Shown in pieces: positions 1 to 64,000 of a stretch of DNA of 64,000 bases (its first letter is position 1; every line of letters begins with the position of its first letter). The translations under genes and the position numbers were made by a program. Source of the DNA: Eledone cirrhosa (lineage: Eukaryota); the NCBI GenBank assembly GCA_964016885.1, contig OZ024742.1:290842001-290906000 (forward strand). The letters are read 5' to 3'. Below the pieces are notes generated by a model, which saw only the letters and a program-made list of their open reading frames with translations, searched no databases and was not told the origin of the DNA.

Positions 1-379
1 AGCACTGTCTTAATAACGACCATAGTTAGAAACGATCGTTGGCAGTTACCCTCCCTTGCTTCTGCTGGAATTCGTTAGATGGCGCTATGTCATCAGCTTC
101 CAAAATTCAAAGGTAAAGCCTTCCAAATGTTTATTTGTAGACATAACTACAGTTTAGTGTTCCTCAACCTCACAATTACTTGAAGGAATGGAATGGACCT
201 CTTTTGGTTTCAACAATGATTGTTCCAGTTTTTAATCAATTAATAGTTTGCATGAGAGAAACCCTATAGTTTATGCAGATAAAATAATTTATTTCTAAGA
301 TATATGTACATATGACATATACAATTAAGTGTATGAGTAACTTTGGAGAAATAACAATTGACAAGAACAAAGACTACAG

Positions 380-700
380 TCTAGGCTTTGCTGCCCACCA
401 AGACGAAGAGGGCAAACTGTCCAAGTATAGTCCACTCTCGGATAGGTTTGTGGTAAAGTCTATAGCAGTAGAGACTTCCGGCATATTGGCTCCCAGACCA
501 CATCCCTACGCATGTGATAGGTTTGTGGTAGAGCCTGTAGCAGTGGAGACTTCCAGCGTTCTTGGCCCCTGGACAACATCCTTACTCATTGCTATCGGGG
601 CGGAGTTGGCTGCCCGCAGGTGTGAGGTAGAGTAGCTGTTTCAGCGTGTCTCCCTTGCCATCCTCTGGCATAATGCATTCTCCATCCTGTCGGCCGGGAC
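380..700 (+). mobile_element. Remnant of the C-terminal restriction-like endonuclease of a CRE-clade non-LTR retrotransposon, with an internal ~75-bp tandem duplication
   Basis: Translation AAHQDEEGKLSKYSPLSDRFVV..AVETSG and EPVAVETSSVLGP..IG..LAARR*LFQRVSLAILWHNAFSIL follows the CRE RLE pattern (K..KY..L / PIAVETxG / LFQRLSxAIQRGNA). 441-510 is duplicated at 516-585. Confidence 0.55.
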
Positions 701-947
701 CCAGTGGCAGAGAGTAAGTTAGTTGGTGGTGGACGTCACTTTAACAACTAAAGTATATTTACATATAATGTATTACATTTAATTATATACATATTTTGGC
801 AATATATCTCAACTGCACCTCATAAACATATGTAGGGTTAGAAACCAGGACCTTGTGATTAGGAGGCGGATTTTTTATTGTAGCAACATCACTAGGATAG
901 GAAATGTATTGTATGTATGTGTCTGTAAATTTTAAAAAAGTTACAGA

Positions 948-2419
948 CATCATCATCATCATCAACGTTTAACGTCCGTGTTCCACGCTTGCATGGGTTT
1001 GGACGGGGGTTTTCCCACTTGAGGCAAGAGTGATTGTCTTGCTCGTATAGGACTGTCTGGCAGGTTTTCTACAGTTGGATGCCCTTCCTAACACCAACCA
1101 CATTTACAGTGTGGGTCTGGGAGGTTTTTACCGTGTTGCCTACACGGCCACATTACAGCGTGGACTGTGTGTTTTTTTGTCGTGACACCTACACGATCTC
1201 ATTTGTTTCGGCCTGGATAGTGTGGCACCAACATAACTTTACATAGAAGGGGGCGTTGTGGACGGGGTGGGGGTGGTGGGATGGGGGTGTATTTTGTTAG
1301 AGATGCCTACTGACTGTAGTAGGTTTTACTTTGTATTTAGGTAAGGCGGGTCTTCTCTATTACTGAGTACCGCCAAAGGTCTCGGTCCAGTGACATTGTC
1401 TTGGTGAGGTGTAAGTGTGTGAGGTCGGAGTTTATCAGCTCGTCCCAGGTTTTTCTGGGTCTGCCTATTCCGTGGCTACCGTCTATCTTTATTGCCCTGC
1501 ACTTTGTTATACAGCTATCGTCCTTCATGCGCATCACGTGACCATACCAACGTAGCCTTCTCTCGAGTAAACAACATCTGATCCCTCTTATTTCTAATTT
1601 TTTCCTTAGTTCGTTTATGCTTTGTCGTTCACGTATATTACTATTACACATCCAGCGAAGCATGCAAGCTTCGTTTCTCTCTAGTCTGCGTATATCCTCT
1701 CCACACAATGCCCAGGTCTCACTGCCATGCAACATTGCTGTTCGTATGCAGGCATCGTACAACCTGCCTTTCATTTTTAGGGGGAACCCTTTAGCGGCTA
1801 ATAGTGGTATAAGCTCTCTGAACTTTTTCCACCCAGTTCTGACTCTAGCTACTGTACTTTCAGAGCACCCTCCCCCACTGCTGATTTTGTCACCCAGGTA
1901 ATGGAAGCTGTCCACTATTTCTATAGAACCCTCTGCGCAGTTGAAAGAGCTAGTATTTTGTGGGCACTTGCTGCTACTTATTGCCCCAGAACACCGGCCA
2001 CATGTAAAATCTATGTTCTTAGTTAGCTTACCTGTGATCCCACTACATCTTTTATGCACCCAAACTTTGCATTTGGGACACAAAATGGAATTTCTACCTA
2101 CGCCTTTCCTACACTCTGCGCATGGCCACTTCCTGGAGGGGACCGCCGCCTTATTTTCTTTCTTACAAACTAGAACTTTAGTCTTAGCCAGGTTAATTTT
2201 AAGGCCTTTTGATTCTAGGCCGTGCTTCCATGTTTGGAATTTCTTCTCTAGCTCGGCCATTGATTCAGCTATGAGCGTTAGATCATCTGCGTATAGGAGT
2301 TCCCATGGGCAGCCGGTCTTGAACTCCACTGTTATAGCCTGGAGGGCAATAATAAATAGTAGGGGGCTAAGAACAGAGCCCTGATTAACACCAACTTTTA
2401 CACTAAACTCTTCACTATA
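948..2419 (-). mobile_element. 5'-truncated RTE LINE, subfamily A (RT C-terminal half, PHD-like finger, 3' UTR, (GAT)n tail)
   Basis: ORF 1337-2329 has LLYADD, GLKINLAKTKV, FHYLGD, LRWYGHVMRM and GRPRKTW. The (CAT)n at 948 is the minus-strand tail. Confidence 0.92.
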
Positions 2420-2598
2420 TCATATATATATATACAAACACATGGTGAGGAAAATAATTTTTCATTAACAGCTTCGAAAATGTTTCTATAAAATGTCAAT
2501 GAAAAGACCTTTACCTGGTCAATAAACTTGCTAGAAACAGCAGTCAAATACCTTTTGTGACCACACTATCGTTCTAAAAAATGTAGGACACATTGAAT

Positions 2599-2785
2599 AA
2601 TTGTTTCTACTTTTGGCACAAGGCCAGCAATTACTCAGTGCATTACTGGTACTTTATTTTAGCGACCCCATAAAGATGAAAGGCAAAGTTAACCTCGGCG
2701 GGATTTGAACTCAGAATGGCAAGGGCCGTAACTCTATGCATCAAAGCATGGTGTCCGACCCTCTACCGATACTGCCAATTCACCG
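2599..2785 (-). mobile_element. tRNA-derived SINE
   Basis: Minus strand reads TGGCAGTATCGGTAGAG (A box) and GAGTTCAAATCCCG (B box), then a core shared with the copies at 7377, 23258, 36099, 39645 and 40502. Confidence 0.85.
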
Positions 2786-3374
2786 GATGGGCTGATTTTG
2801 GTTTTACTGACAGTAAAATAGTTTACTTTGTAATGAAGATCAAAGTGTTTTTCTTAATAAAATAATAAAAATGCATTATTTCTTAGAACAGGTAAAAAAA
2901 AAAAAAAAAAAAAAGGAAATCATGGATCACATGAGACTCATTATAGTTTGTGGATACAGTTGCACATCAAACTGAGAAACTAACAAAAACTACATTGGAC
3001 AAAATCACCACCACACAAAACCCCACAGTTTAAAATCTCCTCTTAAGACAAAACTCTCATAGGAAAAAAATCTCTCAGAACAAAACCTCACCAAACAAAA
3101 TCTCTACTCCTACCAATAAAAAAAAACCATATAGTAAAACTAAAATAGAAAAAGATAAAATATAATCTATAGTTTTGACTAGCTGACATTATGAAATGTA
3201 ATTTAACTGATAAGCAATAAACTAAAATTATGTATTCATATTCTGGATTATTTTTTACTGCGTATAGTTTTTGTATGGTGGCCATTTTGTCAAGGATTGC
3301 ATTTAATTTTAGAGACTTTATTTCACATTGCTCCAGACCAGGTAGCAGGCAAAAATAAATTGTACTTTTGATTG

Positions 3375-3600
3375 AAAGGGTCAGCTTTGTTACACACTAT
3401 GTCACTTTGAATCTCTCTGAGAACTATGTTAAGAATACATGTCTGTGGAATATCCAGCCACTTACCCTATAATACAAGATGGACTGTACCTGTAATTCAA
3501 AGGGCCAGCCATGTCACTCACTGTGTCCTGTTGAATCTCCATGAGAACTACATTTAGGATGCACATGTCTGTGACATGCTCGGCCACTTACATTATAATA
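3375..3600. repeat. Two degenerate tandem copies (~120-bp period) of an interspersed-repeat unit
   Basis: ggg(t/c)cagc..tgtc..tgaatctc..tgagaacta..catgtctgtg..gccactta occurs at about 3378 and 3501. Confidence 0.45.
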
Positions 3601-3939
3601 ATTTCTAATTTAGGCACAAAGCCAGCAATTTATATGGAGAAGACTGGATTAAATCAACCACAATAGTCTATAGTTTTTACTAGTTAATATCATGAAATGT
3701 TTGAGTAACAAATATGCAAGCTGGCAACAAGCTGGGAGTATCGGCGGGAAAGCGTCACTTGTTTTGTAGTTAGTTACTATGGTGATATCTATCTATCTTT
3801 CACATGCAGTCTCTCTCTCTCTCAACATTTTGTATAGGAAAAATAGATTAGGTTTACAAACATTTTGAGTGACTAATGGTGTTCAAGAATGAATTAAGTT
3901 CATGAACCATGGTTCCACAGTATATATATATGCATGTTC

Positions 3940-4822
3940 CACAGACTATAACAGAAGAGCTTAAGACTGTCTTCCCTTGGGAACTTCTGTATGCAGATGA
4001 TTTGACTTTCATAGCTGGATCTATGACAGAATTATAGAAGAAATTCCAAACCTGGAAGCATGACCTAGAATAAAAAGGACAAGTTAACTTGTCAAAGACA
4101 AATGTCTTAGTATGTAGAAAGGAAAGTAAAGCCCAGATTCCCTCTGGGAAATGGCCTTGCTCAGTATATGAGAAAGGAGCAGGTAGAAATTCCATTCTGT
4201 GTCCCAAATACAAGCTATGGGTACATAAAGGATGTAGTTGGATCATGGGCAGGCTATCAAAGAATGTAGGTTTTATATGTGGCTGATGCACAGGTGCAGT
4301 AAGGAGCAAGTGCCCACAGGATACTAGCTCCTTCAAATGCCTAGATGGTTCTATAGAAATAGTCGACAGTTTCTGTTACCTGGGTGACAGAATCAGCAGT
4401 GGAGGAGGGAGTTCTGAAAATATAGTAGCCAGAGTAAGAATAGGATGGAGAAAGTTCAGCTGCTACTGCTGTTAGCTACAAACGGTTTTTTTCTTTAAAA
4501 TGAAGGGCAGATTGTACGGTGCGTGTATAATGAACAGAAATGTTACATGGTAGTGAGACCTGGGCACTGTGTGCAGAGGGGCTGCAAAGATTGGAAAGTA
4601 ATGAAGCATGCATGCTCCAATTGATGTGTAATAGTAATATACACAAACTGCAAAGTGTAAATGAACTGGGAGACAAATTAGGCATAAGATTGATCAGATG
4701 CAGTATGGTAGAGAGGTGTTGGAGTTAGTATGGTCATGTGATGCATAGGAAGGATGACAGTTGTATAAAAAGGTGCAGGGCAATCAGAGTTGGAAGACCT
4801 GGGATGAGGTGATAAAAGCTGA
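3940..4822 (+). mobile_element. Degenerate RTE LINE fragment
   Basis: Frame-disrupted homolog of the 1337-2329 ORF (WELLYADD, PSGKWPCSV, MLHGSETWAL, KTWDEVIKAD). Confidence 0.85.
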
Positions 4823-4877
4823 CGGGCAGACAGACACCTTATGCAGCTCATTGAACTTCACAAAAGAGATGACCCAG

Positions 4878-5243
4878 TGTGAACATATATTAATATACAG
4901 CTATTGTGAACATATATCAATATACAGCTATTGTGAACATATATCAATATACAGCTATTGTGAATATATATCAATATACAGCTATTGTGAATATATATTG
5001 ATATACAGCTATTGTGAACACATATTCATATACAGCCAGTGTGAACATATATTAATATACAGCTATTGTGAACATATATCAATATACAGCTATTGTGAAC
5101 ATATATCAATATACAGCTATTGTGAATATATATCAATATACAGCTATTGTGAATATATATTGATATACAGCTATTGTGAACACATATTCATATACAGCCA
5201 GTGTGAACATATATTAATATACAGCTATTGTGAACATATATTA
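4878..5243. repeat. 27-bp minisatellite (~13.5 units) with a 162-bp higher-order period
   Basis: Unit TGTGAACATATATCAATATACAGCTAT. The six-variant series CEHILIYSY/CEHISIYSY/CEHISIYSY/CEYISIYSY/CEYILIYSY/CEHIFIYSQ repeats exactly. Confidence 0.95.
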
Positions 5244-5775
5244 ACTAGACATGAAAAATGGGCAAGCTCAAAAGAGCCACAGAATGTTATACTAAACCTT
5301 CAAAAGTGTGGGACTAGAGTTGTTACTCAAAAATATTGTAATCATTATATATCGTACATCTGTGGCATCCTTTATAAAAATATCACAATAAATCCTAAAC
5401 GGACGGTAGTCCGTTTAGTAATATTGTTGTGGTCGTGTTTTCGTTGGCAATCGTCTGTTTATGGCAGTACAGTGCGGCTCTACTTTATTTAACTGAGATA
5501 AAACTTATATGAGCATGAACAGTAGATCATTACGCATCTTTTGGCTTAAAAATCTAGAAATTTGGTCCAGCGGGAAAAAGTTTATAATCAAAGTTTGCTG
5601 ATAAATCATGTGTTCAAGTGAGTGAGTAGTAAGCGTGACGCTAGGGGAGGTAATCTAATATATTTCAAATTGTATTTTTAACTAAATTCATTTATCATAG
5701 TCTAATATTTTAAAAATAGGTGAGTGCTCCATGATGATGACCCATGTCCCCTCCATGTGGAGGGGATGCTTAGGA

Positions 5776-5835
5776 GCCATCCAGATATCATGTGACCATG
5801 TTTGGTTCGCGGTGTCCACATGATATCTGGATGGC
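5776..5835. repeat. Mini-MITE-like hairpin (19-bp perfect stem)
   Basis: GCCATCCAGATATCATGTG...CACATGATATCTGGATGGC, preceded by a second hairpin TCCCCTCCA-TG-TGGAGGGGA at about 5747-5768. Confidence 0.6.
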
Positions 5836-6323
5836 CCTTTATACTAATTAGTCATTTATCTGCATAAAAATTATACCAGATCATTCTGATTATTGGCTTG
5901 AAATCTTTTACAAAATTAGTATGAGCAACTAAGAGGTCATCAATAGAAATAGAATTACTTTTTGAAGTTTTCATGCACAACATTTTTTGGGATTTTAAAT
6001 AAAAGTTAATATCATAATTCTTATTTTGTATACCCACATTGCAGATACAGAGAAACATGACAATCCTATATAAAGGTCGTAGACAGGAGTATCAGTTTTT
6101 ATCCGTAACACCATTGAAATGCACAAGTTTCACCAATTCACTATTATGCACTAATCATCTCAAACTCATTCATGATTTACTAGCTTTGTCATTAAGCCAG
6201 TTGCCTCAACTAGATTGCAATTATACTCAAAAGAACTTTAAAATGTCAATCACTTGTCAGTAATTCACTATGATCTTTTAATTATTAGATAGTTGTTGCT
6301 TGCATTGCCTTAAAAAATAGTAG

Positions 6324-7331
6324 ACCAGATAGAAAAATGCGTACAGCAAAAAAAAGTAATATTGTTGGAATATAAACCTTTAAAAATACAGGACAAGAAA
6401 CTAAAATAAAACTTTAAAAGAATAGGACAAGAAACTAATAAAACTTTAAAAGAATAGGACAAGAAACTAAGATAAAACTTTAAAGAATTGGACAAGAAAT
6501 AAAAAATTTTACAATAATATTAGTGGCAATTATTATGCACTGACAATTATTATGCACTTGATTAGTGCATAATAATTGTCATGCTCTCATTGTGCGTTGC
6601 CCCTGAGCGGTTGGTTCTGGTTGGGGTTGGTTGGCTGAGCAGTTCTGCTCCGTCAGAATAACCATTGCAAGAAGAATTGGCCGATGCAGCTGCAGGTCTC
6701 CTCCAAGAATGCACTTCTGGTCCCGCAACACCAGACGAAGATGGAGAAGACGACCGGGACAAGATGTCGACTCTGACCACCGACTACGGCACCTCCCTCA
6801 ACCACCGGTCCTCCCTCTGTCCCGTCATCCCTCCAGTCCTCCTGCTCCCCCTTCCTGTACCAGAAAGCTGTGGCACGCATTCATCTGGACTGCCGGACTT
6901 GAACTCAAGGACAAGATGCAAGGAGAAGATGGACAGGTTGGTCAAGATCAAGGATGAGCGGGACGACAAGACCGTCCGCTGCTGCTCAAGATCTGTGCTC
7001 ATGGGCCCATGGGTCCATTCACATTATGCATGACACATGAGGCGTGTCGCCGAATGATGAAATAGGGGTATGGTTATGGCCCAATTGGTGTTCAAACCAG
7101 GATCGAATGATCCCCCCGGTCTGACGACGACCTCTGAATGTGGAACTCAGAGCCTATGAATGTGGAACTCGATTTTTTACTAATAAAAATTTTGCCACTA
7201 ATATTATTGTAAAATTTTTTATTTCTTGTCCAATTCTTTAAAGTTTTATCTTAGTTTCTTGTCCTATTCTTTTAAAGTTTTATATTCCAACAATATTACT
7301 TTTTTTTGCTGTGCGCATTTTTCTATCTGGT
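6324..7331. mobile_element. Fold-back non-autonomous DNA element with long subrepetitive TIRs and a GC-rich core
   Basis: The left arm 6324-6529 (ACCAGATAGAAAAATGCG...TAGTGGCAA) is inverted at 7192-7331. The arms contain ~30-bp AAACTTTAAAAGAATAGGACAAGAAACT subrepeats, with more copies on the left. Confidence 0.8.
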
Positions 7332-7376
7332 ACATCTATGTTTAATGTAATAACAGCTATAAATAATACTGATAAA

Positions 7377-7566
7377 GGGCGGTGAATTGGCAGTATCAGT
7401 AGAGGGTTGGACGCCATGCTTTCTAGCATAGTTACGTCCCTTTACGGTTTGAGTTCAAATCCCGTCGAGGTTAACTTTGCTTTTCATCCTTACGGGGTCG
7501 ATAAAATAAAGTACCAGTAATGTACTGGGTAATTGCTGGCCTTGTGCCAAAAGTAGAAACAATTAT
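7377..7566 (+). mobile_element. tRNA-derived SINE (full length)
   Basis: GGGCGGTGAATTGGCAGTATCAGTAGAG head, GAGTTCAAATCCC B box, shared core, AAGTAGAAACAATTAT tail. Confidence 0.88.
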
Positions 7567-8005
7567 CATATACTCATAGTTGTGTTGAAAATTAATATGA
7601 TGCTTATATGAACGATGGTTTTATAAATATACTAATATTAAAATAATTTAGTTATATATTGTTACATTTTCATCGAACTATAACATTAGCAATCGTATTG
7701 TATCATCAAATTTTTATCACTGCAAACTTTCATATTGGAATTACCTTAAGCCATTTATCATTACTTCGCTTTCGTACTTTTACAGATGTAGATATTCAGC
7801 TGTATCTTATAACTAATATGATCTCATGGTAATTTGCATGCATTGTAAAATAGGTTTATTAATAACTTTAATCTGAAATGTATTATACAGGGCTGCGGGT
7901 CGGCCAAAAATTGACTGGCTCCAACTCCGGGTCCGATACTCCATTATTTCCTAAATTTCGGCTCCGCAACCCTGTTATTATATTAATTTATTTATTTTAT
8001 AGTTG

Positions 8006-9409
8006 CAGGAGGTTATAGTTCACTTGAAGCATTGTGTAATGAGGTATAAACGTTTGAATATGTATAATAAAGCCAAAACAATGCAGGTATGGACATAGAA
8101 AAAAGAATGCAATTGCAAAAGATATTGTTGACAAATCGTCTTTTACCTTAGATTTATTTAAATGTATTTAATTTTTGAGATAATATCTCTTCTTCAGTGG
8201 GAAATAAAGGTCTCAAACCAGCCTTCTAAATATCTTGCCAAGCCATGCTGACAGGAAATAGTATAGAGTATCTGTTCTCTCTCTCTAATGTCAAAGAGTT
8301 AAAATTAGATGGATAAAGAGTATTCTCCCTTTAAAAGGGGTTTGTTTAGGTTTTTTTTGTTTTTTTTATATACATGCCTGTTTAAGTGTGTGGGAGAATG
8401 CATGAAGGTGTAAGTGTGTGAGAAGATAAGTATATTCGTAAATGTGGGGGATAGGTGTTATCTGGTGTTAGAACTGGTTTTGTGTGTGTATGTGTGAGAG
8501 AGAATAAGTGGAGGTGTAAGCGTGTGTGTGTGTGCGCGTGAGTGCGTGTGTGTGTGGGGGGGGGGGGGGTGTAAATATGGGGCTAGAAGCCTTATCAGGT
8601 TATAAATTGGGTGTTGAGTTCTAGTCAATTATTGATTGGTGGTTGTGTTTTATCTATAATTAGTGCTTCCTTAATTCTAAGATTGCCGAGGTTTCTTTCC
8701 TTAGTTTCTATCCTAACTGTTATGGTTTTGTCGGTGTTTTTGCATTTAACTAGGTGTTTCTTAAATGAGGAAGCGTTAGTATTGAGGTGTTCTTTTATTC
8801 TTATGTGGAGTGGTCTGGTGGTGCTACCTACGTAGAAGTTGTTGCATTTGTTACACTCTAGTCTGTATACGACGTAAGCCTGGTGGCATATGTCTGTGTC
8901 GTTGATGGGGCAGTTGGCTAGTCTGCAGCAGTTGTCATGTCTGGTGGAGTGTCTTTTGGTTAGCTGTCCGCATAGAGAAGGACCTGAGTGGGCCAGTTGG
9001 ATATCTAGTCCCTCTCGTCTGATGGCTCTGCGGATGGCTGTTGTTGTTTCTTCACTGAAGTGTGGGAGCTTCAGGAAGCAAGTGTTAGTGCCTCGGGTGT
9101 GGTGTCCTCTGTTCTTTCTGGCACGGTTTGTGGTGGATGTCGTGTATCCGTTCAGTTTGAGTACTTCCAGGAAATGTGTGGTGTGTGTGTCTCGGTCTCT
9201 AGCGTCGGTGCATTTGTTCCGGATACGTGCCAGTTCGTTCCTTATGTATCCGAACTTGGCACCGAGTGGGAGGGCCAATCTGAAATGTACGAACAGGTCC
9301 CTGCTGGCGGCTTTTTTATAGAAGCAGGTGTGGATGTTGCCTTCCTCTGTTACCCTGAGTTGGAAGTCCAGTAGGGATAGGGATCCGCGGTCATCAGGGT
9401 GTTCCATGC
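8006..9409 (-). mobile_element. 5'-truncated Penelope-like element with its 3' UTR
   Basis: Interrupts otherwise contiguous sequence (compare 38345-38365) and is flanked by a duplicated TAGTTG (8000-8005 and 9410-9415). Contains ORF 8625-9407. Confidence 0.75.
8625..9407 (-). pseudogene. PLE RT C-terminus/thumb, Cys-rich linker and GIY-YIG endonuclease
   Basis: LSLLDFQL, LKLNGY, CRLANCPI, VVYRLECNKCNNFYVGSTTRPLHIRIKEH, LRIKEALIIDKTQPPIN. Confidence 0.88.
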
Positions 9410-9819
9410 TAGTTGTAAATCATATTTTTATATGTTACACTCTAAGAATGAACTGAGTGAAATAGTGTAAAAAGAAAGGCATGGTTGGTTTAAGCTAATG
9501 TCCAATATCTCATATTAGATATTAAGTAATGATTAATACGAAATGCACTTAAACCGAATTCGGCGATACTTGGTTTTAGTGTCCTAAATGATCATCATCG
9601 ACAATCAGTTATTAGCTCCACCCACTACACGACACGTCATCAGCTGCTGCTTGGTTTTACCTTACAGGCTTCATTTTTACACGGAAAAACATTGAATTTT
9701 TATAATAAATATTTATTAAAATATTAACAGAGAAAATTAGATTTTTGATTTATTTTTTTAACAAAATAAATATTTATTTACAGTTTTTCACAGAAAAACT
9801 ATGCTTCATTTTTACATTT

Positions 9820-10290
9820 TTAACAGAAAAAAATTTCTTTAATAATATATTGTTGCGATATACAGTTTAAAATTTTTTCGAAACATTTACCTTCACCAGT
9901 TTGATACGTGGCATTGCGCCATCGCCACTCAAACTCCCTTAAATACGACTGAAATAGTGGTCGGCTGGTACCATTGATGCTTTTCAGTTTTTTTTTTTTG
10001 GCATGAGACCACACCCCCTCAATATTTTGCGTGTGTGTACTTGATATGGGATCAACGAAATGCTGCGAATGATTGACAGTCAGATGTGTATAACGACCAG
10101 GCAAATTTGGTATTTGATTGTATGCCCGCCACTCATGTATGGATCATCGATCCATTTGCACATTGCCTTTCAATGAGAGGCAACAGAGTCTCAGCAGTAC
10201 GATCAGGGATTTCATGTTTTGTTGCTGTCAAAGAAATGCTGTATATCGCACTAATATATTGTTTAAAGACATTTTTTTTCTGTTGTTAAA
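9820..10290 (-). pseudogene. Merlin/ISXO2-like DDE transposase, C-terminal remnant
   Basis: HLTVNHSQHFVDPISSTHTQNIEGVWSHAK...YLREFEWR is the IS1595/Merlin signature. An upstream frame reads RTAETLLPLIERQCANGSMIHT. Confidence 0.85.
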
Positions 10291-10325
10291 AACTATTTCG
10301 CAACAATATGTTTGTTTTCTAATTT

Positions 10326-11457
10326 TCTGTGGGAATGCCGTGGCTGATGATGCGCAAACATGCGCTGAGGCTGCGGCATCTCCAGGTATTCCTCACCGAC
10401 CCCCAACCGGTGTGGGCACCGTTTGTGAGACAGGCTTTCCCACAGCTCGTCTCGCTAACGGAGCTGCAGTCCTGGGTGAAGAAAAGACCGAAAACGATGG
10501 GCGCCTGGCACATTGAATGCGCTCAGGCGCTCACAGTCCTCTGGCAAGCGGGCGCAGCAATCAGTGGAGACTCCACTTCGACATTCTATAGAGGGATTGT
10601 ACGTTACAAGGGCGACGACGTGCTCGGAGAGACTCTGGGCGTCGAAGACGATGAGCTCACCAGTATGTTTGGTAGGACTTTCCGCCCGGGACCTATGGAC
10701 AACTTCCAGAGGTCCCTGGCCTGGCAGTGCTACCGAGGAGCTCTACCGGTTCGTGACAAGATCTACAGGCACGGACGCCTTGGCAGGGATCCTTCCAAGA
10801 GGACGTGTCCAAGATGTGCGCAGGACATTGAAACAGTTCTGCACGCAATTGTACACTGCCCGGGCGTAAGCGACCTGTGGAACTATGCAGAACAACTGCT
10901 GTCGCGTATGGGACAAATACAGTTGACTGCCGAATCCATAGTAAGGATCAAACCGCCAGACTCTTTCAAAAACGAAAGAGAGGCGGTTTTCCTCTGTACG
11001 GTGGCTATGGTGAAAGAAGTTATATGGTGGACGAGGTTGAGAGGACTGAGGACAGATGCCTTTCTCTCCGGACAACAATTGATTCCATTCTTTAAGTATC
11101 ACTTTAGAAGGAGAATCAGGGTGGAGAGAGAGGCACTGCACCCCAGTAAATTTACTGAAAGGTGGGTGAATGAAGCGAAAATGGCCCGAGTGATTGGGCC
11201 TTCTCTGTTTATAAGCCTGTAGGTTGAGGAGGAGAGCAAAAGGAGGAAAGGAGCACTTGCACAACACGCTCCTTGAGTTGAGGGTTGTTCTATCGACGGG
11301 GTATTAAACAACCCATTTGTGGCGCCTCCCCCCTATTGGGGATTTCGATTGTTGAAATTGTTTGTTTTTATATTTTTTACACGACTGTATGTAAAATCCC
11401 CGGCATGTCTTTGTATTGTCCCCTTTCCTGTTGCGCCCTTGTGGCTAATAAAGAAAT
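10326..11457 (+). mobile_element. 3' fragment of an L1/Tx1-clade LINE (zf-RVT region and 3' UTR) nested in the Merlin element
   Basis: ORF 10329-11222 has LAWQCYRGALPVRDK..CPRC..ETVLHAIVHCP (zf-RVT CCHC) and IWWTR. AATAAA lies near 11447. Confidence 0.85.
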
Positions 11458-11728
11458 CAATATTTTAATAAATATTTATTATAGAAATTCAATGTTTTTC
11501 CGTGTAAAAATGAAGCCTGTAAGGTAAAACCAAGCAGCAGCAGCAGCTGATGACGTGTAGTGGGTGGAGCTAATAACTGATTGTCGATGATGATCATTTA
11601 GGACACTAAAACCAAGTATCGCCCCGATTCTATATTATAAATTCACTTAATTAATTATCGTGTCGTCTTCAGTTCCTTATGAGTCTGTTTTTTTATAAAA
11701 GGATGCCACAGATTTTATAAAAAAGAGA

Positions 11729-12472
11729 CTATGAGTATATGATAATATTACGTAATTATTTATAGCTGTTATTACATTAAACATAGATGTATTTGTGATA
11801 TTTTTATAAAGGATGCCACAATGTACGATAGATAATGATTACAATATTTATGAGTAACAACTCTAGTCGCACAATTTTGAAGGTTTATTATAACATTCTG
11901 TGGCTCTTTTTCATGTCTAGTTTAATATTTTTTTAAGGCAACGCTTGTAATAACTCTAGTTAAACATGATATATATTAATAATAAATTATCGTTGTAATG
12001 TAATTTGATTATATAATTATTATATAATTATTATAAATGATCTTATAAATAGTGTAAGATGTATAAACATATTTTCAGACTTTTAATATAAACAACAACA
12101 AAAAACAATCAATATTAAATCAATATATTATACATAATAGAAAACATAAAATAAATAAACAATATAAAAATAAAATATTTACATACAATTGCAATTATCA
12201 GTCTATATAAATTTTCTTTATTCCCTGAGCAAATTAATGAGATTTGTTCTTATTGCACATAATTTGATGACTTTTTGGAGTGTATTAAAAGATAACAACA
12301 ATTTGTGATTAAATTGTTATCTTAAGCAACTCTCTTTTTAATAGTTGTTGGCTGAGCGAAATTGGAAAAGTCTATGAGCAAATATTAAAAAAAAATACAC
12401 AAACTACATTTCCCTGTATTATTGCAACATTAGATAAAATAATTGAGCAATGTCGTGATATTTTGCTCTTAT
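11729..12472 (+). repeat. Direct paralog of 38807-39632 (local duplication extending beyond the inverted repeat)
   Basis: Long collinear matches, e.g. GTCTAGTTTAATATTTTTTTAAGGCAACGCTTGTAATAACTCTAG and GGCTGAGCGAAATTG...GAGCAATGTCG, occur in both places. Confidence 0.85.
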
Positions 12473-12982
12473 TTTTTTACAAACAAAAATTTGGAATCGT
12501 TTTGTACAAACGATAAATTTAAAAATATTTGTACAAACTTTTACGATAGACTTTCATCTTATCTATTTACCGCCTAACCCTAACGTCAATATATTACATT
12601 TGTTTTAAAAGTAGCTAATATAAATTTAAAAAAATCATATAACGACGAAATAACAAAAATAAATGAACTAGGAAAACAAACCAATGCGAATGCTTTTGAG
12701 CAACACTTACTCTGATTGGTTGAAAATTAGCCAATGGTATGTAATCACCACGGTCACGGTCAGACCTTGAAAAAAAATTGACGATCTACACATATATGTT
12801 AATTAATAATAATCTAAATACTTTACATCATAATTTTTTGTAAGAACCTTTGTTTAGTTATGCTCCATTTACCAACTTAGTAATGAAAAAGTTAATTAAT
12901 AAACTAAATCCCTTCAAATATTTTATTATTATAAAAATTATTTGAAAATTTTAAGCAGTGACTTTTACTAAAAATATGGTAA

Positions 12983-15900
12983 TCATCATCATCATCGTTT
13001 AACATCCATCTTCCACGCTTGCATGGGTTTGGACGGGAATTTTCCCACTTGAGGCAAGATTGGTTGTCTTGCTCATATAGGACTGTCTGGGAGGTTTTCT
13101 ACGGCTGGATGTCCTTCCTAACACCAACCACGTTTACAGTGTGGACTGGGAGGTTTTTACCGTGTTACCTACACGGCCACATTACAGCGTGGACTGTGTG
13201 TGTTTTTGTCGTGACACCTACACGACTTCATTTGTTTCGGACTGGATGTTGTGGTACCAACATAAATTTACATTGAAAGGGGTGGTGTGGATGGGGTGGG
13301 GGTAGTGGACGGGGGTGTATTTTTGTTAGAGGTGCCTACTGACTAGGTTTCGCTTTGTACTTAGGCAAGGCGGGTCTTCTGTATTACTGTATAGCGCCAA
13401 AGATCTCGGTCCAGTGACATTGTCTTGGAGAGGTGTAAGTGTGTGAGGTCGGAATTTATCAAGTCGTCCCAGGTTTTTCTAGGTCTGCCTACTCCGTGGC
13501 TACCGTCTATTTTGATCGCCCTGCACTTTTTTTATACAACTGTCGTCTTTCATGCGCATCACGTGACCGTACCAACGTAGTCTTCTCTCGAGTAAACAAC
13601 ATCTGATCCCTCTTATTCCTAATTTCTCGCTTAGTTCGTTTATGCTTTGCCGTTCACGTATATTACTATTACACATCCAGCGTAGCATGCAAGCTTCGTT
13701 CCTCTCCAGTCTGCGTATGCCCAGGTCTCACTGCCATGTAACATTGCTGTTCGTATGCAGGCATCATACAGCCTGCCTTTCATTTTTAGAGAGAACCCTT
13801 TAGCGCCCAATAGTGGTATAAGCTCTCTGAACTTTTTCCATCCCGTTCTAACTCTAGCTACTGTATTTTCAGAGCACCCTCCTCCACTGCTGATTTTGTC
13901 ACCCAGGTAACGGAAGGTGTCCACTATTTCTATAGAACCATCTGTGCAATGGAAGGAGCTAGTATTCTGTGAGCACTTGCTGCTACTTATTGCACCTGAG
14001 CACCGGCCACATATAAAATCTATATTCTTAGTTAGCTTACCTGTGATCCCACTACATCTTTTATGCACCCATACTTTGCATTTGGGACATAAAATGGAGT
14101 TTCTGCCTACTCCTTTCCTACACACTGAGCATGGCCATTTCCCAGATGGGACCGGTGCCCTTTCCTTCCTACAAACTAGAACTTTAGTCTTAGACAGGTT
14201 AATTTTAAGGCCTTTTAATTCTAGGCCATGCTTCCATGTTTGGAATTTCTTCTCTAGTTCGGCCATTGATTCAGCTATGAGCGTTAGATCATCTGCGTAT
14301 AGGAGTTCCCATGGGCAGCCGGTCTTGAACTCCTCTGTTATAGCCTGAAGGGCAATAATAAATAGTAGGGGGCTAAGAACGGAGCCCTGATGAACACCAA
14401 CTTTTACGCTAAACTCTTCACTATATTCGTTGTTAATTCTAACCTTGCTGACTGTTTCTTTATACATGGCTTGTATAGCTCTCACAAGCCATTCATCAAC
14501 CCCTAGTTTTCTAAGAGCCCACCAGATAATGGAGCGGGGGACTCTGTCAAAGGCTTTCTCCAAGTCAACAAAAGCTAAGTATAGGGGTTTACTTTTAGCT
14601 AGGTACTTATCCTGTAGTTGTCGTACAATGAAAAGAACGTCTGTGGTACTTTTACCTGACACAAACCTGAACTGCATTTCATCCAGATCAATTCGCTCTC
14701 TGATTAGTTGCGCTATTACTTTTTCTGTGACCTTCATGGCCTGGTCGATTAATTTAATGCCTCTATAGTTACCCCTATCTAGAGCCTCTCCCTTGTAGCA
14801 GTTAATGATGATGCTGCTACGCCAGTCCTTCAGAACGACCCCATTCTGTATGACTTGGTTTACTATCCGGGTGACCATAGTGTGTCCCACCGTTCCAGAT
14901 GCTTTCAGCATTTCAGCAACTATTTCCGAAGGCCCAGCCGCCTTACCCGTCTTCATATCTTTGATTGCCTTACTTATTATACTACCATTAACTTGCACAG
15001 CTGGTCTCTCTCAATTTGGAGCAGACCATCTTTTTCCTATTCATTCTCTTCATTTAGTAGTCTCTCGTAGTGACACTTCCAAGCTACCTTCTTATCAGTG
15101 TAAGTGAGGGCAAGTAAACTATCATCATTACGGACACACTTCTCCCCGACAATATCACAATTTTCCTTGACTCATTGTCTCGTAATACTGAACACCTCAC
15201 GTTTTTGGTCCTCGCGTTGTAGAACATGCTTGAACTTTCTATCCTCTGCTTCCCTTCTTGCAAAGCACACTTGTCGCCTAGCTCCTCTCCTAACCACCTG
15301 ATAGTGTTCTCTACTTCCCCACATCCCACCATTCTTTCCAAGCTTGCTTTTTGGCCTTGATTGACTCCTCCACCTTACTGTTCCACCACCACGTTACTCC
15401 TCTCCTGCCTATAGGCCTGCTCCAGCCACAGACTTCATCTGCCACCTTCAGCAGGTTAGCTTTCAGGAATTCCCACTGTTCCTCTATATTGTACGACTCT
15501 AATTGCTCTTCCTTACTGTTAAAAGCATCAAGTAATATGCTTTTAAATTTATTACTGGCTGTGGAGTCCTTTAGCTTCCATATTTTTCTCCTGAGGATAG
15601 TCCTCCTCAGTTGTCGAGTATGTCTTGTCCTGACTATGAGGTCGTTGACTATGAGTCTATGTTGGGAGGTGCATTCTTCATGGGGAAGGGATTTAGTGTT
15701 TACAACAGACACACTATCATGTCTTCTGGTAAGGATATAATCAATCTGACTGGCGTGTTCCCCTGATCTATAGGTGATCAAGTGATTGTCTCGTTTTTTG
15801 AAGTTAGTGTTACAGATAGTTAGATTATTAGCATCACAGAATTCCGGGATTCTGGAGCCTTCCTCATTTCTAGTACCAAACCCATAGCCTCCATGGATTC

Positions 15901-16098
15901 CGTCATAGTCATCACAATGTTGTCCAAAGTGACCATTTAGGTCGCCAGCGATAACTATGTAGTCACTGTCAGTTATTTGGGAGGTAGTGAGCATCAATGT
16001 CTCATAGAATCTGTCTTTTATAATGCCAGGCAGTCCGGATTTGGGGTGCGTACGCAGATATTACTGTCACAGTAGTTCTATTTAGGACAAGTCTTATT
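12983..16098 (-). mobile_element. RTE LINE subfamily A, truncated within the APE domain and frameshifted
   Basis: APE pieces (IAGDLNGH, QIDYILTRR, TSQHRL) in 15311-15997. RT motifs ([25 protein letters not shown]) in 13640-14998. (CAT)n tail at 12983. Confidence 0.93.
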
Positions 16099-16812
16099 TT
16101 AACAAAAAGGTTAAAGTGTATATATTTATCTAAAGCCATTCCATTTTATGTAATAATCTTTATGTTCCAAACACCAGCTTAATAATGAGAAAGTTAGTTA
16201 TATTATTAATTCATTCTGAAATGAAAATTATTTGAAAAATATAAGCAATATCCTTCATTAGAAATATGGTAACAAAAGGGTTAATGATATACATACATTC
16301 TCTGTATTTATAAAAGATTTTGAAGATGTCAAGAAGGCATGTTTGAAGAACAGCTTTGTAGTGACTGAGATGGTCGCTTAGCAGTTGCCTCCCCTTAACA
16401 ACTCTTCAGAGAGCGGAGGCAAGATACATCCGGTCACAGACGCGGGTTTGCTCACTCTTTGGACCGCGGACATGAACAGACGTGAAAGGATTCGCTCCTC
16501 AAAAAATATTAACCATGCTGGCTTCGTGAGGGACTATGTGAAAATGCCCTCCTTCGGATCAAGGACGCCACGATATCTTGACTAATATGCATTTGCTTAT
16601 TCCTTCGTTATTCCTGTACTGGAGAATATAATTACACTACTTCTATTAACCCACAAGGTATGTTTGAATTGACATTGTACATAATTTATTAAATGTTGCA
16701 TTTAATACAGAATCGTTGATTTTTTACTGTTCACCCCCCTTCTGGAGTCATTTATTTCTACAAAGAGAAACGATGTATTGTCCATTCATCTACATTCATT
16801 CGTTTCCTTTAG

Positions 16813-17009
16813 CTTAATGGAAAATCATCTGACTGTGGATAAGTGTAAAGAAATAAATAGTATTCTGGTGAAAACAACTTCACACACTACCTCTTCCATT
16901 ATTCAATGCTATTTTGAAAACAAGAATAAAAGTTCTGGTGGACTCCTTGCTTCAAAACCTGAAGAAGTAACTAACAATACTTATATGGTAACCTTTCAAT
17001 AGAAATCAG
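16813..17009 (+). pseudogene. Decayed exon encoding a PARP14/PARP10/NMI-type RRM-like segment
   Basis: Acceptor ttcctttag at 16812, ATG at 16817. Peptide SILVK..IIQCYFENKNKSSGG..YMVTFQ* resembles LxLYFENxxxSGGG...AxVTF. In-frame TAG at 17000 and a degenerate donor CAG|gaagct. Confidence 0.55.
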
Positions 17010-17159
17010 GAAGCTGTTTTCCGTTCTCTCTTTTTATCTGGTCACCCACACAGTACTGGGTGTTGTTGTTGTTAGGGCAATTGTTTGGCAGAATCATTAT
17101 AGTATTGGACAAAATGTCTTGTGGTAAGGGCTAGTGGTACCATTAAGGTTAACTAACAG

Positions 17160-19330
17160 CAAGGCCAGATTCCGACCTTGGGGGTCCTGGAGCACTTCAG
17201 GTTTGGTGTCCTCTTTCATAGACTAAAATAGAATACACAGCAAACCTTCAAATTTACATATCAAAATCTTCTTACTTCATGTAATTGGAATTGACAAATT
17301 GTATATACATACACATGTTAAATGGAAAATATAACATGGAAATGTATATGTATACAAATGGAAATATATATAATATGTAAATGCTAAATGTTATACATAA
17401 ATATACTGAGCAATTAGTGTCAGTGCTGTTGCAGAGTTACACTAAAAACTTAGGCCAAAAACATCCCACATCTATCATAGGACAGTAAAAAAATCTGTCA
17501 ATGCTAAACATTATCTAAACTAAGTAGAGTAAGTTATGCCTATTTAGAGCTAAGTGCATCACTACAATACCGACAAAAAGTCTTTCTACACTTGGCATTT
17601 GCAAAATCTTTAATGAACTCATTAAACTGCATCATCTTCAGAACACTGCTTTCTACATCCTGTAGGCACAGAGCACTTAGTCCTTATGAGGGCCAATTTG
17701 TTGAATGATTTCTCTCCTGGACACCTAGTAACTATCAAGCACAAATATGTTATAAGCACTTCATCAACACTTGGAAGAGTATCAGTAAAACTGACTGTTG
17801 AGATGGCATGAATCATGACCTGAACTTGGAAAAGGCTGCAAAGTGGACAAGTTCTATTAACACATTACTAAAATCATAGGGAAAAGTAGTGATAAGTTAC
17901 TCAGCTTCAGTTCTTATCTCTGCACGAGGGAAGCTACAGAAATTTACTATTGTTTGAACTTGTCATGCACTAATTCATAAGCTACCCTATGGACTAGGTG
18001 CTTTTGCATAACCACCCTACAGGTTGGATTGGATTAGGTGTGTGTGTTGTGGCACCACAGCACAGTGGGAGAGAAAGCGACATATCAAATGGGTGGCCTT
18101 GAAGAGAATGAACTGTGCTTGGTAGTGTATTGTGGAATGTGCCCAGTTTTCTATGCATGAGTTGGACTGAAAAGGTGTATTAGAAATTTGGCAGGGAATA
18201 GGTGGGAGCACATCATTATCATTGTTAAACATCTTTTGCCAGACAGTCTATCACATTCTGTGACTAGGCTGGACAGGTGACTACAACCAGTTTATATGTT
18301 GTTTTGTTTTGGTATTACCTCTGTTGGCTTGATGCCATCCCTAACTCCATTAGAGCATTTTATCATGCAACTGAGTGGGGCATGTCCAGCTTTCCATGTT
18401 GGCATTAGTTGAATGTGGAAAAGGGGAGGTGTATCCATCTCTGTGTTGGTATGGGTTAGGCTAGTATAGGAGGAGACTGGCTGTCTTTACATGTTAGAAA
18501 GAGTTGGACAGGATGAGCAAGGTGTGGGAAGAACTAGGCATTAAAAGTCCCACAGCTGAGTTGTTCTTTTTTTTTTTGGGGGGGGGGGGGGGGGTGACAA
18601 CCTCTTCTGAGACTGATGTTGAATTTACATCATATTTGATTCTTTTTCTTAGCAGCCTCCTGGCTGTCATTTTATAGTCTGTGATGGCATCCAGTTTCAA
18701 TTCTTCATACCTATTCCGAATGAATCTCAGAAACTTTTCCAGAATCAGTTAGATCCACCACATTATTCAGGTCAACTTTAACTCTTTGAAAAGTTTTATT
18801 TGTGCTGTTGAAGTACAAGAATGAAGTTCCATCTTTTGGCCATCAGAGCAATTTCAAGATTTCATTTTGTTTGCCAATTGTCTGTACTTCATATCTTGCT
18901 TCAGGTGTTTGCTCCAAGTCACTTTCAATATCTTAGAATGTATTTTCAATGCAGTTGTTCCCATCTATGTGGACTTCAGTAATTTTAACTCTTGCTGACC
19001 AATGTATGTGTAACAACAACTTTCTAGTTAATGTTTATATATATCCTTTCAAAGACTTCATTAGATTTGCTTGTCTCTGTGTTGATGCAAACAAACAAAG
19101 TGTATCAAGCCAAAATAACTGACAGCTTCAGTACAACAGTAAGTAATAGCCTGTCCAACATGATTCACTGAATTAGCTGCATATGGAGTAGAGACTGCTG
19201 CTGCATTCTTATCCTTAAGTCAAGCTTGCATTTCTGTATAGTGACCAGAAATATTGTTGGTATTGTCATAGGACAACCCACTGCAGTTTTCAAAATCAAT
19301 TTCTTCAGTTTTTAAAAATTCTATCTAAGA
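17160..19330 (-). mobile_element. Old degenerate hAT transposon (ZMYM1/PRKRIR-like transposase)
   Basis: Minus-strand EIDFENCSGLSYDNTNNISGHY..QA..PYAANSVN (about 19150-19305) resembles CRGQSYDNAxNMSG..CxAHSLN. LPSVDEVLITYLCLIVTRCPGEKSFNKL resembles the hAT dimerization domain. hAT-like terminus CAAGGCCAGATT..GGGGTCC at 17160. Confidence 0.7.
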
Positions 19331-20071
19331 GGTAGCTAGTACTTCGGCCTTGTGAGAACCAGCTTGCAGGAAAATAAGAAAAAAAATTTCTACTGGGCCT
19401 CCAGTGGATGATGTCTGACACATTGTGGGATATGCTTGGCTTCCCTTGAGGGACTAAAAGAGGGTGTTTATATGCTACTTGCAGTGGGGTGGGGGTGGAG
19501 GCCACGAGATTATAGGTGGATGTCTGGCTTTCCTAGGTTTGATGTCTGGGGCAAAATGTTAACTGATCAACATGAACCATATTTGCTGTTGAATCATCTT
19601 CCAACATGATTTTATATGATTTTATATGTTAAGTTACCATCTTAACCTTTAGCATGCTGAATTTTTTTAATGAATTGCTTCCCTTGACCCTGCATTATAT
19701 ATTAAGGGGAGCTCACTCTATTAGTGACATAAGATGTTTAGAGTGTTCAGAAGGTTAATAATGAAATAATTAATAATTTTACAAAATCCTTCAAAATTCT
19801 TCATTATTTAATTGAAATACTGCATTTCATTAAAAATATTGGAACAATATTTCATTTACAAAAGAAACAATAAAAAAAGAAGGAAAAAATGGCAACACAT
19901 GCACACTCAAGATAGAAAATGCTGTATCACTTATAAAAACTCTTTGAGGAAAGTGAAGACAGTTTCAGCATTACTGTGAGTGATAGCGAACCTAAGACAC
20001 TGAAATAACTAAGCTTCCTCATGAGCATCATCTTATATTTCAGTAAAATATGTAGCAAGAGTTAACTCCCT

Positions 20072-20449
20072 TGTCATGACAATCTCATCACCGCTCTCTA
20101 GACAGGAAGTAGTTGGACTTGCTTCCCTTTGGGGGTGATAGAACCCTGTTGGTCACTTTCGGCCGGACCCTATAAAAGGAACAGGTTAGGACGATCTCAC
20201 TCTCTTGCCTCCTGAATCCCAAAGTGGTAACAACACCTGCAACCTTATCATGAGATGACTCCTCTCTCATTTTCCTTCGCCACTCAAGAAGAATGCTACC
20301 GGCAGCCTAAGAACCTAAGATGTTAACACCTCCAAGAGAAGATCTTTCCTTTTCTCCACACACTTCAGCCTAGGAGTTGTGATCCACGAGTAATGATTCA
20401 TTTATATTAATCCCTTTGACTTCTGTGAAGTAAAAACATTGTCACAACA
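20072..20449 (+). mobile_element. Probable solo LTR
   Basis: TG...CA ends with an imperfect terminal inverted repeat (TGTCATGACAAT / ATTGTCACAACA), internal TATAAAAG near 20171 and AGTAAA near the 3' end. No TSD recognised. Confidence 0.5.
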
Positions 20450-20959
20450 CACACCGGCATTTATTGTCTTTTCTAATAATTTTATATGTACACTGATACT
20501 AATCTCCTAAAAATATGTCATCAATGATGACAAAAACATTGCTGTCAGAAGTCCAGCTGTCGCAAATGCTCAATTACCACAGAGAAATAGGATTTACCAA
20601 ATGAAATTGGTTTTTTCAGTAGTTTATTCACCACCTTCACAGTAGTATATAGGATGTAAGATAGAGTGAAAGAGTCACTGATAGTGGCATCTTATCTAAC
20701 CCATGGGCAAATTGTAAGACCACCAAACCTCTTCCCATTAAACCATATATTTGTTGATACAGCTCTCACCTGTAGCTGACCTTCTATGAGGCTGTATCTC
20801 CTAGGGCAGTGTTCGCCAACCTTTCTAAAACCGAGGAACCCTCTAAATATTTTGAATTCTTCACAGAACCTATACAATACAAAACTTAAAAAAAAAAAAT
20901 AATAAAGTATTTATTTATTTTAGTGTTTCATGCGTGTGTATGTAATCGAACACAATTAA

Positions 20960-22791
20960 CTAGTGGCTTTTCTGCTGCTGCGCCTCATCAGTGAGTTTAG
21001 AAAATCGAGGTTCAACACTAGTTAATGCCAGTCTCATACACTCGTCAATTGCTGACAGTTTATTCATCTTCTTTGTGCAGATTTCTACCAACTGCGAAAA
21101 CCCTTCGCACAAGTAGCTAGATGGGAATAAAGTCAAATATTTCAATGCAAGTTGGTTGATTTCATTAAACTACCCAATCAAGAATAAGTCGATCTATAGT
21201 TCTTTCTTTCTGCTTTCGAATATCACTTTCAGGTCTTCATTTGAATTCAAATCCATCAACTGATGTAAGCATTGTGCAGGTAGTAAATTTTTACAATTTC
21301 CAGCGTCATTATCTGACACTAACTGCTCGATCTCGGTGAACGGGTTTTTTATCCATAAATTTTCGCTAACAATATCTTTTTCCATCAAGTCAAAATAATC
21401 TGAAAAACTTGTGGAAAGCACATTTAAATGAGAAAGAATAATCTTCTTTAGATTGCTGGAGTCAAAATCTTCTCTCTTTTTAAGCTCTATTTCAAGGTTT
21501 GAAAGTAATGAGTAATTGTCCAATTCAATTCTTTTTATGTTTAATTTTGATTGAAAATATGTAATCAAATTGATTGAAGTAAAAATATCTGCATTGTTAC
21601 CCTGAAGACACTTATTTAGTTTGTTCAGTTCACCAAAAATGTCTACTAAATAAGCGAGTTGCACATTCCATTCATTGGTTTCTAATACACTTGCTCTTTC
21701 ATCATTCTGTTTTTTTAGAAAAACTATTATTTCTTCTCTCAGTTCAAAAACTCTCTTCATAGCATCCCCAAAAGACAGCCAACGCACACCATTGTTCAAT
21801 AACAATCTATTATAATTACTTCCAGAAGATTCACAAATAGATTCAAACATTCTAGAATTTTTTGCTCTTGCATGGATCAAATTGATAATTTTGACAATGT
21901 CTTTCAGCTGGTAATTTAATATTTGAGCATCTCTGTCTTTGAATTTTTTTGAACACAAAACCTCTCAATGAATCATACAATGATTTGAAATACAATTTGG
22001 GGTCTGTTCTTTGATTTTTGCAATCAAACCAGAATTTTTACCAGTCATTGCAGCTGCTCCATCTGTTGTTATTGAAGTCAACTTGCTCCAAGATACACCA
22101 TTTAAAAAAAAATACTCTTCAATTTTATTGAATATATCTTGACCTTTAGTTGTGATGTCTAATACCAGACAAAACAAATACTCTTCTACTAATTCTTTTT
22201 TATCAAGGTCTACAAATTAATTGAGCCTTGTTATTAATATCCGTAGTTTCGTCTACTTGCAGACCAAAATATGTGCTTTTCTTTAGTGCAGTTAGTATCT
22301 GATTTTCTATATCAGCAGAAATATCAATTATCCTTCTTTTTACGGTATTTGCTGACAATGGTAACTGGCTTAATTTTTCTTTGTCCTTAATACTGCAGCT
22401 TTCAAAAAGATTCTCTGTAGCAATTTTTATACTTGGCAGAATTAACTGTTCTCCTAATGTAAATGGTTTCTTGTTTTTACCAATCAAATGTGAAATTTCA
22501 AAACAAGTCATACATATTAGCTTGTGATTTTTTTATGTTGTTTTTCAGCGAAGTAAAGTATTCCAGTGACTTGCTTTTATCATTGGTGTGATTAGTATCA
22601 AGGTGTCTTTTAAGTTTTGCAGGATTTAAACAGCTATTTGATAGAACTTTTGAACATAGCAAACACATGGGCTGATCTGGTGTATCTTTTTTAGTGTCAG
22701 CTTTTTGAAATCCATATCTAACATAATCATCACACCACTGTCTAACCTTACTGCTGGTATCTAACTTCAGCTTCTTTGCAGTAGACATCAT
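20960..22791 (-). pseudogene. Frameshifted Buster-family (ZBED5/ZBED8-like) transposase
   Basis: BED finger CLLC..KLKRHLDTNH, then LQVDETTD, ITTDGAAAMTG, HCMIH, VRWLS and FPSSYLCEGFSQL, spread over five collinear ORFs. Confidence 0.92.
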
Positions 22792-23257
22792 ATCAAGGTT
22801 ATTTATCTACAGTTAACATTTTTAATATGACATTAATAAACAAGAGAAATTAAGTTTTTTTTATTACAAAAAGTACTTAAATTAACTTTAATTTTAGATA
22901 TTTGGAAAAACTTAATAAGTTAAAAAAAAATTTTAATTTTTAAAAATTGAAATTTCTCCATTTTAGGATGGCAAACATTATTTAAAGTCTTATAATAATA
23001 TTAAAATATTAGGGGTTACTGAAATAGGTGCAAATTTATAAACAACTAGAAGAAATCTTTTTCAGAGTCCAGCACTTCCTGCATATACTACTTTAGGGTC
23101 GTATTAAATATTATTGGTAATGTAAATATATTTAAATATCCGCCATACTAAAAGGTGCAAAAAATGCAAATCAGCTGATAGTGTAGAAGATGTGACGATG
23201 GTATTGGAAATTAATTCAGATATCTTCTATCTATGTTGACTCAAAGTTAGATATAAT

Positions 23258-23351
23258 TGTTTCTTCTTTAGGCACAAGGCCAGCAATTACCCAGTGCATT
23301 ACTGGTACTTTATTTTATCGACCCCGTAAGGATGAAAGGCAAAGTCAACCT
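23258..23351 (-). mobile_element. 5'-truncated SINE inserted in the hAT element, with a 17-bp TSD
   Basis: SINE 3' half flanked by TCAAAGTTAGATATAAT at 23241-23257 and 23352-23368. Confidence 0.85.
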
Positions 23352-24623
23352 TCAAAGTTAGATATAATATAAGAAGGCTTTAGGCTGCTTAAACATATAT
23401 TAGATTGGAACAAATAAAGTTTAGTCAAATGTTTGTGGACATATATATTTATTGTATAAAGTAATTTCTCAATTGTGAATGCAGATGTCATCAAATGAAT
23501 ACATAATTGTGTGGCAAAGTTTATAGTGTATGCATGGAATACAAAATTACCTTTGTTAGTAGTCGAAACTTTACAGGCGTTATATTTTCTGTGCAAAGTA
23601 CAACAGAATGTAACGTGTTCTTATTTAGAATTATCTGTAGAACTGGATGCATGTTGAAAACGACTAGCAAGCGATTTCACTCTGAGGAAACTTTAGGCGA
23701 CTTTAAAGCTTTTGAGAGGACAGCAGATTAAAACGTGTTCTCTATTGAAAACATTCTACTGAACTTACATTGTGAGAACAGCGAACTGACCCTGTCTCTT
23801 GGCTGAAAGACCTCGCTGAACTGAAGTTTTCAGTTTAAAGTTATGCTGTTATCGACCAACATTTACTTGTTCATGATTGGTCAATTTCTAAGTTCAATTA
23901 GTGTATTATCAGTAGTAGTCAAATTGTCGGAATTCAGAAAACTTTGTCTTTCCAAGAATTGATGTGAAATTGAAAGTATTCAATTTTCACGAATCTCAGA
24001 ACAGTGTTTTTCTGCTAATTCAAGTGAGAAACTGAAAGTAGTGTTTTCCACGAATTGGAGTGGAGAACCTGTGTACACTACAATAGTACTCGTTCATTTA
24101 TACACTGCACCTTTGGCATTTTCTTTGCACCTTTTTCAGAAAACCAAAAATATTAATGGTAATGTAAATATTTTTTTAAGGAACCCGGAGTTTATTTTAC
24201 GGAACCCCAAGGTTCCGCGGAACCCATGTTGGCGACCACTGTCCTCGGGTGTTTCTCAGGAGTTTTAATGATAAGGGTCCCAGTTCTATCATATATATAT
24301 ATATATATATAATTATGTTGAAATAGTATGTGTAATGGCTTGTATGATTGTGAAAGCTTCGTAGGGGGTTGTATATATATATATATATATCTTATAAACT
24401 GTGTTAAATATTGAATGTATAAGCCATTATGGTTCTCACTTCCCACCCCCTGCCCCATCTCCACCACATTCGGTATACACGCCCAACGCTGTATGTTAAC
24501 CACTCACTCGTGAATATATCATAGAACAGACAAGGGTTGGACAGAGGCTCTGTAAGCCGTAATGTAGGCAACTCGTCTAGGAGAGAAACCACTCAGAATA
24601 AATTGGTGCTGGGTAGAGAAGTC

Positions 24624-24878
24624 CCCTAAGTCCAGTAAGACAACTTCCCTAGTGCTGGTGGCATGAATAAAAGCACCCAGTCCATGCTGTAAAAATGGAG
24701 GGGGAGTTAGGACCCCTGAGTCCAGTAAGACAACCTCTCTAGTGCTGGTGGCACAAATAAAAGCACCTTGTCCATGCTGTAAAATGGAGGGGTAGAGAGG
24801 GCCCCTGAGTCCAGTAAGACATCCTCTCTAGTGCTGGTGGCACGAATAAAAGCACCCAGTGCATGCTGTAAAATGGAG
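24624..24878 (+). repeat. ~89-bp tandem repeat (3 units) upstream of an RTE ORF
   Basis: AGTGCTGGTGGCA..AATAAAAGCACC at 24651, 24741 and 24830, followed by GGTGTTAGGAAGGGCATCC, a motif also found in the RTE 3' UTRs. Confidence 0.85.
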
Positions 24879-25098
24879 CTGGTGTTAGGAAGGGCATCCA
24901 ACCAGTATATATACTACTGCCAAAAACTATGAGTACAACAAATGAAAGTTGCAACAACTGCGTCAACAACAATAACACTAACCATGTTAGGGCTGCGCAC
25001 AGTAGTGGGGTGGCTGGTGCAGTCATGTGCGAGAACCCCCATCATCAAACAATCGCACAACAGGAACAGGAACAAGAACAAGAATATGAAGATGTTGC

Positions 25099-26250
25099 AT
25101 CTCAGAGTTGCCACACTTAATGTTGGCACTCTAACAGGTAGATATGGTGAGATAGTGGAGATGCTGGAAAGAAGGTATGTGGATGTGTGCTGCGTGAAAG
25201 AGGTGAGATGGCGAGGTGCCTCTGCAAAACTAAACATAGGCAAACATCTTAGTTATAAACTTTTCTGGGTGGGTAACAATGATGGATTAGGTGGAGTAGG
25301 CATTTAACTAGCTGAGAGATGGATTGATAAGACAATAGAGGTAGTTCAAGTAAGTAATAGAATAATTAAGCTTAGATTAGTTGTAGGCAAGAGACTACTG
25401 ACAATCATTTCTGCCTATGCTCCTCAAGCAGGCCTAGCTAAAGAAGAAAAAGACTGCTTTTACGAGCAACTTTTAGAAACAGCCGCAATGATAGAGGACA
25501 GAGTCATCGTTATGCTAGCAGAGGACTTCAATGGTCATGTTGGACAGCTCCAGGATGGATACACTGGGGTACATGGTGGTCACGTTTATGGCTCAAGAAA
25601 TGAAGGAGTGAGGCTTTTTGAATTTTGTGATAAGTGCACTAACCATTTGCAACACTAACTTCCAGAAACCTACCAACCACCTAATAACCTACAAATCAGG
25701 CGAGCACATAAGCTAGGTTGACTTCTTGCTAGTTAGGCAGCGAGACAGACAGATGGTGTCAAATACTAAGGCATATCCCAGGGAAGAATGTACCCCACAG
25801 CATAGGTTAGTTGTTAGTGACATCTTAGTAAGCAAGAGACAAAAGGAGACATACAGGAAGGTGTGGAAAAGAAAGGTCTGGAAGCTAAAAGACCTTTCAC
25901 TAAAATATGGATTTAGAAAAGCCCTTCAAGGTGTGTTTGACGAAAATGAAGACGATTTAGAATCGTATGACATAGATGATAACTGGAATTTCTTACGTGA
26001 CAACTTACTACTGCAGGCTACTGATGAGTGACCTGGTGGTGGAACAGCACGGTAGATAGGCCGTTAGAGACAAAAGACTAGCATGGAATGCTTGGAAAAA
26101 TGGTGGGAGTAGAGACGGATACACAGCCGCTAAGAGAGAAGCTAGACGTCAGGTGTACTTAGCACACGGGGTGGCTGAGAGTAGGAGATTTGCCAATGTT
26201 CTGCGACGGGAAGATCAGAGACGTGCGGTGTTCCGCATTGCAAGACTGTG
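25099..26250 (+). mobile_element. Degenerate RTE LINE, 5' part (APE endonuclease)
   Basis: LRVATLNVGTLTGR..VCCVKEVRWRG, ISAYAPQ, DFNGHVG and ECTPQHRLVV, with stops and frameshifts. Confidence 0.88.
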
Positions 26251-26261
26251 TCAGTGTAAAT

Positions 26262-28593
26262 CAGGATGTAGACCCATTTGGACCATGGGTTGCAAAGTCA
26301 GGGTGGTAGTGGGGATAAGCTCCGTCTCAAATAGCCTCTGACAACCCAGTCCAGCTCCTGGCCTTCTCATGTGGCTTAGTCTTAAAGCCCGGCGGTCCTG
26401 TTTCAATTCGACAGAAAAAGGGACAGAAGGCGGGTTACTGGCGCCTTACAATAACCAGTTGCTTCGGGCAGATGGGACTCGTCAACCTTGGTTGGTAGCT
26501 CATCCAGGAGAAGGAGAACTCTGATTTTAAAACCACCGCTGCCTTGTTAGGACTATGTGTCGTGGACTCTCTGCTCACCTGCAGCGAATCGACGTAGCCT
26601 GCCTCCAGGAGACTTGACTGGCTGACAGCGGCACCATCAGAGAAGCTAGCTACACATTCTTCTGGCAAGGCTTGCCCTCAGGAGAACCCCGTCAGCTCGG
26701 TGTTGGCTTCGCTGTGAGAAACACGCTTGTTACCTCCATTAGCTCCCTTCATCAGGCACTGAGAGAATTATCACACTCCGACTGTCCACTTCCTCTGGCT
26801 CAGCATGTATGGCCCAACCCTCTACTCAACCCTGGAGGAAAAGAACTAGTTCTACGAGGCGCTAGATGATGTGATATCCAAGATCCCCAATACTGAAGCG
26901 TTCTACCACCTCAGCGGCTTCAACGCTAGAGTCAGAGCTGACCGTGAGGCCTGGCCCTCTTGCCTTGGTGCCTATGGACGCGGGAAGATCAACGAGAACG
27001 GCCAGCATCTGCTGGAGCTCTGCTGCTTCCACGGTCTGTGCATGGCCACCATCTTTTTCCAGTGCAAGGAGATCCACCAAGTGTCCTGGAGACACCTGCG
27101 CTTACACCACTGGCACCAGCTGGACTTGGTCATCACCAAGCGGAGGGATCTTGCCAGCGTCCTCCTCACCCATACCTACCACAGTGCGGACTGCGACACA
27201 GATCACTCCCTTGTTACCAGCAAGGTGCGCATGTCACTCAGGAAAATGCACGACTCCAAGAAGAAAGGACGCCCATGCATCAACACCTGCTGCGCCAACA
27301 ATCCAGAGAAGACTAAGCAGTTCCTGAGCAACTTTGGCGAAAACCTTGCCGAAAAGATGCCCACCGCCGACACTATCAACACCATTGACTCTGGGTAGTC
27401 TCACCTCTGGGACTCTGTCTATAACGCCGCTATCTCTGCCTATGGGAAGAAGGAGCGCAAGAACGCCAACTGGTATGAGGCCCACTGGAAGGAGATGGAA
27501 CCTGTGACCATGGTGAAGAGAAAAGCCCTCCTGGTTTACGAGGCAGCGACAAACCACAGCACACTAGCTGCACTTAGGGCCACCAGGAAAGCATCCCAAC
27601 AGACCGCCCGCAGATGTGCCAACACCTACTGGCTGGATCTCTGCAACAGCATCCAGGCAGCCACCGAATCAGGCAACGCAAGAGGGATGTATGAGGGAAT
27701 CAAGAAAGTGACCGGGCCCACCCCCACCAGGTCGGCACCACTCAAGTCCAAGTCAGGCGACGTGATCACCAATCAAGGGAAGCAACTACAGCAATGGGTG
27801 GAGCACTACCTCAAGTTGTACGCAACCCAGAGCGTCATCACCAACTCCGCCCTTGTTGCCATCCCCGACCTGCCGGTGGTGGAAGAGCTCGACATGTCGC
27901 CCACATGGGAGGAGCTCGGGAAACCCATTGACTGCCTCGCCAATGGGAGGGCCCCGGGGAGCAACGGCATACCTGCGGAACTTCTGAAGCACGGGATACC
28001 TGCGCTGATCCAGCCCTCCTCTGCTGGGAGAGGGGACACATACCCCAGGACAGGCGTGATGTTATCATCATCACCTTGTACAAGAACAAGGGAGACAGAA
28101 GTGACTGCAACAGCTATCGAGGTTCTCCCTTCTTAACATCGTGGGAAAGGTGTTTGCCTGAGTTGTCCTGACTCGTCTGCAGACCCTTGCCTGCCGCGTC
28201 CACCCTGAGTCTCAGTGCGGCTTCCGTGCTGGACGATCAACTGTGGATATAGTGTTCTCATTGTGCCAACTTCAAGAGAAATGTCAGGAGCAGCAGATGC
28301 CTCTCTACCTCGCCTTTGCCGACTTGACGAAGGTGTTTGACCTGGTCAGCAGGAGCAGACTCTTCAAGCTTCTTCAGAAGATTGGCTGACTCCACACCTG
28401 CTTGCTGTTGTCGTCTCGTTCCACGAGAACATGCACAGCACAGTCTGCTTCAACGGTGCTACATCCAAGGCCTTCCCTGTTAGCAGTGGCATGAAGCATG
28501 GCTGTGTCCTTGTGCTGACACTTTTCAGCATCTTCTTCTCGATCCTCCTCCAGTACTCCTTCAAGGACTACAGCGATGGCGTGTACATCCACA
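26262..28593 (+). mobile_element. GC-rich RTE LINE of a different (BovB-like) lineage, degenerate and 3'-truncated at a PLE insertion
   Basis: GVGFAVRN, FNARV, HWHQLDLVI, ADCDTDHSLV, APGSNGIPAELLK, ESQCGFRAGRSTVD, SSGMKHGCVL. Confidence 0.88.
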
Positions 28594-30350
28594 CTAATAT
28601 TATAAATGGCGCTGTGAATCTGATTCACAGTGCCATTTATATTAGACGCAGTTAAACTTATTCTGGAAAACAACACTTTCTTCTTCAATGGAAAGAATTA
28701 CATCCAAATTAGAGGCACAGCGATGGGAACGAAGTTTGCTCCCGTTTACGCGAACTCTGTAATGGGATACTTAGAACAACAACTCTACCAAGAAATAGAG
28801 GAAAAATATAGTACTGACTTTAGAAAGTACATTGAAAAATCTTGGAAGAGATACCTTGACGACTGTTTCATCATCTGGACAGAATCTCTAGATACTCTGG
28901 ATGAGTTCAATATCCTCCTGAATAACCTACACCCATCTCTCCAATTCACAAAAGAGATGAGTAGGACCAAATTACCATTCCTAGATATAATGATAATCAA
29001 AAACGACACCACCATTACCACGGATATATATTATAAACACACAGACACCCATCAATATCTGAATTTTAAGTCGTGCCATCCACCTCATACAAAACGCAAC
29101 ATCCCATACTGCCTAGCCAGAAGAATTTGTACCATTGTAGAAGATACGAATACCAGGTACAAACGCCTAACAGAACTAAGAGAATTTTTGCTCAAACAAA
29201 TATACCCATCCCTACTTATAGAAAATGGCATACAGCGGGCTATAAAAATACCTATACAACAACTTAGGACAACCCAAGGAAGAAGAAACCAAGAACTGGT
29301 CATACCATTTATAATGACACACAACCCATGTCATCAGAATATCTTCAACACTGCCAAAGCAAACCTACCGATCATTGCTCAAAGTAATGAATTGAAAGGC
29401 TTAATCACAGATCGATCTTTGACTCTTAGTAAAAGACAGCCGAAAAATTTGAAGCAATTACTAACAAAAGCAAAGTTTGACCTTAACAACAAAGACCAAT
29501 CATTCACTGTATCTAAATGCAATGATAGTCGATGCAGCACATGTCAATCCATACACGCTGGTGAAAACAAAAACTGGAAAAATATTCCCAAATGCAAATA
29601 TGAACTGCAAAAGCAGAAATCTAATTTACTGCATTAAATACCCGAATTGTGAAGAACTATATGTCGGTCAAACTGGAAATGCACTATCAGAACGTGCACG
29701 GGTACACCGTCAGCAAATCAGAGACCCAAATGTCCGTCAGATACCCCTAAGTAACCATCTAGCAACATGTGGTCAGGGAATATTTATAATATTCCCATTC
29801 TACAAATTACACAGCCCAAGTGAAATCAAGAGAAAAATTAAAGAAAAGAATTTTATTGATAAATTAAAACCCAAGCTAAATGAACAATAATAATGCTTAG
29901 GGGTATTACTTCTACTACCACTATGACCACGACCACTAACAACAACAACAACATCAATAATAATAATAATAAAAGTGATGTTGATGGTGATGATTACTAG
30001 AAAATGTTATTTTCATCATTTCTAAAAATAGCAAAACAATTGATGCTTTGGATAGGATCAATTACTGGTCGTTAGACATGCTCAACCAACCGTGACGCCT
30101 CAACCAATCGGCTTTAGTAATTCAGTGAAACTACACACCGATTGGTCGAAATACAGTTTGCAAGATTTAGCATTCTGGAGCCACTTTTCACTGTATATAA
30201 GGTAGAAAATTTACCATCTCATTACAGTTGAAAATTGCAAAGTTGACTCACCACACATTATGAACCTGAAGATTGCGAAAGCATGAAAGTACTTGTTCAA
30301 TTAACACTTAACATTTAATATTCTATCATACTATTTCATTATAATACCAT
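28594..30350 (+). mobile_element. 5'-truncated Penelope-like element (Neptune-like Cys linker) with 3' UTR/pseudo-LTR
   Basis: ORFs 28630-29637 and 29477-29890 carry YIQIRGTAMGTKFAP, WKRYLDDCF, LPFLDI, CNDSRCSTC, NLIYCI..YVGQTG and PKLN. The 3' UTR has TATATAAG (about 30194) and a hammerhead. Confidence 0.92.
30261..30299 (+). ncRNA. Minimal type I hammerhead ribozyme in the PLE 3' UTR
   Basis: Stem I TGAAC/GTTCA; core CTGAAGA; stem II TGC-GAAA-GCA with a U-U closing pair; GAAA; palindromic stem III AAGTACTT; predicted cleavage after CUU. Confidence 0.7.
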
Positions 30351-30411
30351 TATAAATTTTAAAGGATTGTAAATAAAACGAGTAAATCAGACAAAGTTAG
30401 AATTCCTCTTA

Positions 30412-30452
<41 letters not shown>

Positions 30453-30678
30453 GTATTTCGTTTCTGAATTTGTTTAGCAAGATTCTTTATCTGAAATCGT
30501 GTGTTGAAACCGATATTGTTATACTTTGGGAGGGTCATGTTGCCAATAAGAAACACACGCACCAGTTGCTTTCACTTCAGTTTATTATATATTTATAAAT
30601 TTATAAATTTACAAATCTATAAATTTATAAATTTCTGGTTGGTTGGTTGGTTCCACAACCAGATAGTTGTTTATATAT

Positions 30679-30723
30679 AGTCATAGTCCATTCGTCACAC
30701 ACTCTGTGACCTCTTCAGTGACT
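30679..30723 (-). ncRNA. Mirror hammerhead copy, left arm, with a GAAA>GAAT core mutation
   Basis: Reverse complement reads AGTCACTGAAGAGGTCACAGAGTGTGTGACGAATGGACTATGACT. Confidence 0.5.
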
Positions 30724-31483
30724 GGGGATTCCTTTCTTTGTTTCTGTGCCTTTCCTTTCTTCTGTCCTACGCCATTTTGTTTCTGTGTGTGTGTTGTGTG
30801 CTCAGTTTGTGCATGCGCCACATCCGGGTGTCTGTGTGTGTTTGTGTTCATTTATCTATTTGTTTATTTATTTACATGTTATTGGTTGGTTGTTTGTTCT
30901 ATGTGTGTGTGTGTTTTCATTTTGTCCTTAATTGTAAGTTGTGATGTTGCTGTTCCACTCATATTTTCTATTTAATTTTGGTTGTAATTCTTTTATGTTT
31001 ATTGCCTCTGTAATTTGTCTAAACATTGCATCTTTTCTGTGTGTAGATTCTATTTTTATTTCTATGTTCTCTAATTTACCCTTGTGTTCTATCTTAGCAT
31101 GTTGGTAGAGTACAGATGAACACAAGGGTAAATTAGAGAACATAGAAATAAAAATAGAATCTACACACAGAAAAGATGCAATGTTTAGACAAATTACAGA
31201 GGCAATAAACATAAAAGAATTACAACCAAAATTAAATAGAAAATATGAGTGGAACAGCAACATCACAACTTACAATTAAGGACAAAATGAAAACACACAC
31301 ACACATAGAACAAACAACCAACCAATAACATGTAAATAAATAAACAAATAGATAAATGAACACAAACACACACAGACACCCGGATGTGGCGCATGCGCAA
31401 ACTGAGCACACAACACACACACAGAAACAAAATGGCGTAGGACAGAAGAAAGGAAAGGCACAGAAACAAAGAAAGGAATCCCC

Positions 31484-31528
31484 AGTCACTGAAGAGGTCA
31501 CAGAGTGTGTGACGAAAGGACTATGACT
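31484..31528 (+). ncRNA. Hammerhead ribozyme motif, right arm of the palindrome
   Basis: Stem I AGTCA/TGACT; CTGAAGA; stem II GTCACA..TGTGAC with one extra G; GAAA; minimal stem III; CUA triplet. Confidence 0.6.
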
Positions 31529-31713
31529 ATATATAAACAACTATCTGGTTGTGGAACCAACCAACCAACCAGAAATTTATAAATTTATAGATTTGTAAAT
31601 TTATAAATTTATAAATATATAATAAACTGAAGTGAAAGCAACTGGTGCGTGTGTTTCTTATTGGCAACATGACCCTCCCAAAGTATAACAATATATATAT
31701 GTATATATATATA

Positions 31714-34700
31714 CTAGCTGAGCTACCCGGTGATACCCGGGTATTTTATGAAAGTTACAATATATTTGGCACACATTACAAAATATTTGACCGTTCAAAT
31801 TTGATTGCTGAATTTTAACCAAAGTAGGAATTATAGCAGAATATTTATTGGCGTTTGGTCAAAGTAAATCATCTAGATAAAAATATTAGTTTTTTCCAGT
31901 GGTGATTTTTTGAATACTGCTCCCTATTACAGTCAGCATATATAATGCTTTACTCATAGATGAATCATTAGGTATGTTGTCAGTGAAAAGGGCATGACCA
32001 AAAAAATACATTTAGATTTTTTTTATTTATCCTTTTCTTTTTTTTTTTTTTGCTCAATCTGAACCTCTGAAATTCAAACAACATGTAAATACTATTTTAA
32101 AAACCATAAATAAAATAAGAAAATAAATTTAGCATTGGTTTATGATTGAATGAAGCATTTACTTACTCATTTCTGTAATTTGAGGAAAGTGTATTTAAAT
32201 TTGTACACTGTAGCTTTCACCAATCTTTGCCCTTATGGCAGTAGGATCTTGTTTGAGGGAGATTTGTTTTCTATTCCTATTAGCTATACCAACAGTTATA
32301 GTGGCTCACATGACATACACACATGTATGTGTGTAAGACAGTTGTTTGTGATTTGAAATGGATTTTGCTAATATTTCTAGTAGATCGAGTTATCACATAG
32401 AACCATTCCTTTTTGCTTCATACATATATACATACCTGAGAAAGTAAGGTGAGATTTGAAGGAAATTTGGCTGTTATTTCTACCCAACAAAGTCCTCACT
32501 TATACTACTTTATATAGCAGAGGTACCCAGGAATGCCTGCATATTCTTCCAAAGTAACACCATGCAGTAAATTTGTGGCTTCAGAATTCCTTGCAAACTA
32601 CATGACTAAGGAATTAGGATCTGTGTGTATTGTCATTGAATGAGGAATTACAACATTGCTCATTCCGAAGCCTCTGGATAAACAACATTCTTGGTTTTGC
32701 CCTATGGTGCCACAATGAAGAGACAATCAGGGTTCCCAACCCTTGTTGTGCCAACATTTGCTTCAATTGCTCCTTTATGGCTCATAGTAACTTCATCCCA
32801 AATTATCATCTTGAATTTTTGCAGAAGCTTGCCCTTGGGTGAGTTCTTCTTGATGTTGCAAAAAGATTGTTCATGCCATGTGAGATCTATGGGCAGCTTA
32901 AACATGGAGTGTGCAGTTCTTCCTCCATCCAAAAGTGTTGCTGCAATGCCACTTGAAGCCACAGCAAGGGCAATATGTTGCTTTTGGCGAACTTTTGCAA
33001 GCACAAGATTTATGAGGAATGTCTTGCCTGTCTCAGCAGGAGCATCGATGAAGGAAAGTCTTCCCCTGTCATTTTGAACGTTTTCGATGATGTTGTGGTA
33101 GGCGTATTTCTGGTCATCCATCAATCGAGGTTCATTTTCATCCACAAACTTACGCAATGCTTGAATATCGTAATTTGTCTCCCGAAAAATGTCTTATGCT
33201 ACCTCCATTCCTTCATCTGGCTCTGGCATCCCGCAGTTAGCTAATGTGCTATTCATTGCCTCAACTCGATGGGACAGGTCACAGAGAGCTTGATTGTAAA
33301 TCCTGGGGGTATATTCCATATACATATTGCCATGATGTCTTCGTGCTAGGTGTAGTCGTCCGACATATTGTTTTTGTACTCCTGCCAGAGTAGATGAGCT
33401 TCATCAATTCCACATGCTGTGAGCATAATAGTAAATAATTGTCTTATTTGACTGGCTACTTGAGTGATTGCTGCTTCTTCTAGGCACTTCTTCCATTGTC
33501 CATTGTCATGCAGGAGTCCATGCTGTTTACATGCTTCTTGGTATGTTGCACACTCCCTTCCTCTGAAGCATCTAAGATCCTCAAATGATGTTGGTCCTCA
33601 AACTGTATGCAGAAATAGCCGTAAATAAAAACATTCTCTGTTGTTGGGATGTACATTGTAAACACGCCCAATATCATCAGTTGTCTTGACTTCATGACCT
33701 TCCACTAAATGACCCTGCTTTCTTCGATTCCAGGTCTTGCAATTGGTCCAGGTGTAGTATGTTGGGACTTCAGCATATAGGAGGGATCGAGCAGATTCAT
33801 CATTCTGGCAGAGTTTAAAGAAAGCAGTTAGTGTAGTGTCATGTGATGCTTGTGCCAACTGATGAGCAGTGATCTCAGTGAAGTACACTCTGTGTCCATT
33901 TTCCAGATGGACTGCGAGATTGACCACTGTTGGGTGGCGTTGGTGGATATCAAATCCAAAGATTCGCCAGATAGCTTCATTGCTGGAGATGTATCGACCT
34001 GTTTGATACCGTTTGACCTCATCCAGCTCACCATCATTGAGTTCTTTGTCAGTAATAAAGGTAGCCATGTCACTGCCCTTGTTGATATATTTTGTGACAT
34101 ATAGGATTGCCTTGACGGAGCTGCAATACTCAACATTGATATGAGCTTTTAAAAGTTTACACAACAATTTGTTGTGGGACGACCCACTGATTGTTTATTG
34201 TCAGCTCCTCTCCTCGAACTGTTAGGCTTGCAGTATTGCCTCCATGTTCTGGTCTACGCCTAAGACAAACGGAGTATCCATTATTGTCAGTCCGAGTTTC
34301 CCGAATAAAAGCTCTATGATAATGTTTGCTGCATTTTTTATCTTTCATGCAGGGAGAGGCTGGATTGATGACTCCACATGGACCATGAATGAGTTTGGAC
34401 TTGATGGTTTCAAAGAGCTCTGGATCACCACCTTTATCAGGCAGCTCTGCTGAAATGATCTTATCAACATCATCTGGTCTTATCTTCTTCTTGCACCAGA
34501 TTAGTGTGTGAGAGTGAAGAAGATCTCTCTTCTGCCACTCAATAGTGGTCATCCAAGCACTAAGCTCACCAAAGATTCTTCCTTCTTTTAGGAGCCAGAT
34601 GAGTTTTCTTTGCTTTTTATGGAAAACCCGAGCAATGAGATCATGTCAATCCTTTGGTTTTTGATTTTGAAATAATTCATTTGATATTTCTGACCAGTTT

Positions 34701-36095
34701 GAATTGCATGTAAATGTAATGAAGAGATCTGGCCAACCAAATTTTCTGACATAGGCGTACGTTCATGCATGTAACGTGATCCTCCCGTGAAGCTTGATGA
34801 TAGTATGACTGACTGGCCAATATTTCTTGGGTCAACATCAGAATTGATGGTATCTCTAAGGTGGATGTAGTTATCTGCCCTCAACTTAGTTTGATTCCTT
34901 CGCAGAAAACCCAATCTTTCTGTTTCAATTTTGGCACACATGTCCACCATGAACTGGCTGGTTACTTCGCAGAACTTGGTTGAAGTGGTCACGTACCATG
35001 AAATGATAAGCATTGAATTCTTTGCAGCTGATTGATCGGCAAGTTTCTTGTCCCGTTCCTGGGCTGATATGCCATAGCTGAAAATGATATCCATCTTGAC
35101 CATTCCAAAAGATGAGCGGATATTGAAGTGAATCATAGGCTCTGAGTTTCACAAATTCGCTCCAAATGTCCACTTCGTTTTTGCAAAACAATGTCACGTC
35201 GTTCATGCTGTTCATCAACCATTATGATTGCAACTTCATCAGTGACAGGTGCATTAAATCTGCATTCATGTTCTGAAGCTGGGTGTTTGTCTGCCCTAAT
35301 GATGATTTTACGATCTCTGGTGTTGTTCATATGCTCCAGTGCATATTTATATACACTGACGTACATCTGATATTGGTGAAGAATTTCTCGTAACTTTATG
35401 ACTATGTAGAACTGCAATCCACCATGGACATTGGTACATCTTTGTTGTGCCTGTGTTTCATTTCCACCCATGAAGTAAACCTGCACAAATTTGTGAGGCT
35501 CCTGTGAAAGTGGCAGAAGGCCACCGATTAAGTGGTAACATTGTCCCTGAATTTTATAAGTTGTACAGAATCTAAAGTCAGTCACATTCCTGTCAGCCCC
35601 AAAAGATGTCATTTGAAAGGCAGAATTATATTTTATGTTGTATTTATTGAAGTTTCTGGTGTATGCTGAAAGAGCAGATTCTTCAGAAATTCAGGAGGTT
35701 CTTGTATTGTTTTAAGGCTCACTTTGCCTTTTGAGCAGCATAAACTTGGTGTTTCTGCTGCCCTCTTCTTGGCACCACAATACTGGCAGCATTTGTTCAT
35801 TTTCCCAATGTTGATTTGTGGATTACTGCTGTAGTCCTTTTGGGGGTCATAAGAAAAAGCACCCATCAGCCAGTTCATTTTACTTGTGGCTTGTTCTCCT
35901 GCTTGGGCAGTAGAACGATGTGCTTGATTAGCATTTTGTCTGATTTGCTGCTGTTCCTTAATTTGTTGTTCTCGTGTAGCAACAGTCCTTTGTTCCCTTT
36001 CATCCAAACGGTGTGCTCGTGCTAAAGCTGTTTGGGCTCTGTTAGCAGCCAGATAGGCATGCCGAACTTCTTCACTTTCTACAGATCGCTGTGTT
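31714..36095 (-). mobile_element. Degenerate Helitron (Rep/Helicase); 5' end not located
   Basis: Minus-strand 3' hairpin CCCGGGTATCACCGGG then CTAG|T at 31714. ORF fragments carry FTGGSRYM, EWQKRDLLHSH (HUH), YVTKYINKG, DAPAETGKT and IIWDE. Confidence 0.92.
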
Positions 36096-36098
36096 TTC

Positions 36099-36337
36099 GG
36101 ACGCCATGCTTTCCAGCATAGTTACGTCCCTTTACGGTCTGAGTTCAAATCCCGTCGAGGTTGACTTTGCCTTTCATCCTTACGGGGTCGATAAAATAAA
36201 GTACCAGTAATGTACTGGGTAATTGCTGGCCTTGTGCCTAAAGTAGAAACAATTATTACACACGACACAATAAAATAAAGTACCAGTAATGCACTGGAAT
36301 AATTGCTGGCCCTGTGCCTAAAGTAGAAACAATTATT
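36099..36337 (+). mobile_element. 5'-truncated SINE with a duplicated 3' end
   Basis: B box GAGTTCAAATCCC and core. The tail ATAAAATAAAGTACCAG...GTAGAAACAATTATTACACAC is present twice. Confidence 0.85.
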
Positions 36338-36779
36338 ACACACCACACTCTTTCCGAAATAGAAACAACTATAGAATGTATTGTTCACTCAGTAAAGTTG
36401 TTTTAAATGATCTCTTTATATGAATGTATATTAGGTGTAATTAATTTTAGACATATCTAGAAAATATTGGGACTTCAGATTGTATCCCAAAAAACGACGA
36501 ACACTACAAAAAAAATATTTTCTGTGTTAATTCAAATAACAGCGGAAAATAATATATTCAAATAACATCTTTTAAAAATACCGTTTTTTTTTTTGTCTGT
36601 TAAATACATACATATATACAACTTCTATAAAAGCATCTGTGATTTCCTTAGACATATGTAGAAAATAAGCTTTGATGGTAACATATATCGTCTGCTAAAG
36701 AACGCCCCCCCCCCCCATAACACACACATGTGTGTGTAAATATACATATAAATGCGGACACACGTTAGTTAAAGAATCC

Positions 36780-37402
36780 CTCAATCACTCTCCCTCTCTC
36801 CTGCCTCTTTATTTTTTTTTCTCTCTCCCATCTTCTCTCTTTTCTTATTGTCTTTCTCTCCCCATCCGCCTCACTCCCTTTCTCTTTCTCATCTCCTTTC
36901 TTTCTTTCTCTCACTCATCCTCTACACAATAGTAAACAAAAAATAAATAAAAGATAAATAACAATGGGAGAGTTAAGAAGTGTGGAAAAATAATAAATAA
37001 ATAAAAGTTAATGAACGCTAGCCACTTTCCCTCTCTCTCTCTCTCTCACCCCCCCCCCCCCTCTCTACGGAATAGAGAACAAAAAATAAAGAAAAGATAA
37101 ATAACGTTAAGGAAGCAGGAGAGTTAAAAAGTGTGTAAAAATAATAAATAAATAAAAGTTAAGAACGCTGGTTACTTTCCCTCTCTCTCTTTCATCATCT
37201 TTCTCTCTCATCCTCTCACTCTCTTTCTTTCTCTCTCACATCACCCGTACTCTCTCTCGCCCATCTCCCACTCTCTCTCTCTCATCCCTTACTCTCTTTC
37301 TTTCTCTCTCACATCCCCTTACTCTCTCTCCCATCCACTCTCTCTCTTTCTCTCTCTCCCATCTCCCACTCTCTCTCTTTCTCTCTCTCATCCCTCACTC
37401 TC
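36780..37402. repeat. CT-rich low-complexity tract containing a ~140-bp direct duplication
   Basis: (CT)n/CCCAT runs. AAAAGATAAATAAC..GAGTTAA..ATAATAAATAAATAAAAGTTAA..GAACGCT occurs at about 36950 and 37092. Confidence 0.7.
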
Positions 37403-38131
37403 TTATCTACAGACTGGAGAACATAAAAAAAATAATGGATGATCTCTTTTGATATTCATTAGAAAATAAGATAAATTTAAATGAATTCCTTGCTTTGCAA
37501 AGTAAAGATGTATATATATATATAGATGTATATATATATATAGAGATATATAGATATATAGATGTTTGTATATCTGTATATATATATATATATATATGTA
37601 TGTGAAAATATGGGGAGAAGAATACTGCATGGTTGCACATGGATAACATGTTATAAAATGAGTCCCTCATCAGTGATTTGCCGACGATCATAGATATTTC
37701 ATTGCATTAAAAATCATATACCTCACGTCGGTGCAATAATAACTAAATTAAGTTATTAGGACAATTAAAACGCGTAAAGCGAGTGAGACAAGTAAACAAC
37801 AAAGAGGAAAGCTAACCGTAGGGAGGAAGGGAACAAGCTACATAGTTATTCTGTCAGCATAAGCTAGGTGAATATATGAGCGCTTAGAAAAAAAACCTTT
37901 CGAGATGAATCCAAATGTGAGAAAGAAAGAAAATGTATTCGTCGCGAACGGGGTGAAGTGAGAAGGGGAGAAACAGTGAGTGAGTGAGTGGAAGTGTGAG
38001 GAAGAGTTAACTGACATGACAGAGGGGGCGAAAGAAAGTAGGAGAAACAGAGAACGAGGGAGCAGTAAGAGAGAGAGAGAAAAACAGATGTATATATATA
38101 TATGTGTATATAGATATATAGAGATGTATAT

Positions 38132-39088
38132 ACTAGACATGAAAAATGCGCAAGCTCAAAAGTGCCACAGAATGTTATAATAAACCTTCAAAAGTGTGGG
38201 ACTAGAGTTGTTGCTAAAAAATATTGTAATCATTATATATCGTACATTCTGTGGCATCCTTTATAAAAATAGCTTAAACCAACGAAGCCTTTATTTTTAC
38301 GCTATTTCACTTAGTTAATTCTTAGAGTGTAACATATAAAAATATGATTTACAACTATAAAATAAATTAATTAATATAATAACAGAGCTGCGGAGCTGAA
38401 ATTTAGGAAATAATGGAGTATCGGATCCTGAGTTGGAGCCAGTCAATTTTTGACCGACTCCGCAGCCCTGTATAATACATTTCATATTAAAGTTATTAAT
38501 AAACCTATTTTACACTTCATGCAAATTACCACGAGATATTGATATTAGATATAAGATACAGCGCAATATCTACAGCTGTAAAAGTACGAAAGCGAAGTAA
38601 TAATAAGTGGCTTAAGGTAATTCCAATATGAAAGTTTGTAGTGATAAAAATTTGATAATGCAATACGATTGTTAATATTATAGTTCTATGAAAATGTAAC
38701 AATAGATAACTAAATTATTTTACTATTAGTATATTTAAGAAATTATCATTATAGATTTGATCGTTCATATAAGCATCATATTAAGTTTCAACACAATTAT
38801 TTTGTTACTATGAGTATATGATAATAATATTACGTAATTATTTATAGCTGTTATTACATTAAACATAGATGTATTTATTTTTATATGTTACACTCTAAGA
38901 ATTAACTAAGTGAAATAGCGTAAAAATAAAGGCTTCGTTGGTTTAAGCTATTTTTATAAAGGATGCCACAGAATGTACGATATATAATGATTACAATATT
39001 TTTTAGCAACAACTCTAGTCCCACACTTTTGAAGGTTTATTATAACATTCTGTGGCACTTTTGAGCTTGCGCATTTTTCATGTCTAGT
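38132..39088. repeat. Inverted-repeat structure (copy B) with apparently perfect 213-bp arms
   Basis: 38132-38344 equals the reverse complement of 38876-39088, and both outer ends read CTAG|T. The core is about 530 bp. Confidence 0.9.
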
Positions 39089-39644
39089 TTAATATTTTTT
39101 TAAGGCAACGCTTGTAATAACTCTAGTTAAACAGGATATATATTAATAATAAATTATCGTTGTAATGTAATTAGATTATGTAATTGTTATTATAAATTAT
39201 CTTATAAATATTAGTGTAAGATGTATAAAAATATTTTCAGACTTTTAATATAAACAACTACAAAAAACAATCAATATTAAATCAATATATTATACATAAT
39301 AGAAAACATAAAATATACAATACAAAAACAAAATATTTACATACATTTGCAATTATCAGTGTATATACATTTTCTTTATATTCCCTGAGCAAATTAATAA
39401 GATTTGTTTTTATTGTACATAATTTGATGACTTGTTGGAGTGTATTAAAAGATAGCAACAATTTGTGATTAAATTGTTATCTTAAGCAACTCACTTTTTA
39501 ATAGTTGTTGGCTGAGCGAAATTGTAAAAGCCTATGAGCAAATATAAAAAAAAATACACAAACAACATTTCCTTGTGTTATTACAACATTAGATAAAATA
39601 ATTGAGCAATGTCGTTATATTTTGCTCTTATTGCACATTAATAG

Positions 39645-39812
39645 TGTTTCTATTTTTCGGCACAAATCCATTACGGCAGTCCATTACTGGTACTTTATTT
39701 TATCGAATTAGTAAGTATGAAAGTCGAAGTTAACCTCGGCAGGATTTGAACTTAGAATGCAAAGGACCATAACAATACTGCAAAGCATGGTGTCTGACGC
39801 TCTACCAATACT
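39645..39812 (-). mobile_element. Diverged SINE copy
   Basis: CATTACTGGTACTTTATTTTATCG..GTTAACCTCGGCAGGATTTGAAC..AAAGCATGGTGTC matches the family. Confidence 0.75.
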
Positions 39813-40202
39813 TGTGTTGAGCTGGTCATTAATTTATGGTGGTCGTGCGTGAAGTAGAGCAATCGCTAGTTGAAATATTATGAACAAAACATTTTTATTT
39901 GCCGAAGAACATATTTTCAATACTGTTTGTGAATGTGACGAAGGAAATACATTCTGATATGGAACAGTGTACAAAGTGTGTCTGTGAATAACATAATGTT
40001 ACCTCATGTTGTTGTCAAGACATAATGGATTTCGTTTATCCAGTTAGAAGATGAAACCTAGCCATCTCGGATTAGTTATATTTCATGCCATGTGTAAACG
40101 TGTTTGAGGATAGCAAAATATGCGCGTTAATTATAATAATTAGTTAATAATATTACAAAATATACCTAATTAAACTCTTTGCTTGAAATTTTATCATTCT
40201 TC

Positions 40203-40277
<75 letters not shown>

Positions 40278-40501
40278 TCTAGTCCTTCGCTCAAGATTAA
40301 TCTATAAGTTTAGATGTTTGCCTTCGCTTAAGTAAATATTACAGTAAGATTTTTAATATAAACAACTGCAAAAAACAATTAATATTAAAACGAAAAAATT
40401 ATCAATGATAAAAGAAGCGGATGCAACTTTTTTTTTTATAAAGTTATATTCCTGTTTCTTTAAAGAACATTTCATTTTTGTTCTATTGTAGGCGAAATAA
40501 T

Positions 40502-40687
40502 TGTTTCTACTTTAGGCACAAGGCCAGCAAATTACCCAGTACATTACTGGTACTTTATTTTATCGACCCCGTAAGGATGAAAGGCAAAGTTAACCTCGGC
40601 GGGATTTGAACTCAGACTGTAAAGGGACGTAACTATGCTAGAAAGCATGGCGTCCAACCCTCTACCGATACTGCCAATTCACCGCCC
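40502..40687 (-). mobile_element. Full-length young SINE with a 15-bp TSD
   Basis: TGTAGGCGAAATAAT at 40487-40501 and 40688-40702; intact A and B boxes. Confidence 0.92.
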
Positions 40688-41820
40688 TGTAGGCGAAATA
40701 ATGCAATGGTTTAATAGGGAAGATATAACTTACGAATTATGTCTCTAACCGTGTAACGCTTTTTAAGTAGATAACTACAATTGAAAATACTAAAGAAATG
40801 GAACCAACAATTCAATTTGAAAGTCGTCTAGTGACAGTGTATTACTGGTACTTTATTTTATCGACCCCGTAACGATGAAAGGCAAAAATGCAAATGCTTA
40901 AAATTTAAATTGCCTTAATTCTATCGTCTGCTGTTTCATTAAAGGGAGATTATCGTCTGTATTTAATTCTATCGTCTACTGTTCCACTAAACAGATATAC
41001 CTCCACTATCGTCTCTATTTATACATTTTAACTTATAACTTATACACATTTGATTTGAAATATTTTATCTAGTCCCCCCTCTCAATATTATGATGATTTC
41101 TTTCGAATGAAACAGTTCTAGTCCTGTAGAAGCCATTTATATATATAATTGAACTGAGTTAAAAATTCACAATATTTATAATTAAATAAGCTCATATATA
41201 TATGTGTGTATTTATCTGTTTATTGTATTATATATAATGTGTGTATATACAGGATGTCCCCCAAAAATATATACACACTTCAACAGCATTCTAATAACTA
41301 TTGCCTGTACAGGTAATCAAAGTGTCAATCGAATGTTAGTTTCGTGTTTTAACAGTACAAATTTACAATACACACATAAAACCAGTGTATATACATACAT
41401 GAGTGTGTATACACATACATGAATGTGTATATACAATATATATGTATATATATATATAGACACATGTATTCACGGTGCAACGGTACATTAAAATATAGAT
41501 GCGGGAGAGGGGGTGTATATATAGGGGCGCTGGGGATAAAGGAGTGTAAAGCGTGTGTAATTGATATATTGAAGGAGAGGAGCGTGCAGCGATAGAGTAA
41601 CAAATATATAGAGAGGGGGAGAGATGGTATTGAAGGGGAGGAGTGCAAAGCGAAAGAGTAAGAGATATAAATAGAGACGGAACAGATAGAGAGAAACAGG
41701 CGTAAGTAACAGTGGAAGAGATATAGAGAGAGGTACTCTGATTGGTTGAAAATTAGCCAATGACATACGATCACCACCACGGCTATCCCCGAAAAAATTT
41801 TAAAGAAGCTAGGCATATAT

Positions 41821-41936
41821 GTTAGAACACGAAAAGTGAACATTCTGTGTTTCACACTTTTCGTGTTCTAACAGATATATAGAACACGAAAAGTGAACAT
41901 TCTGTGTTTCACACTTTTCGTGTTCTAACAGATATA
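41821..41936. repeat. Tandem pair (57-bp period) of a hairpin with an 18-bp stem
   Basis: GTTAGAACACGAAAAGTG...CACTTTTCGTGTTCTAAC, repeated from 41880. Confidence 0.85.
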
Positions 41937-41988
41937 TAGATGTATGTATATATACATAATATATATAGATGTATGTATATATACATAA

Positions 41989-43280
41989 AAGAAATTCCAA
42001 ACATGGAAGCATGGACTAGAATCAAAAGGCCTTAAAATTAACCTGTCTAAGACTAAAGTTCTAGTATGTAGGAAGGAAAATAGGGCACTGGTCCCATTTG
42101 GGAAATGGCCATGCTTAGTGTGTAGGAAAGGAGTAGGCAGAAACTCCATTTTATGTCCCAAATGCAAAGTATGGGTGCATAAAAGATGTAGTGGGATCAC
42201 AGGTAAGCTAACTAAGAATATAGATTTTATATGTGTGGCTGGCGCTTAGGTGCAATAAGTAGCAGCAAGTGCCCACAGAATACTAGCCCATTCCATTGCA
42301 CAGATGTTTCTATAGAAATAGTAGAAACCTTCCGTTACCCGGGTGACAAAATCAGTAGTGGTGGAGGGTGCTCTGAAAGTACAGTAGCTATAGTCAGAAC
42401 GGGATGGAAAAAGTTCAGAGAGCTTATACCACTATTAGTCGCTAAAGAGTTCTCTCTAAAAATAAAAGGCAGGCTGTATGATGCCTGCATACGAACAGCA
42501 ATGTTACATGGCAGTGAGACTTGGGCATTGTGTGCAGAGGATCTACACAGACTGGAGAGCAATGAAGCTTGCATGCTCCGTTGGATGTGTAATAGTAATA
42601 TACGTGAGCGGCAAAGCATAAATGAACTAAGTGAGAAATTAGGAATAAGAGTGATCAGATGCTGTTTACTCAAGAGAAGACTACGTTGGTATGGTCACGT
42701 GATGCGCATGAAAGATGACAGCTGTATAATAAAATTGCAGGGCGATCAAAATGGACGGTAGCAATGGAGTAGGCAGACCCAGAAAAACCTGGGACGACTT
42801 GATAAATTCCGACCTCACACTCCTACACCTCTCCAAGACAATGCACTGGACTGAGATCTTTGGCGCTACTCAGTAATACAGAAGACCCGCCTTGCCTAAG
42901 TGCAAAGCGAAACCTACAGGCAGTAGGCACTTCTTACCAAAATACACCTCCGTCCCACTAACCCCACCCCATCCACACCACCCCCTTTTGATGTAAAGTT
43001 ATGTTGGTACCACAACATCCAGTTCTAAATAAATGAGGTCGTGTAGGTGTTACGACAAAAAAACACACAGTCCACGCTGTAATGTGGCCGTGTAGGTAAC
43101 ACGGTAAAAACCTCCCAGTCCACACTGTAAACATGGTTGGTGTTAGGAAGGGCATCCAGCCGTAGAAAACCCGCCAGACAGTCCTATACGAACAAGACAA
43201 CCACTCTTGCTTCAAGTGGGAAAATTCCCGTCCAAACCCCTGCTAGCGTGGGAGATGGATGTTAAACGATGATGATGATG
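41989..43280 (+). mobile_element. 5'-truncated RTE LINE subfamily A
   Basis: Homolog of the 1337-2329 ORF. Ends GTTAAACGATGATGATGATG. Confidence 0.92.
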
Positions 43281-43397
43281 ACGATATGTATATGCATTTA
43301 TATATGTATATATGAGTATATGTATATATGTGTATATATGTGTGTATGTATTTATATCATCATTATCTATAAAAGGCAGATTTTTGTGTCTGTATGT

Positions 43398-46300
43398 CAT
43401 CATCATCATCACCGTTTTACGTCCGTTCTTCCACGCTAGCATGGGTTAGACGGGTTGTCCTGTTGTGGGCAGTGTCTGGTCGGCTGACCATGCCTTGCTC
43501 ATACAGGAACTGATTTGGCTTGATTTCTACAGCTGGATGCCCTTCCTAACACCAACCTCATTTACAGTGAGTGCTGGGTGCTTTTTCGTGGCACCTACAC
43601 ATCCACTTTACAGTGTGGGCTGGGTGCTTTTTTACCGTGGCACCTCCACGACCACCTTGCGGTGGGGGGTGTGGGGGCATATTGTCTATATGCTACAGCT
43701 TGTACCCATGGGAGGTCGGGTACTCTGTATTACTGCGTGACGCCAGAAGTCACGGTCGTGTGTCATTGTCTTTGATAGGTGTAATTGGGTAAGGTCGGCT
43801 TTTATCACATCATCCCACGTCATCTTGGGTCTCCCCACTCCGCGGTTTCCATCAACTTCTAGTGCTCTGCACCTTTTTATGCAGCTGTCATCCTTCATAC
43901 GCATCACATGTCCATACCAGCGCAACCGCCTCTCCTGCACACAGCATTTGATTCCTCTTATGCTCAGTCTCTCTCTCAATTCATTTATGCTTTGTCGTTC
44001 ACGTATATTACTGTTACACATCCATCGGAGCATGCAGGCTTCGTTTCTCTCTAATCTACGTAAGTGTTCCACCTTCAGCGCCCAGGTCTCACTACCATGC
44101 AACATCGCTGTTCGGATACACGCATCATACAGTCTGCCTTTCGTTCTGAGGGAGAAGCTTTTTGCAGCTAGCAGTGGTAGTAGTTCCCTAAACTTCTTCC
44201 ATCCCGTTCTTACCCTAGTTATTGTACTTTCTGAACACCCACCTCCGCTGCTAATTCGGTCACCTAGGTAGCAGAAGCTGTCTACTGTTTCTACAGGGCC
44301 CTCCCAGAGATTGGTGGTACTTGTTTCCTGTGGCTGTTTGCTGCTTGCTGTCTCAGCACAGCTGCTGCATGTGAATCCTACATTCTTAATTAAGCTTCCT
44401 GAGATCCCGCTACATCTCTTGTGTACCCATTGTTTGCATTTGGGGCAGAGAATGGAGTTCCTACCTACACCTTTCCTACATACTGAGCAAGGCCATTTCC
44501 CTGAGGGGATCTGGGTTCTGTTTTCTCGTCTACTTGCAAGGACCTTAGTCTTTGTCATGTTGACTTTGAGACCCTTTCTTTCTAGTCCCTGCTTCCAGGT
44601 TTGGAATTTCTTCTCTAGTTCTACCATAGATTCAGCTATGAGTGCGAGGTCATCAGCATACAGGAGTTCCCATGGGCATCCGGTCTTAAACTCCTCCGTT
44701 ATTGCCTGCAGGACTATGATGAACAGGAGAGGGCTAAGAACAGAGCCCTGGTGTACCCCAACCTGTACGCTAAATTCCTCACAATACTCAATGCTAATCC
44801 TAACTTTTCTGACTGCTCCCCTATACATGGCTTGTACCGCTTTCACAAGCGATTCATCTACTCCTAGTTTTCTAAGAGCCCACCAGATTACAGCACGTGG
44901 AACTCTGTCAAAGGCTTTCTCAAGGTCGACAAATGCCAAGGCTTACTTTTAGCTAGGTACTTTTCCTGTAATTGCCTCACAAGGAAGAGGGCATCAGTGG
45001 TGCCTCTTTCTGGTACAAACCCAAATTGCATCTCGTCTATTTTCACCCGGTCCCTAATCAGCTGTGCTATAACTCTTTCTGTTACTTTCATGACCTGGTC
45101 CATCAACTTTATACCTCTATAGTTTCCTCTATCTAGTGCATCGCCTTTACCTTTGTATCAGTTGACAATGATGCTACTGCACCAATCTTTTGGTATGGCC
45201 CCTTCTAGTATTACCTGGTTAACGATACGTGTGGTTATAGTGTGACCTACAGACCCAGATGCCTTCAGCATCTCGGCAGCTATACCCGATGGACCGGTTG
45301 CTTCCCCATCTTCATATCTTTGATTGCCTTACTTACTATGCTGCTGCTGACTTGTACTGCTGGTCCCTCTATAGGGTCTACTTGGGGTAGGGTCTCTGCT
45401 TCCCATGCATTCTCCTCATTTAGTAATCTATCATAATGACTCTTCCATGCATCTTTCTTCTCAGCACTTGTGTGGGCAAGCTCACCTTTATCATTCCCGA
45501 TACACTTCTCTCCAATGACATCACAACTATCTCTGACACACTGCCTCGCAATCTTGAATACCTCCTGTTTCTGGTCCTCACGTTGTAAAACATGCTTGAA
45601 TTTTCTATCCTCTGCTTCCCTCCTAGCTAAGTATACTTGTCTCCTAGCTTCCCTCTTGGTCTCTATGTAATGTACCCTGCTCCCTCTGTTCTTCCATTCT
45701 TTCCATGCCTGTCTCTTGGCCTTAACTGCTTCATCTACCTTATTGTTCCACCACCAAGTCACTCTCCTCCTGCTTGAGGTCTTACTCCAGCCACAGACCT
45801 CATCCGTCGCCTCTAGTAAATTATTTTTTTTTTAGGAACTCCCAGTTCTCTTCTACATTAAATGTCTCTATCTGTTCTTCTTTACTGTCGTAGGCGTTGA
45901 GTAAAATATCTTTAAATCTGTTACTGGTTGAGGGGACTTTCAGCTTCCAGATCTTTCTTCTCCAGGTTGGCCTCTGTTTCCGGGTTCGTCTAGTTCTGAC
46001 CGTGAGGTCGCTGACAACTAAGCTATGTTGGGATGTACATTCCTCACTAGGGAAGGCTTTTATGTTTACGACCGTCCATCTGTCACGTCCTCTGATGAGG
46101 ATAAAATCTAACTGACTAGAGTGCTCCCCTGATCTATAGGTGATCAGGTGGTTGTCGGGTTTTTTAAAGTTTGTGTTACATATCGACATGTCATTGGCGT
46201 CGCAGAATTCTAGAAGTCTGAATCCTTCCTCATTCCTTGTGCCAACCCCATGGCCTCCATGTATTCTATTGAAGCTGTCGCAGTGTTTGCCTACGTGTCC

Positions 46301-46860
46301 GTTAAAATCTCCTGCGATGATTAGGAAGTCCTTGTTGTCTGTTAGAGCAGTAGTGTGTATTATGGACTCGTAAAACCTATCCTTAAGTTCGTCTGGCAGC
46401 CCCGATTGGGGTGCATAAGCTGATATTATTGTGGTAATTGTTTTATTCAGGACTAGTCTGAGTTTAATGATTCTTGCATTTACCCTGTACACTGAGATTA
46501 CTTTATCTACCCACTTGTCAGCTAGTAGTATACCTACACCACCCATCCCATCGTCATTTCCCACCCAGAAAAATTTGTAGCACCGACTTTTTCCTACGAG
46601 GACTCTGGCAGACTCTCCTCTCCATCTAGTCTCTTGCACACAGCATATGTCAATTTCCTTTCGCTCTAGCATTTCTACGATTTCTCCTGCTCTTCCTTTC
46701 AATAGGCCTACAATGATGGTACCAACTCGGGGTTTTGGGCATTTGTTGACACTCGTAGGGGAGGGTCTCTGGGTTGGCACTTCACGTGGGTGCTTGGTAG
46801 CTCGCAGATTCATATTTCATCTATTGATTCAGAGTTGCTCAAATTTATTCTCAGCTCATC
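43398..46860 (-). mobile_element. Near full-length RTE LINE subfamily B (APE, RT, PHD-like finger), frameshifted
   Basis: APE ORF 45821-46813 (CCVQETRW, SAYAPQ, GDFNGHVG, LDFIL, SQH), RT ORF 43686-44939, (CAT)n tail at 43398. Confidence 0.94.
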
Positions 46861-47059
46861 CATCCATAACGGTGGGAAAATTGAGGGCTAGAAGAACAGT
46901 GGTGGTGGGATAATAGCAGGGTGTGTTGGGCTGCGCCAGAGGAGGAGAGAGTTAGTTAGGTAGTAGTAGCAGCAGCCGTGGAAATGGCATGCTGAGGTTT
47001 GATTGGTCGAATAGGCTATGGTGGTGTGAGGGGGAGGGTGGGAGGGAAATTGTGAGGTA

Positions 47060-48650
47060 GGCACTGAGGGTCGCATGGTAAATAACCGAGAGAGATACGA
47101 TAGAATTAGAATACCACATGGTAAATATCCGAAGTTAATACAGCAGTAATATTAACAATAGTAACGTCATAAAAACTAAGATACCTTCGAAGATTTGTAT
47201 GGATGGGTGGCTGGAACGAAATGAAATCAACTCTAATGATACATTTTAGCAGATAAGGGGAAGAGTGTCTTATCTCTTCAATAGTTTCAAAATGAATGGG
47301 GTTGAATAGGTAGAGATAGGGTAGTAATCCTAGAGAGAGGCATAGAGAGGGGGGGGCACTGAGGGTCGCATGGTAAATAACCGAGAGAGATACGATAGAA
47401 TTAGAATACCGCATGGTAAATATCCGCAGTTAATACAGCAGTAATATTAACAATAATAACGTCATATTATACATTTACACAATTCCAAAAATATTGAATG
47501 AATAATTAAGCAGAATGTTTACAAATATTCTAACTTGGGTCATGGGCGAACTTATTGGGTAAAAAATGCCACAATTACGGAAAAATCGATTTATTTCAAC
47601 AATCGATGATTTCTCCTCTCTCATATGATATACGTTTCCTATATTTACTCCCTTCATCACCTCCCCTTAAAATTGCTACCTTCTCTTATAAGTGTTTATG
47701 AAAAAGAGAAACATTGAAAAAAAACATATAGACACATATATGTGGGTGCATACACACACATATATGTTGGTATGGTTACGATTGACGTCATAGAAACAGG
47801 AACGCAGGAATTTCAATCAATCAACACATACACAGTTTGTTTTAGAATATAATGATAAAGAGGGATATAATGATAAACAGACACACTAAAAGACGGATAC
47901 ATGTTTGTGTGTTTGTATTAGCGCGTTCAAACTCCATTTCGAAGCTGACTTTCATTTACTAAACTGTAAGTTTTTCAATCGGCCTTACACTTTCAAACTA
48001 TATTTTTCTGTATAAGTAACTTTAACCCTTTATTTTCGACATAAAAATACACACATACATACAAAGACCTTTAAAGTTTTTTTGAGGGCCTTTCTTATCA
48101 ATCTTTTTACATTCAATTATCAGCCTTATACTTTCAAAGTCAATTTTTATGTTGAAGTAACTTTCAACCTTTAATACATACATACATACATACATATACA
48201 CACATACATACATATACACACATACATACAAATACCTGTCACTTAATTTACACACACATCGGCCTTACACTTTCATACACACATACATACATATACACAC
48301 ATACATACAAATACCTGTCACTTAATTTACACACACATCGGCCTTACACTTTCAAACTAAATTTTTCTGTAGAAGTAACTTTAACCCTTTCTTTTCGACA
48401 TAAAAATACACACATACATACAAATACCTGTAAAATCTTTTTGGGGGCCTTTCTTATCAATCTTTTTACATTCAATTATCAGCCTTATACTTTCAAAGTC
48501 AATTTTTATGTTGAAGTAACTTTCACCCTTTATTTTTCGATACCCATTTACTTACTAACATTTGTATCACAACAACAATAACAATATTCATAAACAGACA
48601 GTAGACTTTCAAAGTCAATTTTTCTGTAGAAGTAACTTTCACACTTTCTT
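47060..48650 (+). repeat. Direct-repeat blocks in the Helitron 5' region
   Basis: A ~110-bp block occurs at 47060 and 47355. Several ACTTTCAAAGTCAATTTT..GAAGTAACTTT units lie in 47980-48640, the last just upstream of the ATG. Confidence 0.75.
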
Positions 48651-48661
48651 TTGGACATAAA

Positions 48662-50674
48662 ATGCCACCTAAAAAGAGAAGTCGCCTCAGTCGACATACC
48701 GCGTCAGCAGTGGCGCAAAAGGCTACTATAGCAAACGAGTCCTCTGAGGAAAATGCTTCAAGACTTTCACAGACAGCCTTGCGTTCAGCAGAATGTCGAG
48801 CCGCTGAAAGTTTCCAACAGCGCACCGCACGCCTAGCCAAAATGGCTTCATACCAGGCTTCTTCCAGGGCTTCAGAGAGCCGTGAACAAAGGTCGAAGCG
48901 CCTGGCTAGAAACGATGCGACTAATGCTGCTTCCAGGTCTTTGGAACGTTTAAAACAACGGACGGCTCGCCTTCCTACGAACGCTGCGGCTATGACTACT
49001 TCCATGGCTTCTGAAGATGCAGACGGGCGGTCCATTAGCATTGCAAATGTTGCTTCTGCTATTGCTGCCAGACCTTCCCACCAACCACACGACCAATGTT
49101 CTACGTTCAAGCGTAACAGTCGACGGCGAGAAGCTGCACGTGGTGTGACGAGCCCCAACAGCCCTTACTGGCACCTACGGGCTTTCAAGTATGAGCAAAA
49201 CATTAGTTACTCGATGCGCTCTGACATAAATATAGGCGAGATGCGCTTCAATTGCCAATTCTGCAATGCTACAAAGTGGGCTGGGGAGCCACCTGCAATG
49301 TGCTGCTTAAACGGTAAGGTCACCTTGCCCCCTCTTACGGAACCGCCAGAGCCTTTGAAGGAACTACTGACTGGTTATACCTCAAGGTCAAAAAAAAAAA
49401 CCCTGATCCCCCCAATAAAAAACGCTCCTGGGGGTACCGGAAAAACTTTTGTAACGAATTTGATTCTCGCTAAGAGTCGTCAGGAGAAAAAAGTTGCGTT
49501 GTCCGTTGCATCGTCCGGGATCGCTGTTACTTTGCTGCCGGGAGGCAGGACAGCACATTCAACCTTTAAACTCCCTTTGGATTTAGTAAAAACTGAGACA
49601 CCAACATGCAATATCAGCAAGAGTTCACACAAAGCTCTGGTTCTCAAAAGATGTTGCCTCATTGTTTGGGATGAGTGCACAATGGCACACAACGGTGCCC
49701 TTGAGGCATTGGACAAGGCCCGGAAAGACATTAGGGATTCCTATGGGTGGCGTAACCCTTCTGCTATCAGGGGATTTTCGGAAAATGCTGCCTGTCATCC
49801 CCAAATGGACAAGAGCTGATGAAGTGCGTGCCTGTCTTAAGTCGTCCATGTTGTGGATCCAGGTGAATAGTTTGTACCTGAGCACAAATATACGTGCTCA
49901 TTTGCATGGTGACAACATGTCTGCAGCACAGAACATTTTAGCACTTGGTGAGGGCAAGATCCCTGCGGATGACAAGGGCGGCATAGCAATCGACACCCTG
50001 TGCAACATTGTGAGCAGCCCTTCTGACCTTTGGGAAGCAGTTTTTCCTGTCTCATCTAAATTTAAAAACCTCGATTGGCTCAGCGAAAGAGCCATCCTTG
50101 CTCCGAAAAATACCATGGTTAATTTTATTAACGAGCAGCTGATTGAGAAGATTCCCGGTAAAGAGCACATCTTCAAATCAGACCCCGACGATATCGTTAA
50201 TTATCCGGTTGAGTTATTAAATCTCCTTGAGCCCCCAGGGCTCCCACCTCACATTATTAAGCTTAGGGTTGGCTCTCCCATTATGCTAATAAGGAACTTG
50301 CGTCCATCAAAGCAGTGCAACGGTACTCGCATGGTCGTCAAGTCACTGACACCCACTTGATTGAGGCCACCATTGTAACGGGGTGCGGCAGAGGGGAGAA
50401 TGTTTTCATTCCAAGGATGAACCTTTTCCCCTCGGCGTCAGATATCCCGTTCGATTTCCGGCAATCCCAATTCCCGGTGAGACCATGTTTTGCCATGTCC
50501 ATTAACAAGTCACAAGGGCAAACATTGTCGGTGGCGGGCATCCATTTGGGGGAGCCATGCTTCTCCCATGGCCAACTTTATGTTGCCTGTTCCCGCGCAG
50601 GGAGCAGGAATGGACTTTTTGCTTACTCTCCTCAAGGGATGACACGCAATATCGTCTACAAAGAGGTGCTATAG
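48662..50674 (+). pseudogene. Helitron N-terminus/Zn-finger fused by deletion to a Pif1 (SF1B) helicase
   Basis: CQFCNATKW..CCLNGK, then after about 49390 NAPGGTGKT, IVWDE, LSGDFRK, ILAPKN, CNGTR, FAMSINKSQGQT, HGQLYVACSR and NIVYKEVL. Confidence 0.9.
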
Positions 50675-50991
50675 ATGTTGGTGCAGGTGTTGGAGCTATG
50701 CCATCTGGAACACTATTTGCTGGTAGGGTATCCCATGGCGGACAGATCTGACACCCAGCGGCATCAGGGCCACCATCTTGCAACTTTGGTCTACTAAATT
50801 CGCTATTGGAAGATTATTAACCCATCATTGATTGACCAAAATGCTAATTGGTTCGTAACTTTTAATAACCGGTTCAACTGCTTTATGCACTTAATTGATA
50901 AGCTTATTCGCTTTCAAACCACGTTTACCTGTATGTAACTTTTCATAGCAAATGAACAAACCCGAGCAACGCCGGGCTAAACTGCTAGTTA

Positions 50992-53900
50992 TCTATAAAA
51001 GGCAGATTGTTATTGTGTGTGTGTGTGTGTGTGTGCATGTTCCATGTTTATACATTTGCACAATTTCAAACCGATTTGACTCAAAGTCTGTAAGAATGTT
51101 GTAAATGGTCCAACTTAATTCAACGACTATTTATTTTTTCCCAACTCACACCCAATTACGGAAATAATCGATAAAACTAAATACATGATGCTTAACCCTC
51201 TAATACAATCTGATTTCCTCTCTCTACTCCCCTTAAAAATCGAAAAAATACATACATGCTGTAACTTTCTCTTATATACGCTTAAAACCCCCTCCTTACA
51301 AACTTCCTTTAGGAATGCGGTAGAAAGAAGAGAGAAAGAAATGAAGGAGAAAGAGAGAGAGTGAGAGACAGAGAGAGAGAATGTTTGTTTCTGTGTGTGT
51401 TAGGAACGCAACATTTATTTACTTCAATGACAATGAAGAGAACTTATTACATTTCATACCAAACAACAATTATTCAAAAGAAACAGATAAATTTATTCAA
51501 CAACAAAAAAATAGTGATAAATCTTTTTTTTTAAATCTCTCAACGAACGTGGAAGTTCTTTTTTAAAACATCTCTCAACAAACGTGAGAGAGTGAGAGAG
51601 AACGTTTGTTTTCGAGTGTGGAACGGTCAAACATTTATTTACTTCAATGACAATGAAGAGAACTTATTACATTTCATACCAAACACCAATTATTCAAAAG
51701 CAACAGATATATTTATTCAACAACAAAAAAAATAGCGAAAAATCTTTTTTAAAACATCTTTCATCCAACTCACACTCAATTACATTTTGTGTATAACATA
51801 TTTAAACGTTTATTGATTGAAAAAAAAAACAACGTAGGGATTTTTGACCAAACAACTTCCACTTGCTAACAGAAGCGCACTTTCAACAAACTGTGAGTTA
51901 TTTATTTGCCGTTTGTTCTCCCCTTTTTTTCAACTGCGGAATGCCTCCAGTTTTCCGCCTTATACTTTCAAAGGCAATTTTGCTGTAGAAGTAACCCTTT
52001 CTTTTTCACATAAAATGCCACCTAAAAAGAGAAGTCGCCTCGGTCGCCATACCGCATCAGCGGCGGTGCAGAGGGCGATTACAGCAAACGAGTCCCCCGA
52101 GGAAACTGCTTTAAGACTTTCACAGAGCGCCTTACATTCAGCGGAATGCAGAGCCGCTGAAAGTTTTCAACAACGCACCGCACGCCTAGCCAAGATGGCT
52201 TCATACGACGCCTCGAGACGTGCTGCAATGTGCGATTCAGAGCGGGCAATACGTCATTAAAAAAACACCGCTTCTACTGCTGCTTCCAGGGCTTCAGAGG
52301 GCCCGGAACAAAGGTTGACTCGCCTGGCTAGAAACGCTGCTGCTTCCAGGGCTTCAGAGGGCCCGCAAAAATGGTCGACTCGACTGAATAGAAACGCTGC
52401 TGCTACTGCTGCTTCCAGGGCTTCAGAGGGCCCGGAACAAAGGGCGACTCGACTGACTAGAAACGTTGCGGATACTGCTGCTTCCAGGGCTTTGGAAGGT
52501 TTGGAACGGCGGACGACTCGCCTTGCTAGGAAGGCTGCGGCTATGACTACTTCCATGGCTTCTGAAGATGCAGACGGGCGGTTCATTAGGATTGCAAGGG
52601 TGGCTTCTGCTACTGCTGCGAGAGCTTCCCACGACCCACAGGAGCAATGTTCTACGTTGGAGCGGAACAGTCGACGACAAGAAGCTGACCGCGGTGTGAC
52701 GAGCCCCAACAGCCCATACTGGCACCTACAGGCTTTCAAGTATGAGTCCAACGTTAACTACTCGATGCGCGCCGACATAAATATAGGGCAAATGCGCTTC
52801 AATTGCCAATTCTGCAATGCTAAAAAGTGGGATGGGGAGCCACCTGCAATGTGCTGCTTAAACGGTAAGGTCAGCTTGCCCCCCTCTTGGGGAACCACCA
52901 GAGCCTTTGAAGGAACTACTTACTGGTTCTACCTCAAGGTCATCCAAATTCCTTCAACTCATCAGGAAGTACAATTGTGCGTTTCAAATGACTTCTTTCG
53001 GAGCTAATGTTGTCAGAGAAAGTGGTTGGATGCCTACTTTCAAGGTCCAAGGGCAGGTGTACCATCTTATTGGGTCGCTCCAGCTACTACAAAATTGCAA
53101 GCCTTCGTTCCTTCAAATTTACTTCATTTGTAACTACAGTAGGCAAGTTGATGCGCGGTTTGGCGTTATTCCAACACCTGCAAACACTGACGCTGACACT
53201 TTTGACAGGGACGTGCTGCTCGGTCTTCAAAACATGCTTCATGAGCACAACAGTTATATTCGCAGTTTCAAATACGCCTTGGAAACAACCCCTTCACCAA
53301 ACTTCACCATTGTCATCGATGCTGACAAAAGATCTTCTGGGGAGCACGCATGCCGTTATAACACTCCTTCGTGCAATGAAGTGGCCGTAGTTATCCATGG
53401 TGAACAGCACAATAAGTGAGACATAGTTCTTCAAAGCCGTGACAGTGGTCTTCGACGTATTAATGAGACGTATCGTTCATACGACGCCCTGCAGTATCCC
53501 CTTCTTTTTGCATACGGAGAAGACGGGTACCATTTTGGCATTCCTCAGCGCAAACCAAACGACACCACTGCTGCGACATCTAAAACTGTTTCATGTATGG
53601 CTTTATACTCATATCGCTTCATGACGAGGCCTAACGATTTCAGCACCCTGCACAGGTCACGGGAACTGTTTCACCAGTTTGCAGTTGACATGACCATCTA
53701 ACCCATGCTAGTGTGGAAAATGGACGTTAAATGAAGATGATGATGGCTGCAAAGATGGAGTCGGAGAGACTGTGCTTCATAAAATTGAATCAGAAGTAGC
53801 TGCTCTCAGACTCCTACATCCATTTGCGTGACGGCATCAGGAATGACACTGACCCCCGGAACATCAGCAAAATGTGCATTCTCCCCTCAACCTATATGGA

Positions 53901-55617
53901 GGGGGGGGGGGGGGGGGGCGGTACATGCACGAGCGAACACAGGACGCTATGACGTTCATTCGGCATTATGAGCGCCCCGATTTATTCATCATGTTTACAT
54001 GTAACCCCAAGTGGGTTGAGGTTACACGGAAACTTCTCCCAGGGCAGCAGTACTGCCATCAGCATGATATTATTGCCAGGGTTTTCAGGCAGAAGCTGGC
54101 TAAGCTAATTGATCTAATCAAAAAAGGGCAGGTTTTCAGGCCTGTTAGGTGCCACATGTATACTGTTGAGTGGCAGAAGAGAGGGTTGCCACACGCGCAC
54201 ATTTTGGTTTGGTTGGTCACCAAAATAGACCCTACAGTTCTAGATGACGTCATCGCAGCGGAAATACCGGACCCCGTTGTTGACTGGCAGCTGTACGACA
54301 TTGTGAAGGCACACATGGTGCACGGTCCGTGCGGTGCCGGTTTTCAAGAGTTCTCCTCATACCACAAGGACCATGTGTGCACTAAACGATACCCAAAGAG
54401 GTTCGTTGAGGAGACCCAGACTGGCGGGATCCCCACTGTACAGACGAAGGCGGCCTTAGAACGGTGGATTCACTATGACGTTACGGGGTCATCAAGTTGA
54501 TAATAGGTGGGTGGTCCCGTACTGTCCATTTCTGATGAAAACTTTCAACGCTCATATAAATGTGGAGTTCTGTCATTCAGTGAAGTCAATAAAGTACATA
54601 TGTAAATATGTTAACAAGGGTTCTGACGCTGCCATGTTCGGCCTTCAAAACGACAATAGCAGGGACGAAGTGTCGGAGTACTTGGCAGGTCGATATATCA
54701 GCAGTGGTGAAGCTTTTTGGCAGATATTCGGGTTTCCGCTTGACCAAAGGCACCCCGCCATCATACAACTAGCAGTTCATTTGGAAAGCGGAGAGCAAAC
54801 TTTACTGAACAGACTGCTACTAAATTGGCGGCCAATCTAAAAGAAACAACTTTAACTGGTTTTTTTACGCTTTGCCAACTTGACACATTTGCCGAAACAC
54901 TTTTATATCCTCAAGTCCCGTCCTACTACGTGTGGTCAAACAACACTTGGGTGCGTAGGAAGTCAGGTCAGGATGTTGAAGGACATCCTGGTGTCAAGTT
55001 TGACAGTTGTCTAAGAAGAGTGTACACTGTACTTCCCAACCAGCATGAGTGTTTTCACCTGCGCCTTCTCCATGAGGTTTTTGGCCCACAAAGCTTTTGA
55101 GACATAAGAACTGTTGACGGTGAATTATGTGATACTTTCCAGGAAGCCTATTTTAGGCGTGGCCTTTTGGAGGATGATTCACAATGGGGCGCCACTATGG
55201 CAGAGGGCGTTTTGTTGAAATCTCCTAAACGACTAAGATCGCTTTTCGCTATTCTACTCCTATGGTGCGACTTGGGTGATCCGGCCTCTTTATGGCTTAG
55301 CTACAAAGATTACATGTCTGAAGATTTCCTGCGTCACACTCAGTTGCTAAACCCATCGATGGAGGTCAGATACAGTGACCTCATTTACAACAGGGCGCTG
55401 CTTGAAATCGAAGATACTGTTCTCGATATGGGCGGTAGTGCATTGGCAGTGTATGGCCTACTTTCAACAAACTGGGAAGGCGCAAACACTCTGTCTTCGG
55501 ATTTGCTGCGTGAGACATCTTATAATATTGATGAGCTTGCCCAGTACATAGCGGAGAATGAGCCAAAGCTCCTTCCGGAACAGAAATTCGCTTACAACTC
55601 CGTTGTTTATTCTGTCA
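50992..55617 (+). mobile_element. Helitron copy 2: N-terminus, HelN and Rep, cut off just before the helicase
   Basis: 5' TCTATAAAAGGCAGA; MPPKKRSRL start at 52015; FKVQGQVYH, FTCNPKW, VEWQKRGLPHAHIL, KYICKYVNKG, ENEPKLLPEQ. Confidence 0.92.
53693..53745 (+). mobile_element. Ultra-short RTE 3'-tail insertion in Helitron coding sequence
   Basis: CCATCTAACCCATGCTAGTGTGGAAAATGGACGTTAAATGAAGATGATGATG sits between the codons for VDM and AAKME, with ATG on both sides. Confidence 0.8.
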
Positions 55618-56526
55618 TCTTTGCTTTAATTTCTCGTTTATCCAGTATTTCTTTCTTCTTTTTCCCTTTTGTTTGGGGGAGGGAGGGGGGGGGGTGTTTC
55701 TGTATTAATTTTCCATTCTTTACTTTTACTTCGTACGATCTTTCATGTAGCGTGTATAAGACTTTTCGTTTCGTGGCGGTACCCTTAGAGTTAGCACTAG
55801 TATTTTTTTGCGGGACCCTAAATTATATTCTCATACTAGTTTACTTTCTTGCACTGGGTGGTTGCTGGCACTGTGATTGGGGTAGAAACCTTTATTATTT
55901 CGTGGCAGTCTCTTTAGTATTTTATTCTTCATTATATATATTTTTAAATTTATTTATCTATTCTTTTATTCACGTATTTGTTTATTTATTTATTTATGTA
56001 TTTCTTTAGCCTAGCAATAGCGAGAGACTTAAGTCTTAGTAACCAGACTTAGCTTATTTTTTTTTTTTTTCTCTCTCAGTACTGTTTATAGTTTTAACCT
56101 CCATTGTTCTACTTACCGTTTCGAATTCCTCCCCCTCCCCTCCCCAGTATCCATTTGACCTCACGCCCAGCTGTAGCCGGCACTACCAACGCATGAATGG
56201 GTCTACTCCACCCCCTCTCCCTTTTTCTCCTACCGGCAGGTTTAGCTACCCCTTCCCCCACCAATTTGCCATCACCGATTTACTACTAACTTGTGATGTG
56301 ACCAATCCTGGTGATTGTCTCTCTGACCATATATGGAATTACCCCTTGATAAGCTCGGCTATTTAAATACCAGAATAAATTTTCATTCAGTCCAGAATTA
56401 GCCGTCGAAACAGCTTGAGCTCAGCCGTCGGGGTCTTACTTGTTCCTATTACCCACTCTACTACCCTAAGTATTGAGTACTTTGGTGCGTTATGGTCCAC
56501 CTGGTTCCTTACCACATTTCCTTCGT
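55618..56526 (+). mobile_element. Non-coding, hammerhead-bearing insertion (PLE pseudo-LTR or retrozyme-like)
   Basis: Abruptly replaces Helitron coding sequence, is T-rich, has no recognisable protein and contains a hammerhead at 56341. A second partial copy lies at 63487-63573 (-). Confidence 0.55.
56341..56434 (+). ncRNA. Type I hammerhead ribozyme, U3-A8 core variant with long stem-loop II
   Basis: Stem I ACCCC/GGGGT; core TTGATAA; stem II CGGCTA..TAGCCG; GAAAC; quasi-palindromic stem III CAGCTTGAGCTCAGCCG; canonical GUC triplet at 56427-56429. Confidence 0.72.
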
Positions 56527-56559
56527 TATATATATATATGTATATGTATATATAATTAT

Positions 56560-58035
56560 CATCAACATCATCATCATCGTTTAACGACCATTTTCCACGC
56601 TAGCATGGGTCTGGACGGGAATTGTCCCCCTTGAGGCAAGATTCGTTGTCTTGCTCAGGACTGTCTGGCGGGTATTCTACGGTTGGATACCCTTCCTAAC
56701 GCCAACCACGTTTACAGTGTGGACTGGGAGGTTTTTACCGTGTTACCTACACGGCCACATTACAGCATGGACTGTGTGTTTTTTTGTCATGACACCTACA
56801 CGACCTCATTTATTTAGAACTGGATGTTGTGGTACCAACATAGCTTTACATCGAAAGGGGTGGTGTAGATGGCTGTGGGGGTAGGGTTAGTGGGACGGGG
56901 GTGTATCTTGGTTAAGCGGTGCCTACTGACTGTAGGTTTTGCTTTATACTTAGGCAAGGCGGGTCTTCTGTATTACTACGTAGCGCCAAAGATCTCGGTC
57001 CAGTGACATTGTCTTGGAGAGATGTAAGTGTGTGAGGTCGGATTTTATCAAATCGTCCCAGGTTTTTCTGGGTCTGTCTACTCCGTAGCTACCATCTATT
57101 TTGATCGCCCTGCACTTTTTTATACAGCTATCATCTTTCATGCGCATCACGTGACCATACCAACGTAGTCTTCTCTCGAGTAAACAGCATCTGATCCCTC
57201 TTATTTCTAATTTCTCACTTAGTTCATTTATGCTTTGCCAGTCGCGTATATTGCTATTACACATCCAACGGAGCATGCAAGCTTCGTTCCTCTCCAGTCT
57301 GCGTAGATCCTCTGCACACAAGGCCCATGTCTCACTGCCATGTAACATCGCTGATCGTATGCAGGCATCATCCAGCCTGCCTTTTATTTTTAGAGAGAAA
57401 CCTTTAGCGGCCAATAGTGGTATAAGCTCTCTGAACTTTTTCCATCCCGTTCTGACTCTAGCTACAGTACTTTCGGAGCACCCTCCCCCACTGCTGATTT
57501 TGTCACCCAGGTAACGGAAGGTGGCCACTATTTCTATAGAACCATCTGGGCAATGAAATGAGCTAGTATTCTGTGGGCATTTGCTGCTACTTATTGCACC
57601 AGAGCACCGGCCACATGTGAAATCTATATTCTTAGTTAGCTTACCTGTGATCCCACTACATCTTTTATGCACCCATACTTTGCATTTGGGACATAAAATG
57701 GAGTTTCTGCCTACTCCTTTCCTACACACTGAGCATGGCAATTTCCCAGATGGGACCAGTGCCATATTCTCTTTCCTACATATTAGGACTTTAGTTTTAG
57801 ACAAGTTAACTTTAAGGCATTTTGATTCTAAGCCATGCTTCCATGTTTGGAATTTCTTCTCTAGCTCAGCCATTGATTCGGCTATGAGCGTTAGATCATC
57901 TGCATATAGGAGTTCCCATGGGCAGCCGGTCTTGAACTCCTCTGTTATAGCTTGGAGGGCGATAATAAATAGGAGGGGGCTAAGGACGGAGCCCTGATGA
58001 ACACCAACTTTTCACTATATTCGTTGTTAATTCTA
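56560..58035 (-). mobile_element. 5'-truncated RTE LINE subfamily A
   Basis: ORF 56950-57873 is nearly identical to 1337-2329. (CAT)n tail present. Confidence 0.92.
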
Positions 58036-58204
58036 ATATGTATATGAATGTATATATGTATATATATATATGCATATATATATATGTATATACACACATA
58101 TATATATATATGTATATGTATATATGTATATATGTGTGTATATATGTATATATGTGTATATATATGTATATGTGTATATATATATATATATGTGTGTATA
58201 TATA

Positions 58205-58253
<49 letters not shown>

Positions 58254-58330
58254 ATATATATGTATATGTATATATATGTATATATCTAAATGTGTATATA
58301 TATATATTTATATATATATATGTATATATC

Positions 58331-58370
<40 letters not shown>
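58036..58370. repeat. Long compound (TA)n/(TATG)n microsatellite
   Basis: About 335 bp of TA/TG dinucleotides. Confidence 0.95.
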
Positions 58371-58802
58371 CTAATAAAGATTCAGCGAGAATCACATTTT
58401 CGGCGGGCAGGAAAAGCGAGGCGAAACAAAAAAATCAGAAAGGATACTGGCAAAGTGCTCAATAGTTAAAAACCAGAGCTAAACAATGTTAAGAAGCCAT
58501 ACAAAACTGAAAAGGTGGTCAAGAAAGCATTAACCACCCAAGCCCAAAACCAAATCAAGCTAAACAGGTCAAGACAAAATAAATGATAAAAAATAAGTGA
58601 TATCCAGACCTGGATATATATATATATATATATATATGGACTCCCGGAATTGCTGTTAAAATCCGATGTAGAGTTTCTGTAACACCTAAATCAAAATACA
58701 GTCTGCTTAAAAATATAAGCTTTGTGTATAACGATCGAACAAGGAATATCACGTTATCAACAGGTATTTCGCTCTGTACCAAATAATGTATGTATATATA
58801 TA

Positions 58803-59655
58803 TTGCTAATTTTATGCAAATTTTTTTAACTTCCGTTGTCACTCTTGTCTTCATAAAAACAGTTACTATATTTCCATTATTTATTTTCAGAATAATTGAT
58901 TATGAATAATTTTGAACCTCCAAATTTGTGGAAGAGACACGGAGTTCTTGGAATGCGCGCCAGGAGGACAAATAAGGAAATTTCAGAAACTCACAGAACA
59001 ACAGGTGGCTCGCTGTCTCTTCCAAAGACGTGCCCAGAGTCATGCAGACAAAGTTTCCAGCGACAACATTGGTCTTAGGTGTCGTCAGCAGTCAAGGTGA
59101 TGTCATGCCACCTCACTTCTTCTCTGAGGCCTCAAGCTGAACACCGATGGCTACATCCGCATTCTGAGCAAGGTAGTAAAGCCCTGGATCGACCAGGTAG
59201 CTGCAGGTAGGCCGTACGTGTGGCAGCAAGACTCAGCGCCCTGCCATACCCCTTGAAAGACCTAAGCCTGGCTGTCAGAGAACTTCGTTGACCACACTTC
59301 ACCTGACATCTGACCTCCCAGCTCGCCTGACTGCAACCCCCTCGACTTCTTTGTGTGGGGTGGAGTGGAACGAGACACCAACAGATCTAGCTGCAATACG
59401 AAAGACGATCTGAAGGCCAGGATCACAAGTGCCCTTAGGGGCCTAACTCGGGGGACAGTGACGAAGGCCTGTAGCTGGTTCCGAGGCGGCCTTGAGGCCG
59501 TCATCAAAGCCAATGGCGGGTTTATCGAGTGAGATCGAAAGAACAGGTCATGAAGACAAACTGACCCAAGTTTGATAAATATATCTTAAAAAATAAAACT
59601 ACTGTGTTATTTTTCCTACACAGTAATCTTGCGAACAAATATCATCCGCATCCTG
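58803..59655 (+). mobile_element. Deleted Tc1/mariner element, DD37D (maT) family
   Basis: YVWQQDSAPCHT...PPSSPDCNPLDFFVW has 37 codons between the second and third Asp (with stops) and ends LEAVIKANGGFIE*. Right end CATCCTG|TA; left TIR not found. Confidence 0.85.
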
Positions 59656-59687
59656 TATATGTGTATATATGTATATGTATATAAATG

Positions 59688-59720
<33 letters not shown>

Positions 59721-59732
59721 GTATGTATATCT

Positions 59733-62700
59733 CATCATCATCGTTTAATGTCCATCTTCCACGCTAGCATGGGTTAGACGGGAGTTGTCCCACTTGTGGA
59801 AAGGTTGGTTGGGTGACCATGTCTCGCTCATATAGGACTATCTGGCAGGTTGCCTACGGCTCGATGCCCTTCTTAACACCAACCACATTTACAGTGTGGA
59901 ACTTGGAACTTTTTACCGTGTTTTTTTGTCGTGACACCTACACGATCTCGATCTCATTATCTCATTTATTTGGACTGGATGTTGTGGTACCAACTTTACA
60001 GAGAGAGGGTGGTGTTGGTGGGAGTGGGAGGATAGGGTTGGGGTAGTGGATTGGGGTGTATATATAGTTAAGAGGTGCCTACTGACTGTAGGTTTCGCTT
60101 TGTACATAGGCAAGGCGGGTCTTCTATATTACTGCGTAGCGCCAAAGATCTCGGTCCAGTGACATTGTCTTGGAGAGGTGTAAGTGTGTAACGTCGGAAT
60201 TTATCAAATCGTCCCAGGTTTTTCTGGGTCTACCTACTCCGTAACTACCATCTATTTTCATCGGCCTGCACTTTTTTTATACAGCTGTCGTTTTTCATGC
60301 GCATCACGTGACCATACCAACGTAGTCTTCTCTCAATTAAACAGCATCTGATCCCTCTTATTCCTAATTTCTCACTTAGTTCATTTATGCTTTGCCGTTC
60401 ATGTATATTACTATTACACATCCAACGGAGCATGCATGCTTCATTCATTTGCAGTCTGTGCAGGTCCTCTGCATGTAATGCCCATGTCTCACTGCCATGT
60501 AACATTGCTGTTCGTATACAAGTATCATACAATCTGCCTTTCATTTTCAGAGAGAAACCTTTTGTGGCCAACAGTGGTATAAGCTCTCTGAACTTTTTCC
60601 ATCCCGTTCTGACTCTGGCTACTGTACTTTCAGAACACCCTCCACCACTGCTGATTTCGTCACCCAGGTAACGGAAAGTGTCTACTATTTCTATAGAACC
60701 ATCTGGGCAATAGAAGGAGCTAGTATCCTTTGGACACTTGCTACTTATTGCACCTGACCATTGGCCACATATAAAGTCTACGTTCTTAGATAGCTTACCT
60801 GTGATCCTACTACATCTTTTATGTACCCATACTTTGCATTTGGGACATAAAATGGAATTCTCCCTACTCCTTTCTTACACACCGAGCATGGCCATTTTCC
60901 TTTCTACGAACTAGAACTTTAGTCTTAGACAAGTTAACTTTAAGGCCTTTTGATTCTAGGCCATGCTTCCATGTTTCGAATTTCTTCTTTAGTTCAGCCA
61001 TTGATTCAGCTATGAGCATTAGATCATCTGCGTATAGGAGTTTCCATGGGCAGCCGGTCTTGAACTCCTCTGTTATAGCCTGAAGGGCAATAATAAATAA
61101 GAGGAGGCTAAGGATAGCCTTGATGAACGCCAACTTTTACACTAAATTATTCACAATATTCATTGTTAATTCTAACCTTACTGACTGTTTCTTTATACAT
61201 GGCTTGTATAGCTCTCACAAGCCATTCATCTACACCTAGTTTTATAAGAGCCCACCAGATAATGGACCGGGGGACTCTGTCAAAAGCTTTCTCCAGGTCT
61301 ATAAAAGCTAAGTAGCGGGGTTTACTTTTAGCAAGGTACTTCTCTTGTAGTTGTCGTACAAGGAAAAGAGCGTCTCTGGTACTTTTACCTGACACAAACC
61401 CAAACTGCATTTCATCTAGATCAATTCGCTCTCTGATTGGTTGTGTTATAACTCTTTCTGTGACCTTCATGACCTGGTCAACTAACTTAGTCTATAATTT
61501 CCCCTATCTAGAGCATCCCCTTTACCCTTGTAGCAGTTATGATAACGCTGCTACGCCAGTCTTTCGGTATGACCCCATTCTGTATTACTTGGTTAACTAT
61601 ATGGGTGACCATAGTGTGTCCCACCATATCAGATGCCTTCAACATCTCAGCAACTATCTCCAAAGGCCCAGCTGCCTTGCCTGTCTTCATATCTTTGATT
61701 GCCTTACTTATTATACTACCTTTAACTCGCACCGCTGGTCCTTCTATTGGATCGATTTGGTACAGACTATCTTTTTCCCATTTATTCTCCTCATTTAATA
61801 GTTTCTCGTAGTGACACTTCCAAGCTATCTTCTTATCAGTATCAGTGAGCGCAAGTACACCATTATCATTACGGACACACTTCTCCCCGACAATATCACG
61901 GTTTTCCTTGACACATTGTCTAGCAATCCTGAACAACTCACGTATTTGGTGCTCAAGTTGTAGAACATGCCTGAACTTTCTATCCTCTGCTACCCTTTTT
62001 GCAAGGTACATTTATCTCCTAGCTTCTCTCCTGGCCACTTGATAGTGCTCTCTACTTCCTCCATCCTGCTATACTTTCCAAGCCTGCTTTTTGGCCTTGA
62101 TTGTCTCTTCCACCTTACTGTTCCACCACCAGGTTACTCTCCTCCTGCCAATAGGTCTGCTCCAGCCACAGATTTCATCCGTTGCTTTCAGCAGGTTCAC
62201 TTTCAAGAATTGCCACTGTTCCTCTATATCACGTCTCTAATTGCTTTTCCTTATTGTCAAAGGCATCAAGTAATAAGCTTTTAAATTTGTCACTGGCTAT
62301 GGGGTCCTTCAACTTCCATATTCTTCTCCTCAAGGTAGGCCTCCTCTGTCATCGAGTACGTCTAATCCTGACTATGAGGCCACTAACTACTAGGCTATGT
62401 TGGGAGGTGCATTCTTCACGGGGGAGGGATGTAGTGTTTACAACAGACATTTTGTCCCGTCTTCTAGTAAGGATATAATCTATCTGGCTGGCGTGTTCCC
62501 CTGATCTATAGGTGATCAAGTGGTTTTCACGTTTTTTGAAGTTTGTGTTACAGATAGTTAGGCCATTTGCGTCACAGAATTCCAGGATTCTCAAGCCCTC
62601 CTCATTTCTATTTCCAACTCCATAGCGCCCATGGACTCCATCATAGCCATCACTATGTTGTCCAACGTGACTGTTTAGATCGCCAGCAATAATCAAATAG

Positions 62701-63053
62701 TCACTGTCGGTTATTTGGGAGGTAGTGTGCATTAGCATCTCATAGAACCTGTCCTTTATAACATCAGGTAGACCAGATTGGGGTGCATAAGCAGATATTA
62801 TTGTCACAGTAGTTCTATTTAGAACTAGTCTTAATTCAATTATTCTGTCATTCACTCTATTTACGTCAATTACCTTATCTACCCATTTTTCAACTAACAT
62901 AATTCCTACACCACCCTGTCCGTTGTCATTTCCCACCCAGAAAAGTTTATAGCATCGTTTTTTACCCACGATGAGTCTGGCAGACCCCCTCTCCACCTAG
63001 TCTCTTGAATACAACAAACATCAACTTCTTTACGTTCAAGCATCTCTACAACC
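59733..63053 (-). mobile_element. RTE LINE subfamily A, nearly full length and degenerate
   Basis: APE in 62349-62996, RT pieces in 61508-62011, 61147-61470, 60864-61133 and 60245-60571, (CAT)n tail. Confidence 0.93.
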
Positions 63054-63135
63054 TGATATATATATGCATATATACATATACATATACATATAATATATAT
63101 ACATATTTACACACATATATATATGTATATGTATA

Positions 63136-63487
63136 TCATCATCACCGTTTTACGTCCGTTCTTCCACGCTAGCATGGGTTAGACGGGTTGTCCTGTTGTG
63201 GGCAGTGTCTAGTCGGCTGACCATGCCTTGTTCATATGGGAAGTGATTCTGGCTTTATTTCTACAGCTCGATGCCCTTCCTAACACCAGCCTCATTTACA
63301 GTGAGTGCTGGGTGCTTTTTTTCCGTGGTGCCTACACATCCACTTTACAGTGTGGGCTGGGTGCTTTTTTGCTGTGGCACCTCCACGACCACTTTACAGT
63401 GGGAGGGTGTGGGGGCATATTGTCTATATGCTTCAGCTTCAGCTTGTACCATGGGAGGTCGGGTCTTTTTTTATTATTGTGTGACGC
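63136..63487 (-). mobile_element. 3' UTR fragment of RTE subfamily B
   Basis: Collinear with 43398-43745. Confidence 0.88.
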
Positions 63488-63608
63488 AATACTTAGGGTA
63501 GTAGAGTGGGTAATAGGAAAATGTTTAACCCCGACGGCAGAGCTCAAGCTGTTTTGACGGCTATTTCTGGACTCAGAAATAGCCGTTGATGGTTAAACAT
63601 TTTCCTAT
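63487..63608 (-). mobile_element. Truncated, folded-back second copy of the 56.3-kb hammerhead element
   Basis: Reverse complement AGTCCAGAAATAGCCGTCAAAACAGCTTGAGCTCTGCCGTCGGGGT..TTCCTATTACCCACTCTACTACCCTAAGTATTG matches 56389-56475. 63574-63608 is an inverted partial copy. Confidence 0.8.
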
Positions 63609-64000
63609 ATATATATATCAGGGGTGGAGAGTCCGTGCATGCAATGCATGCAGTGTATGTGTTATAGAATCTTGAGCTGATCAATTGCGTCGGTTGAAGC
63701 CAGCAGAATTTTGGTTGCTTACTAAAACATATAGACACAAAAAAAGATAACACACACACACACACACACATACACACAAACACACGACAGCTTTGGGGCA
63801 AGCAGAATTTTGACTGCTTACTAAATCCTAGACACATAAAAAGATAACACACACACACTAGATAACACTACATGCGGCTTTGACCGGGAGGGTCATTTAG
63901 AGAGAATTTTTTTTTTGGAGGGGGGGGGGAGGTAAAGCTGCACAGCCCCACTTTCCACCATGGCGATTGCACTGCATGCCCTGCTTTCCAGGTTACCCTT

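Follow-up and report, generated by a model that had tools for sequence, protein, structure and literature searches.

A U3-A8 hammerhead ribozyme in the pseudo-LTR of a Hydra-clade Penelope-like element of Eledone cirrhosa, with a likely transcription start in loop II and likely junction traces of cleavage

The window analyzed here, a 64,000-nucleotide stretch of the Eledone cirrhosa genome (contig OZ024742.1, positions 290,842,001 to 290,906,000, forward strand; coordinates below are those of the window), contains a hammerhead ribozyme with a non-canonical core inside a short insertion. An initial annotation, made from the letters alone, had assigned the insertion to a non-coding family, retrozyme-like or dependent on a Penelope-like element (PLE). 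The locus raises the question of which element carries this ribozyme, and whether the ribozyme cuts RNA in vivo.

A complete type I hammerhead with a UUGAUAA core, as the initial annotation had proposed, could be located on the plus strand at 56341–56434, and its stems, core, GAAA and GUC site were all found. Stem I is formed by ACCCC (56341–56345) and GGGGT (56430–56434), with a predicted distal stem I beyond it (56335–56339 with 56442–56446). The core strand, TTGATAA in the DNA, occupies 56346–56352, with U3 at 56346 and A8 at 56351. Stem II starts with G10.1 (56353) paired to C11.1 (56406), followed by a 2x1 internal loop and a 6-bp stem II, which is closed by an unusually long loop II of ~37 nt; GAA follows at 56407–56409. 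Stem III (56410–56415 with 56423–56428) surrounds a GAGCTC palindrome, and the predicted cleavage site lies between C17 (56429) and G1.1 (56430), where, as described below, both arms of some head-to-head genomic junctions end at G1.1. The features of a type I core, i.e., U4 G5 A6 A9, G12 A13 A14, A15.1-U16.1, H17, and G10.1-C11.1, are present.

An Rfam scan of positions 50000–64000 missed the window copy and reported no hammerhead, only microsatellite noise, and the folding z-score of the hammerhead fragment was −0.54. In contrast to a reversed control, which gave no match, a core-plus-GAAAC pattern that allowed U3-A8, a search suggested by the initial annotation, gave 4751 exact matches in the genome, and a chance origin is therefore excluded. 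The window copy carries a private, CpG-type G>A change at 56412 (plus strand) that breaks one stem III pair; the position is G in 28 of the 29 other top loci and T in one. Stem III of the window copy is thus imperfect, and its active fold lies 4.5 kcal/mol above the predicted minimum, while in a family-type copy the difference is 2.4 kcal/mol. The window copy is probably inert.

The presence of a ~0.9-kb insertion truncating a Helitron was borne out. A decayed Helitron Rep region (51838–55615, plus strand), with a Helitron_like_N match at 53853–54497, forms the host context and is cut off by the insertion, which spans approximately 55616–56526. The interrupted Helitron seems not to resume afterwards, since its helicase piece has no match to the right of 56500. 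Farther upstream, 49590–50674 holds a C-terminal piece of a Helitron helicase and 48857–49390 a partially duplicated Rep N-terminus, and a 50-bp piece of the 3' end of an RTE-type LINE lies at 53694–53745, inside the Helitron. Many copies of this LINE, recognized by RT and PHD matches, fill the window at 56560–58045, at 59696–63049 (minus strand), and in several other places; the PLE pseudo-LTR (pLTR) at 56389 is directed antisense into one of them. The 3' ends of the flanking LINEs resemble repeats of octopod genomes.

The insertion itself (55616–56526, plus strand) is a 5'-truncated PLE copy that consists of the distal 3' UTR and the pLTR, lacks an ORF, has an internal deletion of ~115 nt near 55920, and is 93% identical to a 3631-bp unit, L031 (C3:245776500-245785500). 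Other copies reach >1.5 kb farther upstream, into an RT/GIY-YIG ORF. L031 holds a full unit of 3.63 kb, its two cores being separated by 3631 bp, and the YRDD and VIY..YIG motifs of its frame point to a single ORF coding for RT and, at the C-terminus, a GIY-YIG endonuclease. Three loci run from the pLTR straight into the next ORF start. In a search of the species' own genome, 40 of the 2332 candidates were scored, and almost all of these were 99% identical. Homologues of the ORF numbered 419 at E ≤ 1e-20 among 7999 candidates scored, with few named among the best 120 of 419 listed; Pfam gave no match for the two ORF copies searched. The architecture of PLEs is present, including partial tandems that form pLTRs, an inverted 5'-truncated arm, and an optional tail. 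Thus, the statement that coding content is lacking holds for 55616–56526 itself and fails for the unit, the piece being the 3' UTR and pLTR of a coding element. Likewise, the suggestion of a PLE pLTR hammerhead in the initial annotation was supported, and that of a non-coding, retrozyme-like or PLE-dependent family was not, since the insertion is a truncated copy of an autonomous coding element. The L031 unit, which carries RT and GIY-YIG and is colinear with the window piece, represents the autonomous element.

The Hydra clade of PLEs is defined by DKT, by CxCX5C, by CxxC and CxH around E and N, by the lack of CCHH, and by (TA)n targets (PMC8557442, section 11). L031 has DKT (for DKG), CNLC (CxxC) and CKH (CxH), and CCHH is absent; the CxCX5C linker reads CNCPDRSSC in L032 and L034–L037, and is mutated in L031 and L038. 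A (TA)n tract is found at the 3' end in 26 of the 30 top loci, three others continuing into the next ORF and one first repeating the tail end; in the window, the target tract occupies 56527–56554, 3' of the insertion. Judging from these motifs and from (TA)n targeting, the carrier is a 5'-truncated 3' end of an autonomous EN+ PLE of the Hydra clade. According to the part of PMC8557442 that deals with Hydra-clade elements such as Hydra-1_Obim (Craig et al. 2021), these are alike in their single ORF with RT and GIY-YIG, their motifs, (TA)n, and 3' hammerhead, but the members described are generally <3 kb and have RWK, whereas here the unit is 3.63 kb long, with a 1.2-kb 3' UTR and RWR in place of RWK. 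The leader of L038 has a deduced 5' UTR of 225 nt, with one upstream ATG ahead of the ORF. At L031, L032 and L036, more divergent other PLE ORFs adjoin copies of the family, and (TA)n targets are probably common to both.

A PLE tail of ~78 nt (56449–56526, plus strand) lies between two RT start points; inverted arms end at ~56449 and direct arms at ~56526, and the tail was absent from all 63 of the 63 inverted arms called. The claim that the 3' half of the ribozyme recurs on the minus strand at 63487–63573 proved right, and the second copy belongs to an older subfamily. It contains the 3' half of the ribozyme only, starts at the equivalent of A56389 with a G before it, and has a truncated tail. 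Without a core strand, it is a short fold-back, joined head to head with an inverted, tail-less arm (63574–63607, plus strand) that has an internal deletion and is followed by (TA)n. A perfect stem II in the second copy was considered and rejected, the sequence being the inverted duplication.

These data bear on the first reading of the locus, i.e., a non-autonomous, retrozyme-like family that forms circular RNA and borrows the enzyme of a PLE. The 3' half of the ribozyme has 41231 matches, which mostly lie in short copies lacking coding content; according to the portion of the retrozyme preprint that concerns their origin, retrozymes descend from pLTRs of PLEs; and the palindromic stem III favors a dimer, with a predicted energy of −69.1 vs. 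2 × −27.9 kcal/mol. Yet colinearity with the 3' end of a coding element contradicts this reading for the window copy, direct core repeats are ~3.1–3.6 kb apart in the tandem loci examined, and the core strand is missing from most of the short copies (11 of 100 retain it), the junctions of which are individual. Neither head-to-tail arrays of short units nor short tandem arrays of whole ribozymes were seen among the loci examined. Non-LTR retrozymes are short non-coding tandem units, each with a whole hammerhead, while the unit here is 3.6 kb long and coding. We consider a retrozyme-like origin very improbable.

Conservation of the fold was evaluated using 35 copies chosen across the stages of the family. 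Stem covariation among copies, on which the initial annotation had staked its reading, was evident: 87.9% of stem cells were pairing, compared with 27–49% in slid controls, and two-sided changes had occurred in 4 of 10 stem II pairs and in the 3-8 pair, with little of this kind in stem I (1 of 5 pairs) and nothing in stem III. In a shuffle test, two of five measures were not exceeded. Conservation of the core and of pairing, together with the tree order described below, indicates that the fold is under selection, and that for a long and successful period the element could do without the 3-8 pair. Only 1 of the 35 copies has the active fold as its predicted minimum, and G10.1-C11.1 is an isolated pair. 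Old subfamilies (e.g., L162 and L191) have an extra inner hairpin in loop II, which decayed to AT-rich sequence in young ones, and the A9-to-G12 distance is constant at ~50–56 nt across old and young subfamilies. In many subfamilies, AGU in loop II (columns 60–62 of alignment A1) is complementary to a conserved ACU (~109–112) in the 3' bulge of stem I; the two could form a tertiary contact besides, or instead of, the Initiator function of the former discussed below.

The state of the 3-8 core pair was determined from exact matches to one pattern frame. In younger subfamilies, U3-A8 was found 4751 times, C3·A8 1408 times, U3·G8 31 times, and C3-G8 seven times, with no matches in reversed controls; a Watson–Crick 3-8 pair is present in the window and in the 4751 U-A copies, and absent in the 1408 C3·A8 copies. 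When the core was left open, a by-eye count of the first 100 of 5992 matches gave U4 in 100, G5 in 99, and A6, A8 and A9 in 100 each, while N7 varied (71 G, 13 U, 11 A, and 5 C) and position 3 was U in 75 and C in 25. U3-A8 is thus a state of the family and not decay of one copy. The canonical CUGAnGA (C3-G8) occurs in older subfamilies, which were found by patterns requiring part of the core. The seven C3-G8 copies of young subfamilies were rejected as covariation, since they sit inside the C3·A8 grade and ca. nine (9.2) such copies would arise through A>G decay of C3·A8. A search for a canonical relative with a short loop gave 477 matches, and the 100 of them listed were junction or deletion products.

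A pLTR tree was built from 107 of 130 copies, with positions 3 and 8 masked, a midpoint root, and window-type copies (L001–L038) limited to eight; the long-branched L124 was left out of the stage summary. The tree is a ladder along which median end branches fall from 0.26 to 0.01, and, given the midpoint root, it suggests a succession of 3:8 states that began with C-G and went on to U-A, then U·G, back to U-A, then C·A, and finally U-A again. The younger steps recur in a tree of the ORF only, made from 25 copies whose ORF end is colinear and to which the two oldest stages contributed no copy. The double compensatory change seen in the core by the initial annotation thus holds in deep time, the oldest subfamilies being C3-G8; recently it does not, the window pair apparently resulting from one C3>U change in the C3·A8 grade. 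The 3:8 pair would tune cleavage; for transposition it would be inessential, given a C·A grade that was amplified to at least 1408 copies.

In itself, a U3-A8 core is ordinary and has already been published for PLE hammerheads. Natural U3-A8 hammerheads were described by Perreault et al. (2011, PMC3088659), and U3-A8 is likewise described in the relevant parts of PMC4209133. The closest counterparts in this respect are the minimal hammerheads of Cercyon PLEs in Schistosoma mansoni (Cervera and De la Pena 2014, in the parts of PMC4209133 concerned), which share U3-A8 covariation, the position in the pLTR, a long stem II, a short stem I, and a palindromic helix III; unlike the minimal Cercyon U3-A8 forms, the ribozyme described here can close helix III as a monomer. 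Among Hydra-clade elements, 26 of the 26 Hydra rows of File S2 of PMC8557442 have CUGAnGA, a loop 2 of 3–10 nt and a short stem III, whereas this family has U3-A8 or C3·A8, a loop II of ~37 nt and a stem III of 5–6 bp. The ordered U·G and C·A series found here, and the start inside loop II described next, were not found in the passages on U3-A8 hammerheads of PMC4209133 and PMC3088659.

The 41231 genomic matches to the 3' half compare with 6197 whole cores, and ~85% of the 3'-half matches are without a matching core. The 5' ends were mapped relative to G12 in all 100 tail-bearing copies listed of 34954 matches, an unbiased set. As many as 61 fell at −22..−12, one at −60..−23, seven at −11..−1, nine at 0..19, six at 20..26, and three beyond; 11 copies had the whole core and two were uncalled. 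The density of ends was 0.12 per nt in the peak, an 11-nt segment inside loop II, vs. 0.002–0.008 elsewhere. The same peak holds 27 of 38 ends in copies fetched after the idea of a start site arose, and 45 of 63 inverted arms end in it. It coincides with two overlapping motifs at 56383–56392 (plus strand), with putative starts at A56389 (the main one, −18) and A56385 (−22). The AG of loop II is invariant in 35 of 35 aligned copies, and no search pattern used for old subfamilies demanded it. Both motifs are Initiator-like, as judged from the Inr consensus.

The bases at the junctions were informative in the same respect. Head-to-head spacers of one base at −18, in which G is indistinguishable from C, were G:C in 45 of 50 cases in a subfamily with 197 junctions per strand, while the templated base at −19 was T in 100 of the 100 copies listed of that subfamily. 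In old subfamilies, the one-base spacers were G:C in 17 of 20 cases, but C can be templated there. When spacers of any length were counted, the base before the A was an untemplated G in 15 arms of 100 and an untemplated A in six. An extra G marks capped full-length L1 insertions, according to the relevant part of PMC11702581. The wall of 5' ends and the untemplated G:C, as expected of a cap trace, suggest that the mRNA likely starts inside the ribozyme and carries its 3' half only. A possible start at −22 agrees with the one-base spacers there, which are G:C in 11 of 12 junctions, although C belongs to the template at that position in several subfamilies. We assign no promoter role to TATTTAA at 56360, which is TATA-like but lacks conservation in old subfamilies, or to a DPE, of which no match was seen. 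Taken together, the ends make it likely that transcription starts inside loop II, and that the short copies are run-off cDNAs.

An alternative explanation for the conserved AG is a 3' splice acceptor, so that splicing would take out the ribozyme's 5' half. The AG is preceded by a run of pyrimidines, and introns in the 5' UTR of PLEs are known, including one that reshapes the hammerhead of D. virilis Penelope (as reported in sections of PMC4209133, PMC2377424 and PMC8557442). The short copies, however, contain the AG itself and are not joined to a common upstream exon, and splicing would not be expected to place an extra G:C ahead of the A. We consider this explanation improbable. Contigs of runs X4 and X1 that cover the element show no GT..AG joint; contigs show neither ends nor levels and were unused as evidence.

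Whether RNA is cut at the predicted bond was judged from head-to-head junctions; the classes of these, and of the start-site junctions above, were assigned by visual inspection of each list down to the 50th locus or the 100th row. The young U3-A8 set gave 49 distinct short junctions (612 per strand; control, 35). In 14 of the 49, both arms end at G1.1, with 1–6 untemplated bases, and thus omit C17 exactly; seven were ambiguous within one base, seven had one arm at G1.1, six and 13 fell into microhomology classes, and two were other. The cut after 56429 predicted by the initial annotation thus coincides with the ends of genomic junctions at G1.1. One-base spacers at the cut site were A:T in seven of seven cases, which differs from the G:C at the position of the start (p = 3e-6). 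Cut-type junctions accounted for 12 of 50 in an older U3-A8 group. In two mostly C3·A8 groups (17 of 22 and 8 of 11 copies), they accounted for 9 of 50 and for 6 of 50, and six and four of these, respectively, had both arms ending at the cut. When pooled, cut-type junctions made up 40 of 99 in U3-A8 groups and 15 of 100 in mostly C3·A8 groups (p = 7e-5), and junctions with both arms at the cut 14 of 49 in young U-A copies vs. 10 of 100 in mostly C·A ones. The cut index per copy was ~8.0 and 6.9 for U3-A8 vs. 3.1 and 3.3 for C3·A8, a ~2.5-fold difference in which two of the values rest on two and five copies. An age-matched comparison of cut to palindrome junctions (12:23 in older U3-A8 vs. 6:31 in older C3·A8) did not reach significance (p = 0.10), and there was a difference between the young and the old U3-A8 group as well (p = 0.005); the 3:8 pair is therefore not the sole factor in the frequency of cut-type junctions. 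The junctions at the cut site are likely an indirect trace of cleavage in vivo.

The main rival to a footprint of cutting is stalling or trimming at the base of stem III: in the same PLE, ends would pile up where RT stalls, or nucleases trim, at the bases of hairpins (stem III and loop II), the hammerhead being a slow or dead relic. The cut site is 1 nt off the base of stem III, the C·A core was amplified to 1408 copies, cut-type ends persist in C·A groups, and the active fold is seldom the minimum (1 of 35 copies), as this explanation would have it. Metazoan PLE hammerheads are weak in vitro (PMC4209133, in the part on their activity), and the sections on RNA ends and in vitro assays of the anole PLE study report no reads at the cut and cleavage unneeded in vitro (PMC11167929). 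Stalling does not readily account for the 14 of 49 junctions in which both arms omit C17 exactly, nor for a frequency that differs between groups sharing stem III (28:13 vs. 9:32, p = 5e-5). Moreover, loop II of young subfamilies is weakly structured and yet has a sharp wall with another untemplated base (G:C vs. A:T), and the core positions are fixed while N7 drifts. On balance, we regard a purely structural origin of the ends as unlikely.

Our preferred reading, which we hold to be probable, is therefore that the ribozyme is the pLTR hammerhead of a 5'-truncated autonomous Hydra-clade PLE, that a capped mRNA likely starts in loop II, and that in vivo the ribozyme, where complete, likely cleaves a minor share of the transcripts after C17. 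Pol II would start at A56389 and, less often, at A56385. As the leader has only GAAA, stem III, and the cut site, it cannot remove its own cap as a monomer; the whole ribozyme would exist only in the 3' pLTR or in read-through RNA, and would separate units from tandem or host transcripts. RT would be primed on nicked (TA)n both at the tail end and at an internal site, which would account for arms with and without a tail. When primed on the 5' leader, it would run off at the cap after ~60–140 nt and add C, giving rise to tens of thousands of short fold-back copies, while on a cut template it would run off at G1.1. A few percent of the templates may be cut (6 of 100 ends lie within 20..26), possibly via the palindromic helix III, most remaining uncut, and the 3:8 pair would tune cleavage.

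A bolder version, to which we give slightly less than an even chance, is that the ribozyme is split by its own transcription start. The capped mRNA would then be the substrate half, guarded until a 3' pLTR or read-through RNA brings the enzyme half via the palindromic helix III, and the hundreds of junctions would record both the cap site and in vivo cleavage, lower under C·A and higher after the return to U-A.

Parts of this scheme have counterparts elsewhere. Poseidon PAc of Anolis (Frangieh et al. 2024, PMC11167929, in the parts on RT priming and ribozyme position) likewise has two RT start points that define a tail, AT-rich targets, and uncleaved RNA as the main template; its ribozyme overlaps the ORF start and it has no RNA ends at the cut, whereas here the ribozyme precedes the ATG by ~200 nt and there are genomic copies whose ends lie at the cut. 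Promoters that have an Inr within the pLTR have been described for PLEs, in portions of PMC2377424 and PMC3846280. The arrangement proposed here, with a promoter and Initiator within the terminal repeat, is also that of D. virilis Penelope (Schostak et al. 2008, PMC2377424) and of the plant retrozyme NbRZ1 (PMC12029980), but their start lies upstream of the ribozyme, and NbRZ1 cuts off its own 5' end, while here the start would lie inside. No earlier account of a PLE hammerhead with an internal start, or of cut-site junctions, turned up in a literature search that had most subscription papers outside its reach. The proposed loop II start site, the cut-site junctions, and the excursion through C·A, all deduced from genomic DNA, are likely new.

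The function of PLE hammerheads is called “still unclear” in the discussion of them in PMC8557442, and relevant passages of that paper and of PMC11167929 state that in vivo cutting by these ribozymes, and its purpose, are unresolved. If our reading of the junctions is true, DNA by itself locates the start site and shows that the predicted bond is cleaved, and the unusual length of loop II and the mass of short fold-back copies are explained. For kinetic work, the family offers one ribozyme in natural versions with C-G, U·G, U-A, or C·A. Under the bolder version above, the junctions would amount to a fossil assay of in vivo activity across the evolution of one PLE hammerhead, and the same reading would be applicable to any PLE-rich genome.
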